Below are positions 1 to 24,139 of a stretch of DNA of 24,139 bases, in pieces. The stretch is taken from contig CBDCEW010000046.1 of NCBI GenBank assembly GCA_965215885.1, positions 1 through 24,139 on the forward strand. Direction: 5' to 3'. The DNA comes from Candidatus Moanibacter sp. Lineage in GTDB: Bacteria > Verrucomicrobiota > Verrucomicrobiia > Opitutales > UBA2987. A program made the translations under genes and the position numbers. The notes under the pieces are model-generated. The model was not told the origin of the DNA and ran no database searches. It worked only from the letters and a program-made list of their open reading frames with translations. Position 1 is the stretch's first letter; the number at the start of each line of letters is the position of its first letter.

Positions 1-2
1 TC

Positions 3-557
3 AGATCTTTCCTTCGTCAGGATCCGGATAAAATCATGGTTGGGGAAATCCGCGACCTGGAAACGGCGAGAATCGCAGTGCAGGCTTCCTTGACCGGGCA
101 CCTCGTTATGAGCACGCTTCACACGAACGATGCCCCTGGTGCGATTACCCGTCTGATGGACATGGGTCTGGAACCCTACCTCATCGCCTCGACCCTCGAG
201 TGCGTGCTGGCGCAGCGATTGATCCGGAGAAACTGCCGAGACTGTCGGGTGAATTATCAACCGCGGCGTGAGCTTCTCAAACAACTCGATGGGTTTCATT
301 CCGGCGCTCCGACGGTGCGATTTTTCTACGGTCGGGGCTGTGAGGCTTGCAATCAGATCGGATATCGGGGACGTATGGGTATCTATGAACTGCTTCAGAT
401 CAGTGATCGATTTCGAGAGTTGATTTCGAGTAGAGCACCGACCCTGCAACTGAGGAAAAAGGCAATCGCAGAGGGTATGAGAACTCTTCGTGAAGAAGGT
501 ATGCGAGCAATTGTTGATGGAGAGAGCACCATTGAAGAAGTGCTGAGGTGCACTTGA
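3..557 (+). CDS. Type IV pilus / type II secretion ATPase (PilB/GspE family), 3' part; 5' end lies outside the window
   Basis: The frame is open from base 3: [18 protein letters not shown] (Walker B region), [14 protein letters not shown] (His box), CxxC...CxxC zinc motif, [10 protein letters not shown]. Confidence 0.95.
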
Positions 558-564
558 TCGGAGT

Positions 565-1929
565 ATGTTGACCTATCGATATACGGCAGTAGACAGAAAG
601 GGCCGGGAAAAGAGGGGGCGAATCGAGGCGACATCTCAAGATGAATCTAGCAGCCTGTCGGACTCATTGACGTCGGAATTTCGATCTGTCAGCACGAATT
701 CGGCACTCCCCGAATGTTAGGAATTCTAAGTCCGACAGATTCCTGGCACCAGAGTTTCCGATATGGGTTGGATCATTACTCAGATGGAAATGGAAACCAA
801 GAGGAATTCCGATGATTCCCTTCAACGTTCGTTGCCTTTGCACAGGCGTCTTGATAGAAGAAGATTCTTTGGAATTGGGCGCGCGTCCACCCCGGGGCAT
901 ATTGCTGTTTTCACTCGTCAGCTTGCCACGATGCTGCGATCCGGCCTACCTCTCCTGCGAAGTTTGGAGGTGCTGATTCGCCAGGAAAAGAGCGGCCCGT
1001 TCAAGGAAGTCGTGGAAGGGCTTGCCGACACGATTCGAAATGGAAATAATCTCTCGGATGGGTTGCGGCTGTTTCCCGATGTTTTCAGTGATCTCTATAT
1101 TAATATGACAAGAGCGGGAGAGGCGGGCGGTGTGCTCGACACTGTTTTGCTCCGGTTGGCTGAGTTTCTGGAGAAAAGTGTCAGAACGTTGCGAAGAATA
1201 AAGGCGGCCATGATATATCCGGTCATCGTTGTCGCAGTCGCGTTTATTATCGTTGGGCTACTCATGGTCTTCGTGATTCCTCGTTTTCAGTCTATTTATC
1301 ACGATTTACTGAGAGGGGCTTCGCTGCCGACACTGACGCAGTGGACGATTGATACCAGCACACTTTTGAAAGATTACTGGTGGGCTCTGATTGTTGTGAT
1401 TCCGATGGTGATCTATCTTTACAAATGGATTCGGCGAACTGAATCAGGGGGACGTTTTATCGACCGATTTTTCCTCAACATGCCTCGAGTAGGTGAGCTG
1501 GTTTCGAAACTGGCGATTGCCCGATTTAGCCGGACCTTCGCTACGCTTCTGGAAAGTGGCGTACCGCTGCTTAAAGCGCTTCTTATTACGCGCGACGTTG
1601 TCGGAAACAGGGTCATAATGGATGCCATGAATACCGTGCATGACCGGGTGCGCGATGGTGAGAGTATTGCGACGACTCTCGAGCAGGCAGGCGTCTTTCC
1701 CGATATGGTTACAAGTATGATCGACGTCGGCGAAGAAACCGGACAGCTGGCTCAAATGCTTCACCGGATCGCCGATGCCTACGAGGAAGAAGTAGATCAT
1801 GCAGTCGCCGCGGTTACCTCAGCCATCGAGCCTATCATGATTGTGCTCCTGGCCGTCTTTGTTGGAACCATTGTGATCGCTCTCTTTTTGCCCGTTATCA
1901 ACATTATCGAAAATCTGAGTGTAGGGTAG
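565..1929 (+). CDS. pilC: PilC/GspF inner-membrane platform protein, 5' region interrupted by a 96-bp insert carrying an in-frame TAG (possible pseudogene or N-terminally truncated product from ATG 763)
   Basis: ATG 565 gives a typical PilC start, MLTYRYTAVDRKGREKRGRIEA, in the same frame as ORF 763-1929 (FTRQLATMLRSGLPLL, AGEAGGVLD, VGEETGQL, IEPIMI). The TAG at 718-720 lies in the insert. Removing 647-742 restores ...QDESGTRVSDMGW... Confidence 0.88.
647..746. mobile_element. MITE-like insert with CTAG/CTGG flanks
   Basis: ctag-cagcCTGTCGGACT (655-664) ... AGTCCGACAG (729-738)-attc-ctgg is a perfect 10-bp inverted repeat. Deleting 96 bp restores the pilC frame. Confidence 0.75.
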
Positions 1930-1960
1930 GAATTCGCCTTATGAAAAGTTTCAATTAGCC

Positions 1961-2500
1961 ATGCCCATTTACGAGTATTACTGCTCCAACAATAACAAGG
2001 TCTACTCCTTTTACGCCAAGTCGATGGCACAGGGGGAAAGCATACCAAGGTGTCCGAACAACCCGAAATTCAGCATGAAGAAAATGATATCCGGTTTTTC
2101 GGTGATGGGCAAGAAGGGCGACTCAGAGAAGGACGGGGGACAGTTTGGCGACGATCTCGATGATCCTCGACTGGGAGCGGCCATGGCAGAGATGGAGCGC
2201 GAGGTTTCGGGTATGGACGAGGAAAATCCTGATCCTCGGCAAATGGGCAGGCTTATGCGGAAGATGGCCGAGATTAGTGGAGAGCGAATGCCCGAAAGCA
2301 TGGAGGAAATGATGCGCCGCCTGGAAGCAGGGGAAGATCCCGAGAAACTGGAAGAAGAATTCGGCGACGTGCTTGAAGAGGAGTTGCCGGAAGGGGAAAC
2401 GGATACACTCGATTCCGGCGCCACCGGGAGAGCAAAGACTCGCCGCCGAGCTCCTCCCTTACGCGATCCGACATTGTACGATCTCGAGGATTTCATCTAG
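1961..2500 (+). CDS. FmdB-family zinc-ribbon-like regulatory protein with acidic C-terminal extension
   Basis: N-terminal MPIYEYYC...RCP motif, followed by a Met/Glu-rich helical tail. Confidence 0.8.
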   Translation: MPIYEYYCSNNNKVYSFYAKSMAQGESIPRCPNNPKFSMKKMISGFSVMGKKGDSEKDGGQFGDDLDDPRLGAAMAEMEREVSGMDEENPDPRQMGRLMRKMAEISGERMPESMEEMMRRLEAGEDPEKLEEEFGDVLEEELPEGETDTLDSGATGRAKTRRRAPPLRDPTLYDLEDFI

Positions 2501-2634
2501 CCCGGACATCTCCCACACATCGTAGCGAAAATGCGTCCCGGCGCGCCGGGACGGCTCAAGGCCTTTTTGCAGTCCGGCGGGCGATCCCGGCACGCCGGGA
2601 TCGCAGCAGATGGTTTGTGAAAAGTTCGGGCTAG
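2497..2634. mobile_element. CTAG-flanked MITE-like element containing two REP-like palindromes
   Basis: ctagcccggacatctcccacacatc ... gatggtttgtgaaaagttcgggctag form imperfect terminal inverted repeats. Internal palindromes lie at 2534-2553 and 2581-2604. Confidence 0.65.
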
Positions 2635-2725
2635 CCCGCTTTTCTCACGGATTTCCGAGGAGGATGTTGCGGCAATATGCTCTTCCCAACGCGGTGCTAT
2701 TTGCCGGCCACAAAAAACGGGCTAA
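2631..2725. mobile_element. Second, abutting MITE-like element with CTAG/CTAA flanks
   Basis: ctagcccgcttttc ... aaaaaacgggctaa form an imperfect inverted repeat. It shares the CTAG at 2631 with the previous element. Confidence 0.55.
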
Positions 2726-2928
2726 GGAAACTGGTAACAGGAGCGCGTTGCCGAGGAACAGGCCTTGAGGTAGACGGGCTCGTCGTCGAGGCCGACCTCT
2801 GTCATCGTCTTGTTGCACCAGCAGTGAGGAGGTTCATCGGGTTGGACGGAGTCGAAGAGAGCTTCCTCGGCCTCATCGGGAATATACATCTTCTTGGTTC
2901 GAAGATGCTTACAGGCTAGTGATGGCAT
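2722..2928 (-). CDS. Small Cys-rich hypothetical protein (68 aa) at the end of the molybdoenzyme operon
   Basis: MPSLACKHLRTKKMYIP...HCWCNKTMTEVGLDD...C...RSC. ATG 2928 lies 52 bp downstream of the FAD-subunit stop, on the same strand. Confidence 0.7.
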   Translation of the reverse strand: MPSLACKHLRTKKMYIPDEAEEALFDSVQPDEPPHCWCNKTMTEVGLDDEPVYLKACSSATRSCYQFP

Positions 2929-2980
2929 TTGAAGAGTATGGTTGATTAATTGCCCATTCCAGCGGCGTTGGCGCCTGATT

Positions 2981-3940
2981 CTAATGGAGTGAAAGCAACG
3001 TTCTGCGAATGAGGGTGTGGGCGAGTGATATTTTATACCGGTTGTGTTGCTGAGGTTCTGCCCCCTGCAGGAGAATGTCAGCAGCTTGAGCGGCGGTGTC
3101 TGCATCTAACGCTCTTCCCTCGAGAAACCGGTTTGCATCCGCCGACTGGTGGGGTATGTTCGAGATAGCGCCAAGCGCGACGCGCGCCTTTCTTAAGATA
3201 CCGCCTTTTACCATACCGGCTGCGGCACAACTGACGAGGGCCCAGTCGAAGTCAGCTTTTTCCGTGACCTGAAGATAGGCGCTGGAAGGGCGTTCCAACG
3301 GGATTTGAACACTCAGTATAAGATCCGCGTTCTTGAGGGAGTTGTGGGCATAGGGATTGAACCAGGCATCCTGATAGAAATCTTCCATCGACATCTTCAG
3401 AATTCCGCCTTTTCGACGGACGGTGGCGGTGGCGTCAAGAGCGGTCAGAATTACCGCCAAATTGGAAACGACGGGGCTGATACAGGGATTGCCCGAAAAG
3501 AGGCTGTGGTATTTATTCTCTCCTTCGCGTGCGTAGCACATCACTCCCTTGTTTTTAAGGCACTTGATGTCCCGATGGCGGTAATACCAACACCGCGAGT
3601 GCTGGGCAAGATTGCCTCCTACTGTTCCCATGTTTCTGATTTGAGGCGATCCCACACGTTCCGTGGCTTCAGCTAAACCGGGAAATGCGCTCCTGATACC
3701 GGTGTGTGAGGCCAATTCCTGGAGGATAGTATTGGCCCCAACGCTCCAGGAAGATTCGCTCTGCACGATAGTATCGATTCCGGGCAATTCCTTGATATTT
3801 ACAAGCCGGTCAGGTTCGATAACAAAATCCTTCAATTCGCCTAGAAGATCGGTCCCGCCGGCGAGAAACCGACCGGATTTTCCGACCAGCTCGACAGCGC
3901 CTTCCGCTGAGTTCGCCGTCACATACTGAAATTGCTTCAT
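2981..3940 (-). CDS. Xanthine dehydrogenase family FAD-binding subunit (PaoB/YagS-like, with 4Fe-4S insert)
   Basis: AGGTDL, SPQIRNMGTVGGNL and the Cys cluster RCWYYR..C.K..G..C...C. Confidence 0.93.
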   Translation of the reverse strand: MKQFQYVTANSAEGAVELVGKSGRFLAGGTDLLGELKDFVIEPDRLVNIKELPGIDTIVQSESSWSVGANTILQELASHTGIRSAFPGLAEATERVGSPQIRNMGTVGGNLAQHSRCWYYRHRDIKCLKNKGVMCYAREGENKYHSLFSGNPCISPVVSNLAVILTALDATATVRRKGGILKMSMEDFYQDAWFNPYAHNSLKNADLILSVQIPLERPSSAYLQVTEKADFDWALVSCAAAGMVKGGILRKARVALGAISNIPHQSADANRFLEGRALDADTAAQAADILLQGAEPQQHNRYKISLAHTLIRRTLLSLH

Positions 3941-3954
3941 CGTCGCATGGTTCG

Positions 3955-6093
3955 TTAAGCGGGAGATTGAAAGATCTGTGAAAAGAGATTCGGCGAGTCG
4001 TTGAAAGCAAGATCCATTTTCCCTTCCTGCACTCGGCCCAACGCGGCGAGGACCTTGTCGGGTGTAATGGGCAGGCTGGTGACACGTTTACCGATGGCAT
4101 TGGCCACGGCATTGGCAATGGCAGCGGCCGTGGGTATCGTGGTCGGCTCGCCGATACCGATTACCCCCCTCTCCGGCATTTCAAAAAGAACAACCTCGAT
4201 ATCCGGCATATCCTGCGCTCCCGGTATCTTGTATGTTTCGAAATTCTGGTTGAGGACAATACCACTGGCGCCATCCATTATTCGTTCCTCAAATAAAGCG
4301 TATCCGATCCCTCCGATGATGCCTCCGTAGACCTGGCTCTCGCATGTCTTGCGACTAAGGACGAGGCCACAGTCTTGGACGCATAGAACCCTTTTTACGC
4401 GAACGAAGCCGGTTTCAGTATCGACCTCTACCTCTGCCATCTGCACTCCACCGACACCACGTGAGGAGAGACCTTTCTTCCATTCTCCCTGTGCAACGAG
4501 GGGATTAACCCCCAACTTACCGCAGGCGGTCGACCAGTTAGGACCGATCGGATTCTGCATGCCGCTGATTTCCTTCAACTCTTTTAACGCGTTGTGACAG
4601 GCGTCGTAAACAGCTGGAGTGACGGAAGCTGCAGTCGTGCTTCCCCCGCTACCTCCGGAGGGCGGAAAATGGGTATCACCGAGACGCGCCGTGATGGCGG
4701 AGGGATTCATTCCGAATACTTCCGCTGCCACAACAGCCATTAATGTCCGGGTTCCCGTTCCCAGGTCTTGTGTTCCGCATCGTACCTCCACGGACCCGTC
4801 CGCGTTAATTTCCACTTCCGCTTTAGTACCGCGCCCGCCGCCGCCCCACGTGGCACCACCTAGGCCTATACCGGATTTTACGACTCCCGGCGAACTGCCC
4901 GGTGGCCGGTAGTTCTCCTTCCATCTGAATTGTTTCGCCGCCAGTCGCCACTCCTTTTGCCGTGTTTCGTCGGGATCGTTTTTCAGGCGAAGATCGAGAG
5001 GATCCATACCCATTTTCACGGCAAGTTCATCCATAATCGATTCCATACCAAACGATGCTTGTGGATGGCCAGGCGCGCGGTAGGCCCGGGAGGAGCCGGC
5101 ATTGATCGCCACACCGGTCTGGCTGACGCGAATGTTGGGAATCTCATACAAGTAGGGCGCTGGAAATCCCGCTCGCCCTCCCCCTCCTTCCGAAGAGGGT
5201 CCGCCGGCGTAACCGGAAGTGCCAAAGGCCTCCAGTTCGTAGGCCAACAGCTTGCCCTCGCGGTCCGCTCCAAGCCGGATCTTTTGAAAGGATGAGGGTC
5301 GGTTTCCGACAGCTTTCATTTCGTCAAACCGGGGCAACATCAGCTTAACCGGGGCGCCGGTTTCCATCGTCAGCCGAGCCACGAGCACACCCTCAACTCC
5401 GGGTCCGAATTTTGAGCCGAATCCGCCTCCCATAAAATCGCTTAAGACGCGAATCTTACTCTCCGGCATGTCGAGATTTCGAGCCAGTCCGTCGCGCACG
5501 CTGAAGATCCCCTGCGTGGAAGACCAGACAGTCAATTCACCCCCCTCGGACGCCGCGGTGTTACCGTGGGTCTCAAGAGAATTGTGCAGCTGAACAGGAG
5601 TATTGAAAAATCCTTCGACAATAAACGCTGCCTGGGCGAAGGCCTCGTTTACATCCCCCTCTTCTTTTATCCGCGGTTCGCCGAGATTGGGATAGCCTTG
5701 AAAGACTTGTGGGGAATCCGGCTTTACCGCTATTTCTTCATGCACGACAAAAGGAAGCGGAGTGGCCTCTATCTGGATTTGCCTCAGGGCATCTTCGCAA
5801 ACCTGCTTGGTGGTGCCCGCCACGGCCGCGAGTTCCTGGCCATAATAACGAGCCGTAAATTCGACTTCCTGGGAGAGGATGGCGGCACGCACCCCCCGAA
5901 TCTTTTTCGCTTTTGAAAGATCAATAGCGTGGATTTTCGCGTGCGGCCAGGGCGATCTCAGAATCATTCCGAAAAGCCATCCTTTTGGTTGAACGTCAGA
6001 AGCATATTTTGCCTCCCCTTTAACTTTCAAAGGGCCGTCAACGCGGTCGATCCTCTTGCCGATTACTTTCGGCTCTTTTGGCCAACTAGGCAT
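3955..6093 (-). CDS. Xanthine dehydrogenase family molybdopterin-binding subunit (PaoC/YagR-like)
   Basis: RVDGPLKVKGEAKY, LRSPWPHA, MGGGFGSK, YRAPG, QDLGTG, SGGS, GIGEP (catalytic Glu). Confidence 0.95.
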   Translation of the reverse strand: MPSWPKEPKVIGKRIDRVDGPLKVKGEAKYASDVQPKGWLFGMILRSPWPHAKIHAIDLSKAKKIRGVRAAILSQEVEFTARYYGQELAAVAGTTKQVCEDALRQIQIEATPLPFVVHEEIAVKPDSPQVFQGYPNLGEPRIKEEGDVNEAFAQAAFIVEGFFNTPVQLHNSLETHGNTAASEGGELTVWSSTQGIFSVRDGLARNLDMPESKIRVLSDFMGGGFGSKFGPGVEGVLVARLTMETGAPVKLMLPRFDEMKAVGNRPSSFQKIRLGADREGKLLAYELEAFGTSGYAGGPSSEGGGGRAGFPAPYLYEIPNIRVSQTGVAINAGSSRAYRAPGHPQASFGMESIMDELAVKMGMDPLDLRLKNDPDETRQKEWRLAAKQFRWKENYRPPGSSPGVVKSGIGLGGATWGGGGRGTKAEVEINADGSVEVRCGTQDLGTGTRTLMAVVAAEVFGMNPSAITARLGDTHFPPSGGSGGSTTAASVTPAVYDACHNALKELKEISGMQNPIGPNWSTACGKLGVNPLVAQGEWKKGLSSRGVGGVQMAEVEVDTETGFVRVKRVLCVQDCGLVLSRKTCESQVYGGIIGGIGYALFEERIMDGASGIVLNQNFETYKIPGAQDMPDIEVVLFEMPERGVIGIGEPTTIPTAAAIANAVANAIGKRVTSLPITPDKVLAALGRVQEGKMDLAFNDSPNLFSQIFQSPA

Positions 6094-6095
6094 CC

Positions 6096-6196
6096 TTTAA
6101 TCGCTCCGGGTTCAATTCCCCGAAGCTTGCTTCGTACCTTCAATTTTGAGATCTGGAAACTCAAATGCCTCGGGGCTTGCCCCGAGGATCTTTACC
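6096..6196 (+). mobile_element. Non-autonomous IS200/IS605-like double-hairpin element, copy 1
   Basis: TTTAA-tcgctccggg...CGAAGCttGCTTCG...CCTCGGGGCttGCCCCGAGG-atcTTTACC; identical to 9266-9366. No terminal inverted repeat or target duplication. Confidence 0.8.
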
Positions 6197-6844
6197 CGAT
6201 ACAACTTTGGTTTTGGAAGCGGTTTTAACGCCCGCTGCATCGAGCGCTGCGTCGAAAACTCGGGGATAGGTACCGCAACGGCAGAGGTTACCGGAACAGG
6301 CCTCTCGAACCTCCGCTTCATTGGGGTGTGGATTCGCCTCGAGGAGGGCCGAAAGACTTATGATAAACCCCGGCGTGCAATAGCCGCACATAAGAGAGTC
6401 ATTCTTAACGAAAGCCTCTTGAAGCTTTGAAAGCCTCCCTTCTTTGGCGAGGCCCTCAACTGTCGTGATACTCCGATCCTGGGCCTCGATTGCCAAAATC
6501 ATGCACGAATATATGGGACTTCCATCGAGCAGAACGGTACAGGCACCACAGGTGGCGCGGTCACACACTTCCTTCGCTCCCGTTTCCGTGGAGTGGTTGC
6601 GGAGTACATCGAGGAGGGTGACGCGGGGCTCGAGCACAAATCTCTTATCTCTGCCGTTAATCATCAGGGTGATTGGTACGGCTTCCGGTCCGTTGACGCT
6701 TTCGCGATTTGTGCGTTCCAGTTGCTCGGCCAGGCCTTCGGCATGGACTGCTGCGCTCGCCACAGCCGAGGAACCGACTCCTTTGAGAAACTGCCGGCGG
6801 GTGATGGAGTGATTGCTTACGGTCCTTATTCTTCTCTCCCTCAT
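6161..6844 (-). CDS. 2x[2Fe-2S] subunit with Tat signal (PaoA/YagT-like); last ~11 codons supplied by the inserted element
   Basis: TRRQFLKG twin-arginine motif, CDRATCGAC..C, CGYC...CRC. The tail GKDPRGKPRGI is read from the element. Confidence 0.93.
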   Translation of the reverse strand: MRERRIRTVSNHSITRRQFLKGVGSSAVASAAVHAEGLAEQLERTNRESVNGPEAVPITLMINGRDKRFVLEPRVTLLDVLRNHSTETGAKEVCDRATCGACTVLLDGSPIYSCMILAIEAQDRSITTVEGLAKEGRLSKLQEAFVKNDSLMCGYCTPGFIISLSALLEANPHPNEAEVREACSGNLCRCGTYPRVFDAALDAAGVKTASKTKVVSGKDPRGKPRGI

Positions 6845-7518
6845 TCCGACAGGTAGCGATTCTTTGCTTCCAGATACTCGGCAGGCGTGTCGATATCGTC
6901 GTTTACGCCTAAATCCTCCGTCTGTAAAGTGCGAACCAAACCGGAGTTCACGTTTATTACATTCTTAAGATGAAGATACCGTCCGGAGGACATTTCCGGG
7001 GCCAGCGTCCGAGGGAGAATTACGGGATGACCGTTCCTTGCACCCGCCCGTGGTTGGCAGATGCTCCGCGGATGATTACGGGCAAAATCCATTAGATTAC
7101 TTACTGTGGAAGCTTTCACTTGCGGCTGATCACCCAAGACGATCGCAAAATGTGTAATGTCTTCCCTCCAGCCTTTCCATTCGATTCCACATACTACCGA
7201 ACTGAACATTTCGGGCGTCGACTCGGGATTGAGGATTCGGGCATCGGAGGGAAAACGCAGGCGATCGAGTTCTTCGATCAAGGTGTAGTCGTCTTTGTAG
7301 CAGACGATGGCTAATTGGACGAACTCAAGTGATTGATAAAGGCCGATAAGGTGGCCGATTATTGTCGATTCGTTCCAGGGCAGCAGGAGTTTCGATCTGC
7401 CCATCCGGGTCGACTTACCTGCTGCCAGTATCATCACTCCCGGTTTGAATGATCCAGGGCACACTGAATCCGAGAGTTGAACCAATTCCGAGTCTTCGGC
7501 GGCGTTTTCAGCCTCCAT
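6841..7518 (-). CDS. mocA: Molybdenum cofactor cytidylyltransferase-like nucleotidyltransferase
   Basis: ILAAGKSTRMGRSKLLL, LGDQP, GHPV, DIDTP. The stop overlaps the next ATG (ATGA at 6841-6844). Confidence 0.8.
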   Translation of the reverse strand: MEAENAAEDSELVQLSDSVCPGSFKPGVMILAAGKSTRMGRSKLLLPWNESTIIGHLIGLYQSLEFVQLAIVCYKDDYTLIEELDRLRFPSDARILNPESTPEMFSSVVCGIEWKGWREDITHFAIVLGDQPQVKASTVSNLMDFARNHPRSICQPRAGARNGHPVILPRTLAPEMSSGRYLHLKNVINVNSGLVRTLQTEDLGVNDDIDTPAEYLEAKNRYLSE

Positions 7519-7542
7519 CGAGCGTTTTGTGAGAAAAGCGTG

Positions 7543-8301
7543 CTATAGGCGGTATTCGTCGATCTCGCCCAAAGCCACCAGAGCCTCGTTTTCTAGTTCT
7601 CCAAATCGGCCAAAGAAAACGCTCGATGTGCCGTGGTCTTTCCACAGCAGGCTCAAGGCCCTTTCTTTCACCGAAGACTTGTTATTGACGAAAACCCTGA
7701 ATGCGGCCGTTTTCGATTTGGGTTCATACCATAATGATTCGCCGCAACTACCCATTCTGCATGACTTCCAACTCTGCGCCTTTATCGTGGCGGTCTCTCC
7801 AATTTCAACTGATAGGAAGTGCCCCTCTCTTTCGAATCGTATGGAACTCTCTTTTTCTTCCACCGATCCCGAGGAGAGTGTCGCATCCGATTCCTTAAGC
7901 CATAGAAGGATAGCTTCCTTTTGTTCGCTGGAGGAGTTACTCGGTAGATAAATGATACTTTTCGTAGGCAGGGTTTCTTCAAAAGCGAGATTTGCCCTCG
8001 CCACCTGCAAGAGCGCAACTTGCAAACCGGCAAGTTCCTCACCGTTATACCTCCCGGAGTCAAAGCTCCAAACTCTTAACAGAGAACGTCCGCTGGAGGT
8101 GGCTTGGGATGAGGCCACGCATCCGCCCGTATACACTTCGCAGGAGTGAAGCTCCACTACGCTTCCGGAAGGCGTGTTAACCGGATTGGCGAAAGCTAAG
8201 AGAGGGCTACACGAGACTCCGAAGATAGCTAAGATTCGGATATTCACTATTCTAAACGATATTGATTCAACAGCGAGAACTTTAGGACCAAAGGCAGTCA
8301 C
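7543..8301 (-). CDS. Exported Cys-containing hypothetical protein (DUF1326-like); true start probably GTG 8247
   Basis: 252-codon ORF with a signal-peptide-like stretch, HSCEVYTGGC and CRMGSCGE motifs; 24 bp upstream of mocA. Confidence 0.6.
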   Translation of the reverse strand: MTAFGPKVLAVESISFRIVNIRILAIFGVSCSPLLAFANPVNTPSGSVVELHSCEVYTGGCVASSQATSSGRSLLRVWSFDSGRYNGEELAGLQVALLQVARANLAFEETLPTKSIIYLPSNSSSEQKEAILLWLKESDATLSSGSVEEKESSIRFEREGHFLSVEIGETATIKAQSWKSCRMGSCGESLWYEPKSKTAAFRVFVNNKSSVKERALSLLWKDHGTSSVFFGRFGELENEALVALGEIDEYRL

Positions 8302-9265
8302 GCTATACTCGCACAGATCCCAGTTTCTCTAGAAAAAGATATACGCAGAAAGTGGAATTAGCAAGCGATTCGGAGGAGATGCAGAGTTTGTTTCTCGGTA
8401 GCGATCTCTCAAACCGAAATTTCTAATTCTTCATAGCAAAGAGAGTGATGGCGGGGTGGATTATGGTTGTTTGACCTATTTTCGCTTAATTATAGGATAG
8501 GTGGAATCATTCTTACGGATTGTGGCTCCAAGTTTAGATTCATCCCGCGCAGCCGGATCAGAAAGTGGTCGCGGAATCCGAAACGACGACTTTTTCAGCA
8601 GTATCCACTTCGGGAGTCCGACAGAAACTCATATCGCAGAGACGAGATATGTTCCGACGCTTTCCACTTTCGATTATACTTACCGCCCTGATGTTCGGGG
8701 GCGTGGCCTATTTCTGTCTTCGCGACGAACCTGACTCAAAACGGGATTTGAGTGCCCCGGCAGAAAAGACTACGGAATATACCCGGTTGAATCCGGGAGA
8801 CATGGGCAAGCCAGGGCTTGGAGGAGGGAGCGGAAATCCGGCTCCTCGACCGGAGGAGTACTCTAATCTGCTGAATCATAAAACGATAGGGATTCGGGAT
8901 CGCTTGGCTGAGTATGACACAGTTGCCGACAAAACCGAATATTTGACCGAGAGATCTGCCGAACGTATCCGTCTGCTCCGTTTGTCAAAGGGGGAGGCCA
9001 TTGTGAGGGTGGAGGAGCGACTACAAATGGATGATTCAGGGGGTTGGATGTTGATTAGTCAGGTGGCTATGCTGGCAGACCGAATTCTGGTGACACCCAC
9101 CGATGAGAGGGCTCGAGAGAAACTCGAATTGATCGCGGAAAAGGAGGGTTATCATCTGGTCAGAAACAGTCCTTATTCCCCGCTCTTTAAAGTCGTGCTG
9201 CCCGATGCGGGGCTGAATTCTATTCCAGTAAGCATCGAATTGATCACCATTTCAGGGAAAGGGAG

Positions 9266-9366
9266 TTTAATCGCTCCGGGTTCAATTCCCCGAAGCTTGC
9301 TTCGTACCTTCAATTTTGAGATCTGGAAACTCAAATGCCTCGGGGCTTGCCCCGAGGATCTTTACC
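9266..9366 (+). mobile_element. Non-autonomous IS200/IS605-like double-hairpin element, copy 2 (in-frame in the S8 prodomain)
   Basis: Base-for-base identical to 6096-6196; translated as LIAPGSIPRSLLRTFNFEIWKLKCLGACPEDLYP. Confidence 0.85.
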
Positions 9367-10588
9367 CAGCCGAACCGGACTATCTATACTTTCCAGGCAA
9401 AACGCCGGATGATCTCTTTCTGGAGACACAGTACGCTCTCGAGCGAATTGAAGCGTTTTCAGCTTGGGAGTTCTCGACAGGATCCTCTCAAGTGGTAGTG
9501 GCGGTGATCGATTCCGGAATCGATCTCGATCATCCCGATTTGGTTGAGAGTCTGTGGACAAATCCAGGGGATTCGAGCTTCGATGGCCAGGACAACGATG
9601 GGAACGGCTTTATCGATGACATTAACGGATGGGACTTTCGGAGCAATGACAACACCCCCGAAGGAATGACGAATCACGGCACTCACGTCTCTGGAATCAT
9701 TGGGGCGAATGGAGACAACGGTGTCGGTGTTGCGGGAGTAAACTGGAGCATAGGCCTCATTTCGTTACGAGTGGGTAGTTCAGTTTTTCCCACCTCCAAC
9801 ATTATTGCGGCTCTCGAATATGTTAAGTTCCTCAAAGAAGAAAGAGGAATCCCAATCGTTGCCACGAACAATTCCTATGGTTCATCCTCGCTCAGCAGCG
9901 CCTTGCAGAGTGCCGTAGAAGCGCAGGAGGAGGCGGGGATTTTATTCGTGGCCGCAGCCGGTAATAATGGGAATGATAACGACCTCACTCCCCATTATCC
10001 GGCCGGCTTCGTATTCGATCATATTATCAGTGTTGCGGCTACTACGGGAGGAGACAATTTGGCCGACTTTTCCAATTTCGGCGGATCAACCGTCGATATG
10101 GCGGCGCCGGGCTCACAGGTACATTCAACCATCCTTGGCGCGCAGTACGGGTACATTAACGGAACTTCCATGGCTGCCCCTCAAGTGACTGGCGCCGTCG
10201 CCCTCTTGAAGGCTGCCGATCCTACGCTGGAGTGGGATGACCTCAAGCAGTTGATTCTGAGCAATGTCGATCAGCTAATGGGTTTGTCGGGAAAGACGGT
10301 AACCGGTGGACGTTTGAACCTGCTTCGCGCCATGGAAGCCGCGGTCGGGCTATCTCTGCCTGTATTGAGAATAGACTCACCCCTCTCTCGTGTGGTTCGA
10401 ACGGTCGAGGTCGGCTCGAACTTGCTCGTGGAGATCGAGATCACCGTTGACGGGCAGGTAATTGAAGACCTCAGCGGTACTCTACAGTGGGAAGTGTTTC
10501 CGACCAGCGCCGGAGTTCTGATTGAAGAGAGGGGTCCGACTGGCGCGATCCTGAACTTTCCTGCTGTAGATGATTACAGGGTTCAGGT

Positions 10589-11910
10589 CAGTACTGTCCG
10601 GTTATAAGTCAAACAACTCCAACTGTTTAGGAATGCGGTGTTCATTGAAAGTGTAATCGGTTTCTGTAAGTAGTTCAGTCATAGGAGTTTTCTCAAATAG
10701 GGTGAAGCTGAGAATCTGTAGGATTTTGTGCAAACTGATCTCCAGGCGAAGGCGTTTGCGGATGATGGCGATGAGCACATAGACGCTGACGGCAATCCAG
10801 ATTTGAGTCTTCACAGCATTCTCGGAGGTGCCGAAAAAGCTCTTGCTGCGCAAGTGTTGTTTGATCCATTTGAAGAACAATTCGATCTGCCAGCGTAAAC
10901 GGTAAATCTGGGTGATGATTATGGCTGGGAGGGCAAACTGGTTGGTGAGAAACACGAAGCGCTCGGAACTGTCGGGGTCGAGGTAAGTGATACGCCGGAG
11001 TCTTTCGGGGTAGGCCTTGGCAGGATAGAAGCTGACCAGGGCAACGGTCTGGTCCGAACGCAGACCGGTTGATTTGTCGACCTTTTGAGAGTAGAGGCGG
11101 CGAAACTGAAAGCCGCGGCGGGCGCGTGTGACGAAGAAAGAACCGCATTGTGCGATCCGATAGAGGCGCTCGTAATGCAGATAGGCTCGGTCCATTACAT
11201 AGTAAGCACCGGCCTCGGGGATGATGAGATCCAGAATGTTTACGTCGTGAACTTTTCCATCGGTAATCTCGATAAAATAAGGGATAGAGCCTCTGAGATC
11301 GAGAAGCGTATGGACCTTCACCGCCCCCTTGTGCTTGCGGAAACGTGCCCACGGGAGAGTGATAGACATAGATCGATCGTGGTGGAGTCCAGAGCGTAGA
11401 GCGTATTGTCCAGGTCGATGCCCAGATCCTCGTTTGAATACAAAGGACGAGCCATTGCGATGAGGACCTGTGCAAAGTCGGCGTAGATGCGCCAGTCTCG
11501 TTTCTCGTTGGCATCGGCGAGCGTGCTTTTGGATACTCCGCTTCGAATCCCTGCGTGGTATAGTTTTGGTTGTACTGCCCGCAGGCAGGTTTCGATGTCG
11601 CGCAGACTCTCCCGGTAGGTCAACTCGGCAAAACCCATGCAGAGAAATTGTTCGAAGCAACTGAACTTTTGAACTTTGTAGTCGCCTCCGTAGCGTTGGA
11701 CGCAATCGATGGAACTGATGGCGTCGGAAGATAATCTATGATTTGAGAAAAAACGAATCGCCCTGTATACATGATTTGGACCCTCGAAATTTTTGAGAGT
11801 CCACAAGGCTTTTTGCAACTTCAAGTCTGAACTACAGCAGAAATCATATGTACAATGTTGGTTAACAATCGATTAACCTGCGTTCCTAGAAAAACAACCG
11901 GACAGTAGTG
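10589..11910 (-). mobile_element. IS4-family insertion sequence, copy A (1322 bp)
   Basis: Inverted repeats cagtactgtccggtt / aaccggacagtagtg; 9-bp target duplication GGTTCAGGT at 10580-10588 and 11911-11919. Confidence 0.95.
10602..11772 (-). pseudogene. Frameshifted IS4-family DDE transposase
   Basis: Near-identical to 16610-17779 but with a 1-bp deletion near 11356 and single-base insertions near 11706 and 11724. Confidence 0.85.
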
Positions 11911-13781
11911 GGTTCAGGTGACTTATTTTGAGGACGGTTTCAGCCAGTCCGATGAGATTTATGGCAGAGTAGGGGATGGCGACATCCTCACGGACGGTCT
12001 CTCCGCGTTCTGGAAATTTGATGATGGCGGTGGCCTCACGGCAGTGGATTCCTCGGGATCGGGACGACACGGAACAGTTGAAGGTTCGACTTGGAGTAAC
12101 GGTATTATCGGGGGCGCCCTTGATTTCGACGGAGTTAATGACAAAGTATCATTTCCCAGCCCATCCCTTGCGTCATTCAGCCTCAGTGCATGGGTAAGCG
12201 CCGACAGCAAGGGAAACAGTGTATTGCCCAGGATAATTCATACGGACGAATTCATTCTCTATTGGGGCCGAAGGGATGGAGATCCGGATCCTCTGGAGCC
12301 CGACAATCGGACGGTGAAATTTGCAAGTGAGAGAGATGATGAAGAAGGAATCTGGAATTCAGCCAACAATGTCGTGGATGACGGGCCCTGGTATCATATA
12401 GCTGCTGCCTACGATGCCACTTCCGAATACAACGCACCGGTGATTTACGTCGATGGAGAGAGAGTGCCGACCGGTCCACAGATTGCGCCATCCGGTGATA
12501 GGTTCGTCGCAGCGGGCATTGGCTATATCGGTGACAATGGAGCTGATGAGAGGAATTGGGATGGCCTTATCGACGAAGTGCGGATTTATGATCGTCTGTT
12601 GAAGCCCTCAGAAGTCTTGGGTTTGGCCTCTCAACATGATTTAAACGAACTCCCGGTGGTGTCTGCTGGAGGTGACTCCTCGGCAGTGGTTGGGCTTCCT
12701 GTCAGCTTATCCGGTCAGGCGGACGATCCGGACAACTCTCCCGCTTCACTTTCCCTTATTTGGGAAACGGTATCAGGTCCCAATACGCCCCAGTTTTCAG
12801 ATCCAACGTCGTTGGTTTCGCAGGTCTCTTTCCCCGCTTCCGGAGACTACCGTCTTCGATTGCTCGCCTCGGATGGAGATGCCACAGCCTCCGCTGATGT
12901 CACTTTCACGGTAACCGAGGAGGCCGCAGTTCCGCAGATAGAGCTCACCGTTGATCGGGTCGTGGCTCTCAGGAATCCTAACGATCCGATTAAAGTATTG
13001 TTCACCGCCGATATCACTCCAACTTCCGATCTTGTGCTCACGGTAGGCCTTTCCGGCTCCGCTGCTTCCGGGGTGGACTTTGAACCCTTTCGCGCTTCTA
13101 TTGTCATCCCCGCTGGAGACGACCGGGTCGAGGAATCTTTCATCCCTCGTGCTGCTACCGATCCCGGCACTCCGGAGCTGTTGGCGCGCATAACTCTGCT
13201 ACCGGGTGAGGACTATGGGCAGGGTCAGGTTTCGGAAGTGGAGGTTAGTCTTCTCCCTTACCTCTGGGAAAACTGGCTCCTTCGATATCTCGGTGACAGT
13301 TCGATACCGTTTTCGGACGAATTGGTGTTAGCAGACCCGGACAATGACGGTGTTGCAAATTTCCTGGAGTATGCCCTGGGTGGCACTCCTTTGAACGATA
13401 GCGGCGCAATTACGGAAAATCCGCTACCCGAAGTCTTTCTCCTTACTCTCGATGATGAAGCCTATCTCGCGCTGAAGATGCACAGGATTGTCGGAACGGA
13501 GGGCGTCGTTTACAACGTCGAAGTATCCGATGGCCTTGAAGCGAACAATTGGTTGGGTGGCGGATCGCACACAGGGTTGTTCCAGATCGTTGATCAAGGC
13601 GATGGAACGGAGGAGGTCGTCTATCGGGATCTTACACCGATAAGCGCGTTCCTTCGCCGTTTTATCCGACTGCGGGTCGAATTTGAGTTGTCGAACTGAG
13701 TTTCTTATTGAAGACTCAGAATAGTCCTGCCGGCGAATAAGGTAGTCGACATGAACCGTTTAAAGGGGTCAAACTGGAAGA

Positions 13782-14162
13782 ATGAAAGACAAGATAACTC
13801 TCATCGCTAGAATCCTCTTTGGCCTTATTTTGATAGTATTCGGTCTAAACGGTTTCTTCCATTTTATGCCGAATCCGGAAGTGCCTGGAGAAGCAGGCGA
13901 ATTCCTGGGAGCACTGTTCGAGTCCGGCTACATCTTCCCGGTCATCAGTGCCGTTGAGCTGGTTGCAGGGATCGCTTTATTGGCCAATTGCTTCGCCGCG
14001 TTGGCATTGGTCATTTTCGCCCCGATTGCAGTGAATATCATCCTCTTTCACCTCTTTCTCGATCTGCCTGGAATCGGACCGGGGTTGGTGTTGTTCGCCC
14101 TCAACCTTTATCTCTTGTTCGCAAATAAGGCTAAATACGCCCGTATGTTGTCTGCGAGATAG
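13782..14162 (+). CDS. DoxX-family membrane protein
   Basis: ARILFGLILIVFGLNGF...ELVAG...PIAVNIILFH; four hydrophobic segments. Confidence 0.85.
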   Translation: MKDKITLIARILFGLILIVFGLNGFFHFMPNPEVPGEAGEFLGALFESGYIFPVISAVELVAGIALLANCFAALALVIFAPIAVNIILFHLFLDLPGIGPGLVLFALNLYLLFANKAKYARMLSAR

Positions 14163-14210
14163 AGGCTTTTCGAATAGCCTATAGATAGAGCCTTTTCGAA
14201 CAGGCTCTAG
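14160..14210. repeat. Two tandem related palindromes between convergent genes (MITE-end remnant or bidirectional terminator)
   Basis: tagaggcttttcgaatagcctata and tagagccttttcgaacaggctctag; the first begins at the DoxX TAG and the second ends in CTAG. Confidence 0.55.
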
Positions 14211-14235
14211 ACAAGCGGGTAGCAATCAAGAAAAC

Positions 14236-14472
14236 CTACAACGTGCTATGGGTGCCGTCGCAGTAGGGCTTGTTTCCGCTGTTCTTGCACCCGCACCAGG
14301 CGACCGTTTTCGCCTCTTCGATCTGTACTTCGATGGGCGAGAATTCTGTTCCCTGGTGCGTTCCGTCACAATACGGCTGGTTTTTCGACCCTCCGCATCT
14401 GCACCACCAGTAGGTGCCGGGTTCGACTTGTTCTACGAACGGGCTCTTTTGTGCAATGTTGGGTTCGGCCAT
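14236..14472 (-). CDS. CDGSH iron-sulfur (NEET-type) protein with two 2Fe-2S motifs
   Basis: WCRCGGSKNQPYCDGTH and WCGCKNSGNKPYCDGTH. Confidence 0.93.
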   Translation of the reverse strand: MAEPNIAQKSPFVEQVEPGTYWWCRCGGSKNQPYCDGTHQGTEFSPIEVQIEEAKTVAWCGCKNSGNKPYCDGTHSTL

Positions 14473-14559
14473 AATGATTCTTTTTAAACGATCAATTTAT
14501 GGGGGACAAGGAGAATCTTCAATTCCGATACTGGTTTCCGGTCGACTTTATACAGCGCA

Positions 14560-14651
14560 ATTCGGTGGCAACATCATCGAAAAGCTTCCGCTTTCCGTGG
14601 TGCTACTGTCGCTAGTTTCACTCTGCCGTACGGCAGAGTTTGATTCGGCTG
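14560..14651. repeat. Intergenic repeat modules X (14560-14595) and Y (14619-14651)
   Basis: X matches 19318-19353 at 35/36 bases. Y (palindrome ctctgccgtacggcagag plus tail) matches 19692-19724 at 32/33, with its core also at 16321-16336. Confidence 0.85.
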
Positions 14652-14685
14652 TGCGCTGCGTCGGGGGCCGGACTGATCTCTCATA

Positions 14686-15867
14686 TCACGGCCGCCGAAT
14701 TGCCAAACGGTTATGCTTCTTCAGTATCTTGCGGAGCCTGTCGTGAGGCAAAGCGATCACTCTGTGATTATCCCGCCCTGTCATCGTTTCCGCCGCGATA
14801 AGGGCGTTTATAATGGCCTCTTCCGTCGCTTGGACAGTGGCGGCAAAGAGGGGATCGATGGCGTCATTTGGGAGCATCTCAACGAGAATTTTCTCTTCAG
14901 ATACCGAATCCAGGGCAGGTGCGGTAGAAAATGCGATAAAGAGGTCGCCGGATCCATTCCCCGATTCGCTTCCCGTTCTTGCCAGACCGAGGGCTGCTCT
15001 TTTCGCCACCCGTTTTAATTGGTGCGGAAGAAGCGGCGCGTCGGTCGCGATAACGATAATGATGGATCCGGACTCTGCGCCACTCTCACCATCGGGTTTA
15101 TTCTTGAAAGTATGTTCTGAAATTTCTCGACCGACCGGGACTCCCGCTATCATCAGTTGATGGCGTACCCCGCAGTTGGCCTGCACCAGAGCCCCCACTG
15201 TATAAGATCCGTGCGCCGATCCCACTACGCGCGAGGATGTTCCAATGCCTCCTTTGAATTCGTAGCAAATCATTCCGGTGCCCCCGCCTACATTTCCTTC
15301 CTCTACAGGGCCGTCTCTCGCCCTTTCCAATGCCTGAAATACTTGCTCCTCTCGCACGTGAAAGCCGTTGATGTCGTTGAGACGACCATCCCAGGTCTCC
15401 GCCACAACGGGGAGAGACCACCAGTACCCGGTCGCGTCCGGACCACTTTGAATTGTGCGCCACTTGATGGCGGCGTGGTGCACTATCCCTACGCTGTGGG
15501 TATTCGTAATGAGGACCGGTCCCTCTAGAAAACCCGATTCCTCGATCCACGTTGAGCCGGTCATTTCGCCGTTGCCGTTAAGCGAGAACCAGCCCGCGAA
15601 GACGGCGCGGTGCAATGTCTCTTTCCCGAGAGGTAAGATTGCCGTCACTCCAGTTCGCACCGGTCCCACACCTACCTGCAGAGTTCCCTCTCCGAAAATG
15701 ATTGTGGTGTGTCCGACCGTGACACCGTCCACGTCGGTGATCGCGTTGTGGACTCCGGGCTGACCAGCGAAGGGAATGCCTAAATCTCGCGCGCGGGGCT
15801 TTCCTTCGGCATCGGCAATGGCCGACACCGCGCAAGTGAGAATGAGGAGAAGGATTCGGGTGTACAT
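14686..15867 (-). CDS. dmpA: P1-family peptidase (DmpA-like L-aminopeptidase/D-esterase), secreted
   Basis: PRARDLG, NAITDVDGVTVGH, RTGVTAI, NGNGEMTG, PVVAETWDG, EEGNVGGGTG, G|SIII autoprocessing site, NGSGD. A signal peptide follows ATG 15867. Confidence 0.9.
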   Translation of the reverse strand: MYTRILLLILTCAVSAIADAEGKPRARDLGIPFAGQPGVHNAITDVDGVTVGHTTIIFGEGTLQVGVGPVRTGVTAILPLGKETLHRAVFAGWFSLNGNGEMTGSTWIEESGFLEGPVLITNTHSVGIVHHAAIKWRTIQSGPDATGYWWSLPVVAETWDGRLNDINGFHVREEQVFQALERARDGPVEEGNVGGGTGMICYEFKGGIGTSSRVVGSAHGSYTVGALVQANCGVRHQLMIAGVPVGREISEHTFKNKPDGESGAESGSIIIVIATDAPLLPHQLKRVAKRAALGLARTGSESGNGSGDLFIAFSTAPALDSVSEEKILVEMLPNDAIDPLFAATVQATEEAIINALIAAETMTGRDNHRVIALPHDRLRKILKKHNRLAIRRP

Positions 15868-16087
15868 TTCTTTTAACTTGGAAATTCTCCATCCCGGAAT
15901 TCCGGGACTGGGTCTCTGATGTGAAACTTCAATGTCCATGCGGGTTTCCTGGCGATGTACTAACGTTTCTTGAAGGTGAAATCTTGTTTTCATATACAGT
16001 TAGATTTCTCGACAGAAGGATCACACGGAGACTATGAGATTAGAGTGCATATATCACTATCCGAGCGCTTTTATTCCAATTGCCATC

Positions 16088-16115
16088 CGTGGTACTGCGG
16101 AGCCATCCTTGGGCA
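16088..16115. repeat. Intergenic repeat module Z
   Basis: cgtggtactgcggagccatccKtgggca matches 19638-19665 at 27/28 bases. Confidence 0.8.
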
Positions 16116-16596
16116 TTTCTTTTCTTCTCTCATCCGCGCTATCCGCACTACAATCTGTCAACTTCTTGTCTTTTTGGTGTCGGCCCTAATGGCAAGCACC
16201 GCTCCACTATTCGTTGCTGTTCCTTAATTAGTTGCCATTTCTCTTCATTGCGAGGACGAGAACGAAATTAAAGAGCCTGTCCATCGGCAGAGTCCCAGTC
16301 AGCTCCGCATAGGGTTTCAATCTGCCGTACGGCAGGGCTGCGGTGAGTTTTCACTATTGTACTACTGATTTTGCCCAACATTATCACCCGCCCGCCTATA
16401 CCACACCCCGCCGGTATTGTTCCGGTAGACTTCCCTTCTGTTGTATCTCATGATATGGGGAGAAAAGGATGCGGCCGGAATCCACTCGTTGCGGGAGAAC
16501 CACCTGTCATCGTATCGTATCTCAGTATTTTTGTCCGGTCGATCGCGCATTCGGTTGCCCTCGATTATATGCGACTTCGAATTTTTCATTGAGAGC

Positions 16597-17915
16597 CAGT
16601 ACTGTCCGGTTATAAGTCAAACAACTCCAACTGTTTAGGAATGCGGTGTTCATTGAAAGTGTAATCGGTTTCTGTAAGTAGTTCAGTCATAGGAGTTTTC
16701 TCAAATAGGGTGAAGCTGAGAATCTGTAGGATTTTGTGCAAACTGATCTCCAGGCGAAGGCGTTTGCGGATGATGGCGATGAGCACATAGACGCTGACGG
16801 CAATCCAGATTTGAGTCTTCACAGCATTCTCGGAGGTGCCGAAAAAGCTCTTGATGCGCAAGTGCTGTTTGATCCATTTGAAGAACAATTCGATCTGCCA
16901 GCGTAAACGGTAAATCTGGGTGATGATTATGGCTGGGAGGGCAAACTGATTGGTGAGAAACACGAAGCGCTCGGAACTGTCGGGGTCGAGGTAAGTGATA
17001 CGCCGGAGTCTTTCGGGGTAGGCCTTGGCAGGATAGAAGCTGACCAGGGCAACGGTCTGGTCCGAACGCAGACCGGTTGATTTGTCGACCTTTTGAGAGT
17101 AGAGGCGGCGAAACTGAAAGCCGCGGCGGGCGCGTGTGACGAAGAAAGAACCGCATTGTGCGATCCGATAGAGGCGCTCGTAATGCAGATAGGCTCGGTC
17201 CATTACATAGTAAGCACCGGCCTCGGGGATGATGAGATCCAGAATGTTTACGTCGTGAACTTTTCCATCGGTAATCTCGATAAAATAAGGGATAGAGCCT
17301 CTGAGATCGAGAAGCGTATGGACCTTCACCGCCCCCTTGTGCTTGCGGAAACGTGCCCACGGGAAGAGTGATAGACATAGATCGATCGTGGTGGAGTCCA
17401 GAGCGTAGAGCGTATTGTCCAGGTCGATGCCCAGATCCTCGTTTGAATACAAAGGACGAGCCATTGCGATGAGGACCTGTGCAAAGTCGGCGTAGATGCG
17501 CCAGTCTCGTTTCTCGTTGGCATCGGCGAGCGTGCTTTTGGATACTCCGCTTCGAATCCCTGCGTGGTATAGTTTTGGTTGTACTGCCCGCAGGCAGGTT
17601 TCGATGTCGCGCAGACTCTCCCGGTAGGTCAACTCGGCAAAACCCATGCAGAGAAATTGTTCGAAGCAACTGAACTTTTGAACTTTGTAGTCGCCTCCGT
17701 AGCGTTGGACGCAACGATGGAACTGATGGCGCGGAAGATAATCTATGATTTGAGAAAAAACGAATCGACCTGTATACATGATTTGGACCCTCGAAATTTT
17801 TGAGAGTCCACAAGGCTTTTTGCAATTTCAAGTCGAAAACAGCAGAAATCATATGTAAAATGTTGGTTATCAATCGATTAACCTGCGTTCCTAGAAAAAC
17901 AACCGGACAGTAGTG
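16597..17915 (-). mobile_element. IS4-family insertion sequence, copy B (1319 bp)
   Basis: Same inverted repeats as copy A; 9-bp target duplication ATTGAGAGC at 16588-16596 and 17916-17924. Confidence 0.95.
16610..17779 (-). CDS. IS4-family DDE transposase (intact, 389 aa)
   Basis: ALDSTTI, VMDRAY, and the YREK signature YRLRWQIELFFKWIKQ; N-terminal ESLRDIE. Confidence 0.95.
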   Translation of the reverse strand: MYTGRFVFSQIIDYLPRHQFHRCVQRYGGDYKVQKFSCFEQFLCMGFAELTYRESLRDIETCLRAVQPKLYHAGIRSGVSKSTLADANEKRDWRIYADFAQVLIAMARPLYSNEDLGIDLDNTLYALDSTTIDLCLSLFPWARFRKHKGAVKVHTLLDLRGSIPYFIEITDGKVHDVNILDLIIPEAGAYYVMDRAYLHYERLYRIAQCGSFFVTRARRGFQFRRLYSQKVDKSTGLRSDQTVALVSFYPAKAYPERLRRITYLDPDSSERFVFLTNQFALPAIIITQIYRLRWQIELFFKWIKQHLRIKSFFGTSENAVKTQIWIAVSVYVLIAIIRKRLRLEISLHKILQILSFTLFEKTPMTELLTETDYTFNEHRIPKQLELFDL

Positions 17916-18554
17916 ATTGAGAGCATGTTATCAGTGAATGAGACATTGAGGAATTGGCATATCCTTGGAACTATCAATTCGGGATATAAGCAGAGCTCTT
18001 CGTAGCCGATTTGTAGACTCGTGACACGATTTTTTTGTAAAAATCGCTGAATCCGATTGTTGCCCAGGTACCACTCCCAAAAGTAATAGATGGCCCATCC
18101 CGAAAATCGTCTCTTTTTTTTCGCATTGTCCAGCTTTGATATACTGTAACCTCTTACGTCCCTGAGCAGGTGGATCACTTTGAGCCGGGGCTGTCTTACA
18201 CTCCGAGGCTTTAGAAAGCGCGAATGGTTCTTGCTCGATTCTACAGGAACAGTCTCGTCACCGAATACAGATCGGAATGAATCGAATATTGTCTCTAAAA
18301 TATCCGATGTATGTGGATCCCTGGCCCCATCCAGATTTGAAGCAACCACTCCCCAGAATACGCAGTTGCGGGCGTGCTCACCACACGTGCAGAGTCGGTC
18401 AAAGAGCGCCGAATCCGAACGGAGCGAGAGGTCTATTTCGCCAAGCCCAACAAACCGGGGATGTGTACCCAGAAGCAGACCGAAGAGGGTTGAACCGGAG
18501 TGGGAGAGGCTCAATATCGATACCACCTCGCTACTCTCTGATTGGGCGGAACTC

Positions 18555-19142
18555 TCAGAAATGGCTGATGGCATCTTCTGGAGCGTCAAGGACTAAGGGC
18601 AGGGATTGGAGGTTAAAAGCCAGCGACACCCTTTCCTTTTCGTTTTGGTGCTCTTCTACGGCGTGGTTGAGCTGGGAGGGAAAGAGGAGCATAACGCCCT
18701 CCCTCGGTGCATATTCTACATCATCGAGGTCTTTCTTCCTGAACACGATGTTGCCCGACTTCTCCGGAACTCTTAAATAATAGACCACTGAAACGCAGGC
18801 GGAAGCAGAATGATTGTGTAGACCGGTCGATTCTCCTTTCCCGGCAATGTTAAACCAGTATCGATCGGAATTGAAGCCGGTGCCACGATGGGGTATCGCT
18901 AAATCCTTTCCGAACACTTCCTTTCCCGCTTGAACGGCGGTACTGAGAATGGTTCGCGCCGATGGAATCGCCCGTAGTGGGATGTAGGTGTTTTCCCATC
19001 GACCCTTTATTCGATGCGAGAAGGTCCACTTGTCTCTTTTGGCGTAAACCTCCTTTAAAATCCGATCATTTTGAGCCCGATCGTAGCCTGTTTCAACGAT
19101 CGTGATTTCTGCGAAGCCCAAACGCCCTCTCTTTATTTTCAT
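18555..19142 (-). CDS. Putative 2OG-Fe(II) oxygenase (TIGR02466-like)
   Basis: HNH..SVVYYL.VP..SG...LLFPSQLNHAV...RVSLAFN. Confidence 0.8.
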   Translation of the reverse strand: MKIKRGRLGFAEITIVETGYDRAQNDRILKEVYAKRDKWTFSHRIKGRWENTYIPLRAIPSARTILSTAVQAGKEVFGKDLAIPHRGTGFNSDRYWFNIAGKGESTGLHNHSASACVSVVYYLRVPEKSGNIVFRKKDLDDVEYAPREGVMLLFPSQLNHAVEEHQNEKERVSLAFNLQSLPLVLDAPEDAISHF

Positions 19143-19317
19143 TCGAAGTCAACCAATCCTAGTAGCGAAGGTTTTCGGTAGGGGAAACATTATGGTAACC
19201 CTAATGGACTGATTATCCATACTCAAGCCGGTAACAGCGATGCGGGTGAATCCTTTTGCCAAACTGACCTGAATTTTCATCGTACATGCGGGTTGGCGGG
19301 CGGCTTATTTTGACTAG

Positions 19318-19724
19318 ATTCGGTGGCAACAGCATCGAAAAGCTTCCGCTTTCTGCTACACGCTTTGATTCGGGACGTAGTCCCGGCGTGCCGGGACGGG
19401 AGCATTTCGTTGAGCCACTTTCTCAAGTTGCACACCCGTTTGATCCGGCTAGCGAGATCGGGATGGGGCCGCAACGACTTTAAACTCTCTCCCTCCTCAT
19501 CGGTTGCTTTCCCTCTATCCGTTGCCGCACCTCCCCCTATCGTGCAATTTCGCGTCTTTGGCGGGCAAATCCCATCATTGGGGGTGAGATAAACTACCTG
19601 TCCCTAAATTCCTTCCTAAACCGGTTCCGATTGGATTCGTGGTACTGCGGAGCCATCCGTGGGCAAGAGTCAGACTCGCTGTGAGAAGTTGCACTCTGCC
19701 GTACGGCAGAGTTTGATCCGGCTG
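19318..19724. repeat. Mosaic intergenic repeat cluster: module X, gtcccggc-gccgggac palindrome, modules Z and Y
   Basis: Matches to 14560-14595, 2534-2553, 16088-16115 and 14619-14651. Confidence 0.75.
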
Positions 19725-19889
19725 CCCGGCGGGGGGCGCGCCTCACCTGCAATTAAGCGGCACTCTCTCGGGCGGCAACCCAATAGGCCCATGCAATCAG
19801 GATCAATTGAAGGGGCACCCGAATAAAGAGATAGATTGGCCCCCAGGCGTGTCCGCCCATAGGGATTCGATTGACCGCCGCGTAGATGT

Positions 19890-20645
19890 TCACGGGCAGG
19901 AACGGCGACCTTTTCGAGCCCGGAAGGTCGCTCCGATTGTGAAGCGCGAAGTTGTAACCGCGGTAGTCCCGACATGCTCAACCTGTTCAAAGCCGGTCTC
20001 TTCCATCAGAGCGACAAGATCCCGAACCGGGATCGCTCCTCCAATTCACTGAGACCAGGCGTCGACGCTGCTCGCGAGTTCTTCCGGGAGATCCGTTTTC
20101 AAAGCGATATCGGCGCATTGCAGACAACCGTTGGCCCGAAGTACACGATGAATCTCCCGGAACGATTCCTCTTTACGGGGTGAAAGGTTAAGGACTCCAT
20201 TGGAGATGACGACGTCGAACGTTCCGCTTTTATAGGGAATCGCCTCGGCGGCGCCTAACCCTACTTCCGTGTTCGTGACGCCTGCCAGCGCCAGATTTCT
20301 CCGTGCGCTGTCCACCATTTCCGGAGTCAAGTCGATGCCGCACACGCGTCCGCCCTGTTTCACCAACCGACCGGCAACTAAGAGGTCGAAACCTGCGCCG
20401 CAGCCGATATCGAGAACCCAATTGGTTGGACCAATCGTCCCCAGGGTAAAAGGATTCCCAACACCGCAATAGGGGCGGAGCATCTCGGGAGGCGCCTTCG
20501 ATATGTCTGCCGTCGCGTAGCCCAGAAGTTCGGCACCCTCTCTACCGGTAGGATAGTTGAAGTGGCCCTCCGCTGTCCGGGAGACTTCTGCGTATCTCTT
20601 CTTAACTGCCTCCAGGATTTCGTTAGTGTCGCGATCGGTTTTCAT
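19890..20645 (-). CDS. Arsenite methyltransferase (ArsM)-like SAM-dependent methyltransferase, probable selenoprotein (Sec at TGA 20046-20048)
   Basis: CGVGNP, VLDIGCGAGFD, GIDLTPEM, DVVISNGVLNL. Reading through TGA gives AWSQ-U-IGGAIP...TGFEQV...GATFRARK to a stop at 19890, matching the ArsM W..CIAGA...GF..V tail. Confidence 0.8.
20009..20045 (-). promoter_or_regulatory. Candidate bacterial SECIS element
   Basis: mRNA UGA-AUUGGAG-GAGC-GAUCCCG[GUU]CGGGAUC-UUGUC-GCUC; a G-initiated apical loop begins 18 nt after the UGA. Confidence 0.7.
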
Positions 20646-20729
20646 TCTTATATAGTTCAGGCAATTTCTGTCCAATTGGCGAAATATTTAGATACCCCGT
20701 CCGCGGCGTGCCGGGACGGTGAATTTCCG

Positions 20730-20876
20730 TTCCTCCTCGATCTCCCTGCCCCATTGCTCCATGTCAAAGTCAGCGAGCTACTTACGGAAAGCCTTTGGCC
20801 CATCGGCTTCAATACACAGTGGTTTGCCACCTGCCTCACGAAGGGCAGCGGCTACGGACTTTCCTGCATCCGGGTT
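20730..20876 (-). pseudogene. Decayed coding fragments (SDR-like piece joined to a small antitoxin-like piece)
   Basis: Translates NPDAGKSVAAALREAGGKPLCIEAD-GPK-AFRK*LADFDMEQWGREIEEE. The assignment rests on recalled motif resemblance only. Confidence 0.3.
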
Positions 20877-20877
20877 G

Positions 20878-21360
20878 TTATGTCTCACTGAGCGTAGCCT
20901 CAATTTCGGTCGCGATGGCTGCGCCAAAATTCATGTGTGCTTCGCTCTCCCAGTGCAATCCATCCAATTCACTGGGCGTGACAATTTTAGCAGCATCAAG
21001 GAACCCGCATCCGAGGGTGTTCGCAAAGTATCGATAATGTTGCGCCAGTTCCCCGGATTTAAAATGCGCGCCTTCAAATGCGAAACGATCAGGGCTCTCG
21101 ACTGGATTGAAATGCGAAGGTGATACGAGAATGACCTTTGGTGTTGGAGCTGACCAATTCAGAACCAGTTCCGCGAGTTTAACAGCGCCACGCGCGATAT
21201 CGAACGGGGTTATGCCGAATCGAGCTTTCAAATCATTACTGCCAAGGGCGATTACGACCAAGTCTAAAGGCGAATGCATCTCAAGAGACAAGGGCAGATA
21301 TTTTCGGCCATTGCGACCATCCCAGCTACTATCATCCCGCGTGGTGGTACGACCGTTTAA
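20878..21360 (-). pseudogene. SGNH/GDSL hydrolase lacking its N-terminal GDS block
   Basis: The frame begins at the element edge with LNGRTT..DD...RNG..YL...HSPLDLVVIALGSNDLK...DGLH. No GDS motif is found upstream. Confidence 0.85.
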
Positions 21361-21453
21361 TCGCTTCGGGTTTAATTCCCCGAAGCTTGCTTCGTTTCTA
21401 ATTCATAAAGTCTAATATCAAATGCCTCGGGGCTTGCCCCGAGGATCTTTACC
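21356..21453 (+). mobile_element. Non-autonomous IS200/IS605-like double-hairpin element, copy 3 (divergent spacer)
   Basis: Same TTTAA-tcgct start, both hairpins and TTTACC end; the central part differs and is 3 bp shorter. Confidence 0.8.
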
Positions 21454-21502
21454 AAAAATGTTAAATAAGAATAAATTCTCATTAATGCGCTACTTGCGGA
21501 GC

Positions 21503-22990
21503 TCAGATTCGACCGAGGAATTTTCTGCCGAGTAGGTATGCGGTGAAGGCGACGAGGAAACCAACGAACCAGGCGAAATTGTAGATGCTCACAAAAAAGA
21601 CTGGGACTGCCTCCTCGCTGAGCAAATTGATCTTTATAAGGAATCCGGGTAAGCTCGGCAGGATGGCCAGGACCATGGAGAGAATGGCGACGATACTGAA
21701 ACCCCGAGAATAATTGTAGACTCCGTCTTCCTTATACAGTTCTACCGTCTCGAGATGTTGCCGCCTGTAAATGAAGTAATCGGCAATCATAATGCCTCCG
21801 ATGGGTCCGAGGAGTGCGCCGTAGCCAATCAGCCATACGAAGATATAGCCGCTGGGATCTTCATACAGTTTCCACGGGAATATGCAGATACCGATGATAC
21901 CCGTGATCACACCACCTCTCCTGAAACTGATACGTCGCGGCGAGAGATTTGAGAGATCGTTAGCTGGGGATACTACGTTAGCCGCAATGTTGGTCGACAT
22001 TGTCGCCACGGAGAGTGAAAGGAGTGCGAACACGATGAGAGCGGTATTATCAAATTTCGCGATGAGATCGACCGGATTCCAGATGGGGCTTCCGTAGACG
22101 ACGATCGTTGCGCTGGTAACGATGACTCCGATTCCCGAATAAAAGGCCATGGTTAAAGGGAGTCCGATGGCTTGCCCGATTAACTGATCCCGTTGTGATC
22201 GCGCGTAGCGAGAAAAGTCGGGAATATTCAGAGAGAGGGTGGCCCAAAACCCGACCATGGCGGTCAATCCGGCCGCGAAGACTCCGAAAAATTCCGCCCT
22301 GCTTTCAAATCGATCCTGTTGATCCAAAATCGGGCCGAATCCGTCGGCGGCTGCATAAGCCCACCAGAGCAGTCCGAGACCTATTAGAATGAGGAACGGC
22401 GCGCTCAAATTCTCTATCCATTTGATGCAGTCCATCCCCTTCAGTATGATCCCGATATTGATGGCCCAGAACAGCAGGAAACAGATTAACTCCCCGAGAG
22501 AAATTCCGAGAATCGGAAGGTCCGTTTTGGTGGATGGGTCGATATCGAGAAGAAGCGCAGCGACTATATAAATTGCCGAACCGCCAATCCAAGTCTGGAT
22601 TCCGAACCATCCGCAGGCCACAAGCCCGCGCATGAGGGCCGGTATGTTGGATCCAAGCGTTCCGAAAGAGGATCGCAAGAGAACGGGAAAAGGGATGCCA
22701 AAGGCAGTTCCGGGGCAGGCGTTGAGGCTCATCGGTATGAGGATGATGAGGTTTCCCAGAAAGATCGTTGCTACCGCCTGCTTCCAATTCATTCCCTGTG
22801 TGATCAGGCCGCTGGCGAGACTGTAGGTGGGTATGCTTACACACATGGCTACCCAAAGCGCGGCGATGTTCCATTTCGTCCAGGTGCGCAGTTCCCTCGG
22901 GATTGGCGCCAGATCCTCATTGTAGAGGCTGCTCTCCCTGACTTCTATCAGCTCCTCCGGGGAGAGTGCGTTATGGTTCAAGTGTTTCAA
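21503..22990 (-). CDS. NCS1-family nucleobase:cation symporter (hydantoin/uracil/allantoin permease type)
   Basis: LYNEDLAP...RTW, GIPFPVLLRSSFG, CGWFGIQTWIGG, WATLSLNIPDFSRY, NIAANVVSPAND; about 12 hydrophobic segments. Confidence 0.93.
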   Translation of the reverse strand: MKHLNHNALSPEELIEVRESSLYNEDLAPIPRELRTWTKWNIAALWVAMCVSIPTYSLASGLITQGMNWKQAVATIFLGNLIILIPMSLNACPGTAFGIPFPVLLRSSFGTLGSNIPALMRGLVACGWFGIQTWIGGSAIYIVAALLLDIDPSTKTDLPILGISLGELICFLLFWAINIGIILKGMDCIKWIENLSAPFLILIGLGLLWWAYAAADGFGPILDQQDRFESRAEFFGVFAAGLTAMVGFWATLSLNIPDFSRYARSQRDQLIGQAIGLPLTMAFYSGIGVIVTSATIVVYGSPIWNPVDLIAKFDNTALIVFALLSLSVATMSTNIAANVVSPANDLSNLSPRRISFRRGGVITGIIGICIFPWKLYEDPSGYIFVWLIGYGALLGPIGGIMIADYFIYRRQHLETVELYKEDGVYNYSRGFSIVAILSMVLAILPSLPGFLIKINLLSEEAVPVFFVSIYNFAWFVGFLVAFTAYLLGRKFLGRI

Positions 22991-23273
22991 ACTTAGCGGT
23001 TCGTTGCGTGGGAGTTCTGTATTTGATCCTTGTGTTAGTCAACGGCGCTAGTCGAACAATAGTCGATCCTTTTTCAATTGGAATTCAGACGACATTCGTC
23101 ATCGTATTAACGTATTTATGTACATTGAATTTGGAGATTCCCCTTCCCGGCATGACGGACAGGGTTGCTGATCCATTGTAATCACAGTTTCCGGACTGCG
23201 CCTTCCGTTTACTCTTCGCTGTGCCGTGACATGTGCTCTTCATCACTACTCGATTCCTTGAAACATTGAATCA

Positions 23274-24139
23274 ATGATACAGCAGCTTCTGCAGATCGAA
23301 CTCTATTTCCCCTGGTTTTTTCCGGCTTTGTTTTTTCTTGTCGGCGCGAACATCGGCAGTTTCTTGAACGTCTGCATCCATCGCATTCCCATAGAAAAAT
23401 CGATAGTCACACCCGGCTCTCATTGTGCGTGTGGAACTCCCATTGCCTGGTTCGACAATATACCGATAGTGAGCTGGTTTGTCCTCCGGGGAAGGGCCCG
23501 ATGCTGTGGCCGCCGATTCGGCTTTCGCTATGCGGCGATTGAATTTCTCACCGCCGCACTCTTCCTCCTCTGTTGGATGCTCTTTCCTCCGGCGAAGGCG
23601 ATCGGCGGAATGATCTTCTGCTCCATGATGATCTGCGTGACTTTCATCGATTTGGACCACATGATCATACCCGACCGCTTTTCCATCGGTGGATTCGTAG
23701 TTGGCGTTGGCGTCGCCGTGATGTGGCCCTCCCTGCACGGGTTCAGCGACGGAGTCTACATCGTAGACAGTCTCCGTTCACTCATCAGCGCTTTACTGGG
23801 CGCATTTGTCGGCTCCTCACTTGTACTCTGGTTGGCGCTTCTTGCGGAAATGATCCTACGCAAGGAGGCGATGGGATTTGGCGATGTGAAACTGATGGGA
23901 GCGATCGGCGCATTCTGTGGTTGGCAGGGAGCGGTCTTCGCGATGTTCGGAGGGGCTGTAATCGGTACTCTCGGGGTGTTCATCTATGTGCCATACCGTT
24001 TCCTTGCGCGTAAGATCGGAAGGAGAATGGACGACCCGGGTGCTGACCCGGTCTCCGATGAAGGGGCAGAGGAAGATAGCGGTGCCGAAGGGGAAGGCGA
24101 GAGAGAAGCGGCAATGGATGATTCGTTCACCGTGATTGG
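23274..24139 (+). CDS. pilD: Prepilin peptidase (A24 family), runs off the window end
   Basis: Hand translation from ATG 23274 (absent from the ORF track): GSFLNVCIHRIP, SHCACG...DNIPIVSW..LRGRARCCG, FIDLDHMIIPD, MGFGDVKL. Confidence 0.93.
   Translation, partial: MIQQLLQIELYFPWFFPALFFLVGANIGSFLNVCIHRIPIEKSIVTPGSHCACGTPIAWFDNIPIVSWFVLRGRARCCGRRFGFRYAAIEFLTAALFLLCWMLFPPAKAIGGMIFCSMMICVTFIDLDHMIIPDRFSIGGFVVGVGVAVMWPSLHGFSDGVYIVDSLRSLISALLGAFVGSSLVLWLALLAEMILRKEAMGFGDVKLMGAIGAFCGWQGAVFAMFGGAVIGTLGVFIYVPYRFLARKIGRRMDDPGADPVSDEGAEEDSGAEGEGEREAAMDDSFTVI

Follow-up and report, generated by a model that had tools for sequence, protein, structure and literature searches.

An unannotated single-selenocysteine gene for an ArsM-like methyltransferase in Candidatus Moanibacter

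The minus-strand frame at 19890-20645 of the window, by which we mean the whole 24,139-nt stretch of Candidatus Moanibacter sp. DNA analysed here, is a real, unannotated selenoprotein gene, and its UGA at codon 200 is almost certainly a selenocysteine codon; the decoding as Sec, judged by comparative evidence rather than labelling, would appear very close to certain. The product would be a one-domain, one-Sec SAM methyltransferase of the ArsM fold, and to the whole of this reading, including methylated arsenicals or Sb(III) as its substrate class, we give a probability of about 0.5. From the ATG at 20645, the first stop is the TGA of codon 200 (20048-20046), after AWSQ; 51 sense codons follow, reading IGGAIPVRDL...GATFRARKGRRSCP, up to a further TGA at 19892-19890, and with UGA200 decoded the product has 251 aa. 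The initial annotation had given the same TGA and the same 51 codons, exact in coordinates and counts, and its proposal of a 251-aa selenoprotein with Sec200 is upheld by the conservation of the codon and by the sel machinery of the genome, both described below. The Met start is shared by P0002, a 95%-identical homolog; a TTG start at 20675, which gives the 209-aa ORF of the ORF callers, was rejected, as it lies inside an interspersed repeat and homologs begin at the ATG. The features are as follows.

19890..20645, minus strand: coding sequence of a 251-aa class I SAM-dependent methyltransferase, ArsM-like, with Sec200 (NCBIfam/Pfam, AlphaFold, Foldseek)
20046..20048, minus strand: in-frame UGA, codon 200, read as Sec; motif W-S-Q-U-I-G-G (UxxG), equivalent to CmArsM Cys224 and human AS3MT Cys206
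20018..20034, minus strand: bacterial SECIS upper stem-loop, 7 bp, GUU loop at 20027-20025, 18 nt past the UGA (model constraints; branch conservation)
19893..20045, minus strand: post-UGA segment, 51 codons; helix 207-217 and the last two strands in the model
19890..19892, minus strand: true stop, the second TGA (codon 252)
20391..20411, minus strand: DIGCGAG, residues 79-85, which we take to be SAM-binding motif I (sequence; Pfam methyltransferase matches)
20466..20468, minus strand: Cys60 in the CGVGNP loop, candidate partner of Sec200, two residues ahead of the CmArsM Cys72 position
20196..20204, minus strand: S-N-G, residues 148-150, with Gly at the position of the essential As-binding Cys174 of ArsM/AS3MT (human Cys156)
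20659..20722, no strand assigned: genome-wide interspersed repeat immediately upstream of the start codon, with about 30 blastn matches in the genome

The UGA codon, its hairpin and the decoding machinery

Conservation is the decisive non-chance evidence for the Sec reading. TGA occupies column 200 in each of the 103 covering loci, among them that of the window (97 are distinct), in homologs down to 38% identity; the DNA set comprised the window's own locus, 2 from a genome scan, 80 from metagenomes (one not covering the column) and 21 from genomes of another phylum, and, having been selected by similarity, the TGA loci represent the near family only. In that other phylum, 22 of 251 genomes had a match at E <= 1e-45, each with an internal TGA, and inspection of 7 of the 26 genome-scan loci gave 2 with TGA, 2 with Cys and 3 that do not cover the column. 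Among 60 relatives of the source genome, 11 genomes gave 13 weaker matches, and the codon is TGC or TGT in all 12 that cover the column. Alignment of homologs at this column had been proposed in the initial annotation as a check on the Sec reading, and both the TGA of the near loci and the cysteine codons of the related genomes speak for it. Three Cys-type homologs with the SNG motif (L023, L024 and L037) come from genomes in none of which selB was found, two of these genomes being 90% and 81% complete. In the protein search, considering the best 120 of 7094 matches (8000 scored candidates), 103 entries end exactly at the Q199 column and 17 continue with IGG; column 200 of the latter is W in 15, S in 1, R in 1 and C in none. 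The 15 Trp entries, all within P0003-P0041, are probably a gene caller's reading of TGA under the wrong genetic code.

The frame beyond the codon is conserved as well: each of 16 full-length homologs shares 22-28 of 45 residues with the window protein. Four runs, each from a different study, supplied contigs for comparison over 19500-21000; the TGA is not a base-call error, since one contig, from another study, departs from the window sequence at just one site (20658) along 19692-21000. A contig of a 97%-identical strain differs at 21 sites over 19908-20651, and none of the 19 listed falls in the TGA or the hairpin; 6 of the 7 listed post-UGA differences are synonymous. From the one RNA run came only a contig of 228 nt (20135-20361); it ends short of the UGA and does not demonstrate transcription. 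The first stop lies at most 60 codons past the Sec codon in 51 of the 103 loci, making the unfused form the commonest; other loci extend into AhpD-type, DUF2284, UXPK, HMA or GcvH-like domains, and 19 run on into a domain with GC/AC-x-x-TGA.

The hairpin GAUCCCG-GUU-CGGGAUC, which the initial annotation had noticed behind the UGA, was located at 20034-20018: it has seven Watson-Crick pairs and a 3-nt loop that opens with G, 18 nt from UGA to loop, and on manual checking it agrees with each of the four constraints that PMC13188914 quotes for bacterial SECIS elements. The GAGC/GCUC base by which the stem was said to be extendable fared less well; it exists as sequence, but RNAfold favours another lower-stem register over 50-80 nt, and the lower-stem columns differ among homologs. 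Folding energy (-18.1 kcal/mol over 54 nt) was considered as proof of a SECIS and rejected as not significant, with z = -1.43 and equal stability in 16 of 200 shuffles and in 8.4% of 5000 synonymous recodings. The full seven-pair register is rarer: all seven Watson-Crick pairs are retained in 0.8% of 5000 such recodings, and a comparable hairpin follows 2629 of the 204,388 six-frame TGAs of the genome (1.3%).

Across the family, the SECIS occurs in two registers that lie 4-6 nt apart and code for different peptides. In the branch of the window gene, 93% of cells are paired between columns 15-21 and columns 25-31, and three of the pairs show two-sided changes; this test used 15 of the 23 rows with I or V after the UGA, picked with the pair counts known, and thus leans towards structure. 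Its covariation score was matched by 1 of 500 shuffles, and the best slid control was 70% paired. In the remaining family the stem lies at columns 19-25 and 31-37, 92.6% paired over 71 sequences (0 of 500 shuffles as good), and 78 of the 79 rows without I/V have 7 of 7 pairs in this shifted register. A single SECIS structure for the whole family was rejected, because most sequences use the shifted stem and the window register pairs just 50% of cells over the 71 sequences. A hairpin held at SECIS distance while its sequence and encoded residues vary is as selection on RNA structure predicts.

The source genome can decode such a codon. A selC-selD-selA-selB cluster lies at C102:145923-150461 (L166), with selA at 491.7 bits, selB at 330, selD at 355.7 and tRNA-Sec at 62.1, all above their cut-offs; ARAGORN reports a tRNA-SeC(tca), and selD has an in-frame TGA of its own. 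The initial annotation had asked after these four genes, and it had named missing Sec machinery, close relatives with TGC or TGG and no conserved hairpin, or a base-call error as signs of a false reading; none of the three was found. Among 61 genomes of the order sample, the source genome included, selB is present in 5 (3 of 3 in genus g3, 0 of 5 in genus g2). It is also present in 23 of 23 TGA-carrying genomes, a co-occurrence that we rejected as evidence, since it is weak to uninformative against a phylum background of 234 of 251. A crude whole-genome selenoprotein scan recovered the window gene among mostly chance matches and missed selD, and it was set aside. A tRNA-Stop(tta) called by ARAGORN at C4:68867-68936 has mismatched stems and was set aside as a false positive or remnant.

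Fold, active site and proposed chemistry

The ArsM relationship proposed in the initial annotation is borne out by structure. The AlphaFold model (47 sequences) has a mean pLDDT of 95.3, and the post-UGA residues form a helix (207-217) and two strands (219-227 and 236-245), so that a stop at 199 would be predicted to leave the fold incomplete, without its final helix and two strands. ArsM/AS3MT structures make up all 12 of the best Foldseek matches (TM-score up to 0.73, 27-31% identity) and 5 of 5 PDB sequence matches at E <= 1e-10, and D79, G81 and G83 of the DIGCGAG motif are invariant in alignment A2. Profile alignment places Sec200 at CmArsM Cys224 and Gly150 at Cys174 (SNG versus SNC); Cys72 falls on Val62, with Cys60 two residues earlier, and Cys44 has no equivalent. 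A quick tree of 68 rows sets 13 canonical Cys ArsMs apart (SH-aLRT 94) and places the window protein beside P0002 inside the unfused I-G-G branch.

Gly150 is found in all of the best 120 of 7094 proteins and in all 103 loci, and Cys60 in the same 120 of 120 proteins and in 99 of the 102 loci with data. Since the latter is short of all loci, Sec is the only invariant chalcogen; in the Sec homologs L157, L158 and L162, Val or Ala replaces Cys60 and Sec is the sole active-site chalcogen. The pairing of Sec200 with the Cys of CGVGNP, as first proposed, is a plausible inference, with the qualification that Cys60 is not the canonical Cys72 and is missing in those 3 of 102 loci. According to the parts of the literature consulted, CmArsM binds its metalloid by Cys174 and Cys224 and needs Cys44 and Cys72 for the first methylation only (PMC6138428), human AS3MT binds As(III) by three Cys, MAs(III) by two and DMAs(III) by one, and its C156S and C206S mutants are inactive in both methylation steps (PMC3877260).

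The proposed mechanism would run as follows. SelB with Sec-tRNA would bind the hairpin 18 nt downstream and insert Sec at UGA200, and translation would continue to TGA252. Sec200, in place of the metalloid-anchoring Cys224, would through its selenolate capture a soft, thiol-loving metalloid arriving as a thiol adduct and would hold it beside SAM for methyl transfer; the substrate may be held by Sec alone or by Sec and Cys60, the latter as second ligand or resolving thiol. A Cys60-Sec200 selenylsulfide would then be re-reduced by a thiol reductant, a form of recycling suggested by relatives that fuse an AhpD-type CxxU domain, the reductant being presumably supplied in trans here. Because Cys174 and Cys44 are gone, three-sulfur binding of As(III) in the ArsM manner and the four-cysteine disulfide cascade could not work; the likeliest substrates would be trivalent metalloids needing one or two ligands, namely MAs(III), DMAs(III) or Sb(III), and the enzyme would be a paralog that complements canonical ArsM, not one that replaces it. 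For arsenical chemistry there are the Thermus ArsM that methylates arsenic with one conserved Cys (PMC8649762), the separate over-cut-off arsM match in 12 of 23 carrier genomes, and homolog L113, one of the 19 loci with the GC/AC-x-x-TGA domain, which lies between acr3-arsC-arsR and a canonical arsM and passes the ArsM/AhpD cut-off. Against it, the Cys156 (= Cys174) reported in PMC3877260 to be essential in human AS3MT is Gly here, the queries found neither acr3 nor canonical arsM in the source genome, acr3 adjoins the gene in none of 23 carrier genomes, and ars-type neighbours are seen at 8 of 102 loci as against 15 with rhodanese, DsbD or DsrE. On balance, the substrate is slightly more likely to be a non-canonical arsenic or antimony compound than a Se/S species.

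The unfused form passes no NCBIfam model, and arsM surveys and methyltransferase counts would miss or mislabel it; 103 of the best 120 homologs (of 7094) are stored cut at the Sec codon. At a little under even odds, the SNG/Sec branch is a separate family that works with a single selenolate and no cysteine cage on a substrate other than arsenite (Se/S/Te or late organo-arsenicals); the same reading, at the same odds, would have the branch widespread and its unfused majority form shortened in protein databases, and would make the enzyme a neglected source of volatile methylated metalloids or chalcogens. The gene offers a small single-domain, single-Sec test case for what Sec-ArsM-like enzymes methylate without Cys174. 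No biochemical study of the branch was found in the literature searched, whose supplements may list this branch.

Neighbourhood, substrate and competing readings

The gene stands alone between interspersed repeats, as the initial annotation had it, with no ars genes among its neighbours. On the upstream side lie a GDSL-like hydrolase and an NCS1 permease; the downstream side has a 2OG-Fe oxygenase, a sulfotransferase-like ORF and a transposase. Around the gene there were no promoter-like sites and no Rfam matches, and 3 terminator-like sites were at chance level. In the source genome (90.3% complete) the queries used found no acr3 and no canonical arsM; one ArsC-family gene and one LMW-phosphatase gene lie on other contigs, amid housekeeping genes. 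A survey of homologous loci took in 102, of which 54 reach 3.5 kb and many are short; with a query set drawn from the loci, and with kin that are not independent, it placed ars-type genes beside 8 of them and rhodanese, DsbD or DsrE genes beside 15. The former comprise L113, with a full acr3-arsC-arsR set and a canonical arsM, one further locus with a canonical arsM, and six with an ArsR-like regulator only. Of the 23 genomes that carry the Sec gene, 19 have acr3, never adjoining it (the nearest is at 55 kb), and 12 have a separate arsM match over the cut-off, one of them broken. In G065, an arsM that scores above the cut-off and contains an internal TGA was considered as a Sec form and turned out to be a broken canonical gene.

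Several other features of the window were observed. The short repeats that flank the gene, at 20659-20722 and about 19290-19750, belong to several families with tens of copies (up to 86 blastn matches over one position) and have no Rfam match. A subtilase ORF (8565-10607) and a LamG/PKD ORF (11918-13699) lie on the same strand with a frameshifted copy of a DDE transposase between them, an intact copy of which is at 16610-17779; the region 8565-13699 may represent a single large gene for a secreted protease that an IS has split. A stretch of about 34 codons common to the ORFs at 8565-10607 (plus strand) and 5929-6228 (minus strand) suggests, from sequence, that a repeat of about 100 bp was inserted in frame in the subtilase gene. 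At 2981-7518 (minus strand) there is a xanthine dehydrogenase/aldehyde oxidase-like cluster, with a Mo-cofactor subunit and a MobA-like NTP transferase by Pfam and FAD and 2Fe-2S subunits by ORF inspection.

The best-surviving alternative keeps the selenoprotein and changes its substrate. As a chalcogen methyltransferase, the protein would take S, Se or Te on Sec200 from a rhodanese/DsrE-type carrier, and SAM would methylate the Sec-persulfide or perselenide to give methanethiol, methylselenol or dimethyl compounds. The absence of the As-chelating Cys174 from all 103 loci, the rhodanese, TsoB-like rhodanese/DsbD and DsrE neighbours in 15 of 102, the fusion of homolog L083 to a GcvH-like carrier domain and a source genome without ars linkage all point this way. 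However, those 15 loci include near-copies, selenoprotein genes may cluster through selenium supply, the neighbours in the window include no sulfur carrier, and the fold is nearest to ArsM; we regard this alternative as possible but doubtful.

Plain methylation of arsenite is less probable again. Here Sec200 and Cys60 would suffice to take As(III) to MAs/DMAs, as might be argued from the Thermus ArsM that, according to the passages of PMC8649762 consulted, methylates As(III) with one conserved Cys; moreover, NCBIfam calls two fused relatives "arsenite methyltransferase", L113 lies inside an ars cluster, and the gene is the only ArsM-like one found in the source genome. But the protein scores 185.8 bits against the NF008823 cut-off of 263, and of the cysteines at CmArsM 44, 72, 174 and 224, at least three of which define an ArsM in the survey criterion given in PMC5552862, it has position 224 only, as Sec. 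The separate grouping of the canonical Cys ArsMs in the tree and the separate arsM match in 12 of 23 carrier genomes are also against it. The initial annotation had doubted an arsenite substrate from the absence of an ars operon; Gly150 for Cys174, in 120 of the best 120 of 7094 proteins, is a stronger ground, and we hold the arsenite reading unlikely.

Two alternatives concern the frame itself. Reading the second TGA (codon 252, after ...SCP) also as Sec would give a 280-aa double selenoprotein like UXPK-star, and related families do have a second Sec; 36 nt beyond that TGA there is a weak hairpin whose loop opens with G. Its fold z is 0.12, however, the NF047649 score is 257.1 with read-through and 257.2 without (a true member reaches 500), in the closest homologs the stop comes 47-50 codons past Sec, and the alignment of the 97%-identical strain ends at 19908, short of codon 252, all of which leaves this second Sec very improbable. 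Scarcely credible, finally, is a TGA that is a real stop (of a pseudogene or a 199-aa protein), a sequencing error or a Trp codon: the homologs annotated as ending there or carrying Trp (103 and 15 of the best 120) and the unremarkable hairpin energy have to be set against a TGA kept down to 38% identity, a downstream frame that is open and conserved, the agreement of an independent contig and, in the model, a cut that would remove the last helix and two strands. UGA as Trp was rejected in its own right, as TGA ends 847 of 1763 ORFs of at least 400 codons, the commonest stop, and the sole tRNA-Trp reads CCA.

Relation to known families

Sec-containing ArsM-like proteins are already catalogued, tabulated since at least 2008, and the recoding itself is ordinary. 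The nearest models are NF047649 (MTase_UXPK_star), NF041537 (ArsM_AhpD_UU) and NF041536 (ArsM_DUF2284_UU), all of them fused proteins with two or three Sec, for which PMC13188914 gives Haft and Tolstoy 2025 as reference. The window protein scores 257.2 bits on the first (cut-off 460; the second Sec in the C-terminal UXPK-stop is absent, and the L150 control scores 500.4), 256.7 on the second (cut-off 510; no AhpD region, with the L113 control at 553.3) and 245.3 on the third (cut-off 575; matching only profile positions 6-250 of 459). It shares with all three the UxxG Sec site and the methyltransferase domain from end to end (query 3-248, profile 6-251; E about 1e-73 to 1e-76), and the fused loci L150 and L113 have, like the window gene, TGA, SNG and CGVGNP. 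Unlike them, it has no AhpD, DUF2284 or UXPK extension and no second Sec, and its SECIS stem lies at columns 15-31, whereas theirs lies mostly at columns 19-37. Fusions beyond these three models were also seen: a C-terminal GcvH-like domain (L083:3378-3971), a C-terminal HMA domain with the methyltransferase part split over two frames (L038:4593-4997), and an N-terminal extension of about 290 aa on the Sec methyltransferase domain (L148:610-2067).

An unfused selenoprotein named "arsenite methyltransferase" (NF008823/PRK11873, UxxG, one Sec, representative WP_011987699.1) is tabulated in PMC13188914, in the table consulted, as "experimentally verified", citing Fomenko et al. 2007, and the Sec-ArsM family also appears in tables of PMC9312934 and PMC2398784. 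Like the window protein, this entry is ArsM-like, unfused and has one UxxG Sec at the C-terminal catalytic Cys position; unlike it, the window protein is below the NF008823 cut-off, the representative being compared here by its tabulated description. The 2007 work reportedly tested cysteine mutants of mammalian AS3MT rather than Sec incorporation in a bacterial protein. With canonical ArsM/AS3MT (CmArsM 4FR0/4KW7/6CX6, CrArsM 5EVJ, human AS3MT 8XT7), the window protein shares the fold, SAM motif I, the N-L-S-P-x-K segment and a chalcogen at the Cys224 position, but it has Gly150 for Cys174, Val62 for Cys72 and no Cys44, is 251 aa long against 321-387 aa for the solved chains, and stands in no ars operon. 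It resembles the Sec-ArsM-like domain of the fused families, is a member of none of the three as they are defined, and is not a canonical ArsM.
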